DNA of 64,000 bases, taken from Bacteroidota bacterium (GTDB lineage Bacteria; Bacteroidota; Ignavibacteria; UBA10030; UBA6906). The stretch covers positions 15,072 to 79,071 of the forward strand of contig JBFLYO010000003.1 in the NCBI GenBank assembly GCA_040756745.1, in the 5' to 3' direction. This document shows, piece by piece, positions 1 through 64,000 of this stretch; positions within the stretch are counted from its first letter, which is position 1, and the number at the start of each line of letters is the position of its first letter. A program made the translations under genes and the position numbers. Below the pieces are notes generated by a model that worked only from the letters and a program-made list of their open reading frames with translations, had not been told where the DNA came from and did not search any database.

Positions 1-1
1 C

Positions 2-703
2 ACCGGCGACATCCGGAAGCGTCTCCGGACGCTGTTGGGCTGTTTTCTCTTCCGCGGCGACGACGTGTTCAAGAAGGTGGCCGTCCTGTCGGGCGGGGAA
101 AAGAGCCGCCTGGCGCTGGCAAAAATGCTCCTGCAACCAGCCAACCTGATCGTGCTTGACGAGCCGACAAACCACCTCGACATGCGGTCGAAGGGGGTGC
201 TGCGGGAGGCGCTCGCTGACTATGAGGGGAGCTTCGTCATCGTGTCGCACGACCGCGATTTCCTCGACCCGCTTGTGACAAAGGTGATCGAAGTGCGGAA
301 CGGCCGGCTCACGACCTATCTGGGGAATGTCAGTGACTATATCGATGCGAGACGCCGTGCGGATGAGACCGCCCTGGAACACCGTCCGGTTCGAAAACAT
401 CAACTCCCAACGGGTGCGAAGGAACGCAAACGGGCCGAGGCGGAGGAACGACAACGCCGCTATCGGCTGACCAAGCCATTGCAGGAGAAGATCGCGGCCC
501 TGGAACAGTCGCTCGAAGCCGCCGAGAAGGAGAAGGCGGAATTGGAACGGCTCATGGGCCAAGAGGATTTGTACAAAGACGCGGGACGAATAAGAACCGC
601 GACCGCCCGGTATCAGGAGCTGACGGGATTCCTCAACGATGGGTACTTCCGGTGGAACGAGCTCGTCAAAGAGCTCGAGCGACTGGCGGGGAACGGGGCG
701 TGA
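2..703 (+). CDS. ABC-F family ATPase (Uup/YheS/EttA-like), 5' end truncated by window edge
   Basis: The open frame runs from the window edge. It has the ABC signature [15 protein letters not shown] and a D-loop (LDEPTNHLD), followed by a charged coiled-coil C-terminal tail typical of ABC-F proteins. Confidence 0.8.
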
Positions 704-2127
704 TGAAGCGGGGCGACATCATCGAAGTAGAGATCGAACGCGCAGCGTATGAAGGGAAAAGCGTTGCACGCGTGGAAGGGCTCGTCGTCTTCGTGCATGG
801 CGGCGTTCCGGGTGACCGGGTGGCGGTCTGCGTGACAGCAGTGAAAAAGGCATTCGCAGAATCCGAGATCGAGCGAGTGGTGCGCCCATCACCCCTGCGT
901 GTGGAGCCGCGATGCCGGTATTTTGGTTCCTGCGGGGGTTGCCGATGGCAACATGTGGCATATTCGGCTCAACTGGAATTCAAGCGTCAGCAGGTCACCG
1001 ATGCACTTGAGCGCATAGGAGGATTCAACGGGATCGAGGTCCCTCACCCTCTCGGGGGACCCGACACGTTTCACTACCGGAACAAGATGGAGTTCTCGTT
1101 CGGGGAGCGGTGGCGCACGAGAGAAGAGATGGCTGCGCGAACGGACCCGGAGGGACGGCAACCGGCCGCGTTCGCGCTTGGACTTCATGTGGCGGAACGG
1201 TATGACAGGATCCTCGACCTTGAAGAGTGCTATCTTCAGTCAGAGGAAAGTGCGGCAATTGTGAACGAAGTACGGCGGTATTGCATCGAACGCGCACTAC
1301 CTGTCTATTCCACGCGGACACAGAGCGGCTATCTTCGGAACCTTGTGATCCGCGAAGCGCGACGGACCGGCGAGCGGATGATCAATCTGGTGACGCGGGA
1401 TGACCGACCCGACATCATGGGACCAATGGCAGAGCATCTGCATGCCCGGTTTCCGTCAACAACCACGATAGTGAACAACATCACTCAGCGGAGATCCCAG
1501 GTGGCGGTCGGAGAAACTGAGAAGGTCTATTTCGGCAGCGGGACCATCACGGATCGGATCGGAAATCGCACCTACAGAATCTCCGCGAATTCTTTTTTTC
1601 AGACGAACACCGAACGGACGGAGCGTCTGTACGACACGGCACGGCGAATGGCGGAATTTCGCGCCGAAGACACTGTCTACGATCTGTATTCGGGGACAGG
1701 AACCATCGCTCTGCATGTCGCGGACGATGTACGGAGCGTGTTCGGGATTGAAGCGGTTGCGGGCGCTGTCGCCGATGCCCGGCGCAACGCAGAACTGAAC
1801 GGTGTCGGGAATTGCACGTTTGTGGAAGGAGATCTGAAAGACACTCTGCTCCGTTCGCGCACGCAAGGGGGAACGATTCCGTCCCCTGATGTCGTCATCG
1901 TAGACCCGCCTCGTGCCGGCATGCACGAAAAAGTGGTGCGCGAACTGCTCGCATTGCGTCCTCGCCGGATTGTCTACATCAGCTGCAACCCGGCAACGCA
2001 GGCCCGCGATGCGAAAATCCTCTGCGAATCGTATGCCTACCGAATCGTGGAAGTCCAGCCGGTCGACATGTTCCCACACACGTACCATATCGAGAATGTT
2101 CTCTCGCTCTCGTTGAATCCTCTCTGA
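703..2127 (+). CDS. rlmD: 23S rRNA (uracil-5-)-methyltransferase RlmD/RumA family (TRAM domain, Fe-S cysteines, SAM MTase)
   Basis: An N-terminal TRAM-like domain (GDIIEVEIERAAYEGKSVARV) is followed by a CxxxxxxCxxC cluster (CRYFGSCGGCRWQH) and a class I SAM methyltransferase region (DLYSGTGTIAL, DPPRAGM). The ATG at 703 overlaps the upstream stop (TGATG). Confidence 0.8.
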   Translation: MKRGDIIEVEIERAAYEGKSVARVEGLVVFVHGGVPGDRVAVCVTAVKKAFAESEIERVVRPSPLRVEPRCRYFGSCGGCRWQHVAYSAQLEFKRQQVTDALERIGGFNGIEVPHPLGGPDTFHYRNKMEFSFGERWRTREEMAARTDPEGRQPAAFALGLHVAERYDRILDLEECYLQSEESAAIVNEVRRYCIERALPVYSTRTQSGYLRNLVIREARRTGERMINLVTRDDRPDIMGPMAEHLHARFPSTTTIVNNITQRRSQVAVGETEKVYFGSGTITDRIGNRTYRISANSFFQTNTERTERLYDTARRMAEFRAEDTVYDLYSGTGTIALHVADDVRSVFGIEAVAGAVADARRNAELNGVGNCTFVEGDLKDTLLRSRTQGGTIPSPDVVIVDPPRAGMHEKVVRELLALRPRRIVYISCNPATQARDAKILCESYAYRIVEVQPVDMFPHTYHIENVLSLSLNPL

Positions 2128-2222
2128 TTTCCGTTGATTCTTTGCGACGGAAAGAGTACATTGCGCGTTATTTCGTCCCCCGCCTGTGCTACGTGTTACC
2201 CATCTCTGGATAGCATCCTCGT

Positions 2223-4700
2223 ATGGCGAGGAATTCGCTCACGCTGGTCATACTCCTGATCTCCTCACCCCTTCTCGGCGTGGCGGAACCCTCACCGAAG
2301 AAAGCCATTGCGGTCCGGACGCTCTCGCCTCCCGTTATTGACGGGCTGGTGGATGACCCGCAGTGGGCGACCGCCCCGCCGCTCCTCGATTTCACTCAGT
2401 TTGACCCTGTCGAAGGGGTCCTGCCGACCGAACTGACATCGGTGCGGCTCCTCTACGACAACAGCGCCCTGTACGTCGGGGTCATCTGTTACGATGCTCA
2501 TCCGGAACAGATCGTCCGCCAACTCACGCGCAGAGACCGTAGCTCGGAGGCGGACAGGTTCAGCGTGATGATCGACTCGTACTTTGACCGGCAGACGGCG
2601 TTCGTATTTGTCACGAACGTGTCCGGGGTGCAGAGCGACGGCGTGCTCTCACAGGACGGCGCGCTCTACGATCTGAGCTGGGACGCGGTCTGGACAGTAC
2701 GGACACGAGTGTATCGCGACGGCTGGTCGGCGGAATTCGAAATTCCCTACAACGCGATCAGGTTTGCGGAACAGGCGAGAGGCGTGTACACCTGGGGGAT
2801 CAACTTCCGGCGCTACATCAGCCGCAAGAAGGAAACCGACGAATGGGTCATGGTACCGCGGCGCGAGATGCTGCAGATCTCCCGCTGGGGGACCGTGGAG
2901 GGGATCAAGGACATTACACCGCCGTTGCATCTGGAACTCCTTCCGTATCTCTCCGGCACCGCATCGTACCAGACGGCATATCCCGGGCGCCCATGGAATT
3001 CATCGTACAGCTGGCAGGGAGGTGTTGATCTGAAATACGGCATCGAGAGGAATTTCACCGTCGATGCAACGATCAATCCCGACTTCGGACAGGTGGAAGT
3101 GGATCAGTCGGTGCTCAATCTCACGGTCTTTGAAACACGGTTCCCCGAGAAGCGGCCCTTCTTTGTTGAAGGGGCCCAGCTCTTCACGTTCGGATCCGCC
3201 GTGGATAACACGCCGCTCTCGGTCTTCTTTTCGCGGCGCGTCGGGAAACGTCCCTCCGGCAGTCCGTTCGTCGTCGAACCGCCGGGCGGCAGCATCGAAG
3301 AAAATCCGCAGGTGACGACAATCTTTGGGGCCGTGAAGTTATCCGGGCGATCCCATTCCGGCTTCTCCATGGGACTGCTGAGCGCGGCGACGGATGAGGA
3401 GAAGGCGGTGCTCGTTGACTCTGCCGGTGCGCGCACCGGCACCGTTACGGAGCCGCGGGCCTCGTACAATGTCGTACGGCTGAAGCAGGATTTCGACGGC
3501 GGCTCGTGGCTCGGCGCGATCGGAACGCTGGCATCACGCAGAACGATGAACCCTGCATTCGCCGGCGGATTGGATTGGAACATCCGGCTGGATGGCGGCA
3601 CCTACACGATCGACGGGTACGGTGCGGCGGCGCATTCTTCGACGGAACGGGTTCTGCGCGACGGTTCGTCGGGGCGCGACGGCGGGGCGGGCCGTGTGCT
3701 GTTCTCCCGCATTGCGGCGGAGCACTGGCTGTACACCGGATCGTTTGATTTCTATACGCGCTATTTCAATCTGAACGACCTGGGCTTCTTCGCCCAGCCG
3801 CATGACTACGGCGGATACACGCAGCTGCTCTACCGGGAGAATTTCGGAACCGGTCTCTTCCGGCGCTATGCGATCTCGGCCGTCCCGGAAGCGCGATGGA
3901 ACTGGGACGGCGTGTTGACGAACGCTTTGTCGGACCTGTCGTTCACCGGCGAGTTCATGAATTTCTGGCGGCTGGTGCTGGTCTACGACCTTGCGTTCCG
4001 CGCCTACGACGATGAAGAGCGGGGGATCATCGGCCTCTACCGGCGGCCACTCAGCCACACCTTCCGCACGCAGGTCAAAACCGACGAGCGCAGGAATATT
4101 TCTGCCACACTCACGCTGTCGTATGCATTTGATGAACGGCGGAAGCAGTCATGGAGCGGATCGCTCGGGCTCACCATCCGGCCGGTGTCATGGATTGAAT
4201 TGAGCCCGTCTCTGTTATGGACGCAAACGCGGGGCGAAGAGGCCTGGGCATTCCCGGCGGGGAACGTGTTCGATCCGGCGGTAAGCGCAACGCCCTTCAG
4301 CGTGTTCGGCGACAGGGATCTTGATCAGGTGGACGTGGAACTCCGGGGGATTGTCACATTCTCGAGGACGCTCTCGCTACAGTTCTTCTCGCAAATCCTG
4401 CTCGCCCGCGGCACATACCTGGACTACAGGCGATTCGATGGGCCACGAGCGATCCCGTATGACTTTGCCTCGTCTGCCGGGTACATTAGTCCCAATTTCA
4501 ATGAAGCGGTCTTCAACGCAAACGTTCTTCTCCGGTGGGAGTACCTGCCGGGGAGCACGCTGTATCTGGTCTGGACGCAGGGGAGGTTCGGCGATTCAGG
4601 CAATCCTGCGACAGGATTTGAGCGGCGGCTGCGCGATACGTTTGCGCTTCCGCACGATGACGCGCTGCTGCTGAAGATCAGCTACTGGTTCCCGCTCTGA
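2223..4700 (+). CDS. secreted DUF5916-type protein with N-terminal carbohydrate-binding family 9-like domain and large C-terminal beta-rich domain
   Basis: It has a signal peptide. The N-terminal region (DDPQWATAPP...LLYDNSALYVGVICYD) resembles CBM9-like domains of Bacteroidota DUF5916 proteins. The ORF is 825 aa with a clean start. Confidence 0.55.
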   Translation: MARNSLTLVILLISSPLLGVAEPSPKKAIAVRTLSPPVIDGLVDDPQWATAPPLLDFTQFDPVEGVLPTELTSVRLLYDNSALYVGVICYDAHPEQIVRQLTRRDRSSEADRFSVMIDSYFDRQTAFVFVTNVSGVQSDGVLSQDGALYDLSWDAVWTVRTRVYRDGWSAEFEIPYNAIRFAEQARGVYTWGINFRRYISRKKETDEWVMVPRREMLQISRWGTVEGIKDITPPLHLELLPYLSGTASYQTAYPGRPWNSSYSWQGGVDLKYGIERNFTVDATINPDFGQVEVDQSVLNLTVFETRFPEKRPFFVEGAQLFTFGSAVDNTPLSVFFSRRVGKRPSGSPFVVEPPGGSIEENPQVTTIFGAVKLSGRSHSGFSMGLLSAATDEEKAVLVDSAGARTGTVTEPRASYNVVRLKQDFDGGSWLGAIGTLASRRTMNPAFAGGLDWNIRLDGGTYTIDGYGAAAHSSTERVLRDGSSGRDGGAGRVLFSRIAAEHWLYTGSFDFYTRYFNLNDLGFFAQPHDYGGYTQLLYRENFGTGLFRRYAISAVPEARWNWDGVLTNALSDLSFTGEFMNFWRLVLVYDLAFRAYDDEERGIIGLYRRPLSHTFRTQVKTDERRNISATLTLSYAFDERRKQSWSGSLGLTIRPVSWIELSPSLLWTQTRGEEAWAFPAGNVFDPAVSATPFSVFGDRDLDQVDVELRGIVTFSRTLSLQFFSQILLARGTYLDYRRFDGPRAIPYDFASSAGYISPNFNEAVFNANVLLRWEYLPGSTLYLVWTQGRFGDSGNPATGFERRLRDTFALPHDDALLLKISYWFPL

Positions 4701-5608
4701 CCGGCAACCCGATCGACGAAGAACTCCAGGACCCGCCGCCAGTATTCCACCCCCCCCACGTCGGCAATGTCGTTGTGCCGCGCCCCCTGTATGAGCCAGA
4801 GCTCCTTTGGCTCATTCGCGTTGGCAAAGACCGTTTCCGAATACGTGTACCTGATCAGGTTGTCAGCGGTTCCGTGGATAATGAAGATCGGAACACGAAC
4901 GTCTTTCACGGCTTCCAGTGGCGACACGGCGTTCGCCTTGAAGTGCGCGAGATGCTCCGACCGCTTGATGACGATGTTCCGGAGGTAATGCCAGGGCAGC
5001 TTGATCATCCGTCGCTGGTAATCGTCGAAGATGGTACGTAGTGTAGCGAAACCGCTCTCGGCGACGAGCGCGACAACGCGATGATCGATCGCGGCGACCT
5101 GGATTGCCACTGCGGCCCCCATGGAGGTTCCGAAGAGGCCAACCCGTCCCGTGCGCAGATCCTTTCTGTCGAGCAGCCAGGAGATCGCCGTCGTTGCGTC
5201 GTGCTTCTCGTAGAAGCCGTAGGTGCAGTACTTCCCCCCACTGTCACCGTGGCGCCGTGAATCGTAGAGGAAGACATTGAATCCAAGGTCGTGGAGCTGC
5301 TTTGCCATCGGCAGACCGACGATCTTGCACTCGCTGACGCCGTGGAGATACACAATGGTGCCCCGGGGCTCTGCCGGTGCCTGGATGAACCAGCAGCTCA
5401 ATGCAATGCCCTCGGGGGTCTTCAACGTGACCTCTTCAAATGGAAGGCCGAGGTCCGAAGGGTGGAAGACGGAGGTGAACCTGCGGTAATACTCAATGGT
5501 CCTGCGGTGAGGCTGGAGCAGCATCCCCGGGCCAATCACCAGCAGCACGGCGGACACGAAGACCATGAAGAGCACCGCCCATCCGAGCAGGAGCAGGAAG
5601 ACGGTCAT
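4682..5608 (-). CDS. membrane-anchored alpha/beta hydrolase
   Basis: It has the GxSxG nucleophile elbow (GTSMGAA) and an HGTADN acid/His region, with an N-terminal TM helix. The ORF track extends to 5785. I prefer the ATG at 5608 (MTVFLLLLGW...), which sits immediately before the TM segment; alternatives are 5647 and 5785. Confidence 0.65.
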   Translation of the reverse strand: MTVFLLLLGWAVLFMVFVSAVLLVIGPGMLLQPHRRTIEYYRRFTSVFHPSDLGLPFEEVTLKTPEGIALSCWFIQAPAEPRGTIVYLHGVSECKIVGLPMAKQLHDLGFNVFLYDSRRHGDSGGKYCTYGFYEKHDATTAISWLLDRKDLRTGRVGLFGTSMGAAVAIQVAAIDHRVVALVAESGFATLRTIFDDYQRRMIKLPWHYLRNIVIKRSEHLAHFKANAVSPLEAVKDVRVPIFIIHGTADNLIRYTYSETVFANANEPKELWLIQGARHNDIADVGGVEYWRRVLEFFVDRVAGQSGNQ

Positions 5609-5723
5609 TCGTACAGCGCCGGTGGGGTGGTCGGTGCGTCCATGCATCAATATACACCCCCCCGGCAAGGGAAGCAACCTTGCGCGTTGCTTCTCCCGGA
5701 GGTCGTCTGTATATTGATACGCC

Positions 5724-6875
5724 ATGAACTCCGGAGCGGCCGGGCCGCAGCGCATCGCCATCGTGCACGAATGGTTCACCTCCATGCGGGGGGGCGAGAA
5801 GTGCGTCGAGGCGATGTGTGAAGCGTTCCCGCACGCGGATGTGTATGCCCTCCTTCACGTTCCGGGAACAGTCTCATCCGTGATCGAGCGGGCGATCGCA
5901 GGGACGTCGTTCATCCAGCACCTTCCCGCCGCGGCGACCCGATACAGGAACTACCTTCCCCTCTTTCCTCTCGCCGTCCGACGTTTTGATCTCAGCGGCT
6001 ACGATCTCGTCATCAGCTCGAACCACTGTGTTGCCAAAGGAGCGCGCACAGGAAGGAACACACTGCACCTCTGTTACTGCTACACCCCCATGCGGTACAT
6101 CTGGGGACTGTACGACGAATACTTCGGCAAGGGGCGCGCAGGGCTTCTGACGAGGGGTGCGATGCGGGCGTTCGTCGGGCCGCTCCGGCGGTGGGATCTG
6201 GCTACGGCGCGCAATCCTCATCGCTTTGTGGCGATCTCTCACAATGTCCGCCGGCGGATACAGGAGATCTATGGCCGTGACGCGGACGTGATCTACCCTC
6301 CGGTAGACACATCTCGGTTCACGCTCTCGCGCGATGACGATGGCTACTATCTGATCGTGAGTGCTCTCGTGCCGTACAAGGCGGTTGATCTTGCGATCGC
6401 GGCGTTCAATGCTTCGGGGGATCGGTTGGTGATCGTCGGAGAGGGGCCGGATCGCCGCAGACTGGAGGCGCTGGCAGGTCCCACCATTCAGTTTGACGGG
6501 TGGCAATCCGACGACCGGCTGGCCGAATATTATGCCGGCTGTTCCGCTGTGATCTTTCCAGGGGAAGAGGATTTCGGCATCGTGCCGGTGGAGGCGATGG
6601 CGACCGGAAAGCCGGTTCTCGCCTATGCGCGGGGGGGAGCGCTCGAGACCGTGGTGGACCGCCCCGGGCTCCGGGCCGGAGTATTTTTCCATGAGCAGAC
6701 GGTCGCGTCGCTCCTGGAGGGACTTGAAAAGTTGAAGAGGACTGAATTCGATGCTTCGGCGCTGCGGCGGCATGCGCTGACATTCGACCGGGAATTGTAC
6801 AAGTCGCAACTCATGGACTTCTGTCTCAGACGGTGGCGGGAATTCACTTCCGGATCCCTTCAAGCGTATATCTGA
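5724..6875 (+). CDS. glycosyltransferase family 4 (GT-B, EX7E motif)
   Basis: The GEEDFGIVPVEAMATGKPV motif is typical of GT4/group 1 glycosyltransferases. It is divergent from the hydrolase gene. Confidence 0.8.
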   Translation: MNSGAAGPQRIAIVHEWFTSMRGGEKCVEAMCEAFPHADVYALLHVPGTVSSVIERAIAGTSFIQHLPAAATRYRNYLPLFPLAVRRFDLSGYDLVISSNHCVAKGARTGRNTLHLCYCYTPMRYIWGLYDEYFGKGRAGLLTRGAMRAFVGPLRRWDLATARNPHRFVAISHNVRRRIQEIYGRDADVIYPPVDTSRFTLSRDDDGYYLIVSALVPYKAVDLAIAAFNASGDRLVIVGEGPDRRRLEALAGPTIQFDGWQSDDRLAEYYAGCSAVIFPGEEDFGIVPVEAMATGKPVLAYARGGALETVVDRPGLRAGVFFHEQTVASLLEGLEKLKRTEFDASALRRHALTFDRELYKSQLMDFCLRRWREFTSGSLQAYI

Positions 6876-6954
6876 GAAGGTGTTATCGGGTTTTCTCGTT
6901 GACTTTCCCGGCGGATTTCCATATATTTAGAGTCCAAATTTTCTAAGGTTGTGA

Positions 6955-7869
6955 ATGCCCCAGGAGGGAACCCGGCAGAGGAAATCGCCGCGTCTCTATA
7001 ACGTCGTCGTCGTGCCGGTGGAGGAGGGAGGGACGACCCGGACCTTCCGGACCAGCCGGCTGACGATTGGCGCACTTCTCCTTCTTGGTTTTCTTGCCAG
7101 CGTCGCCGTCACGCTGGGCATCCTCGTCTACACTCCCCTCGCGATGTACGTTCCGATCCCGAACCCCGGGCTCGAAGAACGATATGGGCGCCAGATCGTC
7201 GAAACGCAGCAGCGGCTCAACGCCCTGGCGGAAGACGTCGTGCTGTTGAGGGATTACAATAACCAGCTGCGCAAAGCGCTGGGAGAAGGGGGAGCGCGCG
7301 ACTCCTCCGCCGCACGGCATCTTCCCCGGATGCGCGATCAGCGGGATGAGGGTGTTCGCGCCGCACCGCCCCCGTCGCTGGTCGGGGACCCCGATCTGGG
7401 CATGCCGCTTGACGTTGGGCTCGAGACTGGTGAATCACCGGCGCAGTATGTGAGCGTCTCCACTGCAGCCCCTCCATCGCGGGCGTCCTTCCCTCTGCTG
7501 ATGCCGGTGCAGGGATTCGTGACGCAGGGGTTCGACCCCTCGCGCAACCACTTCGGCATGGACATCGCTGCCCGGCGCGGAACCCCTGTGCATGCGCCGG
7601 GCGACGGCGTCGTCCTCTTTGCGGGGTGGACGTACGACGACGGCAACATGCTCATCATCGCTCACGGGGCGGGGTATCTGACGGTGTACAAACACAACCA
7701 GGCATTGCTGAAGAATGCGCTGAGCGGCGTGCGGCGCGGTGAACCGATTGCGCTCCTCGGAACATCGGGGAAAACGAGCCTGGGCCCTCATCTGCATTTT
7801 GAGGTGTGGAAAAACGGGACACCGCAGGACCCCGACAACTATCTTCTCGTCCCCACGCGCACGCACTAA
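6955..7869 (+). CDS. M23 family metallopeptidase (LytM domain) with N-terminal TM and coiled-coil
   Basis: The C-terminus carries the LytM motifs HFGMDIAA...GTPVHAPGDGVV...GPHLHFEV (HxxxD, HxH). There is an N-terminal membrane anchor. Confidence 0.8.
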   Translation: MPQEGTRQRKSPRLYNVVVVPVEEGGTTRTFRTSRLTIGALLLLGFLASVAVTLGILVYTPLAMYVPIPNPGLEERYGRQIVETQQRLNALAEDVVLLRDYNNQLRKALGEGGARDSSAARHLPRMRDQRDEGVRAAPPPSLVGDPDLGMPLDVGLETGESPAQYVSVSTAAPPSRASFPLLMPVQGFVTQGFDPSRNHFGMDIAARRGTPVHAPGDGVVLFAGWTYDDGNMLIIAHGAGYLTVYKHNQALLKNALSGVRRGEPIALLGTSGKTSLGPHLHFEVWKNGTPQDPDNYLLVPTRTH

Positions 7870-7887
7870 GGGAGGCAGAGGAGCACC

Positions 7888-8265
7888 ATGGCAGAAAAGA
7901 ACCAGACGGCCGGCACCTTCAGCGTTATCGGCACCGGTACGGTGATCAACGGCAACATCAAGACGGAAGGGAGCATCCGTGTCGACGGCAAGATCGTCGG
8001 CAACGTGGTCACGCAGGCCGATGCGGCCGTCGGCCTGAGCGGAGTGGTGGAGGGATCGGTCGATGCGCGCAATATCACTGTGGCGGGCAAGGTCCTCGGT
8101 ACCTTGACCGCAGCGCAGAAGCTGGTGCTTGAGAGCCGGGCGGTGATTCGCGGCGATCTCCGCACGACCCGTCTCGTGGTGGATGAGGGGGCCGTCTTCG
8201 ACGGGAAGAGCACGATGGCCGGAGCTCCTTCCGCGTCGTCTCCCCCGGCCCGCGATTCCCGGTGA
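7888..8265 (+). CDS. bactofilin (CcmA-like polymer-forming cytoskeletal protein)
   Basis: Repetitive beta-helix bactofilin/DUF583 pattern (VIGTGTVINGNIKTEGSIRVDGKIVGNV...AGKVLGTL...). A Pro/Ser-rich tail follows. Confidence 0.8.
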   Translation: MAEKNQTAGTFSVIGTGTVINGNIKTEGSIRVDGKIVGNVVTQADAAVGLSGVVEGSVDARNITVAGKVLGTLTAAQKLVLESRAVIRGDLRTTRLVVDEGAVFDGKSTMAGAPSASSPPARDSR

Positions 8266-8269
8266 CGTC

Positions 8270-8542
8270 ATGGCTGAAGAAGGGAAGCCGAAACCGTGGA
8301 GCGTCGTCTACGGCCCCTTCCTGACCCTTGGCCTGCAACTGGCCATAACTGCGGTCGCGTTCTTCTTCGTCGGGCGGTGGCTTGACGATGCGCTGGGGAC
8401 GGCTCCCTGGCTCATGCTGGCCGGGCTTGCAGTGGGTGTCGCCGGCGGGTTGATCAGTTTCCTGCGAACGGCGATTGCACTGGGGAAGGAGCAGGACCGG
8501 GAGACCGAGGAACGACGAAAGGGATCGGAGGATGAAGAATAA
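8270..8542 (+). CDS. AtpZ/AtpI-family small membrane protein (putative F0F1-ATPase-associated subunit)
   Basis: 91 aa with two TM helices and an LxxGxWLD motif (FFFVGRWLDDALGTAPW), typical of AtpZ encoded ahead of atpI. The start was chosen at the ATG after the bactofilin stop. Confidence 0.55.
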   Translation: MAEEGKPKPWSVVYGPFLTLGLQLAITAVAFFFVGRWLDDALGTAPWLMLAGLAVGVAGGLISFLRTAIALGKEQDRETEERRKGSEDEE

Positions 8543-8921
8543 GGGGAGATTCCCCCTCCAGGTGGGAATGGTCCTCGCGGGGTCCGCTGCACTGATTGCC
8601 TTTCCGCTGGTGCAGTATGGCACGCCGGAGATCGTGTGGGCGGTTGCGGCAGGCGCACTTCTGAGCACTGTCAATGTGCTGCTCGGATACGTTGCAATCG
8701 AATACAGCTTCGAGAAGTCGTACACAACGTTTGTGAAAGCCGTGCTGGGGGGAATGGGGCTGCGCATGGCGGCCATGCTTGCTGCCCTGACGGCCCTCAT
8801 CGTGTTCGGCGGGATGCACGCCGTGGCGTTGACGGTGTCAGTGATGGGGTTCTACGCAGTGTATCTTGTGATGGAAATTGTTTTCATCCAGCGGAAAGTT
8901 TCGCTCAAGAACCGGGAATAG
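8532..8921 (+). CDS. atpI: ATP synthase protein I (AtpI), hydrophobic
   Basis: Small four-TM hydrophobic protein immediately upstream of atpB. The start was chosen at MKNKGRF. Confidence 0.6.
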   Translation: MKNKGRFPLQVGMVLAGSAALIAFPLVQYGTPEIVWAVAAGALLSTVNVLLGYVAIEYSFEKSYTTFVKAVLGGMGLRMAAMLAALTALIVFGGMHAVALTVSVMGFYAVYLVMEIVFIQRKVSLKNRE

Positions 8922-8927
8922 ACAGAC

Positions 8928-9833
8928 GTGTCCATGATGGTGTTTGAGGATGGGGCCAAGGTGCTTCTCCCCGCCGGCGCCGATACTCTTCGGGCGGCTG
9001 CGGAGCATGCGGGGGGGCATGAGGCGAGCGGAGAGCTGTTCACAGAACTGCTCCACCACGTGCAGGACTCCCATGAGCTTGAGCTCCCCTATCTCCATGT
9101 GTCGCTTCCCCGGTTCACGCCCTTCGAGGTTGCAGGGATCACCATCGATATGTCGATCACCAAGCACGTGGTCTTCCTCTGGGTTGCCGCGGCCATCCTC
9201 TGTGTCACCGCAATGCTCATCGCCCGCAGCAACACCCGCCGTGCGGTCCCGCGGGGGTTCGGCAACCTCTTCGAGATGTTCATCGTCTTCATTCGTGATG
9301 AGATTGCTCTGCCCAACATGGGGCCCCAGGGCCTTCGCTATCTCCCGTACCTGCTGACGACCTTCTTTTTCATCCTGATCATGAATCTTCTCGGCCTCGT
9401 CCCTTATGGGGCATCGGCCACGGGGAACGTATCGGTCACGGCCGGACTGGCATTCATTGCCTTCATCATGATTCAGGTGTCGGCCATCCGGGCGCAGGGG
9501 CTCGGCCCCTACCTGGCGCACCTGAGCGGCGGCGTACACTGGTCGCTCTGGCCCATCATGATCCCTATTGAGATCCTCGGCCTGTTCACCAAGCCCTTCG
9601 CGCTCTGCATCCGTCTGTTCGCGAACATGACGGGAGGGCACATCGTGATCGTCTCGCTGATCGGGCTGATCTTCATTTTCCAGTCGTACCTCATCGCGAT
9701 CGCTCCCATCGGGTTTGTCGTCGGCATCAATTTTCTGGAGCTGTTTGTCGCATTTCTGCAGGCATACATATTTGTGATGCTGACGTCGCTCTTCATGGGA
9801 CTCGGCATTCAGGCGGGCGGTCACGGGCATTGA
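8928..9833 (+). CDS. atpB: F0F1 ATP synthase subunit a
   Basis: Conserved subunit a motifs (LCIRLFANMTGGH, essential Arg) in a multi-TM protein. Confidence 0.95.
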   Translation: MSMMVFEDGAKVLLPAGADTLRAAAEHAGGHEASGELFTELLHHVQDSHELELPYLHVSLPRFTPFEVAGITIDMSITKHVVFLWVAAAILCVTAMLIARSNTRRAVPRGFGNLFEMFIVFIRDEIALPNMGPQGLRYLPYLLTTFFFILIMNLLGLVPYGASATGNVSVTAGLAFIAFIMIQVSAIRAQGLGPYLAHLSGGVHWSLWPIMIPIEILGLFTKPFALCIRLFANMTGGHIVIVSLIGLIFIFQSYLIAIAPIGFVVGINFLELFVAFLQAYIFVMLTSLFMGLGIQAGGHGH

Positions 9834-9897
9834 GCGGCACCCTACCGCAAAGTTCACCGACACCACAACAATCACCGTACTCTGAAGGAGGAACATC

Positions 9898-10128
9898 ATG
9901 GATCCCAAAGCACTCGGCTACCTGGCAGCAGGCATCGGCGCAGCGTTGACCGTCATCGGCGCGGGCATCGGTATCGGGAAGCTTGCGGCGGCGGCGATGG
10001 AAGCCAGCGGCCGGCAGCCCGAAGTGGCGGGACAGGTCCGCACCTCCATGCTGATTGCCGCGGCGCTGATCGAAGGCGCAACCTTCTTCGCGCTGGCCAT
10101 CTGCATCATCCTTGCCACGAAGTCCTAA
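9898..10128 (+). CDS. atpE: F0F1 ATP synthase subunit c
   Basis: 76 aa hairpin proteolipid with the AIGIGxLG and conserved Glu (LIEGATFFALA) motifs. There is a strong RBS GGAGG. Confidence 0.95.
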   Translation: MDPKALGYLAAGIGAALTVIGAGIGIGKLAAAAMEASGRQPEVAGQVRTSMLIAAALIEGATFFALAICIILATKS

Positions 10129-10143
10129 CGCCGGAGAAGCGGC

Positions 10144-10638
10144 ATGCTGGACATCAATCCGGGTCTGATACTCTGGACCATCATTACCTTTCTCATCGTC
10201 CTGGTGGTGCTCCGCGCGGTGGCGTGGAAGCCCCTGCTGGGCGCGCTGACGGCGCGCGAGGAATCGATCCGCACGGCGCTCCGGAAGGCAGAGGAGGCGC
10301 AGGCCGAGGCGCAGCGGATGCTGGAGGAACAGCGCCGGCACCTGGCGCAGGCGGAGGAACGCTCACAGCGGCTGATGAAAGAGGGACGCGATATGGGAGA
10401 GCGGCTGAAGTCTGAGATCCTGGAGAAGGCCTCGTCGTCGTCGCGGCACATGATCGACCAGGCAAGGGACGAGATCCGCCGAGAGAAGGAAGCCGCGCTC
10501 CAGGAGCTGCGCGAGGAGGTAAGCGATCTCGCCGTTGCCGCGGCGGGGAAAATCCTGGACGCCAACCTGGACACGCCGAAACAGCGTGCGCTTGCCGAAG
10601 CGGCGATCAGGGAAATCACAGGGAAGAAGGCCAGATGA
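10144..10638 (+). CDS. atpF: F0F1 ATP synthase subunit b
   Basis: N-terminal TM helix followed by a long charged coiled coil. Its position in the atp operon fits. Confidence 0.85.
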   Translation: MLDINPGLILWTIITFLIVLVVLRAVAWKPLLGALTAREESIRTALRKAEEAQAEAQRMLEEQRRHLAQAEERSQRLMKEGRDMGERLKSEILEKASSSSRHMIDQARDEIRREKEAALQELREEVSDLAVAAAGKILDANLDTPKQRALAEAAIREITGKKAR

Positions 10639-11180
10639 AGAACGTCCGGGTGGCGCGGCGCTATGCGGCCGCGCTCATGGCGGTCGCGGAAGAATTGCAT
10701 TCGGTGCAGAGCATCGATGCGGACCTTAACCTGATCGAGAGAACAGTGAAAGCCTCGCGTGAACTCCGCCTCCTGATCGCAAGCCCCGTCGTTTCACCCG
10801 CCCGGAAACAGGGGGTCATCCACGCACTGTTCGACGGGAAGGTCGGGGTCGCCACGATGAGCTTCCTCGAACTCCTGATCGGAAAGCAGCGCGAATCGCA
10901 CATCCCGGGAATCGTGGAGCAGTATCGCGCGCTTCGCGACGATCGGCTGGGGATCGTGAGCGTAGAGGTCACTGCCGCGGTTGCGCTCACGCCTGAACAG
11001 GAGAAGGAACTGGCGGCCGGGCTCGAACGGACGATGGGGAAACAGGTGCGGCTGCACATCAGGGTTGAGGGGGGGATACGGGGAGGACTCGTGTTGCGGG
11101 TCGGCGATACAGTGCGCGATGCAAGCGTGCGGCGCCAGCTCGAAATCCTTCGCGAACGGTTCCGCACCGGCGGGAATTAA
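10635..11180 (+). CDS. atpH: F0F1 ATP synthase subunit delta
   Basis: OSCP/delta-like fold sequence ([12 protein letters not shown]...). It overlaps the atpF stop and precedes atpA. Confidence 0.85.
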
Positions 11181-11203
11181 TCGGCACTCACAAGGACAGG
11201 ACA

Positions 11204-12760
11204 ATGGCTGAAGTCAGACCAGACGAGGTATCCGCAATCCTCCGCAGACAGCTCGCGGGATTTGAGAAAGAGGTGGACGTGTACGATGTCGGCACCGTGC
11301 TCCAGATCGGTGACGGCGTTGCACGCGTGTACGGGCTGTCGAAGGCGCTGATGAGCGAGCTCGTTGAATTCCCCCACGGCGTGTACGGCATGGTGCTGAA
11401 CCTTGAGGAAGACAACGTCGGATGCATCCTCTTCGGTGAAAGCAGCGAGATCAAGGAGGGGGACACGGTCAAGCGAACAGGCCGCGTTGCTTCCCTTCCC
11501 GTGGGCGAAGGCATGCTCGGGCGCGTAGTGAACCCGCTCGGCCAGCCGGTTGATGGCCGCGGGCCGATCGCCACGGAGAAACTGATGCCGATTGAGCGGA
11601 AAGCGCTCGGCGTCATCCAGCGCCAGCCGGTGAAGGAGCCGCTGCAAACGGGCCTCAAGGCGGTGGACGGGATGATCCCGATCGGGCGCGGCCAGCGCGA
11701 GCTGATCATCGGGGACCGGCAGACCGGGAAGACAGCCATTGCGATCGATACCATCATCAACCAGCGGTACACGCACACCGATAAGGCAATGCGCGAGGGA
11801 GTGCAGCCGGTCTATTGCATCTACGTCGCGGTCGGTCAGAAGAGCTCCACCGTGGCGCAGGTCGTGGACAAGCTCCACACGGAAGGCGCCATGGAGTACA
11901 CAACCATCATCGCCGCAACCGCAAGCGATCCCGCCCCCATGCAGTTCATTGCGCCGTACTCAGGCGCCACGCTCGGCGAATATTTTCGGGACAACGGCCG
12001 CCATGCGCTGGTCGTCTACGACGATCTCTCAAAGCAGGCACAGTCGTACCGCCAGGTCTCGTTGTTGCTCCGCCGTCCGCCGGGGCGCGAAGCGTATCCG
12101 GGCGACGTGTTCTACCTTCACTCACGCCTGCTCGAGCGCGCCTCCAAGCTGAGCGACGAGCTGGGAGGGGGGAGCCTCACGGCGCTTCCCGTCATCGAGA
12201 CGCAGGCGGGCGACGTCTCCGCGTACATCCCCACGAACGTGATTTCGATTACCGACGGACAGATCTATCTCGAGCCGGGCATGTTCAATTCCGGCATCCG
12301 GCCGGCAATCAACGTCGGCATCTCCGTCTCCCGCGTCGGCGGCAACGCGCAGATCAAGGCAATGAAGAACGTGGCGGGCCGTCTACGCATCGAGCTTGCG
12401 CAGTATCGGGAGCTGGAAGCGTTTGCAAAATTCGGGTCCGACCTGGATAAAGCAACGCTGGCACAGCTCCGGCGTGGCTCGCGGCTGGTGGAGCTATTGA
12501 AACAAGGACAGTTCGTGCCGATGCCGGTGGAGAAACAGGTAGCCAGCATCTTCGCAGGGACAAACGGCTTCCTCGATGAGATCCCCGTGGACGAGGTGCA
12601 GCGCTATGAGAAGGAAATGCTGGAGGTGCTCGACCTCAAGCACCCGGATCTCCTCTTGGCCATTGCGGAGAAGAAAGATTTGACGGATGAGATAACGGCA
12701 CGGTTGAGGAAGGTGCTTGCCGAGTTTACCGAGTCGTTTAAGGCGTCGGTGAAGGCCTGA
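11204..12760 (+). CDS. atpA: F0F1 ATP synthase subunit alpha
   Basis: Walker A GDRQTGKT and canonical alpha-subunit motifs throughout. Confidence 0.97.
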
Positions 12761-12761
12761 G

Positions 12762-13646
12762 ATGGCGACGCTGCGGGAAGTGCGCAGGCGCATCGGCGGG
12801 GTCAGGAAAACCCAGAAGATCACGCGCGCGATGAAGATGGTCGCGGCGGCAAAGCTGCGCCGCCGGCAGGCGGCGGTGATTGCGGCCCGGCCGTATGCCC
12901 GCAAGATGAAAGAGCTCCTTGCCCACCTCTCCGGGATTCCGGAAGCTGCGTCATCCGATCTGATGACGCCGCGCGAAATCAAATCGATTGCGCTGATCGT
13001 GGTGACTTCCGACCGCGGATTCTGCGGTGCGTTCAACGCCAACCTCCTGAAGGCCGCCGTAGCGCATGCGGAGGCACAGCCGGATGAGACGGGGACCGGC
13101 AAGGCGTTGAAGATATTCTCGATCGGCAAAAAGGGAACCGACTTCTTCACCAAACGTCAGTACAACATTGCCAGCAGGCGCGTCGGCCTCTTCGCCCGAC
13201 TTGATTTCACCGCGGCGAAGGAAATCGCCGGGGAGGTGACGGAGGGATATCTGCGCGGCGAGTACGACCGCGTGGATATCGTGTACAATGAGTTTAAAAC
13301 CGTTGCCCAACAGCGGATCGTGATCGAACAGTACCTGCCGATCCCGCAGTCGGACACGGGGCGGCGCGGAGGACCTGCGGCGGAGTACATCTACGAGCCG
13401 GGCCGCCATGAGATCCTTCTTTCGCTGATTCCCCGTCACCTGAACTTTCAGCTCTGGCGCGTGCTCCTGGAGTCGAATGCCGCTGAAGAGGGGGCGCGGA
13501 TGGCAGCGATGGAGAATGCCACAGAGAACGCGCGCGAACTGATCACCTCACTGCAGCTGCAGTACAACAAGGCCCGGCAGGCCTCGATTACAAAGGAACT
13601 TCTGGAGGTAGTTGCAGGTGCGGAGGCGCTTTCCGCCGGGGAGTAA
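12762..13646 (+). CDS. atpG: F0F1 ATP synthase subunit gamma
   Basis: Canonical N-terminus MATLREVRRRIGGVRKTQKITRAMKMVAAAKLRR and C-terminal helix. No atpD/atpC follows. Confidence 0.95.
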   Translation: MATLREVRRRIGGVRKTQKITRAMKMVAAAKLRRRQAAVIAARPYARKMKELLAHLSGIPEAASSDLMTPREIKSIALIVVTSDRGFCGAFNANLLKAAVAHAEAQPDETGTGKALKIFSIGKKGTDFFTKRQYNIASRRVGLFARLDFTAAKEIAGEVTEGYLRGEYDRVDIVYNEFKTVAQQRIVIEQYLPIPQSDTGRRGGPAAEYIYEPGRHEILLSLIPRHLNFQLWRVLLESNAAEEGARMAAMENATENARELITSLQLQYNKARQASITKELLEVVAGAEALSAGE

Positions 13647-13670
13647 GGACATCGGATGAGGCGTTTGTGA

Positions 13671-13700
13671 CCGCCGGAAGCACTCTCCGGCGGTTTTTTT
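13671..13700 (+). terminator. Rho-independent terminator after atpG
   Basis: Stem CCGCCGGA/TCCGGCGG with a 7-nt loop, followed by TTTTTTTGTGG. Confidence 0.7.
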
Positions 13701-13813
13701 GTGGTTGCGGCGCTCCTTGGGGATTGTTGCATTTCGACAGAGTTTTGCGTAGCTTTTAAATCCCTTGCGGGTTTCGCGGCGCTGTAAGCCATTGTCTCCA
13801 GAGAGGTTGAGGG

Positions 13814-15118
13814 ATGTTCGACGAACTGAGCCGGAAGCTTGACGCCGTCCTGAAAAAGCTGCGGGGACAAGGGAAGATCACGGAGGCCAACGTCGCTGAG
13901 ACGCTCCGTGAGGTCCGGCGCGTTCTCCTGGATGCCGACGTCAATTATAAGGTTGCGCGGGAGTTCATCGACGGCGTCCAGAAGAGAGCTATTGGCCAGG
14001 AGGTCTTACAGAGCATCACTCCCGGCCAGCTCGTCGTCAAGATCATTTTCGACGAGCTGGTGACACTGCTCGGGAGGTCGGCCGTGGAGATTGCCGTTTC
14101 GTCCACTCCCCCCACAGTGGTACTCGTTGCCGGCCTGCAGGGCTCGGGGAAGACGACGTTTTGTGCAAAGCTCGCGCGGCACTACGGGAGCCGCGGGCGA
14201 CATCCTCTCCTCGCCGCGGCGGACGTTCACCGTCCGGCAGCCATCCAGCAGCTTGCCTCGCTGGGAGCGCAGGCCGCCATCCCGGTCTTCTCCCTGCCGG
14301 GTGCGGGGGCGGTGGCGGTCGCAGGGGCGGCAGTCGAGCATGCGCGCAAGAACGCGCGGGATCTGGTGATCATCGATACCGCGGGCCGTCTGCACGTGGA
14401 TGAGGAGATGATGAGGGAGGTGGAAGCGGTCAGAGAGGCCGCACGCCCTCACGAGATTCTGTTTGTCGTTGACGCGATGACCGGACAGGATGCGGTCAAC
14501 ACCGCGCGAGTGTTCAACGAGCGACTCAACTTCGACGGCGCGGTGCTGACCAAGATGGACGGCGACGCGCGCGGGGGTGCAGCCCTCTCACTGCGGGCGA
14601 CCGTCGGGAAACCGATCAAGTTCCTGAGCATCGGCGAAAAGCTGGATGCGCTCGAGCGGTTTCACCCTGACCGGCTCGCATCCCGCATCCTCGGTATGGG
14701 CGACATCGTTACGCTCGTCGAGCAGGTGCAGGAGCGTGTCGACCAGGAGAAGGCGGTCCGACTCGAGGAGAAGCTCCGAAAGTCGCAGTTCACCCTCGAG
14801 GATTTCCTCGACCAGCTCCGGGAGGTCCGGAAGATGGGGCCGCTCAACCAGGTGCTGGGGATGCTTCCCGGCATGCACCGCCTCCCCTCGGACGCGCAGG
14901 TCGATGAAAAGGTGCTGGTGCGCATCGAAGCGATTATCCAGTCGATGACCCCCGAGGAGCGCCGCCGGCCCGCGATCATCAACGGGAGCAGGCGCAAGCG
15001 CATCGCGGGGGGAAGCGGGACAACGGTGCAGGATGTGAACAGGCTGATGAAACAGTACGAACAAATGCAACGGATGGTGAAACGGATGAGCGTAGGGGCG
15101 CGGTCCCCGCGCCCGTAG
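13814..15118 (+). CDS. ffh: signal recognition particle protein Ffh
   Basis: N and G domains (GLQGSGKTT, DTAGR) and a Met-rich M domain. Confidence 0.95.
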   Translation: MFDELSRKLDAVLKKLRGQGKITEANVAETLREVRRVLLDADVNYKVAREFIDGVQKRAIGQEVLQSITPGQLVVKIIFDELVTLLGRSAVEIAVSSTPPTVVLVAGLQGSGKTTFCAKLARHYGSRGRHPLLAAADVHRPAAIQQLASLGAQAAIPVFSLPGAGAVAVAGAAVEHARKNARDLVIIDTAGRLHVDEEMMREVEAVREAARPHEILFVVDAMTGQDAVNTARVFNERLNFDGAVLTKMDGDARGGAALSLRATVGKPIKFLSIGEKLDALERFHPDRLASRILGMGDIVTLVEQVQERVDQEKAVRLEEKLRKSQFTLEDFLDQLREVRKMGPLNQVLGMLPGMHRLPSDAQVDEKVLVRIEAIIQSMTPEERRRPAIINGSRRKRIAGGSGTTVQDVNRLMKQYEQMQRMVKRMSVGARSPRP

Positions 15119-15196
15119 GTGGGTTGTAGGGGCGCGGTCCCCGCGCCCAACAGAGGAATGATGAGAGAAGAGAGAAAAACATAAGGAGAAACGTTC

Positions 15197-15637
15197 GTGG
15201 CAGTACGGATCAGATTACGACGCATCGGAAAAAAGAAGCTTCCGATGTATCAGATCGTGGCGGCGGATTCCCGCGCGGCACGCAACGGCAAGTTCCTCGA
15301 GGTCGTCGGCCGGTACGAACCGCTCAAGCATCCCATGCTCATCAGCGCCAGGGAAGAGCGGGTCTTCCACTGGCTGAAGAACGGCGCTCTGCCGACCGAC
15401 ACCGTGCGCAGCCTGTTCCAGCGAAACGGGCTCTGGCTGAAATGGACGATGACCAGGCGGGGCGCGGAAGCCGGAGCGATCAGTGCAGAGATGGAGAAGT
15501 GGGAAATGGCGCGCGCTGAGAAAATGAGACGTGACGAGGAACGTCGCACACGTCGGCACGCGGCACGCAAGAAGGCCCGGAAGGCGGCAGGCGAGGCCGC
15601 TCCGCCCCCGGCCGCGGAGACACCTGCGGCGCAATAG
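15197..15637 (+). CDS. rpsP: 30S ribosomal protein S16 with basic C-terminal extension
   Basis: GTG start with RBS AAGGAGA. The protein begins MAVRIRLRRIGKKKLPMYQIV. Confidence 0.9.
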   Translation: MAVRIRLRRIGKKKLPMYQIVAADSRAARNGKFLEVVGRYEPLKHPMLISAREERVFHWLKNGALPTDTVRSLFQRNGLWLKWTMTRRGAEAGAISAEMEKWEMARAEKMRRDEERRTRRHAARKKARKAAGEAAPPPAAETPAAQ

Positions 15638-15754
15638 CTCAGGCGGCAGCCGGGAGATTCAGCGCCGAACGGTCTCTCGGCCGTGAGTGTGCGGGAGGCA
15701 AGTCGTGGAGAGCGTCATGCCCTGTGTACGCGACCTGTAACTGTGGAGGGGAGG

Positions 15755-15991
15755 ATGACTATGAAGGAATTTGTCGAGTTTATCGCGCGCCACCTTGTTG
15801 ATCACCCGGAACTCGTCGGCCTTGAGAGCGCAGTGCGCGATGACAAGGTGATCTTCACGCTGAAGGTGGCGACACAGGACATCGGTAAAGTCATCGGACG
15901 GAAAGGACGGACGGCACAGGCCATGCGCGTTTTGCTGGCAGCGGTCGCTGCCCGGGAAGGAAAACGGGTCATACTCGAAATCGCGGAATGA
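15755..15991 (+). CDS. KH domain RNA-binding protein (YlqC/UPF0109 family)
   Basis: The GxxG KH motif (VIGRKGRTAQAMRVL) in a conserved position between rpsP and rimM. The start was chosen at the ATG preceded by GGAGGGGAGG. Confidence 0.75.
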   Translation: MTMKEFVEFIARHLVDHPELVGLESAVRDDKVIFTLKVATQDIGKVIGRKGRTAQAMRVLLAAVAAREGKRVILEIAE

Positions 15992-16509
15992 CGTTCGCGC
16001 CTCCCGATCTGTATGCCGTGGGAACGATTGCCAAGGCGTACGGCGTCAGGGGGGATGTCGTCGTCCAGCCGCTGACGGATTCGGCGGCACGCTTCCGGAA
16101 GCTGCGGAACGCGTGGCTGGGGAGGGACACCGTGGCGGCACGGGAAGTGCGGATTGAACGGGCGACCGTCGATTCGCGCGGCGTCCGGTTGAAACTGGAG
16201 GGGATCGACGACCGGACGGCGGCCGGCGAGCTCCGCGGCATGATGCTGTTCGTGGACAAGACCCACCGTGTGCGCCTCCCTGCGGGGAGTTATTTCGTCC
16301 ATGATGTGATCGGACTTGCGGTGCGCGACCGGGACGGCGCTGATCTTGGCACGGTGGCGGACGTGTTGCGGTACCCCGCGAACGACGTCTATGTCGTTCG
16401 CGGCAACGGGAGGGAATTCCTCCTGCCGGCGGTAAGAGAGTTCGTGACGGCCATCGATCTCGCGACGCGCACCATGACCGTCCGCCTCATCGAGGGAATG
16501 GTGGAATGA
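15988..16509 (+). CDS. rimM: 16S rRNA processing protein RimM
   Basis: RimM N-terminal beta-barrel plus PRC barrel ([15 protein letters not shown]...). The operon position fits. Confidence 0.85.
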
Positions 16510-17192
16510 GCATCCGGATCGACGTGGTGACGGGATTCCCGAAGCTCCTCGAAGGGCCGCTGCATGAAAGCATCCTGAAGCGGGCGCAGGAAAAGGGGAT
16601 TGCGACGATCGCCGTGCACGACCTCAGGGCGTATGCTCAGGACCGGCACCGGACGATTGACGACGTGCCCTACGGCGGCGGCGCGGGAATGATCCTGAAG
16701 CCGGAACCAGTGTTCGCCTGCGTCGAAGCGCTGACGAAGGAGCGCCGGTACGACGACGTCATCTACCTGTCGGCTGACGGCGAACGCTTCACCCAGGGGA
16801 TGGCGAACGCGCTCTCCCTGCGTGAGGCGGTAATCCTCCTGTGCGGGCACTATAAGGGAATCGACGAGCGGATCAGGCAGTCGCTCGTGACCCGGGAGAT
16901 TTCGATCGGCGACTATGTCCTGACCGGCGGAGAACTCCCGGCGCTGGTGGTGATCGATGCAGTGGTGCGGCTGATTCCGGGTGTGCTCAACGACGGAGAA
17001 TCGCTCCTCACCGATTCGTTTCAGGACGGGCTGCTCGATGCGCCGTCGTATACGCGGCCTGCGGAGTTCCGGGGGATGCGGGTGCCGGAGGTACTGCTCT
17101 CGGGAAACCACGAAGAGATCGCGGACTGGCGCATGGAACAGCGACGGGAGCGGACGGAAGAACGCCGCAAGGATTTGTCTGAACATTCATAA
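16506..17192 (+). CDS. trmD: tRNA (guanine37-N1)-methyltransferase TrmD
   Basis: SPOUT knot motifs ([26 protein letters not shown]). Confidence 0.95.
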
Positions 17193-17215
17193 ACGTTTGC
17201 AGAGCGGAGAACGCC

Positions 17216-17557
17216 ATGGAGAAACTTAAACTCGTCGACGCCACCCAGATGAAGAGCGGGATCCCCGCCTTTGCCCCGGGTGACACGATCAACGTGCACG
17301 TGCGCGTTGTGGAAGGGGACAAAGAGCGCATCCAGCAGTTCCAGGGAGTCGTCATCGGGCGCCACGGCTCCGGCATGAGCGCAACATTCACAGTGCGGAA
17401 AGTGTCCGACGGCGTCGGAGTGGAGCGCATCTTCCCGCTGCACTCCCCCCGCATTGCAAAGATCGAGAAGATCAAGGAAGGAGCGGTCCGGAGAGCAAAA
17501 CTGTACTATCTCCGAGACCTCGCAAGCAAGGCGATCCGACAAAAGACCAACGCGTGA
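17216..17557 (+). CDS. rplS: 50S ribosomal protein L19
   Basis: Canonical L19 sequence ([29 protein letters not shown]). Confidence 0.95.
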
Positions 17558-17668
17558 CCCGGTGCGCCCCCTCACAGGCGGCTCACATCGTTCATTGATA
17601 TAGATAGTGGGACCGGCGTCCATCGACACCGGCGTTCTCATTCATTCACACACTCGGGGAGGTCCGCA

Positions 17669-18985
17669 ATGATGAAGCGAATGCGAATGGTGTGCACGAT
17701 CTGTGCGGCGGTCATGACAGCGGGATTCCTTGCGTCGGGGTGTAAGAGCAGTGATACCCCCGCCGGACCGGGAGGAGGAGGTGGGGGCACTGGCCTCACC
17801 GTGGTGGGCAAGGTCCTCGGCCAGAACAACCAGCCCGTGGCAGGAGTCCCGGTGCTCATCAAGGGGATCCCCTCGACCAACACCGACGCCAACGGCAACT
17901 TCACCTTCACCAACGTTTCCGCCCCGTACGATGTCACCGTCATCGACGGCACCGGAAAGACCGCGTTCATGTACAAAGGGGTCACGCGAACCGACCCCAC
18001 GCTCAGTTTCCTGGGCATGAGTCCGGGAACCCCTCGGAACGCCAACATCACCGGCAAAGTGTTCGGCGGCGCATTCAGTCCGACGCAGCCAGCGGATCAT
18101 ACCACCCAGGTTGCATTTATCTCGCCCGAAGCCATGAACAACACGACAACGGCGGCGGATGGGACGTTCGGCCCCATGGGCATTAACTGGGCGAGTGCGA
18201 CCACAACCACAGGGGCGCTTTATGCCCTTCAGTTCCAGAGGGATGGAGCGGGGCTTCCTGTCGCCTCCGGCTTCAAAGGGTACGGCGTCCGCAACAACGT
18301 AGTGCTGACCGACGCCAACCCGCTGATCAATCAGTTCGATACGCTCCAGGCCATCGGCACCGGCCAGATGACGGGGACGGTGTCAGTGGCAAGCGGATAT
18401 ACGGTGTACACCAAGGTGATCTTTGCCCGCGTTTCCGCGAACGGGACCCTTCGAGTATTCAGCGATAACACCCCCACAACGAACTTCTCCTACTATACTC
18501 CTAACATCACAGGGGTCGCTCTCATCCTCGGTGCCGGTGCGCAGAAGACGGGGAACCAGTCGGTCATCTTCAAGACCGGCTTGTCGGCCAACGCGACCGG
18601 CCTCGCAGTCTCCGTTCCTGCCGCTCCAGAGCAGAGCCTTCCCATTGCTGGCGCTACGGGAGTCGATACGACCGTCGCGTTTTCCTGGACGGCATATACC
18701 GGCGGCGTACACCTGGTATACTTCCAGGCCGGTGGAACCAATCCGAAGTTCTACATTCTCACATCGGGAACGAGCGCCACGATTCCCAATCTTCAGCCCT
18801 TTGGCCTGGGACTCCCTCCGTCCACAACCTATACATGGCAAATCTACGGCTTTGCCCCGTATGCGAGCGTTGATGCAGCGGCGGCTCCGGGAGGATTCCT
18901 GGCCGGACTGCTCAACCCCGCATTGCTTGGCGCCGATTCGTATCTTGCGCTCTCTGCCTCGCGCAATTTCGTGACGAAACCGTAA
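17669..18985 (+). CDS. lipoprotein with carboxypeptidase-regulatory-like (CarbopepD_reg) domain, Thr/Gly-rich, function unknown
   Basis: Signal peptide with lipobox LASGC and a Gly-rich linker. The segment VVGKVLGQNNQPVAGVPVLIKGIPSTNTDANGNFTF matches the CarbopepD_reg fold. It is low complexity otherwise. Confidence 0.6.
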   Translation: MMKRMRMVCTICAAVMTAGFLASGCKSSDTPAGPGGGGGGTGLTVVGKVLGQNNQPVAGVPVLIKGIPSTNTDANGNFTFTNVSAPYDVTVIDGTGKTAFMYKGVTRTDPTLSFLGMSPGTPRNANITGKVFGGAFSPTQPADHTTQVAFISPEAMNNTTTAADGTFGPMGINWASATTTTGALYALQFQRDGAGLPVASGFKGYGVRNNVVLTDANPLINQFDTLQAIGTGQMTGTVSVASGYTVYTKVIFARVSANGTLRVFSDNTPTTNFSYYTPNITGVALILGAGAQKTGNQSVIFKTGLSANATGLAVSVPAAPEQSLPIAGATGVDTTVAFSWTAYTGGVHLVYFQAGGTNPKFYILTSGTSATIPNLQPFGLGLPPSTTYTWQIYGFAPYASVDAAAAPGGFLAGLLNPALLGADSYLALSASRNFVTKP

Positions 18986-19108
18986 GAGAGGGCCATCGCT
19001 CTCTCATTTGCACGCTCCGGAGCGTACGGCAGAGTTGCCGTGCGCTCCGCTGTTTGTTGACCACACGCGCAATGCAGAAAGAATCCGTGAGAATCGGTAT
19101 ATTGGTTC

Positions 19109-19900
19109 ATGCAGTCGGCCAAACATCTCGGCATTCCGGAAAGCCTCTATTGCCGCCCCTTCATCGAAGGACTTCGCGACGAAGACAGCTTCCGGCTGGT
19201 CCACGAACAGCCGGCTGAGATCGCCCGCCGCCTCGAGACGCGCGGCCTGGATGCCGCCTTCCTTTCGCCGATCGATTATGCCCGCAATGCGTCCGAGTAT
19301 TTGATCATCCCGGGGAGTGCAGTCTCCTCTGCCGAAGGGAACAACGCCGTCGTCATCCATTTCCGCGAGGGAGCGACAAACGTGCGCACCCTTGCGGTCC
19401 GGCCCTCTTCCGCCTCCGATATCGTCCTTGCGCGTATCATGCTCGCGGAGCGGTTTGATCTCAACCCGCGTATCGTCCCGGTGATGGGCGCGCTCGAAGA
19501 GATGCTGGCGAAAGCCGATGCCGCACTTCTCACCGCCGATGCCGCCATGGAGTATGCGCTGTCGCGGCCTAGCGCCCTCGACCTCGTGGAAGAGTGGATC
19601 GCAGCGACCGACCTTCCGTATGTTCATGGGTTCTGGGCAGGACGGGAGGATTCGCTCTCAAAGCATGAATGGGATATCATCGCCGGTGCGGCGGACCGGG
19701 GGTACACCTCGCTGCAGGCACAGGGAGAACCTGTGGCGGGAGCGCTCGAAACGTTTTCGTATGATCTCACCGACGACGTGCAGGAAGGGATCCGCGAGTT
19801 CCTCCGTTACGCATACTATCACGGCATCCTTCCTGATGTCCCCGATCTCCGCTTCTTCGGGACCGACGTCGATTCCCCCTCACGGCCCGCGCTGAACTGA
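19109..19900 (+). CDS. MqnA/MqnD family menaquinone biosynthesis protein (futalosine pathway; likely chorismate dehydratase MqnA)
   Basis: Periplasmic-binding-like VitK2_biosynth pattern (LSPIDYARNASEYLIIPGSAVSSAEGNNAVVIHF). The length of about 260 aa fits. Confidence 0.55.
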   Translation: MQSAKHLGIPESLYCRPFIEGLRDEDSFRLVHEQPAEIARRLETRGLDAAFLSPIDYARNASEYLIIPGSAVSSAEGNNAVVIHFREGATNVRTLAVRPSSASDIVLARIMLAERFDLNPRIVPVMGALEEMLAKADAALLTADAAMEYALSRPSALDLVEEWIAATDLPYVHGFWAGREDSLSKHEWDIIAGAADRGYTSLQAQGEPVAGALETFSYDLTDDVQEGIREFLRYAYYHGILPDVPDLRFFGTDVDSPSRPALN

Positions 19901-19979
19901 CGCCGCCCACCCGCTCGCCGGGAGCGCGCTTCCGGCCACCGCAAATTGTATCTTTTGCAAACAATGGGTAGATTGACGC

Positions 19980-21695
19980 ATGCTCAAGTCTCTGTCCATT
20001 AGGAACTATGCCCTGGTGGAGGAACTCGAGGTCGAGCTCTCCAGCGGGCTGGTCATCCTCACGGGCGAAACCGGGTCCGGCAAATCCATCATCATCGGCG
20101 CTCTCAGCCTGCTCCTCGGTGACCGCGCGAGCAGCGACGTGGTGCGGAAGGGAGCCGAGAAGGCGGTCGTCGAGGGGGTGTTCCAGACCGCAGACAATGC
20201 CCGGCTCCGCTGGCTTATGGAAGAGAACGGGCTTCAACCGGAGGATGAACTGATTGTGAGGCGGGAAGTTTCGGCAAAGGGCCAGAGCCGATGCTTTGTT
20301 GCCGATTCTCCGGTCACGCTGGCGCTCCAGAAGCAGATCGGGGAGCTCCTTGTCGACCTGCACGGCCAGCACGAGCACCAGTCGTTGCTGCGTGTCGACA
20401 CCCATATCGCGATGCTTGACGATTTCGGCGGGCTGGACGGGATGGTGGAGGAGTTCCGGGGACTGCGGAAGAAGCTGAATGATGTGACCGCCCGGCTCGA
20501 GGAACTGCGCCAGCGTGAACGACAGCTTGCGGAAAAGAAGGAGTTCTACGAGTTCCAGATTCGCGAGATCGACGCCGTCGATCCGAAGCCGGGGGAAGAA
20601 GGTCGGCTGGAGGGGGAGCTGAAGATCCTCGAGAATGCAGAGAAGCTCTTCAGCGCGACGGGGACGCTCTATGGTCTCCTCTCCGACGGAGAACAATCGG
20701 TCCGTGATATGCTGGTGATCGTGCGGAACCAGTTGCAGGACCTGGCAGGGATCGACAAGGAGTTTGGCGAGGCCGCGCACGAGTGCGCCTCAGCAGAAGC
20801 AGTGGTGAGCGAGCTGGCCAAGTTCATCCAGTCGTACAATGCACGGATTGAGTTCAATCCCGAGCGGCTGGAAGAGCTCCGTGAGCGACTGGGACGTCTC
20901 GCGATGCTCAAGCGAAAATATGGCGGCTCCATCGAGAGCACGATCGCACACCGGGAAAAGATCGGGCAGGAAGTCCTGCTGGCGGAGAACTTCGGCGATG
21001 TGCTTTCCCGCCTCAGCACGGAACAGGAGGAGGCCCGGCAAGCCTGTGCGGCCGTTGCACAGCGTCTGTCCTCAAAACGCCACGATGTTGCAAAGAAGGT
21101 GGACAGGGCGATCGTCGGCGAGCTGGAAAAGCTCGGGATACGGAACGCGCGGTTCTCAACGCGCATCACCCAGGAGGAGATCGATGGAGCGGGAGAAGGG
21201 GTCGATTTCCTCCGGATGGGGCGCAAGAGTCTCCGGATGAATCCGCGCGGCTGCGATACCGTGGAGTTCTTTATCTCGACAAACCTTGGTGAAGAGGAAA
21301 AACCGCTCGCTAAGGTTGCCTCGGGGGGCGAGATCTCGCGCATCATGCTCGCGTTAAAAAGCATCCTTGCAAAGTCCGACCGGCTTCCCGTGCTCATATT
21401 TGATGAAATCGACGTCGGCGTGAGCGGGCGCGTTGCGCAGACGGTAGGCCAGAGCTTGAAATCCCTTTCCGGATTCCACCAGGTCGTGGCTATCACCCAC
21501 CTGCCGCAGATCGCGGGGCTGGCGGACACGCACTTCGTGGTTTTGAAAACTGAGCAGGGAAGGAGGACGGTGACGACCATGCGCCGGCTGACACTGGAGG
21601 AGCAGGTCGAAGAGGTGGCGCGACTGATGAGCGGCGCGGAGGTCACCGACGCTGGCTTACAGGGCGCACGGGAGTTAATGGGGCTGGAAGAATGA
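19980..21695 (+). CDS. recN: DNA repair protein RecN
   Basis: SMC-like N-terminus (LTGETGSGKSIIIGAL), long coiled coils and a C-terminal ABC signature region. Confidence 0.95.
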   Translation: MLKSLSIRNYALVEELEVELSSGLVILTGETGSGKSIIIGALSLLLGDRASSDVVRKGAEKAVVEGVFQTADNARLRWLMEENGLQPEDELIVRREVSAKGQSRCFVADSPVTLALQKQIGELLVDLHGQHEHQSLLRVDTHIAMLDDFGGLDGMVEEFRGLRKKLNDVTARLEELRQRERQLAEKKEFYEFQIREIDAVDPKPGEEGRLEGELKILENAEKLFSATGTLYGLLSDGEQSVRDMLVIVRNQLQDLAGIDKEFGEAAHECASAEAVVSELAKFIQSYNARIEFNPERLEELRERLGRLAMLKRKYGGSIESTIAHREKIGQEVLLAENFGDVLSRLSTEQEEARQACAAVAQRLSSKRHDVAKKVDRAIVGELEKLGIRNARFSTRITQEEIDGAGEGVDFLRMGRKSLRMNPRGCDTVEFFISTNLGEEEKPLAKVASGGEISRIMLALKSILAKSDRLPVLIFDEIDVGVSGRVAQTVGQSLKSLSGFHQVVAITHLPQIAGLADTHFVVLKTEQGRRTVTTMRRLTLEEQVEEVARLMSGAEVTDAGLQGARELMGLEE

Positions 21696-23140
21696 TCCAG
21701 GTGTACAATACGCTGAAGCGAACGCTGGAACCGTTCGTGCCCCTCCACGAAGGATTCGTCGGCATCTATGTCTGCGGCCCGACGGTCTACGGACACTCGC
21801 ACCTCGGTCATGCAAAAAGTTACGTCTCATTCGACGTCGTGGTCCGCTACCTCCGCGCGAGCGGTTTCAAGGTCCTCTACGTGCAGAACATCACCGACGT
21901 GGGGCACCTCACCGACGACGCAGACGAGGGTGAAGACAAGCTCGTCAAGCAGGCGCGTGCGGACCGTATCCATCCGATGCAGCTTGCGGAGCTGTACACG
22001 CGGAGTTACTTCGAGGACATGGATGCGCTGAACGTGATCCGCCCCGACATCGTGCCACGGGCGACAGGGCACATCACGGAGCAGATCGCCATGATCCGCG
22101 TGTTGCAGGAGAAAGGGCTGGCCTATGAAGTCCACGGGTCTGTCTACTTCGACGTGGAGAAATTCCCCGGATATGGGAAGCTCTCGGGACGCTCTGTCGA
22201 TGAGCTGAATGCGGGCGCGCGGGTGCAGGTCAACGAAGACAAGCGACACCCGGCGGACTTTGCGCTCTGGAAAAGAGCGGAACCGGGGCACATCATGCGC
22301 TGGCCAAGCCCGTGGGGTGAGGGTTTCCCGGGATGGCACATCGAATGCTCCGCCATGTCCATCAAGTATCTCGGAGACAGCTTCGACATCCACGGCGGCG
22401 GGCTGGAGAATCAGTTTCCTCATCACGAGTGCGAGATCGCGCAGAGCGAAGCCGTCACGGGGAATCCGTTCGTGCGGTACTGGCTCCACAACAATATGGT
22501 GACCGTCGACGGACGCAAAATGGGGAAGTCGCTCGGGAACTTCATTACGCTCAAGGATGCCTTTAAGAAATGGGAGCCGCAGGTGGTGCGGTTCTTCATC
22601 CTGCAGAGCCATTACCGGAGCACGCTGGACTTCAGCGATACGGCGGTCGAGGCGTCGGCGGCCGGCTACGGGAAACTCCTGAACGCGGTAAAGAACCTCC
22701 GCGATCGCGTCAGGACAGCGGGCAATGAGGGCGAGTCGCACGGCATCGATCTCACGCGGTACGCGACAGACTTCCAGGCCGCCATGGACGAAGATTTCAA
22801 CACGCCGAAAGCCATCGCTGCGCTCTTCGACCTGGCACGTGAGGTGAACCTCCTGCTGAGCGACGGCCGCACGTACGCGAAGGCCGGTCTGCGGGCGATC
22901 GAACAGCACTTCGATACCAATGCCGGTGACATCCTTGGACTGACGCTCGGTGCCGGGGAACAATCGGCGGGCGATGCAACCCTTGTGGCGTCGCTGATGG
23001 AGCTGCTCATCGGCATCAGGGCGGAGATCCGCGCGCAGAAACTCTGGGGACTCTCGGACAGGATACGGGACGGCCTGGCAAAGCTAGGGATCGCGCTCGA
23101 AGACAAGAAGACGGGGACATCCTGGAAAAAGGCTTCCTGA
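21692..23140 (+). CDS. cysS: cysteine--tRNA ligase
   Basis: HIGH-like ([14 protein letters not shown]) and KMSKS (KMGKSLGN) motifs, plus zinc-binding cysteines. Confidence 0.95.
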
Positions 23141-23277
23141 TACTGGCAGACGGGCTGGTCCTCACCTGCGACGGCACGAACAGGGGTGGGCGGCTCAGCC
23201 TTCTTATCCGCGACGGCCGGATCGTCGATATCGCCTCCGAGTCAGCCCCGTTCGCGTCGCTCTATCCCAATGCGCGT

Positions 23278-24645
23278 GTGGTCGACGCTTCCGCACACCT
23301 TCTCACTCCCGGGTTCGTCAACGTCCATTGCCACAGCGAGAGCATCATCCTCCGGTTTGTCACCGGACAACGCCCCTTTGCGGAGTGGCCCTCCCTTGCT
23401 CCTCTTCGGGAAGCAATTGCGACGCTCCGTTCCCCCGCAGTCGTGTCGCGCGTGGCGGAACTCTACACCGTGGCCGGCGTATACCACTTACTCGGCGGGA
23501 CTACGTCCCTCGGCGAATATCCCCTTCCCTATGAGCCGGAGGGAATCAACGCGACATTGACCGGCCTAGCACGCGGCGGTGTCAGACACAGAGTTGTCCT
23601 GCAGGAGTGGGAACAGATTGCCGCAGCGCGCGCCCGACCGGACGCGGCAACGTTGTTCACGATCTCGCTCGGTCCCGAAGAAGCATACACCGTTTACAGC
23701 TTCGAAAATCTCTTGCGTGCTGCGCGCGAGATCCAGTGCCCCCTGACGGCACACATCGGCGAACAACGACGGGAGACCGACACACTGCGGCGAAACTTCA
23801 AGAAAGCGCCACTCGCGGTCCTGAACGAGTTCGGTGCACTCTCGGCGTCAACCCAGATTCTCCATGCGAACCATCTGGGCGGCGCCGACCTTGATGCGGT
23901 GCGTGACGTGGACGGGACCATGACCCTCTGCGCCTGCTCGGGCGCGACGAAACAAACCGGGTATCCCGTGTTCACCCACCTGACGTCACACGATGTGCGG
24001 CTCAGTCTGGGGACGGACTGGGGGGTGGGGTCGATCCTCGGCGAGATCAAATTCCTCCGTGCCCTCCCGCAACTCGCACCGGGGGTTCGCCGCTTCCAAC
24101 CGACGGAATTGCTCCGCATGGGAACGATCAACGGCGCCCATGCCCTCGGGATCGCGCACCAAACCGGTTCGCTTGAGGTGGGGAAGAAGGCGGATCTGGT
24201 GATGTTCGCGCTGGATGATCTCCGGCTGCCTCCGTTGAGGCATTCCGCGACTTCCGCGGATCTCGCGTCTTTCCTGGTGGACCATATAGGCCCTGCGGCG
24301 ATCACCGACGTCATGGTGGACGGCAGGTTTCTCATCCGTAACCGGCGGCCGGGCAATCTCGACGAGGCGGAAATCAGACAACATGCACAATCACTATACA
24401 GCATGCTGGTATCGCACACGCCCATGGAGGAAGTCGTTCTGCGGGCAGTAAAATCTGATAGAGTATCCCTGGAAGAACCGAGTGCATTCCTCCGCGGCCC
24501 CCAGAGCTCTTCCCCGGATCCTGATCCCGCACATCGGGCGAACCTGGAACCCCCAACTGCCGCACCTCCTCCGGCACGCACATCACGCATGCCTGAACTT
24601 TCGCGCACCGTCAAGAAGGTCTTCGGCGAGGATGACGCGGGATGA
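23278..24645 (+). CDS. metal-dependent amidohydrolase (MtaD/SsnA/cytosine deaminase-like). The true N-terminus very likely extends upstream to about 23122-23143 without a canonical start codon
   Basis: HxH (VNVHCHS), a conserved His, and GKKADLV near the C-terminus. The in-frame upstream sequence [19 protein letters not shown]...LLIRDGRIVDI is the canonical amidohydrolase N-terminus but contains no ATG/GTG/TTG. Confidence 0.8.
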   Translation: MVDASAHLLTPGFVNVHCHSESIILRFVTGQRPFAEWPSLAPLREAIATLRSPAVVSRVAELYTVAGVYHLLGGTTSLGEYPLPYEPEGINATLTGLARGGVRHRVVLQEWEQIAAARARPDAATLFTISLGPEEAYTVYSFENLLRAAREIQCPLTAHIGEQRRETDTLRRNFKKAPLAVLNEFGALSASTQILHANHLGGADLDAVRDVDGTMTLCACSGATKQTGYPVFTHLTSHDVRLSLGTDWGVGSILGEIKFLRALPQLAPGVRRFQPTELLRMGTINGAHALGIAHQTGSLEVGKKADLVMFALDDLRLPPLRHSATSADLASFLVDHIGPAAITDVMVDGRFLIRNRRPGNLDEAEIRQHAQSLYSMLVSHTPMEEVVLRAVKSDRVSLEEPSAFLRGPQSSSPDPDPAHRANLEPPTAAPPPARTSRMPELSRTVKKVFGEDDAG

Positions 24646-25430
24646 GCGTCGCGTCGCGACACAAGCTCGGGTGTACAGTGGTTGCCGTGTGCCTGGCTGT
24701 TACCTCCCACCACGCTTTCGCACAGGGCTCAGCAGGCACAGCCGGCAAGCTTGAGCCGAGGTATCTCACCGACGTCCCGACTGCCGGGATGATCGATAAG
24801 GGAAATTTCGCGGTCGATATCGATTTCTACCGCGCGGGAGGCGTCCTCGTCGGATTCTCAGCCGGGATATTCAACCGCGTCAGCATGGGCATCTCGTACG
24901 GAGGGTCGAAGCTCATCGGCGGAGAATCGCCCGAGTTGAATGAAACGCCCGGCGTGAACGTGAAGATACGCGTGGCGGAAGAAGGGATGCTCTTTCCCGC
25001 GCTGGTTCTTGGCTTCGACTCGCAGGGGAAAGAGGGGTATATCAAATCCCTCAGCCGGTATGCGATCAAATCACCGGGGCTGTACGCGGTCGTCAGCAAG
25101 AACTACGCTGCGCTCGGCTACCTCAGTCTTCACGGTGGGGTGAACTACTCGTTCGAGCGTGCGGATGGCGATAAGGATCCGAACGTGTTTGTCGGCCTCG
25201 AAAAGACCATCGGACCGATCGTGTCGATGACGGTCGAGTACAGCCTCGGGCTGAACGACAACGGAGGTGACGCGATAGGGAGAGGAAAAGGGTACCTCAA
25301 TGCCGCACTGAAAGTGACTCTCGGCAGCGGCCTGACGCTCGGCGTGAACATGAAAGACCTCCTGAAGAACGGAGAGGATCTGAACATCGCCAACCGGACC
25401 GTGCACATTGAATTCTCAAAGCCCTTTTAG
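24642..25430 (+). CDS. outer membrane beta-barrel protein, function unknown
   Basis: Signal peptide (…HHAFAQGS), alternating beta-strand pattern and C-terminal aromatic (…SKPF). The start overlaps the upstream stop (ATGA). Confidence 0.5.
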   Translation: MSVASRHKLGCTVVAVCLAVTSHHAFAQGSAGTAGKLEPRYLTDVPTAGMIDKGNFAVDIDFYRAGGVLVGFSAGIFNRVSMGISYGGSKLIGGESPELNETPGVNVKIRVAEEGMLFPALVLGFDSQGKEGYIKSLSRYAIKSPGLYAVVSKNYAALGYLSLHGGVNYSFERADGDKDPNVFVGLEKTIGPIVSMTVEYSLGLNDNGGDAIGRGKGYLNAALKVTLGSGLTLGVNMKDLLKNGEDLNIANRTVHIEFSKPF

Positions 25431-25617
25431 CGTTGTAAACACAGGAAGGGCGCTGTGCTCTTAAATGAACGGTCGGTCGATAGGTGTCCAAAAATATGCA
25501 CATGGGAGAGCGCAACTCCTTCTCCCTCCTCTATTTTCAGGGCATTCTGATGGCACCCTTCTTGCAAACAAATTGGATACACCCACCGGACGGTCTCTCA
25601 ATGGAGGAGAGAACGAT

Positions 25618-26481
25618 ATGAACGCCAGATATGCAGCGATAGTCCTTGTTGCGATGGGAGCCCTCGGCGCCATCGCGCTCACAGGTTGTTACACTCAGTT
25701 CGGCACTCTTACCGAAGACAAGGAGCCCGGGGTCACGTCAGAGCCGGAGGAGTACGGGGAAGGAGTGACAGACGAAGAGTATGCCGAGGCACGGCAGCGG
25801 TTTTACTATGATTCGTATTATCCTGCTATCGATGTCGGGTTCTCGTTTGGGTGGGGCTATCCCTGGTACGGCTACCATCGTCCATGGTACGGCTACGGAT
25901 TTGGCTCCCCCTGGTATGGATACGGGTATCCCTGGTATTACGACCCGTTCTATTATGGCAATTACTATGGAGTCTATTCTCCATGGTACGTCGGGCCCTT
26001 CTACCGCGGCGGCTATTATTCTGATAGGGCACCGAGTGTGAACACGACCCGGAGGATCGGATCGACGAGGACGCTCGGCGGGACGCGCGGTTCCACGGAT
26101 TATCGGGGGACCTCCACCGAGTTCGCTCCGCTTCCGACGGGGAAGAGATCGAGTGGCACGGTGACCACGGGCTCATCCGCGCCGACGTCGGGCGGTCGGT
26201 CAGGGGTGAACACGGGCCGCAGGGGGACGGCGGGGGAGCGGCGGGATGGATCGCAGGGGCGCACGGTCAGCACTCCCCCAAAGGGAGGTTCGCGTGAGCA
26301 AGCGGCTCCTGCACCTTCTTCCGATACGCGACGAGGAAGTTCGGGTGGAAGCAGGACGCCGTCGTACACTCCACCACCTTCTTCTCCTCCTCCCTCAAGC
26401 GCTCCTTCTTCGGGGGGCAGCCGTGGCGGTGAAAGTCGCGGCGGAAGCGGTGGAGGCAACAGGGGCGGCGGCCGGCGGTAA
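25618..26481 (+). CDS. lipoprotein with Tyr/Trp/Gly-rich aromatic repeat block (PWYGY-type) and Ser/Gly/Arg/Pro-rich disordered tail
   Basis: RBS GGAGG before the ATG at 25618 and lipobox LTGC. The aromatic block is GWGYPWYGYHRPWYGYGFGSPWYGYGYPWYYDPFYYGNYYGVYSPWYVGPFY. The C-terminus is RGG/SGG-rich. Confidence 0.55.
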   Translation: MNARYAAIVLVAMGALGAIALTGCYTQFGTLTEDKEPGVTSEPEEYGEGVTDEEYAEARQRFYYDSYYPAIDVGFSFGWGYPWYGYHRPWYGYGFGSPWYGYGYPWYYDPFYYGNYYGVYSPWYVGPFYRGGYYSDRAPSVNTTRRIGSTRTLGGTRGSTDYRGTSTEFAPLPTGKRSSGTVTTGSSAPTSGGRSGVNTGRRGTAGERRDGSQGRTVSTPPKGGSREQAAPAPSSDTRRGSSGGSRTPSYTPPPSSPPPSSAPSSGGSRGGESRGGSGGGNRGGGRR

Positions 26482-26520
26482 TGCATCAGTGCACCCTCTG
26501 CTCTTGACACGAGGACGACA

Positions 26521-27948
26521 ATGAAACGATCAGTTGTTGCAGTAGCACTCGTTGCCCTGCTGGGGGGTTCCGCGCAGGCGCAGTTCCCCGAAGACGCTCT
26601 CCGGTTTGCGACGCCCGGGCTGGGTGTCGGTGCGCGGGCGATCGGCATGGGCGGCGCGTACACCGGCGTTGCCTCCGACTACAGCGCCATCTTCTGGAAC
26701 CCGGCGGGTCTGGCACAGGCGACGTACGGCGAATTCTCCGCCGGGCTGTCCTATGCGGCGAACGACAACACGAGCTCCTTCTTCAACGCCCAGCAAGGAT
26801 TCTCCACCAACGCCACAAACCTCAACACACTGGGGATTGTGCATCCCCTGCCGGTCCGACGGGGGAGCGCGGTCCTCGCGTTCGGCTTCCATCGGCAGAG
26901 CTCGTTTGCGAATGGCGTCTCCTTCTCGGGATTTAACGGCAACAGCTCCATCATCCAGACGTTTGCGCCGGACGGCGGCTTCTATCCTTCCGATCTGTCC
27001 GGCAATGTCGCCTATCAACTCTATCTTGCGAACCTGGATACCACGACGGGCAGGTTCGACAGTCCCATCAGGGACCGTCTGACACAGATCGGCAAGGTCG
27101 TGGAAGGTGGAGGGCTGAACAACTGGTCGATCGCCGGCGCAGTGGACGTGGCGAAGAACTTCGCGGCCGGGATGACGCTGACCTATCTGGGAGGGAGCTA
27201 CCGGTACGACAGGAATTACCGGGAAGAGGATACCCGTGGTGTCTACCAGGCGTTCCCGTTCGATTTCTCCTCAATGACGCTGGACGATTTCATTGAGAGC
27301 GACATCGCGGGATGGAATGCGAAGTTCGGAATCATGTTCCGGGAAGAGAACCGCTTCCGTATTGGATTTGCGGTGAGAACTCCCACAGAGTTCACCATCC
27401 GGGAGAAATTCGGGACGACCGCGCGCAGCTACTTTGACAACGGCGATATGAGACCGGCTGATGCCCCGTTCAACACAGAGTTTTCGAGCGAATATGACGT
27501 TGTGACCCCCTGGGTACTCAGCGGAGGAGTCTCGGTGATCATCCGGGACCTCGTGCTCTCGGGCGACGTCGAATTCACCGACTGGACTACGCTGGAATTC
27601 CGCAAAGCGAATTCCGACGTGATGGCGCAGAACGCGGACATGAAGACGATCTTCCAGCCGGCGGTGAATTACCGGGCCGGCGCGGAATTCGACATCCACG
27701 ATATCGGGCTCAGGCTCCGTGGCGGATTCGTCTATAACAAGTCTCCCTTCCGCAGCGACCCCGTCTCCTTTGACCAGAAGTATATCACCGGAGGGCTGGG
27801 AATCCTTGTGGGAGAGTCGACGATGATCGACATTGCGTATGCGCGGGGCTGGTGGGAGACCTTCGTGTACAATTATAACGCGACGTCGCGCGTGAACGAA
27901 TCGATGAAGACAAACACATTCATGCTGACGCTGACGCACCGCTTCTGA
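26521..27948 (+). CDS. FadL/PorV-like outer membrane beta-barrel protein
   Basis: Signal peptide. The N-terminal conserved block GMGGAYTGVASDYSAIFWNPAGLA is typical of FadL/TodX/PorV-like barrels. The terminal residues …THRF end in Phe. Confidence 0.6.
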   Translation: MKRSVVAVALVALLGGSAQAQFPEDALRFATPGLGVGARAIGMGGAYTGVASDYSAIFWNPAGLAQATYGEFSAGLSYAANDNTSSFFNAQQGFSTNATNLNTLGIVHPLPVRRGSAVLAFGFHRQSSFANGVSFSGFNGNSSIIQTFAPDGGFYPSDLSGNVAYQLYLANLDTTTGRFDSPIRDRLTQIGKVVEGGGLNNWSIAGAVDVAKNFAAGMTLTYLGGSYRYDRNYREEDTRGVYQAFPFDFSSMTLDDFIESDIAGWNAKFGIMFREENRFRIGFAVRTPTEFTIREKFGTTARSYFDNGDMRPADAPFNTEFSSEYDVVTPWVLSGGVSVIIRDLVLSGDVEFTDWTTLEFRKANSDVMAQNADMKTIFQPAVNYRAGAEFDIHDIGLRLRGGFVYNKSPFRSDPVSFDQKYITGGLGILVGESTMIDIAYARGWWETFVYNYNATSRVNESMKTNTFMLTLTHRF

Positions 27949-28018
27949 CCCATCAGGTTGCACGGAACGCGCCCGTTTGATATATTGAAGTCCATCGCTC
28001 GATGGACTTCATTGTTTT

Positions 28019-30433
28019 ATGACCAAGCGCGCGCGGGTGCTCACAGGCACGGTCGGGGTTCTCCTCGCCCTCCTCCTGGCCGCCGCCCTCTTCCTCCGCT
28101 ATCAGATTCGAAAGTCCTTTCCCGTTGACTCGGGCCTCCTGTCCGTCCCGGGACTCGACAGCGCGGTCACCGTGTCGCGAGACCCATACGGAGTTCCCGT
28201 CGTCGATGCGCGCAATGAACATGATCTGATGTTCGCCACGGGGTTCGTGCACGCACAGGACCGGCTCTGGCAAATGGACCTCGTTCGCCACGCGGGCGAG
28301 GGGCGTCTCTCGGAGCTCTTCGGACAATCCACCGTGCCGTTCGACAGGATGTTTCGCATCGTCGGGATCAGGCGTACTGCCGAAGCGATCGCTGCAACAA
28401 TGAGCCCCGCATCTCTGGAACGGCTCCAGTGGTATGCGGACGGGGTCAATGCGTGCATAGCGACAGCCGGCGGCGACCTCCCGGTGGAGTTCGATCTCCT
28501 CGGTTACCGGCCGGAACCCTGGACGCCGGTACACAGCATTCTCGTTGGACGTCTCATGGCGTGGGAACTGAACCTGTCCTGGTGGACCGATATCACGTAC
28601 GGCCTCGTCGCAGACAAAGTCGGCCCGCTGCGGGCCCTTGATCTGATGCCCGCCGATCCTCCGGAAGTCCCCCCCGCAGTTCCTGCAGGAGAATGGCGTG
28701 CGTATGCCTCCCTGGGGCGTTCGTATCTTCATGTCGCGCGGTCATACGCCGAGCGGTTCGGCAGAGCCTCCGTGATGGGGGGGAGCAATGCATGGGTGAT
28801 CGGCAGAGGGCGTTCATCGTCCGGGGCGGTCATCCTTGCCAACGATACCCACCTGCAGCTTGAATCTCCCTCGCGCTGGTACGAAATCCAGATGCAGATG
28901 CCCGGCATCCGCGTCCGGGGGATGTCGATCGCCGGTGTCCCCGCGGTGGTCTGCGGCAGGAACGGGTCTCTTGCGTGGGGGGTGACGAACGTGATGGCGG
29001 ACGACGCGGATTTCTATGCCGAGCAATTGGATTCCACGGGTGGAACCAGCTATGCCTACGGCGCCACATGGCGTCCCATCCGCGAGCTCCGGGAGGAGAT
29101 TAGCGTACTCGGTGACAGCGCCGTGCCACTTACGATCCGGATGACGCACCATGGACCTATCATTTCCGACGTTGACTATCCCCTGAAACGCGCACAGGTC
29201 CCCTATGTTGTGAGTATGCGATGGACCGGCAATGAACAAGACGACCAGTTCGGCGCGATCACTGCCATCAACCGTGCGACGAACTGGAAGGAATTTATTG
29301 CAGGGGTGCATGAATTCGCAGTGCCGGGACAGAACTTTGTGTATGGCGACTCCGCGGGGAACATCGGCTACTGGTGCGGCGCGAAGATTCCCCTCCGTGC
29401 CGCGCGGAGTTCATTGCTGCCGCTGCCCGGGTGGGACCCCGCCGCGGAGTGGCGGGGATACGTTCCCTTCGCGCGCCTCCCCCATCGCTTCAATCCTCCT
29501 GAGGGATTCATTGCGATGGCGAACAACAAGCTCGTGGACGATAGCTATCCCTACCGGATCAGCGATCTCTGGGAACCCTCCTCGCGCATCGAGCGGCTGA
29601 ATACGGTCCTCGGACGAACGGGCGACCGGTTTGCACTGCAGGATTTTGAATGGCTGCAGAATGACGCCTACTCGTACTATGCGAGGGAGATCGTCCCATT
29701 TATCCGGGAGGCATTCGCCGACAGTGGTGCGGGATTCCCCGGGAGCACACGCGTATTCGAGTATTTCAACAACTGGAACTTCCAGTTCGCGAAAGAAGAC
29801 ATTGCCACATCGATACTCCAGATGTTCCTCGTCCGGCTCGTGCGGAACGTCTACGCCGATGAGATGGGAGAGGATCTTCTCCATGACTGGGTGATGCTCT
29901 CCAACATTCCGCTCCGCGTAACGGCAAAGCTGCTCCGCGAGGGAACTTCTCCGTGGTTCGACGACGTCACGACTGAGGCTGTTGAAACGCGGGATGTCAT
30001 CATTCGCAGAAGTCTCCGCGAAGCGATGGAAGAACTCGACCATCGGTTCGGGAGCGATACGAAGCTCTGGCGCTGGGGAGAACTGCACACCGTCGTGCTG
30101 GAACATCCTTTCGGCAAACGCAGGCCGCTCGACCGGGTTTTCAACATCGGTCCCTTCCCGGTGAATGGTGCCTCGACGGCGCTGGTGAGCGGCGAATACA
30201 ATTTCAACGATCCCTTCAAGGTGACGGTCGGTCCTTCGTTCCGCCAGATCTTCGATTTTGCCGGAGACGGTCCCGTGCGGTCGGTGCTCCCCTCCGGTCA
30301 ATCGGGGCAGGCGTTTCACCTTCATTACGACGACCAGGTGCAGCTCTGGCTCAACGGAGGGTATCGCATCTCTTCCTTCTCTCACCCGGTGAGCGTGGGA
30401 GCGGCGATCCTCACACTGACGCCGCGTCAATGA
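28019..30433 (+). CDS. penicillin acylase family Ntn-hydrolase (penicillin amidase / acyl-homoserine-lactone acylase-like)
   Basis: An N-terminal TM/signal region is followed by the alpha-subunit motif FVHAQDRLWQMD and the beta-subunit nucleophile GGSNAWVIG. The protein is 804 aa. Confidence 0.85.
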   Translation: MTKRARVLTGTVGVLLALLLAAALFLRYQIRKSFPVDSGLLSVPGLDSAVTVSRDPYGVPVVDARNEHDLMFATGFVHAQDRLWQMDLVRHAGEGRLSELFGQSTVPFDRMFRIVGIRRTAEAIAATMSPASLERLQWYADGVNACIATAGGDLPVEFDLLGYRPEPWTPVHSILVGRLMAWELNLSWWTDITYGLVADKVGPLRALDLMPADPPEVPPAVPAGEWRAYASLGRSYLHVARSYAERFGRASVMGGSNAWVIGRGRSSSGAVILANDTHLQLESPSRWYEIQMQMPGIRVRGMSIAGVPAVVCGRNGSLAWGVTNVMADDADFYAEQLDSTGGTSYAYGATWRPIRELREEISVLGDSAVPLTIRMTHHGPIISDVDYPLKRAQVPYVVSMRWTGNEQDDQFGAITAINRATNWKEFIAGVHEFAVPGQNFVYGDSAGNIGYWCGAKIPLRAARSSLLPLPGWDPAAEWRGYVPFARLPHRFNPPEGFIAMANNKLVDDSYPYRISDLWEPSSRIERLNTVLGRTGDRFALQDFEWLQNDAYSYYAREIVPFIREAFADSGAGFPGSTRVFEYFNNWNFQFAKEDIATSILQMFLVRLVRNVYADEMGEDLLHDWVMLSNIPLRVTAKLLREGTSPWFDDVTTEAVETRDVIIRRSLREAMEELDHRFGSDTKLWRWGELHTVVLEHPFGKRRPLDRVFNIGPFPVNGASTALVSGEYNFNDPFKVTVGPSFRQIFDFAGDGPVRSVLPSGQSGQAFHLHYDDQVQLWLNGGYRISSFSHPVSVGAAILTLTPRQ

Positions 30434-31191
30434 GTGCCTCACTGTGCTCGGCGCGGCTCATCGCGAAGCTTCGCTCGGCGGAGTCGATCGTGGCATTTAC
30501 CGGTGCGGGCATGTCGGCGGAAAGCGGAGTCCCGACATTCCGCGGAACGGACGGCATCTGGGCCAGGTTCAAACCGGAAGAGCTGGCGAACATGGAAGCG
30601 TTCATGAGAAACCCCGCGCTGGTGTGGGAGTGGTACGCGGCGAGGAAGAAGATCATTGCGGAGGTCCAGCCCAACGCCGGCCATCGCGCGCTGGCCCGCA
30701 TGGAGGAGATCGTCCCGCGGTTCGCCATTATCACGCAGAACATTGATAACCTGCACCGCAGGGCCGGGAGCCGCACGGTCCACGAGCTGCACGGCAATAT
30801 CGAGCGGAACTACTGCATGAAGTGCGGCAAAGTCTACGGGAACGAGGATGTGCTCGGCCGAACCGGTCCGCTGGCGTGCAATGCCTGCGGCGGCTTGATC
30901 CGTCCCGACGTTGTCTGGTTCGGCGAGATGCTGCCGGAAGAGGAGTGGGACGCGTCGGTCCGTGCAGCGGAAGGGGCGGATCTGTTCCTCTCCATCGGAA
31001 CCTCCGGCGTCGTCTATCCGGCAGCGTCCATCCCGCTGATGGCCCGGCGGGCCGGTGCGTACATTGTGGAAATCAACCCCGAGCAAACACCGTTGACGCC
31101 GTATGTGGACGAGTTCCTTGAGGGAGCAGCAGGCAGCGTGCTGCCGGCGCTGGTCAAAGCCATGGCGGAGCTCAGGGAGAGCAAGGAGTAG
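30430..31191 (+). CDS. cobB: NAD-dependent protein deacylase (sirtuin, CobB family)
   Basis: GAGMSAESGVPTFRG, the QNIDNLH motif, a zinc-ribbon CxxC...CxxC and HG. The start overlaps the acylase stop (ATGA). Confidence 0.9.
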   Translation: MSASLCSARLIAKLRSAESIVAFTGAGMSAESGVPTFRGTDGIWARFKPEELANMEAFMRNPALVWEWYAARKKIIAEVQPNAGHRALARMEEIVPRFAIITQNIDNLHRRAGSRTVHELHGNIERNYCMKCGKVYGNEDVLGRTGPLACNACGGLIRPDVVWFGEMLPEEEWDASVRAAEGADLFLSIGTSGVVYPAASIPLMARRAGAYIVEINPEQTPLTPYVDEFLEGAAGSVLPALVKAMAELRESKE

Positions 31192-31194
31192 GCG

Positions 31195-31335
31195 GTAGGC
31201 AGAAGTCAGTAGGCAGAAATCAGAAGTCAGTAGGCAGAAATCAGAAGTCAGAAAGAAGCCCTAAACCTTAACCTTAATCTCAATCTCGATCTCAATCTCA
31301 ATCTCACTCTCGTTCTCAATGCCCCTCAAACGCTC
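31195..31335. repeat. Intergenic repeat block, family 1: GTAGGCAGAA in three copies (21-bp tandem unit GTCAGTAGGCAGAAATCAGAA), then CCTTAACCTTAA, then ATCTCAATCTCGATCTCAATCTCAATCTC
   Basis: Read directly from the sequence between the cobB stop and the pyk start. The same motifs recur at 32776-32884, 42440-42560, 43042-43100, 43340-43400, 47729-47815 and 47905-48003. Confidence 0.8.
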
Positions 31336-31344
31336 CCACCTGCT

Positions 31345-32781
31345 ATGACTGCGCAACCGAGCAGAACCCGGATTGTATGCACGCTTGGGCCTGCGTCGAG
31401 CAGCGTCGAGACGCTGACGGCGCTCATCGGGGCCGGGATGGACGTTGTGCGGCTGAACTTCTCGCACGGCACGCACGAGGAACACCGGGAGGCGCTGAGA
31501 AACGTCCGGGAAGCCGTGCGCGTGACCGGTCATGAAGTGGCGGTCCTCCAGGACCTCCAGGGACCGAAGATCAGAATCGGCGAACTGGAGGTGCCGTCGA
31601 TCGAGCTCCGTCAGGGAGAGGAATTCACGATCACGACGGACCCGGTCGTTGGCGGACGGGGGCGGGTCTCCACGACATATGCGGGGCTTCCTCACGATGT
31701 CCATCCGGGTGCGGATATCTTGCTCGATGATGGCCGGCTTCGGCTCCGGGTTCTCCGCGTTTGGGGAAATGATGTGGAGTGCGAGGTGATTGTCGGGGGA
31801 ACGCTCAGCTCCCACAAAGGGATAAACCTCCCGGGAGTAGCGGTCAGCGCGCCATCGTTCACGGACAAAGACCTGGATGACCTTGCGTTCGGGCTTGCCA
31901 GCGAGGTCGACTATCTCGCGCTCTCGTTCGTCAGGACGGCGGAAGACATCCGTCTCCTCCGTGCAGCAGCAGCACAGGCACCCCAGCATGCACGTATGCC
32001 GGTGATTGCGAAGATCGAAAAACCGCAGGCGGTAGCCAACATCGATGAGATCATTGCAGAGGCGGACGGAATCATGATTGCCCGCGGCGATCTGGGTGTA
32101 GAGCTTCCGCCGGAGGACGTCCCGGTTCTCCAGAAGATGATCATCAGGCGGTGCAACAACGCCGGCAAACCGGTGATCATCGCGACACAGATGTTGGAAT
32201 CCATGATTGCGAGCCCGATGCCGACACGGGCAGAGGCCAGCGACGTCGCCAATGCCGTGGTCGACGGGGGCGATGCGGTCATGCTGAGCGGCGAGACGTC
32301 GGTGGGAAAGTACCCCATTGACGCCGTTCGGATCATGGAGCGGATCATCCGGAAGGTCGAATCGGAACGGCTGGTGCGCCCCAGAATCCCCGCTGAACCC
32401 CGGTCGAGCGTAACAGACCGGCACGACGCCCTCGGCCGTTCGGCGTGTGTGCTTGCGGAACAGATGAGAGCGGCGGCGATCGTCACGGTGACCAACTCAG
32501 GCCAAACGGCGAGAGTGCTGGCGCGCTATAGGCCTGACCCGCAGATCATCGCCATCACCGACAGTCCAAGAACACTCCGGATGCTGAACATTGTCTGGGG
32601 GGTACGCGGGTTGCTGGTGGAGGGACTCGATGAAGACTCCGATCATGCGCTCGCCAGGGTGCAGGAACGGCTCGTGGCATCGGGTCTGGTGAAGCGGGGA
32701 GAATACATCGTGTTGCTTGCGGGGCAGCCGTTCTTCGCGAGGGGGGGGACGAATTTTATCAAGGTGGAAAAGATAGGTTAA
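31345..32781 (+). CDS. pyk: pyruvate kinase
   Basis: Canonical N-terminus (TRIVCTLGPASSSVETL...GMDVVRLNFSHG) and the MLSGETSVGKYP motif. Confidence 0.95.
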   Translation: MTAQPSRTRIVCTLGPASSSVETLTALIGAGMDVVRLNFSHGTHEEHREALRNVREAVRVTGHEVAVLQDLQGPKIRIGELEVPSIELRQGEEFTITTDPVVGGRGRVSTTYAGLPHDVHPGADILLDDGRLRLRVLRVWGNDVECEVIVGGTLSSHKGINLPGVAVSAPSFTDKDLDDLAFGLASEVDYLALSFVRTAEDIRLLRAAAAQAPQHARMPVIAKIEKPQAVANIDEIIAEADGIMIARGDLGVELPPEDVPVLQKMIIRRCNNAGKPVIIATQMLESMIASPMPTRAEASDVANAVVDGGDAVMLSGETSVGKYPIDAVRIMERIIRKVESERLVRPRIPAEPRSSVTDRHDALGRSACVLAEQMRAAAIVTVTNSGQTARVLARYRPDPQIIAITDSPRTLRMLNIVWGVRGLLVEGLDEDSDHALARVQERLVASGLVKRGEYIVLLAGQPFFARGGTNFIKVEKIG

Positions 32782-32884
32782 GGATAAGGTTAAGGTCAAG
32801 GTCGGTTGTCGCTTGAGGAGTGTGGATTGACAATTGTGGATTCCTCCCCTTAACCTTAACCTGCTCCATCCCTTAACCTTCTCA
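32776..32884. repeat. Family 1 inverted-repeat element (GGTTAAGGATAAGGTTAAGGTCAAGGTC ... CCCCTTAACCTTAACC ... CCCTTAACCTT) spanning the convergent pyk and STAS gene ends. Probable bidirectional terminator
   Basis: The arms are reverse-complementary AAGGTTAAGG/CCTTAACCTT runs about 40 bp apart. They overlap the stop codons of both flanking genes. Confidence 0.7.
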
Positions 32885-33205
32885 GTGCTTCACCCCCGCC
32901 TCCTGGATCTCAAACAACCTGTCCAGCATCGAGATCTTGAGCAGGCTGGTGACTTTCTTGTGGACGTGTACGAGCTTCACCCTCCCTCCATGTTCCTTCA
33001 TCTTCCGCTCGGCAATGAGGAGAGCGCTCAGACCGCTGCTGTCGCAGAAGTCCACTTCTGCGAGGTCGACAACGAGCGTTTCAACTTTCGGTTTGCAGAT
33101 GAGAAGAAACTCCCCCTTCAGTTCAGGGGCGACGGTGGAGTCGAGTTTCTTCTCCTTGAGTTTCAGCGTCGTGGACGCTCCGTTGTGCATGACTTCGAAC
33201 TTCAT
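32882..33205 (-). CDS. STAS-domain anti-sigma-factor antagonist (SpoIIAA-like)
   Basis: MKFEVMHNGASTTLKLKEKKLDS...VDLAEVDFCDSSGLSALL matches the SpoIIAA family. The start was chosen at MKFEV with an upstream GGAAGAGGG. Coordinates are taken from the ORF track (see the formatting note in the summary). Confidence 0.75.
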   Translation of the reverse strand: MKFEVMHNGASTTLKLKEKKLDSTVAPELKGEFLLICKPKVETLVVDLAEVDFCDSSGLSALLIAERKMKEHGGRVKLVHVHKKVTSLLKISMLDRLFEIQEAGVKH

Positions 33206-33765
33206 ACGCCCTCTTCCGCGAAGAACATCGTGAGACAATGCGCGAGCCGCTCGTAGGCATTTCCTCGGTGTGAGTCGGGGTCCAGTCGGACCTGGAAGTT
33301 ATAAAAAGTGTCTGCGTGCGGGTTGGCAAAGCCCGCGCGAATGCGCGCGTGACTTTCCCTACAAATATAGCCGGAGGGAAGGATGAAGTCAAGGTTAAGG
33401 TCCACGGCCAGGTCGTACTGACGGGCATGGACGCGGTCGATGACGACCTGGCGCGGCAGGAAGAACGGGTTCACCTCGTCCGGCGCAATCGTGATCACAC
33501 GGCTGCGGGGAAGAAGGCGTTCGAAGGAATCGCGGGAAAGCGTCGTGACCACGGTCATGTGTCCCTCCTCGAAGCGGGCCCGATACGGTGCGAGAAGCAC
33601 GAGATGATCGGCCCCGGCGGCAGGCCAGAGCGGCAGGATAATCAAAACCGACTCCGCTTCCGGGAGTGCGTGAGAAAACGAAATCACTTTCTCGCGGGAC
33701 TTTCGGTAACGGAATCGGGCCGCCAGCATGCCGACGGATCGGCGCAGAGATCGGAGCATCAACAC
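33202..33765 (-). CDS. hypothetical protein (no family recognised) between ligA and the STAS gene
   Basis: 187-aa ORF with a GTG start 1 nt after the ligA stop; its stop abuts the STAS start. No motif recognised. Confidence 0.4.
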   Translation of the reverse strand: MLMLRSLRRSVGMLAARFRYRKSREKVISFSHALPEAESVLIILPLWPAAGADHLVLLAPYRARFEEGHMTVVTTLSRDSFERLLPRSRVITIAPDEVNPFFLPRQVVIDRVHARQYDLAVDLNLDFILPSGYICRESHARIRAGFANPHADTFYNFQVRLDPDSHRGNAYERLAHCLTMFFAEEGV

Positions 33766-33766
33766 C

Positions 33767-36530
<2,764 letters not shown>

Positions 36531-36534
<4 letters not shown>

Positions 36535-38783
36535 GGCATCTGCGCCTCCGCCGCTGCTGGCGCCCGCGCGTCGAGTACTTGACGCACTTTCATGGCGAGC
36601 AGTTCAAGCTGGAACGGCTTCTGCACGAAGCCGTTGACTTGCGTCGAGAAGCTCGATGTTTCCACTCCCTCGCGGCCGTAGCCGGTGACGATGATAATGC
36701 GGACGGAAGGATTAATGCTGCGGAGCACCTCGAAGGCCTGCTTTCCTCCCATCACGGGCATGTTGATGTCGAGCAGGACAAGGTCAATCGATCCCTGCCG
36801 GGTGCGGTAGAGATCCGCCCCCGATTTCCCGTCGTGCTCCACGTAGATGGTGTAGCCGAGGCCCGCCAGCATGTCCCGTGCAATCTCGCACACGCTGATC
36901 TCGTCATCGATGATGAGAATGTTTTCGCGGCCGCGTGGCAGGCGTTGGCGGCGCTGGCGAGCTGCAGCGGGAGCTGTAGCTATGGAGCGGGGGAGGTAGA
37001 CGGAAAACGTCGTCCCACGGTGCGGTTGACTCTCCAGATTGATAAAGCCGCCGTGACTTTGCACGACGCCGTACACCACGGAAAGGCCGAGCCCCGTGCC
37101 GGAGTCCTTGGTGGTAAAGAACGGCTCGAAAACGCGGTTCTGGATTGAGCGCTCTATGCCATGCCCGGTGTCGGTGACCTGGATGAGGACGAACGGTCCC
37201 GGCTTGATGGAGGAGAACTGGCTGGTGGTATGCGCATCGGCGATCGTTACGCTGGTCGAGACGGTGAGCGTGCCGCCGTTCGGCATGGCGTCGCGGGCAT
37301 TCAGAAACAGATTGAGCAGGGCCTGCTGGATTTGCCCGTCGTCCCCGTCCACCGCTGCAACCGCCGGGGTCAGGTTGGTCACCACGGCGATCTCCTTGGT
37401 AACGCTTCGCTGAAAGAGGTGGAGTGTTTCCTCGATCAGGGCGTTGATATTGACCGGCTTGACGATGGTCTCCGTCTTGCGCGCGAACGTGAGGAGCTGG
37501 CGGGTGAGGGCGGACCCGCGCCGGGCGGATGACTCGATGATCTCGACGTATTTGTAGAGCTTAGATTTCTCGGTGAGCCGGCGGCGCATGATCGATGCGG
37601 AACCGAGAACAGCCGCCAGGATGTTGTTGAAGTCATGGGCGATCCCGCCGGCAAGGTTTCCGATGCTGTCGATCTTCTGGGCGTGGAGGAGAGCTCCTTC
37701 CATCTTCTTGCGCTCGGTGATGTCGCGCGCGACGATGCGGGCATTGACCGTCGCCCCCTGCTCGTCGAACACCAGCGACGAATTGAGTGTGACAAAGAGG
37801 TGCTGGCCATCGCGCGTGGCAAGCTGCTCCTCGACGTCCTTGAGGCCCTTGCCCTCGGCAAACATCGCCTCCACGAGTGCACGCACCTCGCTACGGCGGC
37901 TCTCGACGAAGAACTGCTCAAAGGGCTTGCCGGTGATCTCCTGCTTCGGCCTTCCCATGATTGCCGCCCCCGTCGTGTTGCAGCCGACGACAATATGCTG
38001 CCGGCTGACGCTCAGGTAGATATCGGGAGCATTTTCAAAGAGGTCGATGTACTGCTTCTCTGATTCCTTCAGCCGGTCAAACAGCCGGGCGTTGTTGAGG
38101 GCAACGCTGATCTGGTTGCCGAAGGCCTCAACGAGCTCGGCCTGCTTGAGAGTGAACATCTCGTAGTCACGCCCGGCGACGATCAGCGCGCCGGCCACAG
38201 TGTCTTTGACTTTCAGCGGGACCGACGCCCAGAACTGTACGCCCATTGCCTTGAACACGGGATCGATATGCCCGAGCCGTTCGTGCTGACGCTCTCTCTG
38301 CACATGGGGCTGCTGGAGCCAGAGTCCCGGCGTACTCGACGAGGGATCGTTGGCGGGAAGGAAGCGCAGCGTGGTGCCTTTGGAGAACTTCTGGATAAGC
38401 GAATCACCCTCCAGCATGTAGATCCACCCGAAGTCGGTCCCCAGCAGCTCGGTAATCTTATCCAGCGCCGTCTGGAGGACGACGTCGAGGTCGACCACCT
38501 GGTTGACAGCTTCTGCGATGGTGTTCATGGCGAGCAGCTGGCGGCGCTGCTCGTCGAGCTGGCGGCTGTAGCGAAGCGAGAAGTAGACGTTGGTAAACCC
38601 TATCGTCCCCACCGTGAGGATGCTGATGAAGTCCATCAGCCGCGGCGACTGCCCGGTGACGACCATAGCGCTGATGATCGTCGCCATTGAGACGATCACC
38701 GCCGTCGAGGCCACAATCTGCGCCTGTTCGACCGGCCCGAGGTTTTTGATGAACTGGCGAAGGACGGAAAAGGGATTCTTCAT
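36531..38783 (-). CDS. hybrid sensor histidine kinase (TM, GAF, PAS, HisKA, HATPase_c, C-terminal REC)
   Basis: H-box GGIAHDFNNIL, G-boxes DTGHGIE and GTGLGLSVV, and a receiver domain (LIIDDE...DLVLLDINMP). Confidence 0.85.
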
Positions 38784-38847
38784 CAGCGCTAAGGTAGGAA
38801 AACGGGACGTAAAGAAAAAGAGGAGAGAGAGGAGAAAGAATTTCGGA

Positions 38848-38950
38848 AGGCGGAGTGCGGATTGCGGAACGGAAGTTCAGATGTGCGATTTGTGATTTCG
38901 GATGTGCCTTTACTTCATTCCGCAATCCGCGCTCCGCAATCCGCAATATA
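38848..38950. repeat. Family 2 palindromic element (GGCGGAGTGCGGATTGCGGAACGGAAG ... CATTCCGCAATCCGCGCTCCGCAATCCGCAATA) between the hybrid kinase start and the hup stop
   Basis: Imperfect inverted repeat about 100 bp long built from TGCGGATTGCGGA/TCCGCAATCCGCA units. Related copies are at 48455-48482 and 56692-56782. Confidence 0.7.
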
Positions 38951-39012
38951 GTGCAGCCCCACCGGGGGAAGGCAGGGCTGCGGTGCTTGCTGCGTATAAG
39001 CCCGCGAGGGGG

Positions 39013-39309
39013 TTACATGACGGGCTTCTTCGGCAGCACGGCTTCTTTGCATGCCTTGGCGACGCGGAACTTCACGACGGTCTTTGCCGGAATCTGAATC
39101 TGCTCGCCCGTCTTCGGATTGCGTCCGATGCGCGCCTTGCGATTCACGAGCACGAGCTTGCCGATGCCGGGAATCGTGAAGGAATTCTTCGCCTCCTTGT
39201 AAGCAAGATTCGCGAGCTCCTCGAACATCGACGCCACCATCTTCTTCTTCAAATCGAACTTCTTGGCAAAGTGCGCGATGGTCGCGGTCTTCGACATTTG
39301 TTTACCCAT
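39013..39309 (-). CDS. hup: HU family DNA-binding protein
   Basis: Canonical HU/IHF sequence with the arm RNPKTGEQIQIPAKTVVKFRVAK. Confidence 0.9.
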   Translation of the reverse strand: MGKQMSKTATIAHFAKKFDLKKKMVASMFEELANLAYKEAKNSFTIPGIGKLVLVNRKARIGRNPKTGEQIQIPAKTVVKFRVAKACKEAVLPKKPVM

Positions 39310-39520
39310 TGAACCTCCCTACAAGAATTGTGATTGAATTCGTTTTCAGTCCGGCAGCAAAATCACCCTTGTATTTGCAAGGGAGTTGCTGCAATGCCGG
39401 CTCGTTTCAGACAAATAAACGAAAAAAAGGCCAATAAATACAAGGGAAAATCAAACTGTTACCGGATCGAACAGAAGTTGAATCCGCTGTAAATCGTGTA
39501 AGCCGCTGATAAATAATGGG

Positions 39521-41539
39521 TTATTGGTCAGAAGGCTCGACGACCGTAGTCTCTCCGTCGGCCCCCAAAATCTCAACCGGACAGCGTGGAAGCGAGGAAA
39601 TGAAGGCCCTGCCGTAACTTTTGTGCAGGATGCGGGAATCGAGCACCGTGACCACCCCTTTATCGTCACGGGTTCTGATGAGTCGCCCGGCACCCTGCTT
39701 GAATTTTAGGACGGCTTCTGGCAGCACGTATTCGAGGAAGGAATTCCCACCTCGTGCGGCGATCGCTTCAAGCCGCGCTTCTATCAGCGGATGGTTCGGG
39801 GCTGCAAAAGGAAGTCGAGTGATGATCACATGCTCGAGCGCCTCGCCCGGCACGTCCACGCCCATCCAGAAACTGTCAAGGCCGAAGAGAACTGAGCTGA
39901 TGTCTTCCTTGAAGTTCTCAAGCAGCTCATGACGTTGTCCATCGATCCCCTGCACCATCATGCGGATTCCCCGCTCGGAGAGTTCGGGGGCAAGTGTGGC
40001 GGCCGCAGAGCGCATCATTGCGGCGCTTGTGAAGAGCACCAGGGCTTTCCCCTGGGTCCGTTCAATGCTCCGGAGAATCCACCCTGGAAGTTCCTGCGCG
40101 TGCGCATCGCTGTCCGGCTCCGGGACATCTCGTGCGAGGCAGAGGGTCATCTGCCGCGAGTGGTCAAAGGGGGAGCCGAGGATAAGGGGCGTCGCATCAT
40201 CGGCGCCGACGCGGGCGCGGAAATAATCGAGCGAGCCATTCACAGAGAGTGTCGCACTCGTCATGATGACCGGCGTTTGCTCGCGAAACAGACGAGGACC
40301 CAGAACCTCCCCGACGTCAGAGGGAGACGCAACGAGCATCACATTTCCTGAAGGCGGAAGCTCCACCCAGTACGTGAGCTGGTCTCCGGTCTGATCGAGG
40401 AATGCCTGAACGCTGGTGCGCACCTCCTGCAATGATCGGCGGGCGGAGGCGAGCTCCTGGGACTGGAAGAGGTCGGCCGACTTTTCTTCGGCCTGCTTGA
40501 GGAAGCTCTCGACGGCGAGGAACGGTTCATCGATGGCATTGACCGCGACGCCGGGGGCCCTGATACGAATCTCCTGCCTGGGACCGTAGCCGCTGCCCGA
40601 TGGGGGCGCGAGAGCGCGTGCTGCCCGCGAGATGGTTCCGAAGAATTCATCGATCGCCGCTTCGGCCGACTCGAATATTGCCACCGGCTTTCTACGTCGT
40701 CCGCCGAGGAGCCCCTTCTTCGTCTTCGGATTATAGATTCTGTGGAGGGCCAGCAGGGCGGCTCGGCGCGACAGCTTCAGACCGAGCCCTGCCCCCGCGA
40801 CCGCCTCGAGCGTATGGGCCTCATCGAATATGACAAAATCGTCCGGGAAGATGAAGTGGTCTTCAGATTCATTAATGGCGAAGAGGGAAAAGAAGAGGGC
40901 ATGGTTCAGGATCAGCAGGTGGGCTTCGCGTGCCCGCACTTTCGCCCGCTGGAAGAAACATCGCTGACCGCAGACGCCGGAGCTGCAGGTTCCCTGCTCG
41001 GAGCAGACCATTTCCCAGACATCGGGACGAGGTGAGAAATCGAGTCCCTCCATGTCGCCGTCGGGCGTGTGTGATGCCCAGGCCTGTATGCGCGCAAGCT
41101 GTTCCGCGCCATTCAGATCGAACATCGACGATGGTGAAGCGACGGCATGAGCAAGGCGGGTGGTGCAGAGGTAGTTACGGCGACCCTTGAGGGTCGCAGC
41201 CACGACGGGCTTTCCTATCAGCGAGCGGGCGATCGGGATGTCTTTCTGGATCAATTGCTCCTGCAGGTTCTTGGTGTGGGTGGAGACGATCGCCTTCTGG
41301 TTTCGCTCGAGGGCGTACAGAAGGGCAGGGACAAGGTAGGCAAGGGTCTTGCCGACGCCGGTGGGGGCTTCCACGATAAGGTGGCTTCGCTCCTCCAGAG
41401 CCGAGGCGACCGCCGCGGCCATCTCCTCCTGCTGGGGCCGATGTTCATATCCTTTGCGCTGAGCGAGCGTGCCTGATGGAGAGAAGATGTGTTCAACCGT
41501 GGAGCGGAGGTGTTCCATATCCAATTGCAAGGTAACCAT
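39521..41539 (-). CDS. dinG: ATP-dependent DNA helicase, DinG/Rad3 family
   Basis: Walker A EAPTGVGKTLAYLVPAL, DEAH-like FIFDEAH, and a helicase C_2 region with TSATL and GRLIR-like motifs. Confidence 0.8.
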   Translation of the reverse strand: MVTLQLDMEHLRSTVEHIFSPSGTLAQRKGYEHRPQQEEMAAAVASALEERSHLIVEAPTGVGKTLAYLVPALLYALERNQKAIVSTHTKNLQEQLIQKDIPIARSLIGKPVVAATLKGRRNYLCTTRLAHAVASPSSMFDLNGAEQLARIQAWASHTPDGDMEGLDFSPRPDVWEMVCSEQGTCSSGVCGQRCFFQRAKVRAREAHLLILNHALFFSLFAINESEDHFIFPDDFVIFDEAHTLEAVAGAGLGLKLSRRAALLALHRIYNPKTKKGLLGGRRRKPVAIFESAEAAIDEFFGTISRAARALAPPSGSGYGPRQEIRIRAPGVAVNAIDEPFLAVESFLKQAEEKSADLFQSQELASARRSLQEVRTSVQAFLDQTGDQLTYWVELPPSGNVMLVASPSDVGEVLGPRLFREQTPVIMTSATLSVNGSLDYFRARVGADDATPLILGSPFDHSRQMTLCLARDVPEPDSDAHAQELPGWILRSIERTQGKALVLFTSAAMMRSAAATLAPELSERGIRMMVQGIDGQRHELLENFKEDISSVLFGLDSFWMGVDVPGEALEHVIITRLPFAAPNHPLIEARLEAIAARGGNSFLEYVLPEAVLKFKQGAGRLIRTRDDKGVVTVLDSRILHKSYGRAFISSLPRCPVEILGADGETTVVEPSDQ

Positions 41540-41599
41540 TCGGGCGGTTGCATGCCACCGCCTGTATTTTCTGCAGTATTTCTCTTATCATGGAACCTC

Positions 41600-42433
41600 A
41601 TGCGCAGACCAGTTATGGTTACAGTATTCGTTTCGACGACCTTTTGCAGCACCGCCTGGTGCGGGGGCGTTGATACTCTGGCAGCGAGCCGGCCGTCGGC
41701 AATCTCGAACATGGAGAAGGATGGTCTGACGTTTCTTCGAGGTGCAGGGCATATTTTCTCAGCACCCGGACGATGGGGGGGAGAGGATTGGTTGATGGCG
41801 GGCGCCGTTGGGGTGGGGACAGGAGGGGCAATGTTCCTGGACAACGACATGCGGGAGTTGATGCAAAGGAGTCAGAGCGGTGGGGCAGACAAGATCAGCG
41901 ACATTTCCGTCGAGTACGGTTCGGGCGTGAATATGCTCCTTCTTTCTGCCGGCGGATATGCAGCGGGGTTGATCTTTGAGGAGGACTGGCTACGTGAGAC
42001 GGCGATGCTGAGCGGGTCGGCGATACTGATTGCGGGTGTGGTGTCCACCGTGACGAAGGTTGTGGCCGGCAGGGCGCGCCCCTACACCGGCTTGGGATCA
42101 GGGATGTGGAGGCCGTTTTCGCTCAAGGTCGATTACGAGTCGTTCCCCTCGGGTCATGTGATCGTCGCGTTTGCAGTCAGCGGGGTGCTTGCCGAGCGGA
42201 TCGGGAATCCCTGGGCGACGGTCGGGTTGTACGGCCTCGCGGCGGCTACCGCCTGGTCGCGGATGTACACCGACCATCACTGGTTTTCGGACGTCATCCT
42301 CGCCGCGGCGATATCGGTGTCGGTGAGCAGGTCGCTAGTCCAATGGTATGAAGGGGAGAGCAAGGGGGAGAGTGATGAGGGGATTGGAATTGTGCCGATG
42401 CGTGGGGGGATCGGATTAATCCTGGTGTTCTGA
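41600..42433 (+). CDS. PAP2 family (type 2 phosphatidic acid phosphatase-like) membrane protein
   Basis: PAP2 motifs KVVAGRARP, PSGH and SRMYTDHHWFSDV. The start was chosen at MRRPVMV (41600), after the divergent dinG start. Confidence 0.75.
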   Translation: MRRPVMVTVFVSTTFCSTAWCGGVDTLAASRPSAISNMEKDGLTFLRGAGHIFSAPGRWGGEDWLMAGAVGVGTGGAMFLDNDMRELMQRSQSGGADKISDISVEYGSGVNMLLLSAGGYAAGLIFEEDWLRETAMLSGSAILIAGVVSTVTKVVAGRARPYTGLGSGMWRPFSLKVDYESFPSGHVIVAFAVSGVLAERIGNPWATVGLYGLAAATAWSRMYTDHHWFSDVILAAAISVSVSRSLVQWYEGESKGESDEGIGIVPMRGGIGLILVF

Positions 42434-42440
42434 AGAATAC

Positions 42441-42560
42441 CGCAGAGACGCAGAGTGATAGCCTGAACTCGAGCCCTGGATTCAGATTGAGGGGATGGGC
42501 CCTCACCCTCACCTCAAACTCAATCTTGATCTCAATCTGAATCTTCTCTGCGTCTCTGCG
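42441..42560. repeat. Nested palindromic family 1 element upstream of the DUF2147 gene
   Basis: Outer arms CCGCAGAGACGCAGAG / CTCTGCGTCTCTGCGCCTCTGCGG. Inner arms GATTCAGATTGAGGGG / CTCAAACTCAATCTTGATCTCAATCTGAATC. Confidence 0.7.
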
Positions 42561-42585
42561 CCTCTGCGGCAAAAATAACAAAGGG

Positions 42586-43041
42586 GTGTCTATGCGCTTT
42601 CTGCTGGTCCTTTCGCTCCGGATCCTGGGTTTAACGTTTGCCCGGGATGATCCTCGTGCCGGCGATGCGATTCTTGGCCAATGGCTCACGGCCGAGTCTG
42701 AATCACGGATCGAGATCTACAAATGCGACAGCATCACCTACTGCGGCCGGATTGTCTGGCTGCGCGACCCACTGAAGGAGGGGAAGCCGGTGGTGGACGA
42801 TAAGAACCCGGAGGAATCATTACGGAACCGGCCGGTGATGGGGCTGGAGCTGCTGAGGGGCTTCACCTACGACGGGGACGGCGTTTGGGCGGGCGGGAAG
42901 ATTTACGATCCGAAGAGCGGGAATGATTACAGTGCGAAGATGCGGCTGACCAGTGATTCAACGCTGAACCTTCGCGGGTATGTACTCATTCCGCTCTTTG
43001 GCAGGACTGAGGGGTGGGTGCGGGTGAAGAAAGCAGATTGA
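42586..43041 (+). CDS. DUF2147 domain-containing secreted protein
   Basis: Signal peptide. The pattern GQWLTAE...IEIYKCDSITYCGRIVWL...GGKIYDPKSGNDYSAKMRL...LNLRGY matches DUF2147. Confidence 0.7.
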   Translation: MSMRFLLVLSLRILGLTFARDDPRAGDAILGQWLTAESESRIEIYKCDSITYCGRIVWLRDPLKEGKPVVDDKNPEESLRNRPVMGLELLRGFTYDGDGVWAGGKIYDPKSGNDYSAKMRLTSDSTLNLRGYVLIPLFGRTEGWVRVKKAD

Positions 43042-43110
43042 GATTTAGATTGAGATTAAGATTAAGGTTAAGGGGTGAGGCAGGTTAAGGTTAAGGGGAT
43101 CAAGCTCGTC
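43042..43110. repeat. Family 1 repeat block (GATTGAGATTTAGATTGAGATTAAGATTAAGGTTAAGGGG...GGTTAAGGTTAAGGGG) immediately after the DUF2147 stop
   Basis: Direct reading of the sequence. It is followed by a perfect hairpin GGATCCGCC-ATCGA-GGCGGATCC at 43147-43169. Confidence 0.75.
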
Positions 43111-43440
43111 GGTCATTGCGAGCGCTCTTTGCGAAGTCCGCCTCTTGGATCCGCCATCGAGGCGGATCCCGGGGGGCGGACAATCTCTGGTTAGGCAGAC
43201 AGAGGTTGCTTCGTCGCTGAGAAACGCTCCTCGGTGACCGGAAAGTGAGACGGAATGTCTGGAGCCTGAACAAGTGGCCTCGGGCAGCGAAGCTATTTTT
43301 CTCCTTGACATTCTTTTTTATAGACGCAATGACAAAGTGCTCTGTGGTTATCCTCTCAACCATACTCTCAATCTTGATCTCAATCTCAACCGTAACCCTC
43401 GTTCCCCTCAGTCCGCTCCTTGTTCTGCACTGTTCCCACC

Positions 43441-44853
43441 TCACTTCTTCCGAAACGTCACCGCCCGCTCTGATGCGGTCTCCAGTTCCATGAGGAGTTG
43501 AACCAATTTGTTGTAGTCCTCAGGGGGGATAACCTGTGATGTGAGATCCAGCGTAGCCGTTAGGCGCACGTCGTCTCCATCCCGCTTGCAAGCAATTGAG
43601 CCTCGCCCACCTGCAAAACCGCGCATGGTGGTGTCTCTCGGAGACTCAGTTACCACGTACCCCTCTGGATGATGAATACGCCATTCGATCGTCATCGTGT
43701 ACGGTTCGGGAAACACGACGTCGTTCGTACGTGACGGGGCGAATAGCTCATCCCGCAGCTGCCGCAGCAGGTGATTGGCAGGTCGAACACTGACGTATTT
43801 TTCGATGGTGGTCACCGCTGCCCTTGAAGTTCCCTTCGCGGCAATACTGACAAGGCCCTCCTCAAAAAACGGCGAGTAGCGAAGATCGCCCGCGTTTTCA
43901 AGACATTTGCCCAACACTGCTCGCTCGAAAAACGACTCCAGGTCCTTTCCCTTCAGCGCATAACCCCCGTTGCGCCACTCTTCAACCGGAGCACCGCGTC
44001 CGCTCGTTGCCATGCTGTCGAGGACGGCGAACCGGTCGCTGAACCTGAGGTCATGTGACTCTCGGATCCAAGCCTCGCCTGCCCTTGCGGCAGGCGTGGT
44101 CACCGATTGACACCCGTCGTTGCTGATCACCATGGCGGTGATTCCCTTCAGGAACCATGGGGTGCTATAACGGTTCGGGATCGCCCTGTCGAAGTCATAC
44201 AGCCGTTCGACTCCCCCAATTCTTACCTGCACGCCGATCCTGTCAAACCATCGGACCGTCGGCACGCTTGTTTCATACACCCCCTTCCGCCTGTCGCGGA
44301 TCCACCCTGCCTTCGCGTCCACCTCCCATTGGCGTAGGATCTTGTAGAAGATCGCTGAAAGATCAGACGCATCGCCGCTCCCGTCATCGAAGACCTTATC
44401 CAGATCATCGACTAGCGGGTAGAGACTGTTCACAGGGTCAAGCACGATCGCATGTCGCAAGGCAGTATAAAGACTGTCAACGCGCGCAAAGGTAACCGGC
44501 GATCCTAATGGAGCAAGGCCCAGCTGCCTGATACGGGAGTCTTTGACGTGACCCTTGTCGAGGTTCTCCTCCCAGTATGTCTTCGCGAGCGAGGACCAGT
44601 CCGTAGAACCACGAAACGCCAGATCGGACACAAATGCCGTCATCATGGAGAGTTCTTCAAATGGCGGTGCGTACGGTTCGGCGGGGATCGCATTGAGATT
44701 TCTCACGCTCCAGAACCGTGTGTCTCCCGATCCGAGCGTCGTTGCGATTTCAGAGATCTTCGGCTCGCCGATGCGGTCGGCAGGGAAGCTGAATACCCGG
44801 ATTTCATCACGCGCCTGACCGGTAATCGCGAGATTCGAAAAGAGCACGGGCAT
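43441..44853 (-). CDS. DUF3858-like / degenerate transglutaminase-like C-terminal module protein (B2). It is in-frame with and 2 codons downstream of the B1 stop
   Basis: 470 aa with no signal peptide. The C-terminal region resembles the DUF3858 end of Bacteroidota DUF3857-TGase-DUF3858 proteins. It may be the C-terminal part of a gene interrupted by a TAG codon. Confidence 0.5.
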   Translation of the reverse strand: MPVLFSNLAITGQARDEIRVFSFPADRIGEPKISEIATTLGSGDTRFWSVRNLNAIPAEPYAPPFEELSMMTAFVSDLAFRGSTDWSSLAKTYWEENLDKGHVKDSRIRQLGLAPLGSPVTFARVDSLYTALRHAIVLDPVNSLYPLVDDLDKVFDDGSGDASDLSAIFYKILRQWEVDAKAGWIRDRRKGVYETSVPTVRWFDRIGVQVRIGGVERLYDFDRAIPNRYSTPWFLKGITAMVISNDGCQSVTTPAARAGEAWIRESHDLRFSDRFAVLDSMATSGRGAPVEEWRNGGYALKGKDLESFFERAVLGKCLENAGDLRYSPFFEEGLVSIAAKGTSRAAVTTIEKYVSVRPANHLLRQLRDELFAPSRTNDVVFPEPYTMTIEWRIHHPEGYVVTESPRDTTMRGFAGGRGSIACKRDGDDVRLTATLDLTSQVIPPEDYNKLVQLLMELETASERAVTFRKK

Positions 44854-44859
44854 GCGGTC

Positions 44860-45411
44860 CTAATAGTAGAAGATGCCGCTATAGGTCCGCGAAAAAGGCT
44901 CCGTCAGAGAATACTCTAGCTGGACGATGTCTCCGGGCATCAGGTCAGGAACTTTGAACAGCGCTTTGCGGGCGATCGGCTCGCCATGCTTGTCCTGGTG
45001 GGAGACAATCACCGACACATCGCGATCCGGCATCACGATCACTGACCCGTCCGGTTTCTGCACACGAGCCCTTGCGGCAAACCCCGCCGGAATCTCATTG
45101 CCGAAATACTCCTTATACTCAAACTCAAATGATCCCAGGCGACGCACGCCTGCCTCGTTGAAGACCTTCGCGATCAGCACCGTGGTCCGCGTCATGGCGA
45201 TCCCGACAAGATCGACGCCGCGGTACGTTATTTCACTTCTGTGGACGTTGAGAGACTGTTCCTTGAGAACAATCACCCCATCGGCGCTTGGGAAGGCGTT
45301 TTGCGTCAACTGCGCGGCGAAAGTTGCGTTGGGGAGAGGTCGCAGGAACTCCTGAGCAGTAGCAACCTGCAGCATAAGACACCAGAGCAGAACTGCGATC
45401 GGTGAGTTCAT
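44860..45411 (-). CDS. DUF3857 domain secreted protein (B1)
   Basis: Signal peptide (…QVATAQEF). A DUF3857-like region ends in the aromatic motif SGIFYY, followed by a TAG stop. Confidence 0.6.
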   Translation of the reverse strand: MNSPIAVLLWCLMLQVATAQEFLRPLPNATFAAQLTQNAFPSADGVIVLKEQSLNVHRSEITYRGVDLVGIAMTRTTVLIAKVFNEAGVRRLGSFEFEYKEYFGNEIPAGFAARARVQKPDGSVIVMPDRDVSVIVSHQDKHGEPIARKALFKVPDLMPGDIVQLEYSLTEPFSRTYSGIFYY

Positions 45412-45414
45412 GAG

Positions 45415-46428
45415 CTATCCTTTCTTCATGAGACGTATGGTCTGTGCCGCCTTGACGGCTTCGTTCGCGTAACTCCGGAGGAATTCGGATCGTGATCGTT
45501 CATCAAACGGGCCAGGGGGAAGAGCAAACCGATCCTCCCATCGGAATTCCCCATCGTGGCTTGGCGAGCGAAAGCCGGGGATTACTACCGCCACTGCGAC
45601 GCGCGCATAGCCCGGATAATAGAACACATCATTATGCTCAAGGCCAGGGTCTTCCTGAGGGAGGATTTTGTCGAACAGCTTGTCGAACCGGACATACACA
45701 TTCCCGCCGGCATGCCAGAGCGCATTGCGGAATCGGCATGCCGCGTTAATGACGAACGTTGTGCTGTCGACAGCCCAACTGACATCTGCAATAGTGATTT
45801 GCGAAGCGATATTTTTCTCGATCCACTTTGTGAGTGTTGCTTTCATTGACGTGTTGTTCATCCATCGACGTATGGTCAGAAAAGCGACGGCATACTGTCC
45901 TTGGAGCCTGACGGTAAGCGCCCCCATTAAATCGTCTTCGATTACCTGTAGGGTGCCGGAGACCGAGGCAAGGTTTTCAGGCAATTCAGCGATCGTTGCG
46001 AGGCTGGAGGCGCCCGTGTGGAGTATTAGTGCACGAGCGTTGACCACATCTTCGTCCGGCACGCCGATGGCCTCAGGGGGGTTCGTCCCATCGAACCAGT
46101 ATTCACGCCCCGGCGTCTGCCAGTGAACGATCATGTGATTGAACTGGTTGAGGGCGACCGGCAGGCCGTCGAAGAAAGGATGACCGTTCCCGCGCCAGCA
46201 GAGGGCGAGATCGGGATGGAGACCCGCTATGCGCGCCATCACGACCATGAGCGTTGAATAGTCTTTGCAATCGCCGTACCGGTGTCGGAACACGAATGGC
46301 GCCGCATTCGGTATGAACTCGCCGCCGCTGAGGTATGCCTGTTCGTATCGGATGTTTGACTGGCAGTAGCGGGCAATTGCGAACATTTTCTGTTCGTCGG
46401 TCATCTGATCGCTCACAATCTCCTGCAC
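45415..46428 (-). CDS. transglutaminase-like cysteine protease domain protein (A2). It has no own signal peptide and is in-frame continuation of A1 after a TAA
   Basis: Transglutaminase-like core YGDCKDYSTLMVVMARIAGL with downstream His/Asp. The 51 in-frame codons upstream (46429-46581) read as protein but contain no start codon. Confidence 0.65.
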   Translation of the reverse strand: MQEIVSDQMTDEQKMFAIARYCQSNIRYEQAYLSGGEFIPNAAPFVFRHRYGDCKDYSTLMVVMARIAGLHPDLALCWRGNGHPFFDGLPVALNQFNHMIVHWQTPGREYWFDGTNPPEAIGVPDEDVVNARALILHTGASSLATIAELPENLASVSGTLQVIEDDLMGALTVRLQGQYAVAFLTIRRWMNNTSMKATLTKWIEKNIASQITIADVSWAVDSTTFVINAACRFRNALWHAGGNVYVRFDKLFDKILPQEDPGLEHNDVFYYPGYARVAVAVVIPGFRSPSHDGEFRWEDRFALPPGPFDERSRSEFLRSYANEAVKAAQTIRLMKKG

Positions 46429-46581
46429 TGCCGCCGCGATCTGATCGTCCGGTCGCAGCTTCGCGTCGATGGTGCTCAGGAACCATTCGCCGAACGCTCT
46501 CCAACTGTCAGGTCCCCGGCTGGGCGTGATCGCATAGAGACGCGGAGCGGTGTCGTCGCTGGTAAAACGGTGCCGGGACGC

Positions 46582-47250
46582 TTACCGCTGTACATTGTGC
46601 CAGTCAAACCGATAGAGTGTCGAATGTTCGCTCCTGAGGACAGACGGGACAGTCCCGAGCGTGTCGTTGACGAGCCGGGCGATCACTGTATCCCCGGGCG
46701 GAACTTCCATGAGGCATGATGCATGGAGTACCCCGTCCCCCGCGTCTGCAGGCGAGAATGATACGCCAAGTTGCGGTAGTGCGAGGCGATGTTCGGAAAC
46801 GAACTCGACGAGGTCGCCCGATCCCGGCACGCGCTCAAGTCTGACGCTTCTGGAGAGCCGCTGCGAAATGACAATTCGGTTGCTCAATGTGCTCGAGGCG
46901 AGGTCGCTCAGGTCATAGGACTCCAGCGAGCCGTCGGCGTGTACGACGCGCGCCTCGTAGCCGGTCAGTTGCACCATGGAGCCATCCTCCACCGACAGGG
47001 TGCTGAATGTGCCCGCCGATCCGACTCGTATGATCCTGTGCGTGCGCAGTGTCGCAGCTCCCGTCCGATCATAGCGATAGTGTTCCTCGTGGAGCCGGAT
47101 CTCATCCTCCTGATTGCCAATTCCCTGGACTGCCTGCGGGGGAGGATCTGTCAGGAAACGATACCCTCCACAGCCGGGTAAGGAAAGGAGAAGGATGAGG
47201 CCAAGGGTGAGGATGTGAAGAATGGTGCGGATGAGCGGAGAGGTCATCAT
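46582..47250 (-). CDS. DUF3857 domain lipoprotein (A1)
   Basis: The start was chosen at MMTSPLIRTILHILTLGLILLLSLPGCGG (lipobox LPGC). A DUF3857-like region ends in the aromatic motif …LYRFDWHNVQR, followed by a TAA stop. Confidence 0.6.
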   Translation of the reverse strand: MMTSPLIRTILHILTLGLILLLSLPGCGGYRFLTDPPPQAVQGIGNQEDEIRLHEEHYRYDRTGAATLRTHRIIRVGSAGTFSTLSVEDGSMVQLTGYEARVVHADGSLESYDLSDLASSTLSNRIVISQRLSRSVRLERVPGSGDLVEFVSEHRLALPQLGVSFSPADAGDGVLHASCLMEVPPGDTVIARLVNDTLGTVPSVLRSEHSTLYRFDWHNVQR

Positions 47251-47572
47251 GCCGTCGCTCCTGAGTACGGGGAAACTTGTTATGGAAAAAACGGACTGCT
47301 CCCGCAGTGGATACCACTGCCGAGCATGTGGAGGCCGGGACCACACGTTCTCGCGCCGGGGGAGTTACAGCAAATGGCGCGTCAGGTTGCTACGAATCAA
47401 ATGGGAGAGCAGAATGCTGCAGCAGAATTACAGCGTCCGGCTTGCCGGGGGGTCGGACGCCGCAAAGACAACTCGCCGCAGAAAAACCACAGTAGAAGAT
47501 ACACCGCTCAGCAATTACTGTCAAGACGGAGCGGGATTATTCTGTCGATGTCACCCATGTCGGGATTCTTCA

Positions 47573-47606
47573 TAAAGAAAAAGGGCATCGGTTGTTGCGA
47601 TGCCCA
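47573..47606 (-). terminator. Rho-independent terminator on the minus strand (downstream of tRNA-Pro)
   Basis: The plus strand reads AAAGAAAAAGGGCATCGGTTGTTGCGATGCCC. On the minus strand this is an 8-bp GC stem (GGGCATCG/CGATGCCC) followed by TTTTTCTTT. Confidence 0.65.
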
Positions 47607-47728
47607 CGAGAAGAGATTTTGGTCGAAAGGATCAGGTCAAGGGGAGATTGCAGGTTGAGATCAAGACTCAGATCTTCGGATCTCCGTTGGGGCAGAATAT
47701 ATTCTGCGCTTACAGAGCCGATCTCTCC

Positions 47729-47815
47729 CTACTGACTTCTGCCTACTCCCCGCTTCTCCGTTCGCCCTACCTCCCTACCCCATACCTCCTTACCCCCTAC
47801 CTCTTTCTTCTTTAC
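47729..47815. repeat. Family 1 repeat block on the opposite strand: reverse complement of GTAGGCAGAAGTCAGTAG, followed by (CCTAC[C])n runs
   Basis: CTACTGACTTCTGCCTAC (47729-47746) is the exact reverse complement of the 18-mer GTAGGCAGAAGTCAGTAG at 31195-31212. It is followed by CCCTACCTCCCTACCCCATACCTCCTTACCCCCTACCTC. Confidence 0.75.
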
Positions 47816-47822
47816 TGCTCTG

Positions 47823-47896
47823 TCGGAGCGGGGGGATTTGAACCCCCGACCCCCTGAACCCCATTCAGGTGCGCTACCGGGCTGCGCTACGCTCCG
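47823..47896 (-). tRNA. tRNA-Pro (anticodon GGG)
   Basis: The reverse complement folds as a cloverleaf. The acceptor stem is CGGAGCG/CGCTCCG, the D-stem GCGC/GCGC, the anticodon stem CCTGA/TCAGG with loop ATGGGGT (U33, G37), and the T-arm GGGGG-TTCAAAT-CCCCC. The discriminator is A and CCA is not encoded. Confidence 0.85.
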
Positions 47897-47964
47897 AAAT
47901 ATAAAGTTGAGGATAAGGATAAGGTTAAGGGGACAAGTCGCGACGCCACATCATTCCTTCTTTT

Positions 47965-48003
47965 CCTTAACCTTAACCTTAACCTTAACCTTAACCTTAA
48001 CCT
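47965..48003. repeat. (CCTTAA)6 hexanucleotide microsatellite (family 1) overlapping the 3' end of the merR-like gene
   Basis: CCTTAACCTTAACCTTAACCTTAACCTTAACCTTAACCT is read directly. It is preceded by GAGGATAAGGATAAGGTTAAGGGG at 47909-47932. Confidence 0.9.
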
Positions 48004-48380
48004 ATCTTCTTCAACAACTCCTGCAAAAACTGCTTCGTCTCCTCCACGTCCGCGCGGAGCTGCTCGTCTTTGATTTTTGCGCGGGACTTCGGCGCGTCGA
48101 TGAGCTCGAGCTGCTCCCCCGTGTCCCCCTCCGGCGTGTAACTCTTCAGCACCTGCTTTGCCCCCTCAATCGTGTACCGCTCGTCCCGCAGCAGCTTCTT
48201 GATATAGAGGATCAGCTTAATGTCCCGGTTTGTGTAAATCCGGTTCCCCGCCCTGTTCTTCTGGGGCTTCAGATGCTCAAACTCCGACTCCCAGTACCGC
48301 AGCACGTACTGCTCGAGATCGGTGATCTTCGCCACCTCGCTGATCGAGTAATACAGCTTCTTGATGCCAAGCGATTTCAT
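47997..48380 (-). CDS. MerR family transcriptional regulator
   Basis: N-terminal MerR HTH (YSISEVAKITDLEQYVLRYWESEF) and a C-terminal coiled coil. Confidence 0.75.
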   Translation of the reverse strand: MKSLGIKKLYYSISEVAKITDLEQYVLRYWESEFEHLKPQKNRAGNRIYTNRDIKLILYIKKLLRDERYTIEGAKQVLKSYTPEGDTGEQLELIDAPKSRAKIKDEQLRADVEETKQFLQELLKKIG

Positions 48381-48482
48381 CGCGCGCTAGAGCCCAATAT
48401 ACCACGTCAAGCTACGAAAAACATGTCTGACTTGCAACCGACGCCGGCCGACAGTTCCGCAATTCGCATTCCGCAATCCGCA

Positions 48483-49040
48483 TTATTTTCTCGTCCTGCT
48501 CTTCGACAGCTTGACATCGATCTCCTTCATGCGCTTCAGCTCCTGCTGTACCTGCTGCAGGTCGGCTTCAAGATCCTGCAGGCGCCGCATGTCGGTCATG
48601 ATGGTGCCGCTCTGCCTCTTGGCGAGAGTCGTCAGGCTGTCGACCGAAGCGGTCTTCCGGGCAAGACTCTCCTGCAGCGTCCTCACCCGGCGAAGGAGGG
48701 AGACGAACATCTGGAAATGCTCACGGTCCGCTTTCTTCATCGGGAGATTGAGACACGCCGTGAACCAGTAGAGGGCGAGACTGTCGTTTCGCGCCGGGTT
48801 GAACTCGCTCGCATAGAGCAGGGCAGCCTTCCGCGCGGCAACCGGGAAGGCCGTTGATTGCGGAAATTCTGTCGCCACCACGACATAATGCTCGGCCGCA
48901 CCCTTGAGCGCCATCTCCTGCTCAAGGCTGTCGGCGAGCCGCATGTGATAGTTGACCAGATTCGCCGTCCGGCTTCCTTCGGTCCCCCCGCAGCCGGCAA
49001 GAACGCTCACGAGCAGCACGCCTGCGATCCATCGGTTCAT
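48483..49040 (-). CDS. lipoprotein with coiled-coil C-terminus, function unknown
   Basis: Signal peptide with lipobox LAGC. The first gene... (see finding) it is the last gene of a minus-strand operon. Confidence 0.55.
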   Translation of the reverse strand: MNRWIAGVLLVSVLAGCGGTEGSRTANLVNYHMRLADSLEQEMALKGAAEHYVVVATEFPQSTAFPVAARKAALLYASEFNPARNDSLALYWFTACLNLPMKKADREHFQMFVSLLRRVRTLQESLARKTASVDSLTTLAKRQSGTIMTDMRRLQDLEADLQQVQQELKRMKEIDVKLSKSRTRK

Positions 49041-50485
49041 GATGCCTTCTTTCTCCCCGCGGCGCGGGCCGTGGGAAACTCTACCGTGAATGTCGACCCA
49101 ACCCCGGGCTTGCTCGAAGCGGACACCTTCCCCCCCTGTCCCTCTACGAGCGCCTTCACGAACGCAAGCCCGATCCCCGTTCCTTTTTTCCGCTCTTGCA
49201 CGGCGCTGGAAGCTCGATAAAATTTCGTAAAGACCTTGGGGAGCTCAGCTGCAGGAATCCCCGCCCCCGTGTCGCGTACCGTCAGGTGCACGCCGCGTGG
49301 CGACGGGCCGACGATCACCTCGACGGTTCCCCCTTCATCCGTGTACTTCAACGCGTTGTTGATCAAATTGGATGCGATCTGGCTGCACTTCTCCGCGTCC
49401 ACGACCACCTCGGGGGCCGGGAAAGGAAGGAAGCTGAGCGTAATCTGCTTCCGCGCTGCGAGGGCCTCCGCCTCGCTGACCGCCGGTCGTATGACCTTGG
49501 CAAGATCCGCGCTGACCAGGTTGTACTCCATCATCCCTGCCTCGACCTTTGAGAGATCGAGGAACTGATTGCTGAACTTCGCGATCTTGTCCACGCTCTC
49601 CATCATGTTGTCGAGCAGCTTCCGCTGCTGCTCGGTTACGGGCCCCGCCTTCTGCTCCGTCAGCAGATAATAGACCGAATGGATGGTCTGAAGCGGCATC
49701 CGGAGCTCGTGGGAGATGTGCTGCATCATTTCCGCACGGAAGCGGTTCAGCGCGTCAAGGCTCGCGCTCATGGAGTTGAAGGCCGCGGCGAGGTCGGCGG
49801 TCTCGTCCTTCGAATTGACCCGTATGCGCGTGAATGAGCCGCCGGCAATCTCCTTGGTCCCGGCAACCAGCGTCCGGAGCGGACGGGTAATGGTGCGCGC
49901 GATGATGAACGCCGTTGCGATGGCGGCAAGGAGAGTCGTGGCCGCGATGATCAAGGCGACGCGGAAGGAGCGCTGCGTCGCGGTGTCGATGTCGTCGACT
50001 GTGGCGCGCACAGTTCGTTGTTTGGTGGTGATAAGAGCGTCTAGCGAGCGGTGCATGGCGTCCACGGTGTCCGTCCGCGCCTTCTCGGTCCCCGCCGGGT
50101 TGTAGGGGTCGGCTTCGGAGACGGCCGTGAAGTGCCAGTCGTGCCGGCGCCCGATGCGCTCGATGAGCTGCCGGTCGCGTTCGTCGGGGAGCATTCCTGC
50201 CAGAGAGTCCAGGAAACGGTTGAAGATCCGGTTGTTGTCGGCGAAAATGACGTGGTACGTCGTGTCCTGCGAGATGAGGTACTTCTGCGCGTAACGCTCT
50301 TCCTCGTACAGAATCGTCCGCATCTGCTTGGCAAGATCGATCGCCTGGACGTCGACCGTAAGCACGCTGCGTGTAGTCTCGGAAATGTGGCTCAGCTCCA
50401 GGAGACCGAACGCGCTTGCAACAAACATCAGCAGGATGATGACCCCGAACCCGATCATCACCTTCCGGTAGATGGTGAGCTTCAC
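49037..50485 (-). CDS. sensor histidine kinase (TM sensor, HAMP, HisKA, HATPase_c)
   Basis: H-box ISHELRMPLQTI and G-boxes DTGAGIP and GTGIGLAFVK. Confidence 0.85.
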   Translation of the reverse strand: MKLTIYRKVMIGFGVIILLMFVASAFGLLELSHISETTRSVLTVDVQAIDLAKQMRTILYEEERYAQKYLISQDTTYHVIFADNNRIFNRFLDSLAGMLPDERDRQLIERIGRRHDWHFTAVSEADPYNPAGTEKARTDTVDAMHRSLDALITTKQRTVRATVDDIDTATQRSFRVALIIAATTLLAAIATAFIIARTITRPLRTLVAGTKEIAGGSFTRIRVNSKDETADLAAAFNSMSASLDALNRFRAEMMQHISHELRMPLQTIHSVYYLLTEQKAGPVTEQQRKLLDNMMESVDKIAKFSNQFLDLSKVEAGMMEYNLVSADLAKVIRPAVSEAEALAARKQITLSFLPFPAPEVVVDAEKCSQIASNLINNALKYTDEGGTVEVIVGPSPRGVHLTVRDTGAGIPAAELPKVFTKFYRASSAVQERKKGTGIGLAFVKALVEGQGGKVSASSKPGVGSTFTVEFPTARAAGRKKAS

Positions 50486-50859
50486 CGTCGTCCGTCCTCA
50501 ATGACAACCATGGCCACGACGTGGCTGTCGGAATGCGACATGGAGAGCATCACGGTGGCGCCTGCGAGGTGCGCGCGCAGTGAGCCGTGGAGCGTGATGC
50601 GCGGCTGGCCGGAGGGCTCGTTGGTAATCTCGACATCCTTCCATCGAAATTCCCCGGCCCAGCCGGTGGAGAGGGCCTTGCTGAGCGCTTCCTTGGCGGC
50701 AAACCGCGCCGCGTAATGCTGGTAGCGGTGCGCCTTCGCGTCGCAGTATGCGATCTCCGACGGGGTGTAGACCTTCTGGACAAAGTGGTCCCCGATCGTC
50801 TCCACGCTCTTCTTGATCCTGTCGATCTCAATGATATCCACACCGATGCCGCGCACCAT
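50482..50859 (-). CDS. acpS: holo-[acyl-carrier-protein] synthase (4'-phosphopantetheinyl transferase)
   Basis: AcpS motifs GIGVDIIEIDRI...FAAKEA. 125 aa. Confidence 0.85.
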   Translation of the reverse strand: MVRGIGVDIIEIDRIKKSVETIGDHFVQKVYTPSEIAYCDAKAHRYQHYAARFAAKEALSKALSTGWAGEFRWKDVEITNEPSGQPRITLHGSLRAHLAGATVMLSMSHSDSHVVAMVVIEDGRR

Positions 50860-50863
50860 GTCC

Positions 50864-51559
50864 TCAGGCCCCCTTCCCGCGGGCGTTGACCCGGTCGATG
50901 ACGTCGAGCAGCGCCGAAACGTCGGTCAGATCGTAATCGGCATGCGACTCTACAGTGCCGAACGTATCTCCGTACCGCGCAAATGCCGTGGTCATGCCCA
51001 GATTGGCTGCACCGACCACGTCACGCTCTGCCCAGTCACCTACCATGATTGCCTCGTGCGGGTGCACGTTCAACAGCTCGAGTGCGCGCCGGAAGGGGGC
51101 CGGGCTCGGCTTGCGTTCTCCCGTGTCTTCGAACACCACGACGTGGTCAAACAATTGATGGAAGTTCAGGTAACAGAGCCGCAGCCATGCCTCGCGGGCA
51201 GGCGCATCGGAGACGACAGCCAGCTTGATCCCCCGCTTCAACAGCGCCACCAGCGTCATGTTCACGTGCGGGTACGGCACGAGGGCGGCTTCGCGTGCCC
51301 GCCGGTAGGCAATCACCCCCGCCGAGAGAATCTTGTAATCGACCTTCTGGAAGACGTCGTAGATGAGCTGGTCGAACACGTTCTGGAACTCAATGCCGCG
51401 CTCCTGGTAGATGGCGTCGATGCGCGCGCGGGCCTCCTCGGTGGTCAATCCCAGACCGGCATCGATCATGGCATTGATCGCGGCCGAGACGGCGAGCCGC
51501 TTCATGCTCATGAAATCGACGAGCGTGTTGTCGAGATCGAAGATAACCGCTTTGACCAT
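50864..51559 (-). CDS. HAD superfamily hydrolase
   Basis: HAD motif I (FDLDNTLVD) and motif IV (VGDWAERD). Confidence 0.8.
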   Translation of the reverse strand: MVKAVIFDLDNTLVDFMSMKRLAVSAAINAMIDAGLGLTTEEARARIDAIYQERGIEFQNVFDQLIYDVFQKVDYKILSAGVIAYRRAREAALVPYPHVNMTLVALLKRGIKLAVVSDAPAREAWLRLCYLNFHQLFDHVVVFEDTGERKPSPAPFRRALELLNVHPHEAIMVGDWAERDVVGAANLGMTTAFARYGDTFGTVESHADYDLTDVSALLDVIDRVNARGKGA

Positions 51560-51574
51560 GGGGTTCCGGGCGGT

Positions 51575-51847
51575 TCAGCGCGGGGACCGTGCGGACCGGG
51601 CAACCTCATCTTCGATGAACCCCCGTACGGCGGGCTTCAGGTAGAGGTTGTCAAGGCCGATTTCGTTCAGCGCTGTGGCGAGAACGGCCGCCTTCCGCTG
51701 AGGCAGAAGTCTCCTGTTGATGAGCAGCAGTTTCTGTTCCTTGAGAATGCAATACCCCCCTTCAAAATCCCCCCGCTCATAGCGGATGGTGACGCCGAGC
51801 TGACGGGCGACGCCGCCCAGCTCCACGATGAGCTCTTCGTGCTTCAT
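51575..51847 (-). CDS. small hypothetical protein (90 aa)
   Basis: ORF with tight spacing in the minus-strand operon; its start overlaps the upstream stop. No family recognised. Confidence 0.4.
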   Translation of the reverse strand: MKHEELIVELGGVARQLGVTIRYERGDFEGGYCILKEQKLLLINRRLLPQRKAAVLATALNEIGLDNLYLKPAVRGFIEDEVARSARSPR

Positions 51848-52371
51848 GCCTTCGCTTGTGCAGGTCGGACAAAGGGGCGGAACACTGCAAGCGCGATGAT
51901 CGTGTAGTAGCAGAGCAGGGCGATCACCGGCGCGCCGGCGAGCGCGGCCAAACGGGCGATGAAGAGTTCGCGGAACACCTCATTCCCAGCGGTGGTAAAA
52001 AATTCCATGTACACCATCTCAGCGTCCAGATACATCGTGAACAGTTCCACAGGGACAAACGCATAGAACAGGATCGCGCTCATCATGAGCCAGCCGTTCT
52101 CCTTGAGGCGGAGGGGGGTCGTTACCAGGAACAGCGTCGCGCTGACGAGGACGACCGCATAGCTGATCATGATGATGACGGAGGCGAACGACATCAGACG
52201 GAAGATCTCCCGTTCTGCTTCAGGGGCGAGGTATTCCTCGAACTCGAGCGTCCCCGTCTTGAGCATGTCGTCCCCGATCATGGCACGGATGTTCACCCCC
52301 CCCAGCCACACGATAGCGCCGACGATCATGATGAAGAGGGCCGCCCGGGAGAGACGAGGGGACGGTGTCAT
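51844..52371 (-). CDS. hypothetical polytopic membrane protein
   Basis: Four to five hydrophobic helices. The start was chosen at MTPSPRLSRAALFIMIV (52371); the track ORF extends to 52422. Confidence 0.5.
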   Translation of the reverse strand: MTPSPRLSRAALFIMIVGAIVWLGGVNIRAMIGDDMLKTGTLEFEEYLAPEAEREIFRLMSFASVIIMISYAVVLVSATLFLVTTPLRLKENGWLMMSAILFYAFVPVELFTMYLDAEMVYMEFFTTAGNEVFRELFIARLAALAGAPVIALLCYYTIIALAVFRPFVRPAQAKA

Positions 52372-52802
52372 GTGCTCTCCGCGCGGGTCCTGCCGGCGTC
52401 GATCAGCCAGTTCTTGTACCACGCAAGGTCATGGCAAAGCGCCAGGAGACTCTCCACGCCCCCATGTGTCATGACGAGGTACGTCCGTTCGAAGCGCTCG
52501 CGCGCGTCAGCCGGAGCGTCCTTGAGCATTCCTGTGATCAGCGCCACAGCGTGATCGAGACTCCGGGCAAACTCGGATGCCAACCGGTCGTACCCTTCTC
52601 CGTTAGGGCCGATCCGGTTCATGATCCCGTACGCGCGGTGGAGGAACTTGGATTGAAAGCAAAGCTCCTCCAGCGTCTGCCGCCGCGCCGGGGCACGGCC
52701 GAGGTCCAACAGCATCCCCAGATCGTCACGCCTCCCGAGTGTGCCGCCTGACAAGACGTCCAACTCTGACAGCAACGATTCCGTAGCCGGGGAGAATTGC
52801 AT
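52368..52802 (-). CDS. hypothetical helical protein (first gene of the minus-strand acpS operon)
   Basis: 144-aa ORF. Its stop overlaps the start of the downstream membrane protein gene. Confidence 0.4.
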   Translation of the reverse strand: MQFSPATESLLSELDVLSGGTLGRRDDLGMLLDLGRAPARRQTLEELCFQSKFLHRAYGIMNRIGPNGEGYDRLASEFARSLDHAVALITGMLKDAPADARERFERTYLVMTHGGVESLLALCHDLAWYKNWLIDAGRTRAEST

Positions 52803-52967
52803 GATGTAATATAGAGAATAGGGGAAGGAGTTTCAAACACGCGGTGGAACTTCGCTGCGTACAAGCCGCTTTACAGTGCGGGGACGTCCCCTGACCCCGT
52901 TTTGATTCTGAGGACTCAAAACACTACTTTAGCCAGGCAGAACGGAACCAGTGGACAGGAGTCGGGC

Positions 52968-54527
52968 GTGCGCCTCACCAGGAAAATCCTCATTGCGATC
53001 GTCCCCGTCTTTCTCATCTTCATCACCGTCAGCGTCGTGCTCCAGAATCAGTTCCAGGAACGGGAAATGATGGAAGAGGCACAGGTTGCAGCACACACCT
53101 ACGCCGACATCGTCAAAGAATCGCTCGTCAGCATGATGCTGAAGAACTACGAGGTGGACAGCAGCTTCATCGACCGCGTGAATATGTTGAAGCAGATTGA
53201 TACGCTTCGCGTGTTCGTCAATAATCTGAGAATCCGTGATGAGCTGCTGACTCCGGAACGGTACCTGCGCCTGCAACTGAAGTATGCGACCCTTCGCCCG
53301 AAAGACATGATAGAGAAGCGGGTGCTGGAAGGCGGCGAGCCCTTCTTCGAGCGGGAAGGAGAGTACTTCAGGGGCGTGATTCCCTTCACGGCCACGTCGG
53401 TCTGCCAGAAATGCCACGCCGTCCCGGTCGGGTACGCGCTGGGTGCGGCGGACATCCGGATCTCGTTTGCGCGGGTGTCGGCGGCCACGGCTCAGAACTG
53501 GAGCCGGTCGCTGATCATCTTTGTGGTCTTCGCGGCTGTCGTGATCGGCGTCGCGGTGATGATGTTCCGGATCTTCGTTTCCAAGCCCGTGCGCGGCCTG
53601 GTCGGCGCTACGTTTCAGATCAGCCGGGGGAACCTCGACACCCCGGTACCGGGGGCGGAGGTGCTTCGTCCCGGCGAAGACGAGCTTGCCGTGCTGTCCC
53701 TCCGATTCGATGAAATGAGAATCTCCCTCAAGGAAAAGATCGACCAGCTTGACCACGCCAACCGGTCGCTCTCCGACCGAAATACCGAGCTCGAAAGAGC
53801 TCTGGACCGCCTCCGCAAGGCGCAGGAGGATCTCGTCCGCAGCGAGCGTCTTGCCGTGACAGGGAAGCTGACCGCACAACTTTCACACGAGATCAACAAT
53901 CCGATCCACAATATCCAGAGTCTCCTGGAGTCCGCCCTGCGCAAGGTGAACGGCAACGTCGCCCTCCGGGAACTCATCGGCGTCGCTCTTGAAGAAGTGT
54001 CCCGGATGGCAAAGCTGACCCGCCAGATGCTCGATTTCTACCGGGGGTCAGTGGTCGAACACGAGCAGGATGAAGTGGATCTCCGGAGTCTTCTTGTGGA
54101 AACCGCGCGCAGCTACACGCCCCAGCTCGAACAGGCGGGGATCACGGTGGTCCTCGAAGCGAACGAGCCGGTTCCCCCCGTGCGTGGGTCGCGCGACAAG
54201 CTGAAGCAGGTGCTGATCAATCTCGTGATCAATGCGCGCGACGCCATGGACTCTGGCGGGATGCTGGCCCTGCGCTGCCGGGCAAACCGTGGGAGCGTCT
54301 GCGTCGAGGTTGCGGACACCGGCGTGGGGATTCCGGAAGAGAACATGGGGCGGATCTTCGAGGCGTTTTTCACCACCAAGAAGGAAGTGAGTGGCGTGGG
54401 TCTGGGACTAGCCGTCAGCTATGGCATCGTCCAGGCGCACCAGGGCACCATCGCCGTCCGCAGCACAATCGGGAAAGGGACGACGTTCATTATCGAACTC
54501 CCGGCATCGGCCGACGTCCATGTCTGA
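52968..54527 (+). CDS. sensor histidine kinase with periplasmic CxxCH heme-binding PAS-like (Tll0287/DUF3365-like) sensor domain
   Basis: TM helix, then a sensor region carrying VCQKCHAVPVGYALGAADI (CxxCH), a second TM, HAMP, H-box LSHEINNPIHNI and G-boxes DTGVGIPEEN and GVGLGLAVSYG. The start was chosen at the GTG at 52968 (RBS AGGAG). The track begins at the TTG at 52902. Confidence 0.8.
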   Translation: MRLTRKILIAIVPVFLIFITVSVVLQNQFQEREMMEEAQVAAHTYADIVKESLVSMMLKNYEVDSSFIDRVNMLKQIDTLRVFVNNLRIRDELLTPERYLRLQLKYATLRPKDMIEKRVLEGGEPFFEREGEYFRGVIPFTATSVCQKCHAVPVGYALGAADIRISFARVSAATAQNWSRSLIIFVVFAAVVIGVAVMMFRIFVSKPVRGLVGATFQISRGNLDTPVPGAEVLRPGEDELAVLSLRFDEMRISLKEKIDQLDHANRSLSDRNTELERALDRLRKAQEDLVRSERLAVTGKLTAQLSHEINNPIHNIQSLLESALRKVNGNVALRELIGVALEEVSRMAKLTRQMLDFYRGSVVEHEQDEVDLRSLLVETARSYTPQLEQAGITVVLEANEPVPPVRGSRDKLKQVLINLVINARDAMDSGGMLALRCRANRGSVCVEVADTGVGIPEENMGRIFEAFFTTKKEVSGVGLGLAVSYGIVQAHQGTIAVRSTIGKGTTFIIELPASADVHV

Positions 54528-55920
54528 TCAGGCATCCATCCTCGTGGTCGACGACGACAAGGCCTTCCGCGTCGCCACCAAAACTCTGCTGGAAGATGAA
54601 GGATTTGTCGTAGCGACTGCTGCAAGCGGCGACGAAGCGCTGACGAAGATGGAGACAGAGCAGTTCGATCTGGTGCTCTCTGATATGGTAATGGGAAAGA
54701 TGAGCGGCGTGGAACTGCTTGCCAACGTCAAAGCGAAGCGCCCCGACCTCCCCGTCATCATGGTCACCGGCTTCGGCTCCATTCAGACGGCGGTGGAGGC
54801 GATGCGGCTTGGTGCGTCGGATTACCTGACGAAACCATCCAACAACGACGAGCTGCTCATCAAGATCCGCCGCGCCCTGGAGATGCAGGACAAGGAGCGT
54901 CAGCTCCGCTCGCTTCGTGAGGAGCTGCAGGGGACCTACAGCTTCGGCAACATGGTGAGCCGCAGCCCGGTAATGCAGGAAGTGATACGTCAGGTGCAGC
55001 AGGTGGCCGACACCGACGTGACGATCCTCATCCAGGGGGAAAGCGGGACAGGCAAGGAGCTCGTCGCGCGCGCGCTCCACTTTAACAGCAAACGCTCCCT
55101 GAAACCGTTCGTCGTCGTCAACTGCTCGGCGATCCCCGAAAATCTGCTGGAGAGCGAACTCTTTGGGTATGAGCGCGGCGCCTTCACGGGAGCGACCCGC
55201 CAGCGGGCAGGAAAGTTCGAAGAAGCGAACAACGGTACACTCTTCCTGGATGAGATCGGGGACATCTCACCCGCCGTTCAGACCAAGCTGCTCCGGGCCC
55301 TTCAGGATAAAACCTTTGAGCGGGTCGGCGGAACGGGATCCATCAGCGTGAACACCCGCGTCGTTGCTGCAACCAACCGGAACCTTGATGTGATGGTCCG
55401 TCAGGGGGACTTCCGCGAGGATCTGTTCTATCGCCTCAATGTCTTCCCGATTGTACTTCCTCCGCTGCGCGAACGACTTGAAGACATCCCGCTCCTGACG
55501 GAACATTTCCTGCACCGCCATGCGGACCTGGCAGGAGGGACGGTGAAGTCAGTGGCCACCGCCGTGATCAGCGACATGATGAACTATACGTGGCGGGGGA
55601 ACATCCGCGAACTGGAGAATCTGATCAAACGCGCCATCATCAAGACCCCCGGCGAGGTGATCACGTCGCTCGAACTTCCCAACGTCGAGCCCGCCGCGCC
55701 GTCATCCGGGGAGCCCGCCGAGGGCGTCAACCTGAACACTCCGTATAAAGACTACATCGGCAGCATCATCCGCCATGCCGAGGAGCGGTACCTGGTCCGC
55801 ATGCTCCGCCTCTGCAAGGGGAACATCAACCAGGTGGCGAAGCTGATGGACGTAGACCGGAAGACCATTTATCGCAAGATGTCCGACTATTCGATCGATC
55901 CGGCCTCGTTCCGCGAATGA
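54520..55920 (+). CDS. sigma-54-dependent response regulator (NtrC family: REC, AAA+ with GAFTGA, Fis-type HTH)
   Basis: Receiver (ILVVDDD...DLVLSDMVM), Walker A GESGTGKE, GAFTGA, ESELFGYERGAFTGA and a C-terminal HTH. The ATG at 54520 overlaps the kinase stop by 8 nt. Confidence 0.9.
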   Translation: MSDQASILVVDDDKAFRVATKTLLEDEGFVVATAASGDEALTKMETEQFDLVLSDMVMGKMSGVELLANVKAKRPDLPVIMVTGFGSIQTAVEAMRLGASDYLTKPSNNDELLIKIRRALEMQDKERQLRSLREELQGTYSFGNMVSRSPVMQEVIRQVQQVADTDVTILIQGESGTGKELVARALHFNSKRSLKPFVVVNCSAIPENLLESELFGYERGAFTGATRQRAGKFEEANNGTLFLDEIGDISPAVQTKLLRALQDKTFERVGGTGSISVNTRVVAATNRNLDVMVRQGDFREDLFYRLNVFPIVLPPLRERLEDIPLLTEHFLHRHADLAGGTVKSVATAVISDMMNYTWRGNIRELENLIKRAIIKTPGEVITSLELPNVEPAAPSSGEPAEGVNLNTPYKDYIGSIIRHAEERYLVRMLRLCKGNINQVAKLMDVDRKTIYRKMSDYSIDPASFRE

Positions 55921-56061
55921 TCCCGCGTGTGGCATCACCGCCACACTACCGCTCGCCAGCGAGTTCCCTCCTGTGGTTTTGCTGCCCCACTCCCCGGTCG
56001 ACCTCGGTTGAATCGCCGCAAAAACCCCCCTCCCCGACTTCACCGATTGGTTTTCCTCCCT

Positions 56062-56077
56062 TGGCACAGTGGTTGAC
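56062..56077 (+). promoter_or_regulatory. candidate sigma-54 (-24/-12) promoter element TGGCACAGTGGTTGAC upstream of the ECF sigma gene
   Basis: TGGCAC-N5-TTGA compared with the consensus TGGCAC-N5-TTGCW. The GG to -12 spacing is correct but the -12 dinucleotide is GA rather than GC. It lies 53 nt upstream of the ATG at 56130 and directly downstream of the sigma-54 activator gene. Confidence 0.4.
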
Positions 56078-56129
56078 CCTGTTGATCCTACCAAACGACC
56101 ACGACGGCATACATACAGGGGGAACGGCC

Positions 56130-56690
56130 ATGATGACGACACGGTTCGAGCGGGAAGCCCTGACGCAGCTACCGGCGCTCCGTCACTACGCAGAGTCGCT
56201 GACGAAGGACCGGCAGCGATCTGACGACCTGGTGCAGGAAACGATGTTGAAAGCCCTCCGCTATTTCGACACGTACAGGGAGGGGACGAACTGCAGGGCG
56301 TGGCTGTTCCAGATATGCAAACACTCGTTCATCAACGAGTACCGTCGAAAGGAATACGAGCCGATCCTCGTCGATTTCCAGTCGGAGGCCGGCGGCGGAG
56401 ATGATGCGGGGGAATGGCATGGCGTGCACCCTTCGCTCAACGATGCCTCCGCGCAGCAGGATGACGGCGCGATGCTTGGAGACGAGGTGACCTCGGCGCT
56501 GCGAGGTCTCCCCCACGACTACCAGACCGTGCTGCTCCTGAACGACATCGAGGGATACACGTACGACGAGATTGCGGCGTTCATGCAGGTGCCCGTCGGC
56601 ACGATTCGCTCCCGTATCCACCGTGCCCGCAAGATGCTCGCGGCGAGGCTGGAGCGCTATGCTGAAGAGCTGGGATACAGACAGAACTAG
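56130..56690 (+). CDS. RNA polymerase sigma factor, ECF (sigma-70 group 4) family
   Basis: Region 2 (LVQETMLKALRYFDTYREGTNCRAWLFQICKHSFINEYRR) and region 4 (LLLNDIEGYTYDEIAAFMQVPVGTIRSRIHRAR). The start was chosen at MMTTRFE with RBS GGGGGAA. The track ORF extends upstream with no domain content. Confidence 0.85.
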   Translation: MMTTRFEREALTQLPALRHYAESLTKDRQRSDDLVQETMLKALRYFDTYREGTNCRAWLFQICKHSFINEYRRKEYEPILVDFQSEAGGGDDAGEWHGVHPSLNDASAQQDDGAMLGDEVTSALRGLPHDYQTVLLLNDIEGYTYDEIAAFMQVPVGTIRSRIHRARKMLAARLERYAEELGYRQN

Positions 56691-56691
56691 G

Positions 56692-56782
56692 GTGAAGCAC
56701 ATTCAATTCGGATTGCGGATTGCGAAGTGCGGAATATTCCGCAATCCACACTCCGCAATCCGCAATGCTGAGATTGCTTCAC
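56692..56782. repeat. Family 2 palindromic element between the ECF sigma stop and the cyc2-like gene start
   Basis: Outer arms GTGAAGCA...TGCTTCAC. Inner imperfect palindrome CGGATTGCGGATTGCGAAGTGCGGAATATTCCGCAATCCACACTCCGCAATCCG. Confidence 0.75.
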
Positions 56783-56850
56783 ACCGATGGCCTGAGTATA
56801 TTGCCCCGTTTCCTGTTCTTTTCCCGCAGACAGCTCACAAGGAGCGCATC

Positions 56851-57948
56851 ATGATGATCCGCCGGCCGATTATGCTCGTCCTTCTTGCGGCATCTGTGGC
56901 GTTCACCGCAGAAGCGCTGCCCCGGTTCTCCTCCCGCACCGGTTTCAAGTGTCAGTCCTGCCACGTCAACCCGTCAGGCGGGGCAATGCGCCTTGCCAAC
57001 GGGGTCCAGTACGGCAGGGAACAGCTTCCCGTTCCCGAGTGGTCAAAGGAGTTCGAAGTCGAAGACTTCTCCAACGTCATCACGAACATCCTGGGAGTGG
57101 GAGCGGACGTTCGGACCCTTTTTTTCTATCAGCGCCTGACCGACACAACGACGCTGAACGGTTTCTGGCAGATGCAGGGAGACATCTACCTGAATTTTCG
57201 AATCGCGAGAAAGATCAGCTTCTTCCTCAAGAAGGGACTGCGGGACGGGTTTGAAGCGTACGGACTCTTCTCCGTCCTCCCAGCGACGGGATACGTGAAG
57301 GTGGGGAAATTCCTCCCGAACTACGGACTCAGAATCGACGACCATACGACATACATCCGGCAGGTTACCGGCATGAGCCCTGAACGCGGCCGCGTGGAAC
57401 GGACCGGGTTGGAACTCGCCATATCCCCGGGTCCGCTCACGTTCAGCGGAGGGATGTACAATGCGGAAGAGGGGAACTTCCCAACGTCGTCAAGCAAGAA
57501 GGCCATTCTGGGACGCGCTGAAGGACTGTTCAACCTGGGCGAAGAGCTCTTCCTTGGGCTGGGAGGCAATGTGTTCATCAGGGAAGTGCAGGGAGTGAGG
57601 TCGACGTACTATGGCGGATTCGGCTCGTTCAGCGTGGGGCGGCTTACGGTATTTGGTGAAGCTGACCTGGTGAGGAACAAGACCCCTGGTGGGACGACGG
57701 TGAAGGAGCTGGTAACGTATGTGGAGGGGGACATGATGATCACCCAGGGGCTCGATCTGAAGCTCGCATTCGATTTCCACGATCTCGACCTGGATCTCAA
57801 GTCGGGAACAAAATCGCGTTACAGCGTCGGGTTTGAATTCTTCCCCGTGGGCGGCGTGGAGGTCCGACCGGTGTACCGGATTGTCAGGGAGAACCCGAGC
57901 GTGGGCAACAGGGACGAGTTTCATCTGCTTCTGCACTTGTATCTCTGA
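56851..57948 (+). CDS. outer-membrane beta-barrel protein with N-terminal CxxCH heme motif. Candidate Cyc2-like fused monoheme cytochrome-porin
   Basis: Strong RBS AAGGAG and a signal peptide MMIRRPIMLVLLAASVAFTAEA. CQSCH (KCQSCHVNPSGG) lies within 15 residues of the predicted mature N-terminus. It is followed by about 330 residues of alternating Gly/aromatic beta-strand-like sequence. The ORF track start at 56572 overlaps the sigma gene and was rejected. Confidence 0.5.
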   Translation: MMIRRPIMLVLLAASVAFTAEALPRFSSRTGFKCQSCHVNPSGGAMRLANGVQYGREQLPVPEWSKEFEVEDFSNVITNILGVGADVRTLFFYQRLTDTTTLNGFWQMQGDIYLNFRIARKISFFLKKGLRDGFEAYGLFSVLPATGYVKVGKFLPNYGLRIDDHTTYIRQVTGMSPERGRVERTGLELAISPGPLTFSGGMYNAEEGNFPTSSSKKAILGRAEGLFNLGEELFLGLGGNVFIREVQGVRSTYYGGFGSFSVGRLTVFGEADLVRNKTPGGTTVKELVTYVEGDMMITQGLDLKLAFDFHDLDLDLKSGTKSRYSVGFEFFPVGGVEVRPVYRIVRENPSVGNRDEFHLLLHLYL

Positions 57949-57954
57949 ACGAAC

Positions 57955-58407
57955 ATGGAGAAGCGCGTGTCTCTGCGTCTGGCGATCTCGATAATTCTTG
58001 TCGCGGCGCCGGTGTGCTCATTCGCTCAGAGCAAGAGTCGGGGTTTGATGAATCAAACCCCGACTCTGACGAAACCCGGAAAGACGATTTCGTTCAGGCA
58101 GGATGTGTTTCCGATCATCAGCAAGAACTGCCTTCCGTGCCACGCAGAGGACAACTTCAATCCGAGCGAGCTATCCCTTGATTCCTATGAGCTCTTGATG
58201 GAAGGAGGGAAGCATGGCCCGCCTGTTGTCGCGGGGAACGCGAAGGAGAGTCTCATCGTGAGGAAGACCGGGCTCAATCCGCCGTTTGGGGACCGGATGC
58301 CATTGAACTCCAAGCAGAAGATCGAATCGGGAAATGCCAAATGGCTCACGGAGGCGGAACTGAAGATCATCGCAGAATGGGTGGAGCAAGGGGCGAAGGA
58401 TAATTAG
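57955..58407 (+). CDS. small secreted monoheme c-type cytochrome with PSCyt1-like (planctomycete cytochrome c) heme-binding domain
   Basis: Signal peptide (…CSFAQS). DVFPIISKNCLPCHAED...LMEGGKHGPPVVAGNAKESLIVRK matches the PSCyt1 pattern around its CxxCH. Confidence 0.65.
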   Translation: MEKRVSLRLAISIILVAAPVCSFAQSKSRGLMNQTPTLTKPGKTISFRQDVFPIISKNCLPCHAEDNFNPSELSLDSYELLMEGGKHGPPVVAGNAKESLIVRKTGLNPPFGDRMPLNSKQKIESGNAKWLTEAELKIIAEWVEQGAKDN

Positions 58408-58417
58408 AAATGAGAGA

Positions 58418-58506
58418 TTCAGTCGGGGCTGAATATATTCAGCCCCGACTGAATCAGAAGTTGTCAATTGTCATTGCGGGGCCGGTGTGGGAGCACACCG
58501 GCCCCC
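58418..58506. terminator. two consecutive perfect hairpins after the cytochrome c gene (probable bidirectional terminator)
   Basis: The first is GATTCAGTCGGGGCTGAATAT/ATATTCAGCCCCGACTGAATC, a 19-bp perfect palindrome. The second is GGGGCCGGTGTG-GGAG-CACACCGGCCCC, followed by a T-rich tract. Confidence 0.6.
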
Positions 58507-58585
58507 TCGCTTATATCCTCTGATTTGATTCTCAAACGGAATCTCGCGATATTGTTTACATAATCTGCCTTTCATTTTTCTGCGC

Positions 58586-60925
58586 ATGCTTGAAGAGAAA
58601 CCCGGCATCAATCCGGGCCGGTTCTTCCGAAAGGAATGGATCGCTCCCGGCGTTCTTGTGAAGGTCGGCATTGGTCTGTCACTGACCACAGTGCTTGTGC
58701 TTCTGTTTCCACGCGGCGAGTCTATTGAGCTTGAATATCGCGTGGGAGCAGTCTGGGCGCAAAAAGACCTGATCGCTCCCTTTTCCTTCCCCATATTCCG
58801 TGACGAGCGTGAATATGCGCGTGATGTCGAAGAGGCCAGGAAGCGGGTGTTCAACGTCTTTGAGCGGGACACAGCCGGGAGCGAGATGCAGGTCGCGCAA
58901 CTCGACAGCTTCTTCGCGCGGCTCGAGGAGACGCTCGCGGCGCGGGCGCACCAGCGCAGGAACATGCGCAAAGGGGGGGGATCCGCATCAGAAGATTCCT
59001 CAAGGTTCAGCCGGCTTGCCTCCGCCCTTGACATTCCCTTCTCCGACAAGGAGTGGGATGCCCTCTCCTCGCTTGTCTCCTCGGGCCGTCTCCGTCAGAT
59101 GGGGCGGGTGCTGAGCAATCTTGCCCGTAGGTATCTTCACGTCGGGATCATCGACAGGCCGAAGAATGCACTCGGACGGCCCGACATCGCAATCCGCAAG
59201 GGTACGGTCGAGGAAATTCTTCCCGCGGCGCGCCTGCTCGACAACAACGACCTTCACGCGCTCCTGGAGAAGGAGCTCTCGGAGAGGTTCCCCGGCGACC
59301 ATGAGGCTGTCGGGATGGCCTACAAGATCGGCGTGATGCACATCAAGCCAAACGTGAAATTCAGTGCGGCGGCAACGGACCAGGCCCTTGCCGCAGCCGC
59401 CGACGCCGTGCCCCGGACTCTCGGCTTCGTTCAGGAGAACGAGCGGATCGTCAGCAAGCATGAGCGCATTACACAGGAAACCAGGCTGAAGCTGGAATCG
59501 CTGCGCCGTGCCCGCGCCGAACGGGGACCGGAGTCGGACCGACCGACACAATTCCTCGGGACGATCCTCCATGTGTCGATCGTGTTGGTCCTGTACGGCC
59601 TCTATTTGTTCCTCTTCCGGAAGGGGATCTTTGGCAGCAATCGGAAACTGGCACTCATCGCCGTCATTTTCGTGATGGAAGGAGCGTTTGCGTACCTGAC
59701 CCGCGAAGCCGACGTGAACGCCCCGCTTGAATTCCTCATCCTCGTGCCGGTGGCGTCGATGCTCCTCACCATCATCTTCGACTCCCGCGTTGGCTTTTAC
59801 GGCACAGTGATCATCTCGTACCTCGTGGCGGGGATCCGCGGGAACGACTATTCGGTCGCCCTCGCGTCGCTTGTTGCAGGTGCGATGGCGGTCTACACGG
59901 TCCGGGACATGAAAAACCGGACGCAGATCTTCCGGTCACTCGGCTTCATCTTCCTCGGGTATGGGATATCCATCACGGCGCTGGGGCTGGAGCGGTTCGA
60001 GTCCACGCCTATCGTCGTGGAACAACTGGCGTACGGACTGCTGAATGCGGTGATCTCCCCCGTGATGACCTACGGACTGCTGATCTTCCTGGAGAAGAGC
60101 TTCCGCGTGACGACCGACCTCGCCCTCATGGAGCTGGCGCATTTCAACCATCCGCTGCTCCGCCAGCTCTCAGAGCAGGCGCCTGGCACGTATCATCACA
60201 GCATGACGATGGCGACGCTTGCAGAAGCCGCCGCGGCGGCCGTGGGTGCGAACGAGGTGCTCGCCCGCGTGGGGGCCTATTTCCATGATGTCGGCAAGAT
60301 CGTGAAGCCGACCTATTTCGTGGAGAACCAGAAGACCTCCCGCAGCAGGCATGACAAGCTGTCGCCGCGCATGAGCTCCCTCATCATCGGCGCGCACGTC
60401 AAGGACGGGATTGCGCTGGCGCAAGAGCACCACCTTCCCGAGGAAGTGATCGAGTTCATCCCGATGCACCACGGCACCACACGGATGGACTACTTCTACA
60501 ACAAAGCGCTCGAACTGGCGCGGAACGATCCGGATGAAACCAAGATCGATGAGATCAAGGAGCAGGACTACCGCTACCCGGGCCCCAAGCCGCAGACAAA
60601 GGAGACGGGTATCATGATGCTGGCCGACGCGGTGGAGGCAGCGGTGCGGACGATCGACGACCCCACGCCCCAGCGCCTCGAGCAAGCAATCGACGAGCTC
60701 ATCAAGCTCCGGTTTGAAGAAGGGGAACTGGACGAATGTCCCCTGACGCTGAAGGACCTGACGCGCATTAAATCGGCCTTCCTTGGCGTCCTCGTCGGGA
60801 TTTACCACTCGCGGGTCAAATATCCCGACACGGCGCGCAGAAAGACACGCAAGACCACCACGCCGCCCGCCGAGCCCGCGGCGGAACGGAACACGAACAT
60901 CATCAGGGAGATCGATCGGCAATGA
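58586..60925 (+). CDS. PgpH-like 7TM receptor with intracellular HD phosphohydrolase domain (7TMR-HDED + HD/HDIG)
   Basis: Extracytoplasmic N-domain, 7 TM helices, then HD domain motifs (HSMTMATLAEAAA...GAYFHDVGK...HH). Confidence 0.8.
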   Translation: MLEEKPGINPGRFFRKEWIAPGVLVKVGIGLSLTTVLVLLFPRGESIELEYRVGAVWAQKDLIAPFSFPIFRDEREYARDVEEARKRVFNVFERDTAGSEMQVAQLDSFFARLEETLAARAHQRRNMRKGGGSASEDSSRFSRLASALDIPFSDKEWDALSSLVSSGRLRQMGRVLSNLARRYLHVGIIDRPKNALGRPDIAIRKGTVEEILPAARLLDNNDLHALLEKELSERFPGDHEAVGMAYKIGVMHIKPNVKFSAAATDQALAAAADAVPRTLGFVQENERIVSKHERITQETRLKLESLRRARAERGPESDRPTQFLGTILHVSIVLVLYGLYLFLFRKGIFGSNRKLALIAVIFVMEGAFAYLTREADVNAPLEFLILVPVASMLLTIIFDSRVGFYGTVIISYLVAGIRGNDYSVALASLVAGAMAVYTVRDMKNRTQIFRSLGFIFLGYGISITALGLERFESTPIVVEQLAYGLLNAVISPVMTYGLLIFLEKSFRVTTDLALMELAHFNHPLLRQLSEQAPGTYHHSMTMATLAEAAAAAVGANEVLARVGAYFHDVGKIVKPTYFVENQKTSRSRHDKLSPRMSSLIIGAHVKDGIALAQEHHLPEEVIEFIPMHHGTTRMDYFYNKALELARNDPDETKIDEIKEQDYRYPGPKPQTKETGIMMLADAVEAAVRTIDDPTPQRLEQAIDELIKLRFEEGELDECPLTLKDLTRIKSAFLGVLVGIYHSRVKYPDTARRKTRKTTTPPAEPAAERNTNIIREIDRQ

Positions 60926-61836
60926 TGCGGCATTGCGAGGATTACCTTCATTTCCTCGTCCTCGAAAAGAACGCCTCGCGCAATACCATTGCTTCGTACC
61001 GTCTCGACATCGGCCGGTACCTCCGCTTCCTGGAAGAGCGCGGCATCACGCAGCCCGGCCGGGTTGAGTCGGCTCACGTCGTGGCCTTTCTCGACACGCT
61101 GCGCGCTGCAAAGCTCTCGCCTCGTTCGGTCACCCGGTGCATCTCTTCGCTGAACGGCTTCCACAAGTTCCTGATCGGCGAAGGCCTTGTAACGGTCAAT
61201 CCGGTAGAAACCGTCGACGTCCCCAAACTCCAGCGGTCGCTCCCCGACGTTCTGAGTCAGGCGGAGGTGGAGTCGATTCTCAATCAGTTCGACCGTGAGC
61301 CCGCCCCTGCCAGCAGCCGGAAGCGGATGTTGCTGTTGCGGGACCGCGCCATCCTGGAAGTGTTGTATGCCACCGGCATCCGGGTCTCCGAGCTGATCAT
61401 CCTGAAACAACGTGACATTCTTGAATCGCAGGGGATCGTGCGCGTGTTCGGCAAGGGATCGAAGGAGCGCCTCGTGCCGATCGGGAAATCCGCGCTCTAC
61501 TGGATCGGCCGGTATCGCAGCGAGTGCCGCGCACTGCTGGAGACCCGGGGAGGCGGGCAGGATGCGCTCTTCCTCAATGCGCGGGGGAAGCCAATGACGC
61601 GGATGGCCATCTGGAAGATCACGCAATCATACACCCGCAAGGCGGGGATCGACAAGGAGGTGCATCCCCATACGTTCCGGCATTCGTTTGCGACACACCT
61701 GCTCGAAGGAGGAGCCGACCTGCGCGCAGTCCAGGAGATGCTGGGACATTCCGACATCTCCACGACGCAGATCTACACGCACATCGACCGGGAGTATCTC
61801 AAGGAAGTCCACCGGACGTATCACCCGCGGGGGTGA
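60922..61836 (+). CDS. xerD: tyrosine recombinase XerD/XerC
   Basis: N-terminal SAM-like domain and a C-terminal catalytic domain with R...HxxR...Y (LGHSDISTTQIYTHI). Confidence 0.9.
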   Translation: MMRHCEDYLHFLVLEKNASRNTIASYRLDIGRYLRFLEERGITQPGRVESAHVVAFLDTLRAAKLSPRSVTRCISSLNGFHKFLIGEGLVTVNPVETVDVPKLQRSLPDVLSQAEVESILNQFDREPAPASSRKRMLLLRDRAILEVLYATGIRVSELIILKQRDILESQGIVRVFGKGSKERLVPIGKSALYWIGRYRSECRALLETRGGGQDALFLNARGKPMTRMAIWKITQSYTRKAGIDKEVHPHTFRHSFATHLLEGGADLRAVQEMLGHSDISTTQIYTHIDREYLKEVHRTYHPRG

Positions 61837-61872
61837 TGTCATGATCTTACACTGATTGGCGCGAGCACTGCC

Positions 61873-63330
61873 ATGCACACATCGCAGCTCAGCGGGCATG
61901 CTGTCCGGGTCGCCGAGCTCCGCGGGGAGATCGTGGGGATCGACACCCGCGTCCCGGTCCTCAACGGGACCGAGCGTCCGTACGTCTTTCTCGACAATGC
62001 GGCAAGCACGCCGGCGTTCCGCGGAGTTCTGAAGGCGATCGGGGACTTCCTCCCCTGGTACTCCGGGGTGCACCGGGGCACCGGCTTCAAGTCGCTTCTT
62101 GCGACGGAGGTCTTCGACGCCGCGCATGACGCCGTCGGCGCCTTCGTTGGTGCCGATCCCACGACGAACACGGTCATCTTCACGAAGAACACGACGGAGT
62201 GCGTGAACAAGCTGGCGAACCGGTTCACCTTCCGGACGGGGGACGTGGTGGTGACGACGTTGATGGAGCACCATTCCAACGACCTGCCGTGGCGGAAGCA
62301 CGCCCGCGTTGTTCACGTCGGGATCACGGCCGACGGGCGGCTGGATCTGCATGCCCTGCGCGCTGCATTGGCGCGTGAGAAGGGACGCGTCAGACTTGTC
62401 GCGGTGAACGGTGCCTCCAACATCACAGGACTGTGCTCACCCATCCATGACATCGCGACGTGGACGCACGAAGCGGGGGCGAGAATGTTTGTGGATGCGG
62501 CGCAGCTGGCGCCGCACCGGCCCATCGACATGCGTCCGGACGACGATCCGGGACACATCGACTTCCTTGCCCTGTCGGCCCACAAAATGTACGCTCCCTT
62601 CGGCACCGGGGCGCTTGTGGGACCGGCGTCATTCTTCCGGGAAGGGGAACCGGATCTTGTCGGAGGTGGCGTAGTGGATGTTGTGACGCTCGATCGTGCG
62701 GTATGGAACAAGCCGCCTCACAAAGAGGAGGCAGGGAGTCCGAACGTGCTCGGGGGCGTCGCGCTCGCGGCGGCCATCAGAGTTTTGCGTGGGGTCGGCA
62801 TGGACGCGATTGCGGCGCATGAACGTGAGCTGCTGGAATACGGGTACGCAAAGCTGAAGAAGATCAGCAACATTCGGTTGTACGGCCCGACCGACCGGCT
62901 CGAGGAAAAGGTCGGCGTCATGACGTTCAACGTCGGCGACATGCATCATTCGCTCGTTGCGGCGATCCTGGGCACCGAGGGAGGGATCGGGGTCCGCGAT
63001 GGCTGCTTCTGTGCACATCCGTACGTCAAGGAGCTGTTGCGCGTCTCCCCGGCCGATGATGCCGTGCTGACGGCGGAGGTCATTGCAGGAGACAAATCAC
63101 GCATGCCCGGCATGGTGCGCGCGAGCCTGGGCTGTTACAACACGACCGGGGACATCGATGCCCTGGCCGAGATGCTGGAACGCGTGGCTGCGGGAGAATA
63201 CAAGGGACGGTACGTGCAGAACAGGGCAACGGGAGCGTTCCGGGCAGAGGGATTCGAGGTCGACTTCAGCAAGTACTGTTCGCTGGCCGTCCCCGGCGTT
63301 ACGGAGCGGACACATTCCGAAGCATCGTGA
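61873..63330 (+). CDS. aminotransferase class V-fold PLP-dependent enzyme (cysteine desulfurase/selenocysteine lyase-like)
   Basis: PLP-lysine region ALSAHKMYAPFGTGAL, HH and a conserved Cys (GCFCAHPY) in a class-V fold pattern. Confidence 0.75.
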   Translation: MHTSQLSGHAVRVAELRGEIVGIDTRVPVLNGTERPYVFLDNAASTPAFRGVLKAIGDFLPWYSGVHRGTGFKSLLATEVFDAAHDAVGAFVGADPTTNTVIFTKNTTECVNKLANRFTFRTGDVVVTTLMEHHSNDLPWRKHARVVHVGITADGRLDLHALRAALAREKGRVRLVAVNGASNITGLCSPIHDIATWTHEAGARMFVDAAQLAPHRPIDMRPDDDPGHIDFLALSAHKMYAPFGTGALVGPASFFREGEPDLVGGGVVDVVTLDRAVWNKPPHKEEAGSPNVLGGVALAAAIRVLRGVGMDAIAAHERELLEYGYAKLKKISNIRLYGPTDRLEEKVGVMTFNVGDMHHSLVAAILGTEGGIGVRDGCFCAHPYVKELLRVSPADDAVLTAEVIAGDKSRMPGMVRASLGCYNTTGDIDALAEMLERVAAGEYKGRYVQNRATGAFRAEGFEVDFSKYCSLAVPGVTERTHSEAS

Positions 63331-63995
63331 TCAACGAACTCCCGGTCCTTCCAATCCTGCTGTTCTCGGCGATCGTCCATGAGATCGCCCACGGGTGGGT
63401 GGCGCTGCGCCTTGGCGACCCGACCGCCCGCGACCTCGGGCGGTTAACGCTCAACCCGATCCCGCACATCGACCCGGTCGGATCCGTGCTGGTACCACTT
63501 GTGTCGCTCGTGGCGGCAGGGCATGTGTTCATCGCCTGGGCGAAGCCGGTGCCGGTAAACCCGGGGAACTTTCTGAACCCGCGGCGCGACAATGTGCTCG
63601 TGTCGGCTGCAGGACCGGCGTCGAACCTGGTGCTTGCGCTCGTGTGCTCAGTCGCCGTCATCCTGTTTGCCGCGCTCACGCGCGCCGCAGGGGGGGGAGG
63701 GCCTGAGATGGTGAACGATCTTCTGCACTTCATGGTGACGATGTTCTACGGGGGTGTCTACATGAATGTGGTGCTGGCCGTCTTTAATACCCTCCCCATC
63801 CCGCCGCTGGACGGGTCGCATCTGCTGGCTGCCGCCCTGCCCGCCGACGCCGCTCAGCAGTACATGAGGATTGGGTTTCTGGGCGTCATCCTGTTTCTCT
63901 TTCTTTTGAGAGTGCCGGCCGTCGCGCAGACATTCATGGCCCTCATCGGAGCCGTCTTCAGTCCGTTCCGCGCACTCGTGGAATTCTTTGTGTAA
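63327..63995 (+). CDS. site-2 protease family zinc metalloprotease (M50)
   Basis: HExxH in a TM segment (VHEIAHGW) and an LDG motif (PPLDGSHLL). It is polytopic. Confidence 0.8.
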   Translation: MINELPVLPILLFSAIVHEIAHGWVALRLGDPTARDLGRLTLNPIPHIDPVGSVLVPLVSLVAAGHVFIAWAKPVPVNPGNFLNPRRDNVLVSAAGPASNLVLALVCSVAVILFAALTRAAGGGGPEMVNDLLHFMVTMFYGGVYMNVVLAVFNTLPIPPLDGSHLLAAALPADAAQQYMRIGFLGVILFLFLLRVPAVAQTFMALIGAVFSPFRALVEFFV

Positions 63996-64000
63996 GCGAG

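Follow-up and report, generated by a model that had tools for sequence, protein, structure and literature searches.

A conserved pair of transglutaminase-like genes, each interrupted by one premature stop codon, in a metagenome-assembled Bacteroidota genome

The closest described structure to the two proteins reconstructed here is PDB 3KD4, the 'putative protease' BDI_1141 of Parabacteroides distasonis, which we take to be the structure on which the Pfam families DUF3857 (PF12969) and DUF3858 (PF12970) are based. In a full-text literature search, DUF3857 and DUF3858 were named only in passing, with no functional work, and the subfamily has no tested function. A wider frame of reference is given by the transglutaminase-like/papain-like superfamily (PF01841). 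Here, we analyzed a 64,000-nucleotide stretch of DNA (the window) that contains two adjacent genes of this type, A and B. The source is a metagenome-assembled genome, in which the window lies on a single 159,245-bp contig. 3KD4 was the best PDB match of both AlphaFold models, with E = 8.5e-23 over 523 columns for A (pLDDT 86) and E = 8.9e-25 over 632 alignment columns, gaps included, for B (pLDDT 83; TM 0.69 on the target). In both models the domains appear to succeed one another as in 3KD4, with a beta-sandwich first, then a transglutaminase-like core and, putatively, a C-terminal module, but the sequences are just 12% identical to it. Neither A nor B was matched in a profile search against PDB sequences, NCBIfam has no model covering either of them, and the only PADLOC match, at E = 0.009, is meaningless.

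Four open reading frames that make up two genes

On the minus strand of the window, the ORFs A1, A2, B1 and B2 have one reading frame in common (coordinates, strand and frame were rechecked) and are separated by TAA at 46582-46584, TAG at 45415-45417 and TAG at 44860-44862. An earlier note on this DNA had given these coordinates and codons exactly, and had listed all three codons as interruptions. A view of four units divided by three equivalent stops does not hold: the four ORFs are two genes, A (45415-47250, minus strand, 611 codons plus a TAG terminator) and B (43441-45411, minus strand, 656 codons plus a TGA at 43441-43443), each with one premature stop, at codon 223 of A and codon 184 of B. 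The TAG at 45415-45417 is the genuine terminator of A: the C-termini of the homologs (...RKG) align at the same place, and L013, the locus of the closest relative, has TGA at this position, followed by a 3-nt spacer and the start of B. The interruptions are therefore two stops only.

More than 50 homologs, of 603-663 aa, are free of interruptions; those not shortened by contig ends or start-codon calls are single ORFs of 603-664 aa. The homologs of A have 603-615 aa (92-100% coverage of fused A, 30-63% identity) and those of B have 649-664 aa (88-100% coverage, 34-66% identity). Both genes have intact single-ORF counterparts, in agreement with the earlier proposal that two multi-domain genes of the DUF3857/transglutaminase-like type have each been split by a nonsense codon. 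In the public record, the region is entered as four proteins, MEW6509716 to MEW6509719, as expected if these were four genuine genes, each with a function of its own. However, no homolog shows a split at these sites, the stop in B cuts its DUF3857 domain in the middle, and a stretch of 51 conserved codons in A has no start codon to serve it; we regard a natural split into four genes as barely credible.

The frame shared by all four ORFs is unremarkable. The premature stops are substitutions, and thus keep the frame of each gene, and A and B stand in one frame because of the 3-nt spacer between them, which L013 has as well. A and B are likewise in one frame in the related locus L015, and in more distant loci their frames mostly differ. 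Upstream of A, a sigma-70-like promoter match on the minus strand (47496-47524; TTGACA, a 17-nt spacer and TATCTT), which is a match to the consensus alone, is preceded by a terminator-like hairpin at 47583-47605, and these two elements suggest that A and B may form their own transcription unit.

A lies directly upstream of B in 15/15 related loci (12 genome loci, L013, L015 and L014). The two-gene unit is widely conserved across Ignavibacteriota, Calditrichia, KSB1 and Bacteroidota; we found no conserved neighbors other than A and B themselves. The pair is intact in the genome loci, L013 and L015, except for L002, which has an NN scaffold gap, and it is frameshifted in L014. BLASTP aligned A with B at E = 1.7, which argues against recent tandem paralogs, and the earlier description of the two genes as tandem paralogs is wrong if a recent duplication is meant: they represent an ancient and conserved pairing of a catalytic protein, A, with a non-catalytic one, B.

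The premature stops and the pieces on either side

The lipoprotein encoded by gene A, with a signal peptide ending in LSLPG-C27, has a transglutaminase-like core between a DUF3857-like beta-sandwich and a C-terminal module. The 5' fragment of the gene, A1 (46585-47250, minus strand, 222 aa; hypothetical protein MEW6509719.1 in GenBank), has an AGGAG motif 8 nt 5' of its ATG and includes, besides the lipoprotein signal, most of the N-terminal beta-sandwich. A1 had been called a DUF3857 lipoprotein; the lipoprotein part stands, but the own sequence of A1 or of fused A gives no Pfam DUF3857 match, and the domain is reached only through homologs that carry PF12969 (P0009, P0012, P0013 and P0016) and through the fold match to 3KD4. 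The premature TAA (46582-46584, minus strand) is located in a variable linker just past strand 211-221 of the model, ahead of the entire catalytic core. The six closest homologs have Asn at codon 223, encoded by AAT in L013. The 51 codons 3' of the TAA (46429-46581, minus strand), which are unannotated in the public record, still align to the homologs and retain the invariant residues P236, W250, G254 and W256, and they contain no ATG, GTG or TTG, in line with their earlier description as protein-like and startless. The first start codon past the stop is therefore 153 nt away, the GTG of A2 (45418-46428, minus strand, 337 aa; MEW6509718.1), which has no SD-like motif ahead of it.

A2 comprises the transglutaminase-like core and the C-terminal module. 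PF01841 (Transglut_core) scores 40.9 bits on A against a cut-off of 23, and A shares with this superfamily not only the scoring core but also Cys328 (46267-46269), His372 (46135-46137) and Asp387 (46090-46092), which are invariant, Cys328 within GDCKD, in 16/16 sequences. The motif YGDCKDY, reported earlier in A2, is present and contains this cysteine. The C-terminal module has no sequence match to DUF3858 and would be related to 3KD4 by its fold only. From the architecture and the catalytic residues, A is probably a cell-envelope cysteine hydrolase or transglutaminase.

Gene B encodes a secreted protein with an ordinary signal peptide (...VATA-QE). Its 5' fragment, B1 (44863-45411, minus strand, 183 aa; MEW6509717.1), extends from the signal peptide through two thirds of DUF3857 and ends at the premature TAG (44860-44862, minus strand), which in the homolog alignment falls in the conserved block SGIFYY-Q-DRMPVLFSNL. 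The seven closest homologs all have Gln at codon 184, encoded by CAG in the two whose DNA we examined, L013 and L015, so that the stop of B corresponds to a single C-to-T change (G-to-A on the plus strand at 44862). A degenerate DNA pattern over this site matched one metagenome contig, L015, with CAG. Alignment to intact homologs, suggested earlier as a way to see whether the stops fall inside conserved regions, thus gave sense codons at both sites, but a conserved block at the stop of B only.

The 3' fragment, B2 (43444-44853, minus strand, 470 aa; MEW6509716.1), starts at Met187, an ATG 6 nt past the TAG that is preceded by AGGA; in the seven closest homologs, this Met is conserved as an internal residue. 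On fused B, PF12969 matches residues 74-242 with 31.4 bits (cut-off 24.6); because this match runs across the stop at 184, B2 includes the last third of DUF3857. It had been described as a DUF3858-like module, and PF12970 does score on B, at 24.6-25.2 bits under a cut-off of 27, but B2 also contains that last third of DUF3857 and a Cys-less transglutaminase-like core, the fold of which is assigned from the 3KD4 match. In this core, B keeps the motif frame of the transglutaminase-like superfamily but reads GDASD, with Ala348 (44368-44370) replacing the catalytic Cys, and the Ala is invariant in 18/18 sequences, so that the same chemistry is impossible for B. Taken with the architecture and the gene adjacency, this pattern of catalytic residues points to B as a probable non-catalytic partner of A. 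Neither A2 nor B2 has a signal peptide, although the family is normally one secreted polypeptide, as the earlier note had remarked; one exported polypeptide per gene is true of the homologs, and of the ancestral genes, not of the present ORFs.

Constraint, recoding and artefacts

To both sides of each stop, pN is 0.19-0.28 and pS 0.70-0.74, although at 63-66% protein identity dS has reached saturation, so that this ratio shows long-term constraint only. We also counted deviations at columns that are invariant in all other sequences, and found three in A and one in B, compared with 0-4 in intact close and moderate homologs. The mean identity to outgroups is 0.401 for A (0.393-0.438 for intact relatives) and 0.426 for B (0.408-0.428 for intact relatives), showing no rate acceleration in either gene by this comparison. 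Such a lack of relaxed constraint leaves two possibilities, a very recent event or an error.

An error would mean that the stops arose in base calling, consensus building or polishing, or that the assembler fixed minority alleles of a mixed population, and that A and B are really intact and functional. It predicts the same lack of damage that we see, since A and B look perfectly conserved save for one codon each, and the source, a single contig of a metagenome-assembled genome, is one in which such errors may be suspected. Artefacts are also found in other assemblies of the pair, namely the NN scaffold gap of L002 and the multiple frameshifts of L014. However, both changes here are substitutions, with no indels, and random errors would rarely be confined to stops in a single pair of adjacent genes. 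The compact window of ~60 ORFs has no other split among same-frame neighbors: its five other pairs of neighboring ORFs in one frame carry different, complete domains where Pfam matches any, so that none resembles a split gene, and a generally error-prone assembly is unlikely. We therefore hold an error of this kind to be rather unlikely, while giving it real weight, and infer that the stops are true alleles. The clusters of A1, A2, B1 and B2 are singletons, with no relative above 66% identity, and exact-sequence look-ups of A2 and B2 in a contig index returned no contig. Matches in a set of species-representative genomes did not include the source genome either, so that no independent copy of the strain was found.

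Two loci in which the pair looked broken were also considered as recurrent breaks and rejected. In L002, the break in A near residues 190-226 is caused by the NN scaffold gap, and in L014 the frameshifts that fragment A and B are elsewhere, with the neighboring gene calls there also being short.

The split might also be tolerated or used by the cell, through low-level near-cognate readthrough, through a suppressor tRNA encoded elsewhere, or through reinitiated halves with a role of their own. The stop of B lies exactly at the Gln of its relatives, as would suit Gln insertion at UAG/UAA, the ATG with AGGA ahead of it follows 6 nt later, and both 3' halves are still fully conserved. Against this, a stop at codon 223 of A or codon 184 of B is seen in none of the homologs and related loci, so that nothing indicates a programmed event, and no recoding signal was found in the window. 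Both premature stops are followed by G, and UAAG is an efficient termination context in E. coli. Reassignment of the code or a suppressor tRNA in the window can be rejected: TAG and TAA end other genes at conserved ends (6 and 9, respectively, of the terminators among 38 predicted genes), A itself ends with TAG at a conserved C-terminus, the sole tRNA in the window is tRNA-Pro(GGG), and an Rfam scan returned tRNA only. As for reinitiation, Met187 is a conserved internal residue rather than a new start, the first start past the stop of A is far downstream and lacks an SD-like motif, and A2 and B2 lack the signal peptides of an exported family. The earlier note would have been refuted by relatives that share the split and whose 3' ORFs have starts and signal peptides of their own, and no such relative was found among the homologs and related loci. 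The idea of a functional split expressed by reinitiation, also raised there, finds no support save the conserved internal Met codon just past the stop of B. Taken together, a tolerated or used split appears improbable.

Probable recent loss and comparison with known systems

We consider very recent nonsense mutations in a linked gene pair, that is, recent gene loss rather than unusual coding, to be the best explanation, with a probability of roughly 65%. The ancestral unit would have been A followed by B, both three-part proteins of the 3KD4 type, in which base substitution would have created TAA at codon 223 of A and, from CAG, TAG at codon 184 of B. Translation would then yield only truncated, exported N-terminal fragments, and any product restarted at Met187 of B or at the GTG of A would lack the signal peptide and part of the N-terminal domain, and would remain cytoplasmic for want of that signal. 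With only truncated fragments and cytoplasmic restarts, both genes would be functionally lost, and the lack of any other decay would make the loss very recent. Two observations count against nonsense mutation: a change to TAA at codon 223 of A would require two substitutions if the ancestor had AAT, as the closest homologs do, and nothing else in the ~60-gene window seems disrupted. It is also unlikely that two independent nonsense substitutions would occur by chance 1.7 kb apart in adjacent genes. The hits in adjacent partners suggest a linked loss of A and B, in which the other partner may have become dispensable once one was gone, or the loss may have been selected.

A bolder possibility is that A and B form an undescribed, obligate two-protein envelope system across FCB phyla, of which a double knock-out was selected, for example as an escape from phage or predators, or in which the stops are leaky and throttle expression. 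Of this, only the conserved gene order and the catalytic-residue pattern are observed, and the remainder is speculation; as a whole, we think of it as a long shot.

The main value of these results is for annotation, in that four public proteins (MEW6509716 to MEW6509719) stand where there are two interrupted genes, with the 51 conserved codons of A left out between them. If the stops are real, an envelope gene pair has been caught at the outset of its loss. A transglutaminase-like lipoprotein with an adjacent Cys-less relative across several FCB phyla also offers an entry point to the uncharacterized DUF3857/DUF3858 proteins. The case is otherwise an ordinary one, with no bearing on a long-standing open question.

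Compared with known pseudogenes made by a single nonsense substitution, A and B are alike in that each carries a single in-frame stop where relatives have a sense codon, and in that the 3' part is left without an export signal. They differ in that no further decay is seen, that two adjacent, linked genes are both struck, and that the pieces are publicly annotated as four normal proteins. Unlike 3KD4, A and B form a conserved pair, one catalytic and one Cys-less, with both members interrupted here, and the assignment to a family of the 3KD4 type holds for the ancestral genes and not for the present ORFs.

Gene layout and conservation of the A-B pair

The minus strand of 43441-47250 carries four ORFs in one reading frame, separated by TAA (46582-46584), TAG (45415-45417) and TAG (44860-44862), exactly as the earlier note had placed these codons; the shared frame ends with TGA (43441-43443). 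The note's remark that no start codon occurs in the 51 codons between the A1 stop and A2 (46429-46581) was also borne out on reading the sequence: they contain no ATG, GTG or TTG, yet translate into protein-like sequence. We joined the ORFs pairwise into gene A (pieces A1 and A2, 45415-47250) and gene B (B1 and B2, 43441-45411). The joined A query found 25 strong homologs (30-63% identity; about 603-615 aa, leaving out those shortened by contig ends or start calls) and the joined B query about 30 (34-66% identity, nearly all 649-664 aa); every one of these is a single ORF and spans almost the full query. The only 100% matches were the window's own pieces (NCBI MAG 'Bacteroidota bacterium', locus tag AB1428_02030, 159,245-bp contig), which are entered in the public record as four distinct proteins (MEW6509716 to MEW6509719), all of them singleton clusters; that these represent four genuine genes is scarcely credible. 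The final TAG of A matches the C-termini of its homologs and is therefore a normal terminator, so that only two of the three stops read earlier as interruptions are premature. A and B lie in a common frame because the spacer between them is 3 nt long. The closest relative, L013, has the same spacer and the metagenome contig L015 likewise has both genes in one frame, while in more distant loci the two frames are mostly unlike each other.

B directly follows A in each of the 12 genome loci that were recovered, which span Ignavibacteriota, Calditrichia, KSB1 and Bacteroidota, and also in L013, L014 and L015; no other shared neighbours were found in the loci compared. Extra tandem B copies stand behind a single A in L004 (4018-7974) and L007 (1954-7974), giving A-B-B and A-B-B-B layouts with two or three B copies. 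A and B had been proposed to be tandem paralogs, but they resemble each other at the fold level only (BLASTP E = 1.7) and are an old pair rather than recently duplicated tandem copies. What look like breaks in two other loci were set aside as assembly artefacts, namely an NN scaffold gap in L002 and frameshifts at other positions in L014. In the latter (4001-7700; ENA contig_175921, 97 kb) both homologs are fragmented, and the short gene calls nearby suggest indel errors rather than biology.

Position, age and origin of the premature stops

Aligning A1+A2 and B1+B2 to intact homologs placed both stops at sense-codon sites. The surrounding region is conserved in B but variable in A. The B TAG (codon 184) lies within the block SGIFYY-Q-DRMPVLFSNL, at a position occupied by Gln in the seven closest homologs; L013 and L015 encode this Gln as CAG, and the stop is therefore a single C-to-T change. 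On the plus strand the affected base is 44862, where A gives TAG and G gives CAG. The DUF3857 match (Pfam) of joined B1+B2 spans residues 74-242, and the stop thus cuts a domain. The A TAA (codon 223) falls in a variable linker, with Asn in the six closest homologs, and conserved residues resume directly past it (P236, W250, G254, W256).

The earlier note had also asked whether orthologs share the split; a stop is found at neither site in any relative, which also argues against recoding. Recoding at these stops is unlikely, since A itself terminates in TAG at its conserved C-terminus, the 38 predicted genes use all three stops (TGA 23, TAA 9, TAG 6), and the sole tRNA in the window is tRNA-Pro(GGG). 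Reinitiation of B2 is mechanically possible because an ATG, preceded by AGGA, lies 6 nt past the B stop; the seven closest homologs all retain this Met, with which B2 begins, as an internal residue. For A2 reinitiation is unlikely, as the first start lies 153 nt downstream of the stop and lacks an SD-like motif. Neither product would carry a signal peptide, whereas members of this family are exported. Taken together, functional readthrough or reinitiation seems very improbable.

No damage beyond the two stop codons was found in A or B, implying that the stops are either very recent or not real. Columns invariant in all other sequences show three deviations in A and one in B, compared with 0-4 in intact homologs that are close or moderately divergent. 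Mean identity to outgroups is 0.401 for A (0.393-0.438 in intact close relatives) and 0.426 for B (0.408-0.428). Against L013, pN is 0.19-0.28 and pS 0.70-0.74 on either side of each stop, values that show long-term constraint only, because dS is saturated. This flawless background, and the MAG origin of the sequence, would also suit a consensus error or a minority allele, a reading we regard as rather doubtful. The compact arrangement of about 60 ORFs in the window argues against a generally poor assembly, as does the fact that both lesions are substitutions and not indels. Five further same-frame adjacent ORF pairs carry different, complete domains wherever Pfam matches, and therefore none resembles a split gene. 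Random error fits less well with two hits in neighbouring partner genes when no others were seen; a biological cause is the simpler explanation, and we infer that linked loss of a two-protein system fits better. The favoured reading is the earlier note's option of pseudogenisation by nonsense mutation: very recent nonsense mutations would have pseudogenised both A and B, to which we assign a probability of about 0.65.

Repeat arrays at gene boundaries

Intergenic arrays of 6-nt units (AGATTG, AGATTA, AGGTTA and complements) recur at gene boundaries (31259-31320, 32775-32880, 42519-42544), often as inverted pairs, and no Rfam match was found for them. One pair (43029-43073 with 43355-43404; 45-nt arms, 286 nt apart) lies just downstream of the end of B. 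Its enclosed 286-nt segment has GC-rich palindromic stretches at 43100-43300 (e.g. GGATCCGCCATCGAGGCGGATCC) and no convincing ORF; a small mobile element, or a structured one, could account for it. Another (47902-47930 with 47965-48003; 29-nt arms, 86% complementary, 34 nt apart) lies between tRNA-Pro and a MerR-family gene. Heptamer arrays, (TCCGCAA)n, occupy three intergenic regions (38855-38946, 48456-48483, 56706-56765; also 59186-59199), with inverted pairs in two of the three. The two-unit pattern occurs 14 times, whereas shuffled sequences give an expectation of 0.9, and the arrays could be repeated hairpin/terminator elements or binding-site arrays.

Architecture and significance of the pair

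Pfam matches comprise Transglut_core in A2, DUF3857 in B1 and, below threshold, DUF3858 at the end of B2. A lipobox is present in A, and a signal peptide in B. The catalytic Cys328, His372 and Asp387 of A are intact, whereas its GDCKD motif is replaced by GDASD in B, where the Ala is invariant in 18 of 18 B sequences, and B is therefore a conserved non-catalytic relative. Third-position GC is 0.65-0.68 in A and B versus 0.72-0.82 in most neighbouring genes, a difference that low expression, or else a separate origin, could explain. In the AlphaFold models (pLDDT 86 for A, 83 for B), the A stop comes after strand 211-221, with one further strand before the core helices, and that of B falls between strands 179-182 and 192-197.

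The main use of these results is to correct the annotation, the finding being otherwise ordinary; they also draw attention to a conserved pair of catalytic and non-catalytic proteins. PDB 3KD4, which combines a DUF3857 beta-sandwich, a transglutaminase-like core and a C-terminal module, is the best structural match for both models and appears to cover the full architecture. A and B are a conserved two-gene unit of 3KD4-type transglutaminase-like envelope proteins, with one nonsense substitution per gene; DUF3857 and DUF3858 proteins are also included in an outer-membrane-vesicle proteome of Tannerella forsythia (PMC10682907).

Follow-up and report, generated by a model that had tools for sequence, protein, structure and literature searches.

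The perfect CCTTAA array that overlaps the end of a merR-like gene is probably one arm, recently expanded, of a hairpin some 105 nt long, itself one member of lineage-specific, dispersed families of 6-8-nt repeats that sit in the spacers between genes with a fixed polarity, purine-rich after stop codons and pyrimidine-rich before start codons. This reading draws on the 64-kb stretch of DNA analysed here, which we call the window, on the folding of its spacers and on a comparison with related loci.

Tandem Repeats Finder describes the array as (CCTTAA)6.5 at positions 47965-48003, with a period of 6, 6.5 copies and 100% matches; it is assigned to the minus strand, where it reads (GGUUAA)n in the sense of MerR and forms the 5' arm of the hairpin. 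The six-unit repeat picked out in an earlier, sequence-only reading is therefore real and perfect, although its interval was drawn too wide: the perfect array begins at 47965 and not at 47905, and the interval given for it also covers another array, the imperfect (AGGATA)3.5 at 47910-47930. It was also rightly called unusual. The 12-mer CCTTAACCTTAA (two units, with up to one mismatch) occurs 16 times in the window and not once in 100 shuffles.

The overlap with the 3' end of the merR-like gene is likewise borne out. The gene (47997-48380, minus strand) encodes a MerR-family regulator of 127 aa that ends in ...LLKKIG* (Pfam MerR_1, E=8.5e-20), and it shares 7 nt with the array, namely the stop codon TAA (47997-47999), the Gly codon before it (48000-48002) and a single base of the adjoining Ile codon. 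The array supplies this Gly codon and the stop codon and then five more in-frame TAA codons, giving QFLQELLKKIG*G*G*G*G*G*GKEGM as the minus-strand translation across it. Since every CCTTAA unit is GGT-TAA when read in frame with MerR, translation stops in the first unit, and the protein is identical however many units, from one upwards, the array has. Slippage is plausible in a run of six perfect units, as had been supposed, but the proposal that it could alter the MerR C-terminus fails on the TAA that stands in frame in every unit; as the reading frame shows, gain or loss of units would be silent for MerR and would alter only the length and register of the stem. On the other strand an ORF of 339 aa (47838-48857, plus strand), antisense to merR, runs across the array with the translation ...LTLTLTLTLT...; this is almost certainly not a real gene, though automated callers could annotate it.

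The perfect array has its inverted partner in the imperfect one, (AGGATA)3.5 at 47910-47930. The partner arm as a whole (47902-47934, minus strand; TAAAGTTGAGGATAAGGATAAGGTTAAGGGG on the plus strand, CCCCUUAACCUUAUCCUUAUCCUCAAC on the sense strand) makes up the 3' arm of the hairpin, and its segment 47902-47930 (TAAAGTTGAGGATAAGGATAAGGTTAAGG) is 86-90% complementary to the perfect array in four registers (pairs I3, I4, I6 and I9), with a loop of about 30 nt (47935-47964, minus strand) between the two arms. Folded as MerR-sense RNA, the segment 47890-48015 forms a single long stem-loop of -39.9 kcal/mol with a z-score of -3.67, and none of 200 dinucleotide shuffles is as stable; the same hairpin as single-stranded DNA has a z-score of -3.9. 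The stem runs from the final merR codons to a point 10 nt short of the tRNA gene and so fills the whole 100-nt spacer. The perfect arm is longer than its degenerate partner by about 2-3 units, which fits a recent local expansion.

The gene on the far side of the spacer is an intact tRNA-Pro(GGG) (47822-47896, minus strand; ARAGORN, Rfam 62.7 bits), which lies downstream of merR on the same strand in an adjacency that is conserved across the clade. The array had been said to abut it directly; in fact 68 nt (47897-47964) lie between them, with the array on the 5' side of the tRNA. A consensus scan of 47300-48600 for intrinsic terminators makes no call at the spacer hairpin, which lacks the short GC-rich stem with a U-tract directly after it that defines this class: its stem is AU-rich and its U-tract weak, the tail after the stem being UCAACUUUAUAUUU. 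The only terminator called in that interval is a canonical-looking hairpin at 47583-47605 (minus strand; GGGCAUCG...CGAUGCCC followed by UUUUUCUUUA), with a GC stem and a U-tract, about 215 nt downstream of the tRNA, and this is likely to be the end of a merR-tRNA transcript. Rfam recognises only the tRNA, and the spacers match none of its known RNA families. A promoter for the tRNA within the spacer was also considered; when motifs of the Bacteroidota -33/-7 type were read by eye, only a poorly placed TATATTTC could be proposed, and it is unconvincing.

The neighbourhood of merR and tRNA-Pro is widespread in relatives, where the spacer is usually 7-40 nt long and free of repeats. From a spacer that is in most relatives too short for a promoter, we infer that merR and tRNA-Pro are co-transcribed, in which case the hairpin would lie within their common transcript. 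RNase P, cutting at the 5' end of the tRNA, would then leave the hairpin at the 3' end of the merR mRNA. In enterobacteria and pseudomonads, REP/BIME sequences are short extragenic repeats that stand as inverted pairs at the 3' ends of genes, and their stem-loops, once transcribed, protect the upstream mRNA from 3'-5' decay. The repeats described here resemble them in forming inverted pairs at gene 3' ends, and mRNA protection is the mechanism that we would propose for the merR hairpin: if it is active at all, it may act as a 3'-end stabiliser of the REP type or as a weak attenuator rather than as a switch, or it may have no role. REP units are moved by RAYT transposases, and each is by itself an imperfect palindrome headed by a conserved GTAG, whereas each arm here is a tandem repeat that is not palindromic.

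The merR array is one of many in the window. In its 31-57 kb part, at least 10 intergenic spacers hold motifs of five families, AAGGTT, GAGATT, TGCGGAT, GCAGAGAC and CAGAAGTCAGTAGG, with five loci for AAGGTT, four to five for GAGATT, three for TGCGGAT, two for CAGAAGTCAGTAGG and one for GCAGAGAC. Tandem Repeats Finder lists AT-rich arrays of period 6-8 at 31200-31320, 32775-32862, 38844-38947, 42513-42568, 43035-43096, 43366-43389, 47765-47803, 48455-48484 and 56709-56766, and all of them fall in spacers between ORFs. Within these 64 kb of one metagenome-assembled genome the arrays are confined to 31-57 kb, with none in 1-31 kb. The spacers of the first 31 kb are of the ordinary kind, with canonical terminators (for example at 13680-13715). 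One apparent spacer there, the 1.09 kb at 25431-26520 left open by a crude gene caller, holds a lipoprotein-like ORF with Gly/Tyr/Trp/Pro-rich repeats (PWYGY motifs) and a long low-complexity tail rich in Ser, Gly and Arg.

The closest counterpart of the merR hairpin is a second AAGGTT hairpin (32769-32880, pair I5) between the convergent genes for pyruvate kinase (pyk) and a STAS protein, in which a purine-rich array stands at each stop codon on the gene's own sense strand and the pyk stop codon lies within the first unit. On the other side of pyk, the 153-bp spacer that separates it from a SIR2 gene (31192-31320, plus strand) consists of repeats only, (CAGAAGTCAGTAGGCAGAAAT)2.5, (CCTTAA)2 and (AATCTC)7.5, and the SIR2 stop codon TAG falls within the first GTAGGC unit. 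The TGCGGAT family provides a hairpin of (TTGCGGA)n/(TCCGCAA)n heptamers at 38840-38947 (minus strand, pair I1; -53.2 kcal/mol, z -7.42), another of the (TTGCGGA)n family at 56704-56767 (plus strand, pair I2; z -5.05), which begins 13 nt after the stop codon of a sigma-70 family gene, and an unpaired array, (TGCGGAW)4, at 48455-48484 (minus strand), which follows with a gap of 0 nt on the stop codon of a 185-aa gene lying upstream of merR. A nested hairpin lies at 42440-42569 (plus strand, pairs I14 and I15; -60.8 kcal/mol, z -4.63); its outer stem consists of (GCAGAGAC)n, its inner one of (AGATTG)n/(CAATCT)n. Two further sites carry GAGATT-type units: a composite (AGATTG)n-(AGATTA)-(AGGTTA)n-AGGGG array at 43035-43099 (plus strand), unpaired and unstructured, which begins in the last codon and the stop codon of a DUF2147 gene, and (GAGATT)n on the sense strand at 43366-43389 (minus strand), about 50 nt past the stop codon of the minus-strand gene 43441-44853. 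Purine-rich simple repeats also follow the 3' end of the tRNA directly (47725-47803, minus strand; GGTAGG-type and GGAGTAGGCAGAAGTCAGTAGG), and the GGAGTAGGCAGAAGTCAGTAGG motif is found again at 31200-31253.

The largest direct-repeat families of the window, D1, D2, D5 and D6, all consist of these elements, and so do the longest inverted repeats (I1-I7 and I14-I15) in a scan of 30-58 kb for arms up to 200 nt apart. Copies at different sites have irregularities in common: the 31-nt D5 sequence ATTCCGCAATCCGCGCTCCGCAATCCGCAAT occurs in three copies with 84-100% identity, the heptamer sites at 48455-48484 and 56704-56767 belonging to this family; D2 links the partner arm of the merR hairpin (47907-47932) with 43050-43075 at 85% identity over 26 nt; and the composite junction (GAGATT)n-AAGGTTAAGG at 43052-43075 returns on the other strand at 31260-31290. 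Such shared irregularities would not be reproduced by independent slippage.

The arrays occur either singly and unpaired (four loci) or as convergent inverted pairs that form hairpins (five loci, with z-scores of -3.67, -2.01, -4.63, -7.42 and -5.05). The idea that every member of these families is a hairpin had to be given up: the four unpaired arrays fold no better than shuffles, or worse (z +0.6 to +2.2), and hairpin formation is thus not the common denominator of the families.

On a gene map built from ORFs and GC3 and corrected by eye, 20 of the 22 arrays are intergenic. Thirteen of them, at -8 to +80 nt from the 3' end of the gene or tRNA that they follow, are rich in purines on its sense strand; the other seven lie ahead of the next gene or tRNA downstream and are rich in pyrimidines on the sense strand; the rule of purine after stop and pyrimidine before start holds for 20/20 intergenic arrays in 10 spacers, with zero exceptions. 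The stop codon lies within the first unit and recurs in frame in the genes for SIR2, pyruvate kinase, the DUF2147 protein and MerR, and in a fifth gene, the one of 185 aa, the array begins immediately past the stop codon.

For the comparison with relatives, MerR scans of genome and metagenome collections yielded 160 loci with 68-93% identity, from metagenome-assembled genomes of Ignavibacteriota/Bacteroidota and from metagenome contigs whose isolate names, where given, point to soils, fens and sediments; another 12 loci were reached through the closest homologues of proteins encoded nearby, for a total of 172. Look-ups of the exact proteins (MerR, ACPS and the 185-aa neighbour) found no second contig, the species being represented by one genome on record. 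In a homologue search the sole 100% match was the source genome itself, with the next relative 74% identical, and the best MerR identity in the scans of genome and metagenome contigs was 92-93%.

In these relatives the repeats are nearly absent. AAGGTT 14-mers, with up to 2 mismatches allowed, number 9 in the 64-kb window as against 1 in the 1.12 Mb of the 172 related loci, where the motif is about 150-fold rarer. A search of 1.05 Mb of the relatives' loci for perfect arrays of period 5-8 with at least 3 copies returned a single one, GC-rich, and no AT-rich one. The sequence-only reading would have taken an invariant repeat number in all related genomes, with no similar arrays elsewhere, as its refutation; the result matches neither of the outcomes expected, for no relative has an array at the merR-tRNA site and similar arrays are common in the window.

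Four orthologous junctions show what has changed. Between merR and the tRNA, the spacer of 100 nt in the window stands against 18-40 nt in relatives, with 18-38 nt in loci L161 and L167; a sister lineage (L162-L165) has a different spacer of 91 nt that opens with a purine-rich CCGCAGAGCCGCAGAGAG, a motif of the GCAGAGAC family. SIR2 and pyk overlap in relatives by ATGA, as against the 153-nt spacer of repeats alone in the window, where the SIR2 tail is changed as well. Between pyk and STAS, relatives have a 59-nt spacer with an ordinary GC-rich hairpin and the window has the 100-nt AAGGTT hairpin. Between the 185-aa gene and merR, about 45 nt of heptamers are inserted, relative to the sister species, exactly at the stop codon, with the promoter-region sequence downstream conserved. 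At each of these four junctions the comparison of sequences shows the repeats to be insertions in the window's lineage.

The insertion at merR also touched the protein. MerR proteins of relatives end in ...KKLN*, ...KKLA*, ...KKLG* and the like (CTG AAC TGA in L161), and the ending ...KKIG* (ATA GGT TAA) is found only in the window's genome. Set against the KKLN*-type ends, the repeat-derived KKIG* shows that the cassette rewrote the end of MerR once, replacing its last two codons together with the stop codon (LN* to IG*). Pyruvate kinase ends in AAG ATA GGT TAA GG in the window and in ATC GGG TAA in L172. The notion that the shared KIG* marks both the MerR and the pyruvate kinase ends as overwritten proved half right: KIG* is ancestral in pyruvate kinase, where 33 of 120 homologues have it and the codons alone have changed, and new in MerR. 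One possibility is that the merR cassette was copied from the cassette at the end of pyk.

Candidate routes for the spread of such cassettes are copying or gene conversion between existing copies, followed by local slippage. A bolder version, which we regard as tentative and on balance doubtful, is that a spreading element of an undescribed kind, in the form of cassettes consisting entirely of 6-8-nt tandem repeats, has recently colonised this uncultured lineage of Bacteroidota, inserting precisely at the ends of genes and bringing their own stop codons. On that account the cassettes would overwrite last codons, as in MerR (LN* to IG*) and the SIR2 tail, would part genes that formerly overlapped, and would leave behind strand-polar hairpins or unstructured spacers. 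If it were true, the window would offer a tractable natural case of the birth and spread of repeats of the STRR or heptamer type.

A more conventional mobile element seems unlikely to us: a MITE, or a REP/BIME-like unit, whose terminal inverted repeats consist of simple repeats and which is moved by a transposase encoded elsewhere. Insertion relative to the sister species at four junctions, the irregular features shared by copies (D2, D5), the recurrence of arms with an AAGGTTAAGGGG terminus and the folding of inverted arms into significant hairpins would all suit such an element. It would not be expected, though, to vary freely in arm length and unit count, or to appear as single arms or as direct rather than inverted pairs, as several copies do (43056-43099 among them). 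Nor is its interior maintained, for the loop at 47935-47964 has no similarity to that of the second AAGGTT hairpin (32803-32847) and differs from it in length, and we see no target-site duplication flanking either the merR or the pyk/STAS hairpin.

We consider it improbable, too, that the arrays arose by independent local slippage from native sequence, that is, by neutral growth of microsatellites in AT-rich spacers without dispersal or function. The native end of pyruvate kinase in L172 (AAGATCGGGTAAGGG) is already unit-like, and the perfect 6.5 units at merR point to a recent local expansion; the ancestral end of merR (CTGAACTGA), by contrast, bears no resemblance to the unit. Each of five to six motifs returns at 2-5 sites, with order and irregularities shared, a 153-nt spacer made entirely of repeats parts genes that overlap in relatives, and a polarity as strict as the one described above is not expected from a neutral process.

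Very little probability attaches to an artefact of assembly. The source is a single metagenome-assembled genome, and the short-read contigs of the sister species break nearby, though inside the tRNA. A 39-nt array is, however, shorter than a typical read, its flanks are unique, its context of ORF and tRNA is coherent, and related but non-identical arrays stand at many loci.

The same small chance is all that we would allow to the view that the array is the scar or attachment site of an integrative element targeting tRNA-Pro. Genes for tRNAs are common sites of integration, which had led the sequence-only reading to see a hotspot here, and in fact gene order beyond the 3' end of the tRNA is not the same in the window as in L167, and cassettes with a GIY-YIG nuclease sit in the same tRNA in some relatives. 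Integrases, however, usually use the 3' end of a tRNA, whereas the array lies 68 nt away on the 5' side; no att duplication was detected, the 3' 22-mer of the tRNA being unique in the 64-kb window at up to 3 mismatches; of the two genes on the 3' side one has no Pfam match and the other is transglutaminase-like, neither being an integrase; and identical arrays occur at sites free of tRNA genes. Least credible of all is a contingency locus in which slipped-strand mispairing, by adding or removing units, varies the C-terminus of MerR or toggles merR on and off, for although perfect tandem arrays are prone to slippage and six perfect units do overlap the end of the merR ORF, a 6-nt unit with a TAA in frame in every copy cannot shift the frame, the array stands at the 3' end of the gene and not at its promoter, and arrays of the same families adjoin housekeeping genes such as those for pyruvate kinase and SIR2.

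The reading that we prefer, of dispersed and stop-anchored repeat families with a recently expanded arm at merR, has precedents. A literature search for hexanucleotide repeats in prokaryotes returned mostly eukaryotic matches. Rehm et al. 2015 (PMC4692102) described dispersed G-rich heptamers, (GGGAATC)n in Xanthomonas and GGGGA(C/T)T in Nostoc, which lie between genes, either alone or in convergent pairs able to form stem-loops. The G- or purine-rich strand is the sense strand where the heptamers lie within 50 bp of a stop codon or overlap it, and the antisense strand upstream of start codons; the repeats are not tied to phase-variable genes, their length differs between species, and in the two Xanthomonas species 90% of the repeats are flanked by the same ORFs (PMC4692102). 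The arrays of the window are like them in having tandem units of 6-7 nt at many intergenic sites, singly or as convergent pairs, beside ordinary metabolic genes rather than surface or phase-variable ones, and with the same placement and polarity at stops and starts. They differ in their AT-rich units (the GC content of CCTTAA is 33%, that of the genome about 60%), in the coexistence and concatenation of several unrelated motif families, and in their uncultured host of the Bacteroidota/Ignavibacteriota type, whose sister species are without the repeats, in contrast to the shared positions in Xanthomonas. The G3-4 tracts of a G-quadruplex are absent from CCTTAA/TTAAGG, AGATTG and TGCGGAT, all of which have G-runs of 2 at most, and three-tetrad G-quadruplexes are beyond the reach of such units.

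A second precedent is the cyanobacterial STRR, tandem units of about 7 bp in non-coding DNA that form hairpins between co-transcribed genes such as hupS-hupL and for which stabilisation of transcripts or coupling of translation has been proposed but not proven (PMC2670836). The repeats of the window share with STRR the short tandem units, their dispersal in non-coding DNA and their capacity for hairpins between genes; they differ in unit sequence and in phylum, and an anchoring at stop codons is not described for STRR in the text consulted (PMC2670836). Perfect, slippage-prone tandem repeats that touch coding sequence are also a mark of phase-variable contingency loci, from which the merR array is set apart by a unit length that is a multiple of three and by the in-frame stop in every unit. 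The repeats of the window belong with the Xanthomonas/Nostoc heptamers and STRR as dispersed repeats of one kind.

Several consequences follow for how the array is to be regarded. As a switch for the regulator it is irrelevant, since MerR cannot vary through it. Stop-anchored families of 6-7-nt units, known from Xanthomonas and from heterocystous cyanobacteria, are now seen in a third, unrelated phylum. That the same rules apply to AT-rich units that do not form G-quadruplexes, and that sister species lack the repeats at the same junctions, argues that the rules are not about G-quadruplexes. The repeat-free junctions of the sister species offer before-and-after material for studying how such repeats originate, and annotators should be aware that, where a repeat overlaps the stop codon of a gene, the final codons may be of the repeat's making.

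The tRNA-Pro gene itself has a separate history in the clade. In several relatives the tRNA-Pro next to merR is interrupted by small cassettes with a gene for a GIY-YIG nuclease of about 90 aa (L060 4396-5017 and L066 4391-4806; also L035, L051, L055, L070 and L079), just downstream of merR. In L060 the ORF lies at 4690-4965 (Pfam GIY-YIG, 6e-18). The 3' end of the cassette overlaps a fresh 5' half of the tRNA, so that an intact tRNA-Pro(GGG) follows it and tRNA pseudo-fragments stand upstream; L060 holds two cassettes in tandem, and the copy in L066 has an internal stop codon. The cassette looks like a homing-type element that would target tRNA-Pro; the window does not contain it. The four independent Logan assemblies of one sister species (L162-L165) end at the same base inside tRNA-Pro (GGTAGCGCACC), 121 nt after merR, and this identical break suggests a repeat or a polymorphic insertion at tRNA-Pro in the population.

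Finally, two GC-stem palindromes, GGGGCAGAATATATTCTGCGC at 47688-47708 and CAGTCGGGGCTGAATATATTCAGCCCCGACTG at 58420-58451, have a common 10-mer core, GAATATATTC (47695-47704 and 58431-58440), for which 0.02 occurrences are expected by chance; they may represent a second small family, of terminator-like hairpins.

Follow-up and report, generated by a model that had tools for sequence, protein, structure and literature searches.

A distant Cyc2-like cytochrome-porin, its presumed PSCyt1 partner and a proposed lineage-restricted regulatory cascade at a single locus

Gene content and boundaries of the locus

Within a 64-kb stretch of DNA from an uncultured Ignavibacteria-type bacterium (hereafter, the window), five genes on the forward strand encode a sensor histidine kinase, a sigma-54-dependent response regulator, an extracytoplasmic function (ECF) sigma factor, a fused cytochrome-porin and a small secreted cytochrome c (Table 1). 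An earlier note on this DNA had placed all five genes correctly, together with three CxxCH motifs: CQKCH in the kinase, CQSCH in the cytochrome-porin and CLPCH in the secreted cytochrome. Among the open reading frames of the window with 150 aa or more, no others carry a CxxCH motif; all three heme-c proteins fall within one 5.5-kb block. A divergent promoter region (52803-52967), also noted previously, lies upstream of the kinase gene; its sigma-70-like promoter, conserved as a block in the two closest relatives examined (L006 and L007), delimits the module on its upstream side. The two perfect hairpins described at the downstream end are both present; on the plus strand, no T-run follows either of them, and the first has one on the minus strand only.

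Table 1. Positions of genes and sequence elements at the locus (window coordinates)
Feature	Coordinates	Strand	Remarks
Sigma-70-like promoter TTGAAA-17-TATATT of divergent 144-aa gene	52808-52836	-	Promoter scan, 10/12 matches
ECF-type promoter GGAACTT-N16-CTTTA	52846-52873	+	Ends 95 nt 5' of kinase start codon
Sensor histidine kinase gene	52968-54527	+	GTG start agrees with called starts in L006 and L007
NtrC-type sigma-54-dependent response regulator	54520-55920	+	Pfam REC, AAA+, HTH_8
Upstream palindrome 1, TGTGGC-N6-GCCACA	55928-55945	+	Exact palindrome; candidate response-regulator site
Upstream palindrome 2, TGTGGT-N6-GCCCCA	55972-55989	+	2 mismatches to consensus; 44 bp from palindrome 1
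Sigma-54 (-24/-12) promoter TGGCAC-N5-TTGA	56062-56076	+	Exact match; ends 54 nt 5' of ECF start codon
ECF (group 4) sigma factor, 186 aa	56130-56690	+	Pfam, NCBIfam
Imperfect 32+32-nt hairpin of ATTGCGG heptamers	56704-56767		REP-like element
Sigma-70-like promoter TTGCTT-N17-TATATT of barrel-PSCyt1 operon	56774-56802	+	Conserved element
Fused monoheme cytochrome-porin, 365 aa	56851-57948	+	Signal peptide 56851-56916; CQSCH 56950-56964; barrel
PSCyt1-type secreted monoheme cytochrome c, 150 aa	57955-58407	+	PF07635; CLPCH 58129-58143
Perfect 40-nt palindrome (20+20 nt)	58416-58455		Downstream boundary
Perfect hairpin, 12-bp GC-rich stem (12+12 nt), 4-nt loop	58478-58505		Inverted repeat

The kinase consists of a first transmembrane segment, a periplasmic Cache/PAS-like domain of ~150 aa containing the CQKCH motif (53403-53417), a second transmembrane segment, and HAMP, HisKA and HATPase_c domains. 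Its sensor had been likened to the Tll0287/DUF3365 heme PAS family, and this holds in part: the Cache/PAS fold and a conserved CxxCH are present and Tll0287 is the third-best structural match, but the score against PF11845 stays below the Pfam threshold (12.7 versus 24.1 bits). Only 11 close homologues were found. The response regulator, the start of which overlaps the kinase stop codon, proved to be a complete NtrC-type activator, as proposed, with matches to Sigma54_activat (E 2.5e-73), Response_reg (E 3.8e-33) and HTH_8 (E 3.9e-7) and a GAFTGA loop motif at 55177; no rpoN gene is visible in the 64-kb window. The ECF sigma factor comprises the sigma-2 and sigma-4 regions only (Pfam Sigma70_r2 and Sigma70_r4_2; NCBIfam TIGR02937, 82.7 bits against a cut-off of 42.9), has orthologues of 53-73% identity in L006, L007 and L004, and is not adjoined by an anti-sigma gene.

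The gene for the secreted cytochrome starts 6 nt 3' of the barrel gene, and its product matches PSCyt1 (PF07635) with 29.2 bits (cut-off 22). It contains a conserved PPFGDRMPLN sequence, is weakly similar to the heme domain of hydrazine synthase alpha, and shares invariant CxPCH and GDRMP motifs with its orthologues. We presume it to be the periplasmic redox partner of the barrel protein.

The cytochrome-porin and its relation to Cyc2

The predicted signal peptide of the cytochrome-porin is cleaved between AFTAEA and LPRF, and the only CxxCH motif, CQSCH, occupies residues 34-38. The beta-barrel anticipated from the sequence is real: the AlphaFold2 model contains 16 strands, begins the barrel at about residue 81 and resembles 16-strand porins, with an OprP-like fold; confidence is low in the heme domain (pLDDT <50, residues 18-77). 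C34, C37, H38, G43 and R47 are conserved in all 117 sequences of the broad family, so that CxxCH is invariant in 117/117 members, and 119 of the 120 closest homologues carry exactly one such motif, the exception being a sequence without its N-terminus. Orthologues had been expected to conserve these cysteines, and they do. None of the potential distal heme ligands reaches 100% conservation among the 117 sequences; the values are 95% for H362 and 89% each for M108 and H165. All named members among those retrieved are annotated "hypothetical protein".

Scanning genomes with the Cyc2 signature yielded 120 loci, Sideroxydans, Gallionella and Zetaproteobacteria MAGs among them. The profile-profile alignment of the clade with Cyc2 (hhalign) was highly significant (probability 99.5%, E 3.5e-23, 339 columns), as were the separate alignments of the barrel (97.4%, E 1e-11) and the heme module (97.8%, E 9e-13), but not the reversed-column control (0.2%). 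This bears out the earlier assignment of the fourth gene to Cyc2-type fused monoheme cytochrome-porins. Furthermore, the spacing from motif to heme site, [TY]-x3-CxxCH, is identical in the clade and in canonical Cyc2. However, the published Cyc2 signature is absent from the clade, which has PRF[AS]xR[TY] in place of PxFAR[QK][TY], as is PxL, the second Cyc2-defining motif; the heme site is instead followed by the clade's own signature, CxxCH-VNPxGGGMR. In a BLAST graph (at least 50 bits), the clade forms a clean component separate from canonical Cyc2, and its median cross-HMM scores against canonical Cyc2 (14-26 bits), compared with those between canonical subgroups (63-77 bits), place it at a greater distance from canonical Cyc2 than separates the canonical subgroups from one another. 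The cytochrome-porin is a true but distant Cyc2 homologue, belonging to an outlying and so far unnamed clade of the Cyc2 superfamily. Given the low cross-HMM scores and the separate BLAST component, its function may have diverged.

Canonical Cyc2 proteins are the only ones with demonstrated Fe(II) oxidase activity (PMC8406198); by analogy, Fe(II) oxidation may be the activity of the pair encoded here. The architecture, one heme combined with a pore of 16 strands, has been argued to suit dissolved Fe2+ (PMC8406198). It is a possible, though distinctly less probable, alternative that the pair is an outer-membrane electron conduit that does not oxidize Fe(II). Its role might be the reduction of extracellular acceptors, for instance Fe(III) chelates or humic quinones, or else the detoxification of NO or a response to NO or nitrosative stress, in which case the heme-Cache kinase would sense NO and the cascade would induce a stress regulon to which the pair belongs. 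Cyc2 homologues have been reported from Ignavibacteriaceae and from other taxa that are known as Fe(III) reducers or are not known for extracellular electron transfer (PMC6344600; PMC8478452), and Cache domains that bear heme and are fused to signalling modules reportedly have the properties of sensors for NO rather than for O2 (PMC12889525). The distance of the clade from validated Fe(II) oxidases, its own signature, and its PSCyt1 partner, where canonical Cyc2 genes of related phyla are accompanied by a class-I cytochrome c, point the same way. Against this alternative, apart from the pore architecture, stand the sub-threshold match of the kinase sensor to the Tll0287 family and the absence of nitrogen-oxide or quinone-related genes from the locus.

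Promoters and conservation of gene order

The TGGCAC-N5-TTGA element reported upstream of the ECF gene is present, although the number of matches in the window is by itself not above chance. Its TGGCAC and GTTGA blocks are invariant in the window, L006 and L007, inside a spacer whose mean identity is 72%, and L004, the third relative in which it is conserved, has TGGCAC-N5-TTGC. Palindrome 1 is conserved in L006 and L007 and recognisable 5' of the orthologous ECF gene in L004; the counterparts of palindrome 2 are TGTGG-N8-CCACA, at the aligned position, in L006 and TGTGGC-N6-GCTACA in L004. The conserved promoter elements, together with the two upstream palindromes, support the predicted sigma-54 control of the ECF gene. 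The ECF-type promoter is the sole exact match to GGAACTT-N16-CTTTA in the window; L006 and L007 contain one exact match each, at the same position, and L001-L005 contain none. An exact ECF-type promoter precedes the kinase gene in all three kinase-bearing loci, which suggests positive feedback.

A separate sigma-70-like promoter, of housekeeping appearance, serves the barrel gene; it is found also in L006, L007 and L004 and, without regulator genes, in L002. Because this promoter is kept in a regulator-less locus, direct ECF control of the barrel gene does not follow. The hairpin between the ECF and barrel genes could block read-through; it is absent from L006 and L007, and ATTGCGG heptamer arrays recur at 38854-38947 and 48458-48484, the hairpin being a genome-wide REP-like element rather than a locus-specific one.

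The earlier note had described the five genes as a closed unit and named a lack of co-conservation as evidence against it. The full set was found only in L006 and L007 (72% and 67% identity). A relative at 58% has the ECF, barrel and PSCyt1 genes, one at 57% has barrel and PSCyt1 in exactly the same chromosomal slot without regulators, and L001 has the barrel gene alone. Regulator genes are absent from L001, L002 and L003; in the latter two, barrel and PSCyt1 lie between the same flanking genes as in the window (upstream, 144-aa, 173-aa and 90-aa genes, HAD and ACPS; downstream, 7TMR-HDED and XerD), and the kinase, regulator and ECF genes are missing. In 7 of the 8 related places compared in the Ignavibacteria-type clade (L002-L007 and the P0012 contig), the next gene after the barrel gene, or the next but one past an extra ORF, is that for PSCyt1. 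The distant family members L128 and L129 lack a PSCyt1 gene and have other, unrelated genes as neighbours. What stands of the closed unit, then, is a conserved core of barrel and PSCyt1 cytochrome; the ECF gene accompanies it in some lineages only, the kinase and regulator genes in the closest relatives only, and, in our preferred reading, a three-gene cascade has been inserted directly 5' of the pair in this lineage.

This pattern raises a second alternative, which we consider unlikely, and slightly less probable than the conduit without Fe(II) oxidation: an old, constitutive barrel-PSCyt1 pair at a fixed position and, beside it, a separate regulatory module with unlinked targets. The regulator-less L002 and L003, the solitary barrel gene of L001, the barrel promoter shared with L002, the REP-like hairpin in the window, and the orientation of the only ECF-type promoter, which faces the kinase and not the barrel gene, all favour such a division. 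Yet in 5 of the 8 related places compared in the close clade (56-72% barrel identity), as well as in the window, a co-oriented ECF gene precedes the barrel gene, and the gap between them is only 82 nt in L007, so that read-through is plausible. The clustering of the window's heme-c proteins, and the functional sense of placing a heme-based sensor of the periplasm next to cytochromes of the periplasm and outer membrane, likewise argue for a link.

Proposed function and comparison with known systems

We favour, with a probability of roughly 55%, a distant Cyc2-like cytochrome-porin with a partner cytochrome and a regulatory cascade confined to this lineage, Fe(II) being the best candidate substrate. 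The two proteins would form a small outer-membrane/periplasmic electron-transfer pair, expressed from its own sigma-70-like promoter. Removal of the signal peptide would expose LPRF, with one c-type heme predicted on CQSCH near the mature N-terminus. By analogy, the most likely role of the cytochrome-porin is to pass single electrons between the periplasm and a soluble species that is extracellular or can be reached through the pore, with Fe(II) as the leading candidate; in the periplasm, the co-transcribed PSCyt1 cytochrome would carry the electron onward. Through its periplasmic Cache-type domain with a predicted covalent heme, the kinase would respond to redox conditions or to a ligand of that heme, for example NO, and phosphorylate the NtrC-type activator. 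Once bound to the two palindromes, the activator would open the sigma-54 promoter upstream of the ECF gene. Transcription running on past the ECF gene could additionally increase expression of barrel and PSCyt1, and an ECF factor reading the GGAACTT promoter would close the feedback on the kinase.

Among known systems, Cyc2 (Acidithiobacillus ferrooxidans Cyc2, Mariprofundus Cyc2PV-1, Leptospirillum Cyt572; Keffer et al. 2021, PMC8406198) shares with the clade the signal peptide, a motif opening the mature N-terminus, one CxxCH with [TY]-x3-C spacing, the 16-strand OprP-like barrel, profile-profile homology over both modules and an adjoining gene for a small monoheme cytochrome, which canonical Cyc2 genes also have in MAGs of Ignavibacteriales and Bacteroidetes. 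It differs in the N-terminal motif, in having xxxxPxL where the clade has VNPxGGGMR, in length (typically 400-480 aa versus 365 aa here), in its separate BLAST component and low cross-HMM scores, in its class-I partner, and in its demonstrated activity. With the sCache_heme/DUF3365/Tll0287 family (PF11845; PMC12889525), the kinase shares an extracytoplasmic Cache fold fused to a signalling module and a conserved CxxCH placed ahead of the last strand; unlike in that family, the PF11845 match is sub-threshold, close homologues are few and heme binding is a prediction. MtrCAB, MtoAB/PioAB and the Geobacter OmbB-OmaB-OmcB porin-cytochrome complexes likewise use an outer-membrane beta-barrel to pass electrons between periplasm and outside.

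The earlier note did not recognise the arrangement as described, but the design of two-component system, sigma-54 activator and ECF sigma factor is not new. In the Hrp regulons of Erwinia (HrpX/HrpY-HrpS-HrpL) and Pseudomonas syringae (HrpR/S-HrpL), a two-component signal acts through a sigma-54 enhancer-binding protein on a sigma-54 promoter, driving an ECF sigma factor without an adjacent anti-sigma factor. Those cascades belong to a different phylum and have type III secretion as their output; here, the response regulator itself is the sigma-54 activator and the kinase has a heme-c sensor. In A. ferrooxidans, RegBA controls the rus operon, so that there, too, a two-component system responsive to redox governs a cyc2-type gene. 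RegA, however, does not act as a sigma-54 activator, no ECF layer is present there, and RegB reads redox through cysteine and quinone rather than through a periplasmic heme c, as the kinase would here.

The five-gene block and the relation of its barrel protein to Cyc2

The five co-directional genes described in the earlier note, as well as the bounds proposed for the block, a divergent promoter region upstream and two perfect hairpins downstream, were all recovered in the window, which has a G+C content of ~60%. Across the 64 kb, the only ORFs of 150 aa or more with CxxCH were those of the kinase, barrel and PSCyt1 proteins. The domains of the regulator are those of NtrC-type sigma-54 enhancer-binding proteins, and the sigma factor was assigned to the ECF type (group 4), with Pfam and TIGR02937 matches above the cut-off. 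No RNA family was found by Rfam in the region 52000-59000.

Coordinates of the block and of associated elements in the window
Feature	Position	Description
Three small genes (144, ~175 and 90 aa)	51575-52802	minus strand; no Pfam match
10-mer in kinase 5' leader	52900-52909	CTTTGATTCT
Histidine kinase	52968-54527	co-directional with the other four genes
NtrC-type sigma-54 activator	54520-55920	start overlaps kinase stop codon; REC, AAA+ with GAFTGA, HTH_8
TGTGGC-N6-GCCACA palindromes	55928-55945, 55972-55989	first copy exact; 44 bp apart
ECF sigma factor	56130-56690	186 aa; sigma-2 and sigma-4 regions only
Barrel promoter	56774-56802	TTGCTT-N17-TATATT; counterparts in L006, L007, L004 and regulator-less L002
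Secreted barrel protein	56851-57948	365 aa; single CQSCH
Secreted PSCyt1 cytochrome	57955-58407	150 aa; 6 nt 3' of barrel gene
Two perfect hairpins	58416-58455, 58478-58505	downstream bound
REP-like ATTGCGG/CCGCAAT heptamer hairpins	38854-38947, 48458-48484, 56704-56767	third copy between ECF and barrel genes
Single heptamer copy	59188-59200	
Second exact TGGCAC-N5-TTGC	25551-25565	inside ORF 25465-26481

The barrel protein carries a predicted signal peptide (MMIRRPIMLVLLAASVAFTAEA followed by LPRF…, with an A-x-A cleavage site, as read from the sequence) and, near its N-terminus, a single CQSCH at residues 34-38. C34, C37 and H38 were invariant in all 37 aligned relatives, within the stretch LPRF-x-x-RTG-x-K-CQSCH-VNPSGG, and CxxCH was retained by 117 of 117 members of the broad family. 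Exactly one CxxCH was present in 119 of the 120 best relatives, the exception being a sequence without its N-terminus. That CxxCH arose by chance in an ordinary porin was ruled out by this family-wide invariance, together with the alignment of the heme module to that of Cyc2. M46 of GGxMR is an unlikely axial heme ligand, being conserved in just 52% of the sequences (61/117). The barrel is predicted to be a 16-strand porin with an OprO/OprP-like fold, as expected of Cyc2.

The protein is 100% identical to one annotated database protein. A homology search yielded 391 relatives, among which all named matches were hypothetical proteins from Ignavibacteria or Bacteroidota MAGs, and no Pfam domain was detected in them beyond a faint OMP_b-brl. 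The barrel protein itself matched nothing in Pfam or NCBIfam, and a PDB sequence search with its profile gave nothing useful. The NCBIfam result is uninformative, because no NCBIfam model matches even canonical Cyc2, that is, proteins with the published motif.

By definition (PMC8406198), Cyc2 proteins are at least 365 aa long and combine a signal peptide and a single CxxCH with a 16-strand porin; two motifs complete the definition, AxPxFAR[Q/K][T/Y] upstream of CxxCH and PxL four residues downstream. With exactly 365 aa, the barrel protein sits at the boundary of the FeGenie filter (at least 365 aa). Given that there is no curated model and that no Cyc2 sequences were found in the supplements of PMC8406198, canonical genes were recovered by running the back-translated Cyc2 motif over the GTDB species, each represented by a single genome. 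The scan yielded 120 loci, including MAGs of Sideroxydans, Gallionella, Zetaproteobacteria, Nitrospira defluvii, Chlorobiaceae and Ignavibacteriales, from which 86 full-length proteins were extracted as the canonical reference set. All matches were equal in length, so that the spacing is fixed at [T/Y]-x3-CxxCH; the same spacing is found in the window's protein (T-G-F-K-C).

The canonical HMM matched 116 of the 117 members of the window's family, with scores of up to 65 bits (25.4 bits and E 4.7e-4 for the window's protein, at a nominal database size of 1e6), and in the reverse search the family HMM matched 86 of 86 canonical proteins. Alignment of the two families with hhalign gave a probability of 99.5% (E 3.5e-23, 339 columns), and both modules were significant separately: 97.4% for barrel versus barrel alone (E 1e-11, 242 columns) and 97.8% for the heme module alone (E 9e-13). 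Generic beta-barrel composition as the source of the barrel similarity was ruled out by a reversed-column control, which reached 0.2%. There is thus good evidence that both modules are homologous to those of Cyc2, and the barrel protein very probably is a Cyc2 homologue, as the earlier note had proposed.

The fusion of an N-terminal CxxCH to a barrel claimed there stands; the published PxFAR[QK][TY] and PxL motifs are both absent. P.FAR[QK][TY] occurred in 0 of 149 family representatives; the window's protein has ALPRFSSRT at the corresponding place, and the family keeps the P, F/Y, A/S and T/Y positions as well as the 3-residue spacing to Cys. Where PxL is expected four residues past CxxCH, the window has CQSCH-VNPSGGAMR and the family consensus reads CxxCH-VNPxGGGMR, with G43 and R47 conserved in 100% of 117 sequences. 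The full family signature is A-[LV]-P-R-[FY]-[AS]-x-[RQ]-[TY]-G-x-x-CxxCH-V-N-P-x-G-G-G-M-R-N. In an all-against-all BLAST graph at 50 bits or more, the 117 family and 86 canonical proteins fell into two clean components, and the canonical set minus one sequence was still connected up to 60 bits. Cross-HMM medians were 63-77 bits between the two large canonical subgroups, FARQT (with Sideroxydans and Gallionella) and FARKY (with Acidobacteria, Gemmatimonadota and Nitrospira), versus 14-26 bits between either subgroup and the window's family. Since the two defining motifs were tested and are missing, the barrel protein is excluded from Cyc2 as currently defined; these comparisons place it in the Cyc2 superfamily as a member of an outlying clade.

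Conservation of the neighbourhood and the probable PSCyt1 partner

The chromosomal slot is conserved, with genes for the 144-aa, ~175-aa and 90-aa proteins, HAD, ACPS and another kinase upstream and with 7TMR-HDED, XerD and aminotransferase genes downstream. In the lineage of the window, L002, L006 and L007, the three small genes, the middle of which encodes a hydrophobic product, invariably flank the barrel slot in divergent orientation.

Barrel orthologues in related loci, their identity to the window's barrel protein and the genes accompanying them
Locus	Barrel identity	Genes
L006	72%	kinase, regulator, ECF, barrel, extra 144-aa ORF, PSCyt1
L007	67%	kinase, regulator, ECF, barrel, PSCyt1
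P0012 contig	58%	ECF, barrel, PSCyt1
L002 / L003	57%	barrel, PSCyt1
L004 / L005	56%	ECF, T9SS-tailed protein, barrel, 239-aa protein, PSCyt1
L001	58%	barrel alone, after cation-efflux gene

The five-gene synteny expected from the window alone holds in two of these loci, but the others keep only ECF, barrel and PSCyt1, the last two, or the barrel gene by itself. Given this varying content, the conserved core consists of barrel and PSCyt1, and the regulators were added to the slot stepwise. The refuting condition of the earlier note that the genes lack co-conservation thus applies in part. The neighbours of two distant family members, L128 and L129, are unrelated.

The PSCyt1 gene product carries CxxCH and scored 29.2 bits against PF07635 (gathering score 22). 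CxPCH and GDRMP were invariant in 5 orthologues, with PPFGDRMPLN unchanged, which suggests His/Met ligation of the heme. We somewhat favour this cytochrome as the redox partner of the barrel protein.

Several neighbouring proteins were also noted. The extra ORF of L006 (10064-10498) has no Pfam match, overlaps the 3' end of the barrel gene and is absent from the window. The 239-aa, lipoprotein-like protein encoded between the barrel and PSCyt1 genes of L004 (9126-9845) likewise has no Pfam match; its C-terminal segment is PSCyt1-like, but CVNEGCH (CX4CH) replaces CxxCH. Directly 5' of the distant barrel member in L128, a 289-aa protein (5123-5992) with a T9SS sorting tail and CVEGCH (CX3CH) may be an extracellular redox partner.

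Control elements and the kinase sensor

The spacer between the regulator and ECF genes is 72% identical among the window, L006 and L007 outside TGGCAC and GTTGA, which are invariant. All three carry a candidate -24/-12 element, TGGCAC-N5-TTGA (56062-56076 in the window), in which -12 is GA rather than GC, preceded at 73-134 bp by the two conserved palindromes. Ahead of the ECF orthologue of L004 (5700-5850), we found TGGCAC-N5-TTGC, with the canonical -12, and two TGTGGC-N6 palindromes. Taken alone, sigma-54 motif matches are no more frequent in the window than chance would give, and no rpoN gene was seen there. On comparative grounds, conservation of the element and palindromes, including in L004, speaks well for control of the ECF gene by sigma-54, which we regard as likely. 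In L004, no kinase or regulator gene adjoins the ECF gene despite the kept sites; either the activator gene lies in another part of that genome or the sites are vestigial. The second exact TGGCAC-N5-TTGC in the window is probably a chance match.

Ahead of the kinase gene, at 52846-52873, lies GGAACTT-N16-CTTTA, which resembles classical ECF promoters (E. coli sigma-E: GGAACTT-N16-TCAAA). The window has no other exact match to it; L006 and L007 each have one, at the equivalent position, and L001-L005 have none. The neighbouring ECF sigma factor may read this sequence, giving positive feedback. The 10-mer in the kinase leader is shared unchanged by the window, L006 and L007, within surroundings that vary.

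The barrel promoter resembles that of the divergent 144-aa gene, which is of the housekeeping type. Because it is also present where the ECF gene is absent, as in regulator-less L002, there is no support for its direct control by the ECF sigma factor; transcription from the sigma-54 promoter may read through into the barrel gene. The hairpin between the ECF and barrel genes was ruled out as a locus-specific operator or attenuator, since the heptamer repeat occurs at three intergenic sites and the element is absent from the orthologous spacers of L006 and L007; its motif has 14 matches in the window versus 2.5 expected by chance.

The earlier note had assigned the kinase sensor to the Tll0287/DUF3365 type; in the search, PF11845 stayed below its gathering score (12.7 versus 24.1 bits, E 0.18). 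Of 12 relatives, 5 had sensors that matched the same model at E<=1, the best of them at 0.014. A PDB sequence search with the sensor gave nothing useful. The sensor has an extracytoplasmic Cache fold with a conserved CxxCH, and CQ[KR]CH is kept in all intact homologues; the homologues found numbered just 11. In a 2026 preprint, DUF3365/Tll0287 was reclassified as heme-bearing Cache domains, and those fused to signalling modules were reported to behave like NO sensors (PMC12889525). We regard the window's sensor as a putative divergent relative of this family.

Function, spread and comparison with known systems

In our main reading, to which we give a joint probability of about 0.55, a Cyc2-type outer-membrane monoheme pore would pass single electrons to or from the periplasmic PSCyt1 cytochrome, with Fe(II) as the best guess for its substrate, and in the window's lineage the pair would be overlaid by a cascade from the heme-kinase through the NtrC-type activator and sigma-54 to the ECF sigma factor. 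Taken separately, an effect of this cascade on barrel expression appears evenly balanced, and Fe(II) oxidation specifically by the barrel protein is a tentative assignment.

Less probably, the pair would serve extracellular reduction or a response to NO or redox stress instead of Fe(II) oxidation. It is unlikely that the regulators are functionally unlinked to the barrel-PSCyt1 pair. Equally doubtful is a reading in which the VNPxGGGMR cytochrome-porins form a large, hitherto unrecognised sister family of Cyc2, across Ignavibacteria, Zixibacteria and other phyla, with a role other than lithotrophic iron oxidation, and act as a signal-induced redox valve in the outer membrane. In the window's lineage, a periplasmic heme-Cache kinase would read NO or the periplasmic redox state and, through the sigma-54 to ECF cascade with positive feedback, would switch the cell to extracellular electron transfer or a nitrosative-stress state. 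If true, no Cyc2-type protein of a neutrophile would have had its regulatory circuit defined before. Returning to the main reading, the locus offers a compact, testable hypothesis of control by a heme sensor, a sigma-54 activator and an ECF sigma factor.

When 1.84 billion representatives were searched exhaustively with a profile, 1,985 clusters reached E<=1e-3; 843 of them, formed at 50% identity, still matched at E<=1e-10, and 280 did so at E<=1e-30. In a second profile search, named matches were again hypothetical proteins only. The named sources of the family are Ignavibacteria, Bacteroidota, Zixibacteria and one Proteobacteria label, the taxonomy of cluster members being almost wholly lacking in the look-up. 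Cyc2 homologues in Ignavibacteria-type MAGs have already been reported (PMC6344600; PMC8478452); the latter study described genes of the FeGenie iron-oxidation category in MAGs of Ignavibacteriales and Zixibacteria, with cluster 3 as the dominant Cyc2 type at most sites. These genes could belong to the window's clade or be canonical, like that in L067. Canonical-motif genes (PSFARQT…CSSCH) lie in the MAG loci L067 (5259-7060, Ignavibacteriales) and L047 (4105-5964, Bacteroidetes); the phylum therefore holds both canonical and divergent clades.

Cyc2 is the main marker for inferring microbial iron oxidation from genomes and metagenomes, and a screen with the reference-tree motif would overlook the window's clade. 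If the clade performs Fe(II) oxidation or other outer-membrane electron transfer, iron-cycling surveys undercount or misassign this capacity in Ignavibacteria-type heterotrophs of soils, sediments and the subsurface.

The overall architecture is not new, and the five-gene unit is lineage-restricted. New are a large clade that fails the published Cyc2 signature and is unannotated in every named match, its fixed pairing with a PSCyt1 cytochrome, and, next to a Cyc2-type gene, a concrete regulatory circuit with comparative support; we know of no regulator of Cyc2 genes in neutrophiles. In MAGs of Ignavibacteriales and Bacteroidetes, canonical Cyc2 genes are likewise adjoined by a small monoheme cytochrome, but there it is of class I, whereas the window's barrel gene is accompanied by PSCyt1; the partners are analogous, not homologous. 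The arrangement, which the earlier note did not recognise as described, is new as a circuit beside a Cyc2-type gene, but its design, a two-component system acting through a sigma-54 activator on an ECF sigma factor, is known from Hrp regulons.

Follow-up and report, generated by a model that had tools for sequence, protein, structure and literature searches.

The histidine kinase and sigma54-dependent response regulator analysed here most likely sense redox state or a ligand by means of a periplasmic heme and thereby control an outer-membrane electron-transfer module, and the pair appears to switch on the neighbouring Cyc2-like cytochrome-porin. Both genes lie in a 64,000-nucleotide stretch of DNA (the window), and the features of the cluster are collected in Table 1. 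The sensor family itself is known, and the kinase is a new, diverged member of it. Given the two Geobacter structures, Tll0287 and a family survey of 2026, a further heme-c Cache kinase is unsurprising in itself. What makes this clade useful is that its output can be read from DNA: a conserved putative enhancer and -24/-12 element precede ECF sigma, c-type cytochrome and Cyc2-like genes, which makes a connection from heme sensing in the periplasm to electron transfer at the outer membrane open to test. Overall, we consider it reasonably probable that a heme-c sensor kinase acts through a sigma54 activator on an ECF sigma/Cyc2-like module, with redox as the favoured signal.

Table 1. Features of the kinase, regulator and cytochrome-porin cluster, in window coordinates
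Feature	Position	Strand	Basis or details
Promoter-like element of kinase operon	52901..52932	+	TTTG (52901-52904), 20-nt spacer, TACTTTAG (52925-52932)
Sensor histidine kinase, 519 aa	52968..54527	+	ORF (GTG start at 52968, stop at 54527); HAMP, HisKA, HATPase_c domains; MEW6509728.1
Transmembrane helix 1, residues 6-26	52983..53045	+	Hydrophobic KILIAIVPVFLIFITVSVVLQ after basic N-terminus MRLTRK; helical in model
Periplasmic sensor domain, residues 27-179, Cache/PAS-like, predicted heme-c type	53046..53504	+	
Met57 codon, predicted distal heme ligand	53136..53138	+	Kept in at least 90% of 91 relatives; aligns with GSU0935 Met60
CQKCH (C146, C149, H150), predicted c-type heme attachment motif and proximal His	53403..53417	+	Conservation; alignment to GSU0935
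Transmembrane helix 2, residues 180-203	53505..53576	+	Hydrophobic stretch; unbroken helix in model
HAMP domain	53577..53732	+	PF00672, E 2.9e-4
HisKA and HATPase_c kinase core	53865..54506	+	PF00512, PF02518; H-box SHEINNP, His307 at 53886-53888
Sigma54-dependent response regulator	54520..55920	+	REC, AAA+ with GAFTGA, Fis-type HTH (HTH_8); start overlaps kinase stop via ATGTCTGA
Inverted repeat TGTGGCATCACCGCCACA, predicted regulator site 1	55928..55945	+	Invariant island in 9-locus alignment
Imperfect inverted repeat TGTGGTTTTGCTGCCCCA, predicted regulator site 2	55972..55989	+	Centre 44 bp from site 1
Sigma54-type -24/-12 element TGGCACAGTGGTTGA	56062..56076	+	TGGCAC-N5-TTGA; sole match in window
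ECF-type sigma factor, predicted direct regulator target	56133..56690	+	Sigma70_r2, Sigma70_r4_2
Promoter-like TTGCTT-N17-TATATT upstream of cytochrome-porin gene	56774..56802	+	Similar elements by eye in related loci L004, L005, L007, L011, L019
Cyc2-like fused cytochrome-porin	56851..57948	+	Signal peptide, CQSCH (56950-56964, residues 33-37), 16-strand barrel
Small periplasmic c-type cytochrome (PSCyt1, CLPCH)	57955..58407	+	PF07635
Perfect 18-bp-stem hairpin closing cluster	58416..58455	.	

The kinase and its periplasmic sensor

The kinase is identical to an NCBI protein labelled 'ATP-binding protein', and AGGAG stands 8 nt 5' of its GTG start. An alternative TTG start (52902) is disfavoured because the promoter-like element lies downstream of it. 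The consensus of Bacteroidetes promoters of the -33/-7 type is TTTG / TAnnTTTG, which the element resembles in sequence, and a TTTGATTC...TAC(C/T)TT pattern occurs at the same place in most loci with common upstream genes. The initial annotation had also pointed to a perfect 12-bp palindrome in this promoter region. The palindrome is present (GGGGACGTCCCC, 52880-52891) but appears to be a chance feature. The window contains 23 perfect 12-bp palindromes, against 20.0 +/- 3.6 in shuffles, and this one is absent from the closest relative, L004, whose kinase is 81% identical, and from 27 other loci examined. On account of this chance frequency and lack of conservation, it was rejected as an operator.

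The sensor is flanked by two hydrophobic helices, and the basic N-terminus on the inner side, together with HAMP after the second helix, places it outside the cytoplasm. Such a location is required for c-type heme attachment. The HAMP match falls under the Pfam cut-off for this protein; the domain is present in 72 of 91 relatives. A CxxCH motif had been placed in an extracytoplasmic sensor between two transmembrane helices, and this was borne out: CQKCH lies at residues 146-150, within FTATSVCQKCHAVPVGYALG (residues 140-159), in a periplasmic domain of ~150 residues. At the window's Cys and His frequencies, 0.00075 CxxCH motifs would be expected by chance in the kinase and 0.027 across the window's 52 ORFs. 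Three were observed in those ORFs, every one inside 52968-58407.

Conservation of the cysteines and the histidine in homologues had been suggested as a check, and it proved to be strong. All 91 sequences have C149 and H150, all members of a 35-sequence sensor alignment have C146, and C146, M57, P139, G155 and G159 are each conserved in at least 90% of the 91. CxxCH is retained by all intact close homologues of the kinase, and a single CxxCH near residues 140-200 is present in most of the site-spanning proteins among 156 that were fetched. In some of the distant relatives the spacing is CX3CH or CX5-8CH instead.

Direct searches with the sensor gave no heme family. Neither PF11845 nor PF21563 was matched even at E<=10, the sole Pfam match at that threshold being a spurious one to FixH on the second transmembrane helix. 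The sensor had no matches in the PDB by phmmer, and a profile built from 10 close homologues matched only GET3 there (E 1.1), by chance. The heme-PAS (Tll0287-like) match proposed in the initial annotation therefore does not hold for the protein itself, but it does hold through profiles of its relatives. A search of 1.84 billion representative proteins with the close-homologue profile gave 207 relatives. PF21563, the GSU0935/GSU0582-type sensor, was matched by 17 of 91 relatives and PF11845, the Tll0287-like domain, by 8 of 91 (both at E<=0.01). In the PDB, a 35-sequence sensor-only profile matched the GSU0935/GSU0582 pair, 3B42 with E 1.4e-9 and 3B47 with E 4.2e-7, spanning the whole domain. 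Alignment to the heme-c sensor domain by hhalign scored 97.5% (E 7e-12), and the close-family profile alone scored 86.5%. This alignment pairs M57, C146, C149 and H150 of the kinase with Met60, Cys140, Cys143 and His144 of GSU0935. The kinase alone is missed by both Pfam models, so that its link to the family runs through intermediate sequences and their profiles.

The structural model, with a moderate pLDDT of 72.6, has a Cache/PAS-like fold with a long N-terminal helix, and fold searches with it returned the GSU0935/GSU0582 domains and Cache/PAS-like sensors. Its TM-scores to 3B42/3B47 were low (0.23-0.41), and it has four strands, not five, with a pLDDT of about 60-71 near the motif. At that same confidence, the loop of 18 residues that joins strands 133-139 and 158-166 contains a helical turn of three residues, in which C149-H150 are placed.

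The closest described counterparts are the Geobacter sulfurreducens chemoreceptors GSU0935 and GSU0582 (3B42, 3B47; PF21563). They too have a periplasmic domain between two transmembrane helices with HAMP after it, a long N-terminal helix and PAS/Cache-like sheet, and one CXXCH near the domain's C-terminal end. The distal heme ligand of GSU0935 is Met60 (PMC8396549), and the arrangement of a proximal His with a Met on the N-terminal helix is predicted for the kinase by alignment. They differ in several respects: identity to the kinase sensor is only ~20%, the Pfam model misses the kinase, and in the kinase sensor the first strand and the helices are ~20 residues further apart. The kinase clade comes from uncultured Bacteroidota/Ignavibacteriota, and it signals through a histidine kinase that works with a sigma54 activator, whereas the Geobacter proteins have an MCP output. 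The other known relative is the Tll0287 or DUF3365 domain (PF11845), renamed sCache_heme by Deshpande et al. 2026, in which CXXCH lies in an insertion with a short helix between strands beta3 and beta4 (PMC12889525). The kinase resembles it in the Cache fold and apparently also in having its CXXCH inserted ahead of the final strands; both that family and the kinase's relatives include histidine kinases, MCPs and GGDEF proteins.

Could the motif be something other than a heme site, such as a metal-binding site or a thiol-disulfide switch, or might it have arisen by chance in a Cache domain that binds a ligand? The missing Pfam heme-domain match of the kinase itself and the longer spacings in some distant relatives would fit such a reading, which we nevertheless hold to be highly improbable. 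The motif is conserved almost absolutely and far above its chance expectation, and each of its Cys, Cys and His residues, like the Met, aligns with its counterpart in a heme-c site known from a crystal structure. Heme c is also attached at sites with longer CXnCH spacings, for example CX4CH in cytochromes c3. The sequence evidence thus supports placing the kinase sensor, in a diverged form, in the heme-c Cache family (sCache_heme, previously called PAS-like), with a predicted covalently bound heme in its periplasmic domain. Through profile homology and the invariant Cys and His residues, the original suggestion of a heme sensor is upheld. Database names for the clade go no further than 'ATP-binding protein' or 'HAMP domain-containing protein', and as it escapes both Pfam models, surveys that use those models may miss it.

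The regulator and its predicted control elements

The kinase gene had been described as translationally coupled to that of an NtrC-type regulator, and the gene overlap confirms this. The regulator is identical to MEW6509729.1 and has REC, Sigma54_activat and HTH_8 domains, with GAFTGA read from the translation. The best NCBIfam similarities of the two proteins are to AtoS/AtoC, ZraS/ZraR and NtrC, all under the equivalog cut-offs.

Behind the regulator gene stand two inverted repeats and a -24/-12 element. Site 1 is the sole exact TGTGGC-N6-GCCACA in the 64 kb. The -12 part of the promoter element reads TTGA (GA), where the canonical form is TTGC (GC). TGGCA and TTGA are invariant across nine loci; in the alignment, which elsewhere has 48% identity, the repeats and the -24/-12 element stand out as conserved islands. 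The combination of repeats and -24/-12 element occurs in 16 related loci, once each, against 0-1 in 20 shuffles. Depending on the locus, it heads the ECF sigma gene or cytochrome operons, and the genes headed by it encode cytochromes, the cytochrome-porin, CHRD proteins and the ECF sigma factor. At L015 it lies just upstream of the ECF gene, though that gene is 7 kb from the regulator gene, and at L009 and L010 it lies upstream of their ECF sigma genes. At L029 it stands at the head of the whole cytochrome/kinase operon, and likewise, with one mismatch, at L020. A check of L016, L022 and six of L008, L009, L010, L014, L017, L021 and L025 did not find the element. About nine informative loci have the kinase-regulator pair with neither a cytochrome-porin nor the element nearby.

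The canonical sigma54 consensus TGGYAY-N5-TTGCW matched the window four times (3.5 expected), with none of the matches at the kinase locus. A relaxed consensus (N4-6, TTGC/TGGC at -12) gave no match when the 400 nt ahead of the cytochrome-porin gene were searched in the window and 14 related loci. No rpoN was found among the 20 larger window ORFs scanned, which are housekeeping or unrelated genes, and no cytochrome c maturation genes were seen in the scanned part of the window. The conserved islands and their placement support an output of the regulator through the predicted repeats and the -24/-12-type promoter. The element would also serve as a natural reporter promoter for finding what such sensors detect.

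The ECF sigma gene and the cytochrome-porin

The gene following this promoter encodes the ECF-type sigma factor. A 222-aa protein downstream of the regulator in L001 was considered as an ECF homologue and rejected, having no similarity. The promoter-like element at 56774-56802 is possibly a target of the ECF sigma factor, judging from adjacency and its promoter-like motif. The cytochrome-porin gene that follows is found within 10 kb downstream of the kinase in 14 of ~23 informative loci, and it directly adjoins the regulator gene in L020, L023 and L029. The small cytochrome gene lies downstream of it in 12 of the 14 porin-carrying related loci; of the other two, L019 ends before the small cytochrome and L023 has only a weak upstream match. 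In L008, L009, L010, L014, L017, L021 and L025, which lack the cytochrome-porin downstream, no other CxxCH proteins were found.

The N-terminus of the cytochrome-porin consists of a hydrophobic leader and then a single CXXCH, its AF2 model has 16 strands, and its top Foldseek matches are OprP and OprO. Cyc2, a fused cytochrome-porin iron oxidase for which OprP/OprO are the templates (Keffer et al. 2021, PMC8406198), has the same composition of signal peptide, single N-terminal CXXCH and 16-strand porin with OprP/OprO as best structural matches, and also an A-x-P-x-F...T motif ahead of the heme site. By contrast, the window protein is shorter, at 364-365 aa depending on the start codon, which is right at the 365-aa cut-off (PMC8406198). 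Where Cyc2 has AXPXFAR[Q/K][T/Y], the window protein reads ALPRFSSRT, its family consensus being ALPRFASRT. The A, P, F and T positions are retained, the motif Arg is replaced, and the [Q/K] position holds Arg. For the downstream PXL of Cyc2, the window protein has a Pro at +3 after the His, at a different distance, and no Leu is kept. As the family sits at the length cut-off of the usual Cyc2 screen, surveys of iron cycling may overlook it.

The proposed circuit and its signal

In the circuit that we propose, C146 and C149 would receive heme in the periplasm from the cytochrome c maturation machinery, with H150 as the proximal ligand and M57, on the long N-terminal helix, as an exchangeable distal ligand. 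By analogy with GSU0935/GSU0582, a redox change of the heme, or a small ligand taking the place of Met57, would change coordination and spin state and thereby shift the N-terminal helix relative to the sheet. This shift would be passed through the second transmembrane helix and HAMP to the kinase core (His307). The phosphorylated regulator would then bind the two TGTGGC-N6-GCCACA repeats (55928-55989) and open the -24/-12-type promoter (56062-56076), leading in this genome to the ECF sigma gene, whose product would in turn drive the neighbouring genes for the Cyc2-like cytochrome-porin and the small cytochrome c. Where the element heads cytochrome operons, as in other genomes, it would act on them directly, sometimes together with the kinase and regulator genes. 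The signal is the least certain step. We favour the redox state of the periplasmic/outer-membrane electron-transfer chain, so that the Cyc2-like module would be made when electron flow to or from the outside is possible.

The same sensor and output could instead serve a diatomic gas, likeliest nitric oxide (or CO), that displaces Met57. In GSU0582 and GSU0935, Met60 gives way to NO in either redox state and to CO in the reduced state (PMC8396549), and M57 is conserved in the kinase family. The only biochemically studied signalling-coupled member of the wider family, from P. azotoformans, also points to NO: this membrane-anchored heme-c Cache sensor with a cytoplasmic signalling module, proposed as an NO sensor, releases NO at a slow rate, as known NO sensors do, and does not form a stable complex with O2 (PMC12889525). 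That protein is reported to have no axial ligand from the protein on its distal side, whereas the kinase keeps Met57, the Met of the Geobacter redox-linked type. In addition, we found no recognisable NO-detoxification or denitrification genes in the inspected operons or ORFs, and the genes headed by the element are those for cytochromes, cytochrome-porin, CHRD proteins and ECF sigma. In our view a gas signal is rather unlikely.

A narrower version of the redox reading is that the sensor heme takes its electrons directly from Fe(II), or from the Cyc2-like/PSCyt1 chain. The kinase would then be specifically a sensor of iron(II) or electron flux, inducing its own oxidase. The linkage of the pair to a Cyc2-like protein and the location of the kinase gene within the cytochrome operon in some loci would suit this version. 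A precedent is also at hand in RegB/RegA of Acidithiobacillus ferrooxidans, a redox-sensing two-component system that controls the cyc2-containing rus operon (PMC5506826). The likeness to our pair, as proposed, lies in the redox-responsive two-component control of outer-membrane Cyc2 and its partners. An iron sensor would differ from the preferred redox reading, with which it overlaps, in specificity alone. The sequence carries no sign of iron specificity, and the Cyc2-like protein is only a putative iron oxidase whose N-terminal motif departs from the Cyc2 consensus, and so we consider an iron sensor improbable. RegB is not known to carry a heme-c Cache sensor, nor RegA to be a sigma54 activator, and no ECF sigma step is known in the control by RegB/RegA.

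In the literature, we found no described regulatory circuit for a Cyc2-like protein outside acidophiles and no description of this regulatory setting for a heme-c Cache sensor. The full proposal, which we put forward tentatively and rate somewhat below an even chance, is that a clade-specific heme-c Cache kinase of uncultured Bacteroidota/Ignavibacteriota reads the redox state of the outer chain and, through a sigma54 activator and here an additional ECF relay, induces a short Cyc2-type cytochrome-porin and its periplasmic cytochrome partner. If true, the circuit would mark these soil/groundwater lineages as candidates for iron oxidation or extracellular electron transfer, and the cytochrome-porin would be a short, previously unannotated Cyc2-type protein. 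Its family comprises 617 homologues at E<=0.001, and among the 120 of these that were listed, every named one is a 'hypothetical protein'.

Probable heme-c sensor domain of the kinase

The kinase is identical to NCBI MEW6509728.1, which comes from a 159-kb Bacteroidota MAG contig and is annotated there only as 'ATP-binding protein'. Two hydrophobic helices (residues 6-26 and 180-203) flank a roughly 150-residue domain, in which FTATSVCQKCHAVPVGYALG occupies positions 140-159, and HAMP, HisKA (H-box SHEINNP) and HATPase_c lie C-terminal to the second transmembrane helix (TM2). The kinase translation and its hydrophobic segments therefore bear out the CxxCH that the initial annotation placed in an extracytoplasmic sensor between two TM helices. 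Given how often Cys and His occur in the window itself, the chance figure for CxxCH is 0.00075 in the kinase and 0.027 across all 52 ORFs; three were seen, all within 52968-58407. A non-heme role for the motif in the kinase is very unlikely.

Used as a single sequence, the sensor matched nothing in Pfam at E<=10 and nothing among PDB sequences. A word-indexed search of 5.8 billion proteins gave only nine close homologues (46-77% identical, mostly fragments), and VCQ[KR]CHA was retained in every intact one. An exhaustive search of 1.84 billion cluster representatives with the profile of these close homologues collected 207 proteins at E<=1e-3. Most relatives long enough to span the site have one CxxCH, located around residues 140-200; those above 300 aa that lack it have CX3CH or a longer CXnCH at the same place, apart from P0042, which is without the region. 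Across 91 aligned full-length relatives, C149 and H150 were invariant, and M57, P139, C146, G155 and G159 were at least 90% conserved, so that the Cys and His expected to persist in homologues do so. The outputs of these relatives include 48 MCPs, 24 histidine kinases and eight GGDEF proteins; 17 match PF21563 (Mcp40H-20_sensor) and eight match PF11845 (Tll0287-like).

A sensor-only profile of 35 sequences, with the kinase sensor at its head, matched two Geobacter sulfurreducens heme-c sensor domains in the PDB over the full domain: GSU0935 (3B42, E 1.4e-9) and GSU0582 (3B47, E 4.2e-7). hhalign gave 97.5% probability with the wider profile (E 7e-12, 116 columns) and 86.5% with the close-family profile alone. 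The proposed match to a heme-PAS family thus stands by way of profiles, through these structures and the Pfam matches of the relatives, and not as a direct match of the sensor itself. In GSU0935 the heme is bound via Cys140 and Cys143; His144 is its proximal ligand, and Met60 its distal ligand in the low-spin form (PMC8396549). The kinase sensor has a matching trio and Met: C146, C149, H150 and M57 pair with these residues in both the sensor-profile and hhalign alignments. The AlphaFold model (pLDDT 72.6) has a long N-terminal helix, two more helices and a four-strand sheet, with CxxCH in a short helical turn in the loop that joins the last two strands. Deshpande et al. 2026 (PMC12889525) group the GSU proteins with Tll0287 in one family, reclassified as Cache ('sCache_heme'), and locate its CXXCH within an insertion that separates beta3 from beta4. 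From the sequence comparisons we conclude that the kinase sensor is a diverged sCache_heme member of the Met-ligated Geobacter type, and homology shows a predicted periplasmic heme-c site, ligated by His and Met. This kind of sensor is already known, from structures dating from 2008, two Pfam families and the 2026 survey; the kinase clade is a new family member missed by current models.

Two variations were seen among the relatives. CX3CH (CVSSCH) or longer spacings (e.g. CSETSGCH, CAGKGGQSGCH) replace CXXCH in P0062, P0067, P0103, P0107, P0109, P0128, P0130, P0137, P0139 and P0140, several of which also have a long acidic coiled insertion; these are possible non-canonical sites of heme attachment. 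In one sub-branch of the kinase family (P0023, P0025, P0029, P0031-P0034, P0038, P0044), about 30 residues are inserted ahead of CXXCH; the insert holds two extra conserved Cys and a His (e.g. ...HCELGKH...SACE...) and may be a second cofactor or disulfide site.

Regulator and predicted enhancer-promoter element

The overlap between the kinase and its regulator is confirmed, with stop and start sharing ATGTCTGA. The 466-aa regulator comprises REC, sigma54-interaction AAA+ with GAFTGA, lid and Fis-type HTH domains. Scanning 185,579 species genomes yielded 26 related loci. Each lies in a MAG labelled Bacteroidota, Ignavibacteriota or Chlorobi, and the regulator follows the kinase in every sufficiently long locus except L008 and L016. 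Of about 23 informative loci, 14 encode the 364-aa cytochrome-porin no more than 10 kb downstream, with the 150-aa PSCyt1 cytochrome next in 12 of the 14. At L020, L023 and L029 the cytochrome-porin gene abuts the regulator gene, and the upstream genes present in the window are missing.

Upstream of the kinase, the palindrome GGGGACGTCCCC is present, as first noted, but does not hold up as a promoter feature: perfect 12-bp palindromes number 23 in the window against 20.0 +/- 3.6 in shuffles, and this one is absent from the closest relative and every other locus examined. Conserved there instead is TTTG-N20-TACTTTAG, which resembles the Bacteroidetes -33/-7 consensus and would be an ordinary vegetative promoter. 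The gene block beside the kinase (49037-52802) adjoins it in most related loci and is missing in L001, L003, L020, L023, L024 and L029; its 90-, 192- and 144-aa proteins have no Pfam match.

Features of the region in window coordinates
Feature	Position	Strand	Description
Canonical sigma54 consensus	25551-25566	+	TGGCACCCTTCTTGCA, perfect
FadL/TodX-like gene	26521-27948		outer-membrane protein
Gene block	49037-52802	-	second histidine kinase (4HB_MCP-HAMP), ACPS, HAD hydrolase, three proteins (90, 192, 144 aa)
Palindrome	52880-52891		GGGGACGTCCCC
Conserved upstream motif	52901-52932		TTTG-N20-TACTTTAG
Kinase ORF	52968-54527	+	GTG to TGA, 519 aa
Inverted repeat	55928-55945		TGTGGC-N6-GCCACA, sole exact pattern match in 64 kb
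Second repeat copy	55972-55989		looser, island in nine-region alignment
-24/-12-like motif	56062-56076		TGGCA(C/T)-N5-TTGA, sole pattern match in 64 kb
ECF sigma gene	56133-56690		predicted direct target
Repeat array	56710-56768		GGATTGCG x2, then inverted CGCAATCC x3
14-bp palindrome	56729-56742		GCGGAATATTCCGC, array lies around it
Recurring element	56774-56802		TTGCTT-N17-TATATT, before cytochrome-porin gene
Cytochrome-porin	56851-57948	+	Cyc2-like; signal peptide, single CQSCH, 16-strand OprP/OprO-like barrel
Small secreted c-type cytochrome	57955-58407	+	PF07635 PSCyt1, CLPCH
Hairpin	58416-58455		GATTCAGTCGGGGCTGAATA/TATTCAGCCCCGACTGAATC, perfect 18-bp stem

Alignment of nine orthologous regulator-to-ECF intergenic regions (mean identity 48%) left three conserved islands, namely TGTGGC-N6-GCCACA, its looser copy and TGGCA(C/T)-N5-TTGA. 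Their combination occurred once per locus in 16 loci and 0-1 times in 20 shuffles of 516 kb. Judged by its motifs, the element is laid out like a classic enhancer-dependent promoter, except for GA in place of GC at -12. Since the element sits upstream of the ECF sigma gene, we predict this gene to be the direct target in the window. In L015 the element lies just 5' of the ECF sigma gene even though that gene is 7 kb from the regulator gene, and in L001, L003, L024, L026 and L027 it lies just 3' of the regulator gene, ahead of genes leading to the cytochrome-porin; those of L001 (13020-18194) encode CHRD-domain and cytochrome proteins. In L029 (6239-14592) the element stands at the head of a single putative operon, with genes for a lipoprotein, CHRD repeats bearing a T9SS sorting tail, PSCyt1, Haem_bd (PF14376), kinase, regulator, cytochrome-porin and PSCyt1, and L020 (2760-2900) is arranged in the same way, its -24 reading CGGCAT. 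Kinase and regulator genes inside a putative element-headed operon (L029, apparently also L020) imply autoregulation. The element is absent from most loci without a nearby cytochrome-porin; L009, L010 and L015 have it ahead of an ECF sigma gene. Comparative genomics thus shows a conserved, predicted enhancer and promoter of a sigma54 activator heading ECF sigma and cytochrome genes. The further step from the ECF sigma factor to the cytochrome-porin we infer from adjacency and the recurring TTGCTT-N17-TATATT.

Cytochrome-porin and candidate signal

The AlphaFold model of the cytochrome-porin has 16 strands (pTM 0.72), and CQSCH (residues 33-37) is its sole CXXCH. The best Foldseek matches, OprP (2O4V, E 1.3e-10) and OprO (4RJW), are the templates also reported for Cyc2 (PMC8406198). 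The Cyc2-defining motif AXPXFAR[Q/K][T/Y] is close to, and not exactly, ALPRFSSRT in the window protein and ALPRFASRT in the family consensus; unlike in Cyc2, PXL downstream of the heme motif is not retained. The protein is Cyc2-like in architecture and a candidate Cyc2 member. Among its 617 homologues (E<=0.001), every named one of the 120 listed is a 'hypothetical protein'. Its length, 364-365 aa, lies right at the 365-aa limit that the FeGenie Cyc2 screen applies, and surveys of iron cycling may for that reason miss the family. The PSCyt1 cytochrome is likely its periplasmic electron partner.

By analogy with GSU0935 and GSU0582, a redox-linked Met-on/Met-off switch at the heme would be relayed via TM2 and HAMP. 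Judging by which genes the predicted regulon contains, the signal is more likely redox state or electron flux, and this is the least certain part of our reading. A serious rival is that the heme-c sensor detects NO, as suggested by sCache_heme data from P. azotoformans (PMC12889525) and by the binding of NO and CO to the GSU0935 and GSU0582 domains (PMC8396549). The heme-c Cache assignment is ordinary; the kinase system offers a useful, ready-made case for what such sensors detect. In full-text searches of a library of PMC open-access papers and bioRxiv, cyc2 regulation was represented only by RegB/RegA of A. ferrooxidans, and a circuit from sigma54 via an ECF sigma factor to a Cyc2-like protein was not found described in these sources.

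Some further sequence features were observed. The perfect sigma54 consensus lies 5' of the FadL/TodX-like gene, within or just before an unannotated 338-aa ORF. The repeat array between the ECF sigma and cytochrome-porin genes, not found in the closest relative L004, may serve as a terminator or an operator, or be a small mobile repeat. Directly after the small cytochrome gene, the hairpin is probably a bidirectional terminator between the cluster and the 7TM-HD receptor gene at 58586.
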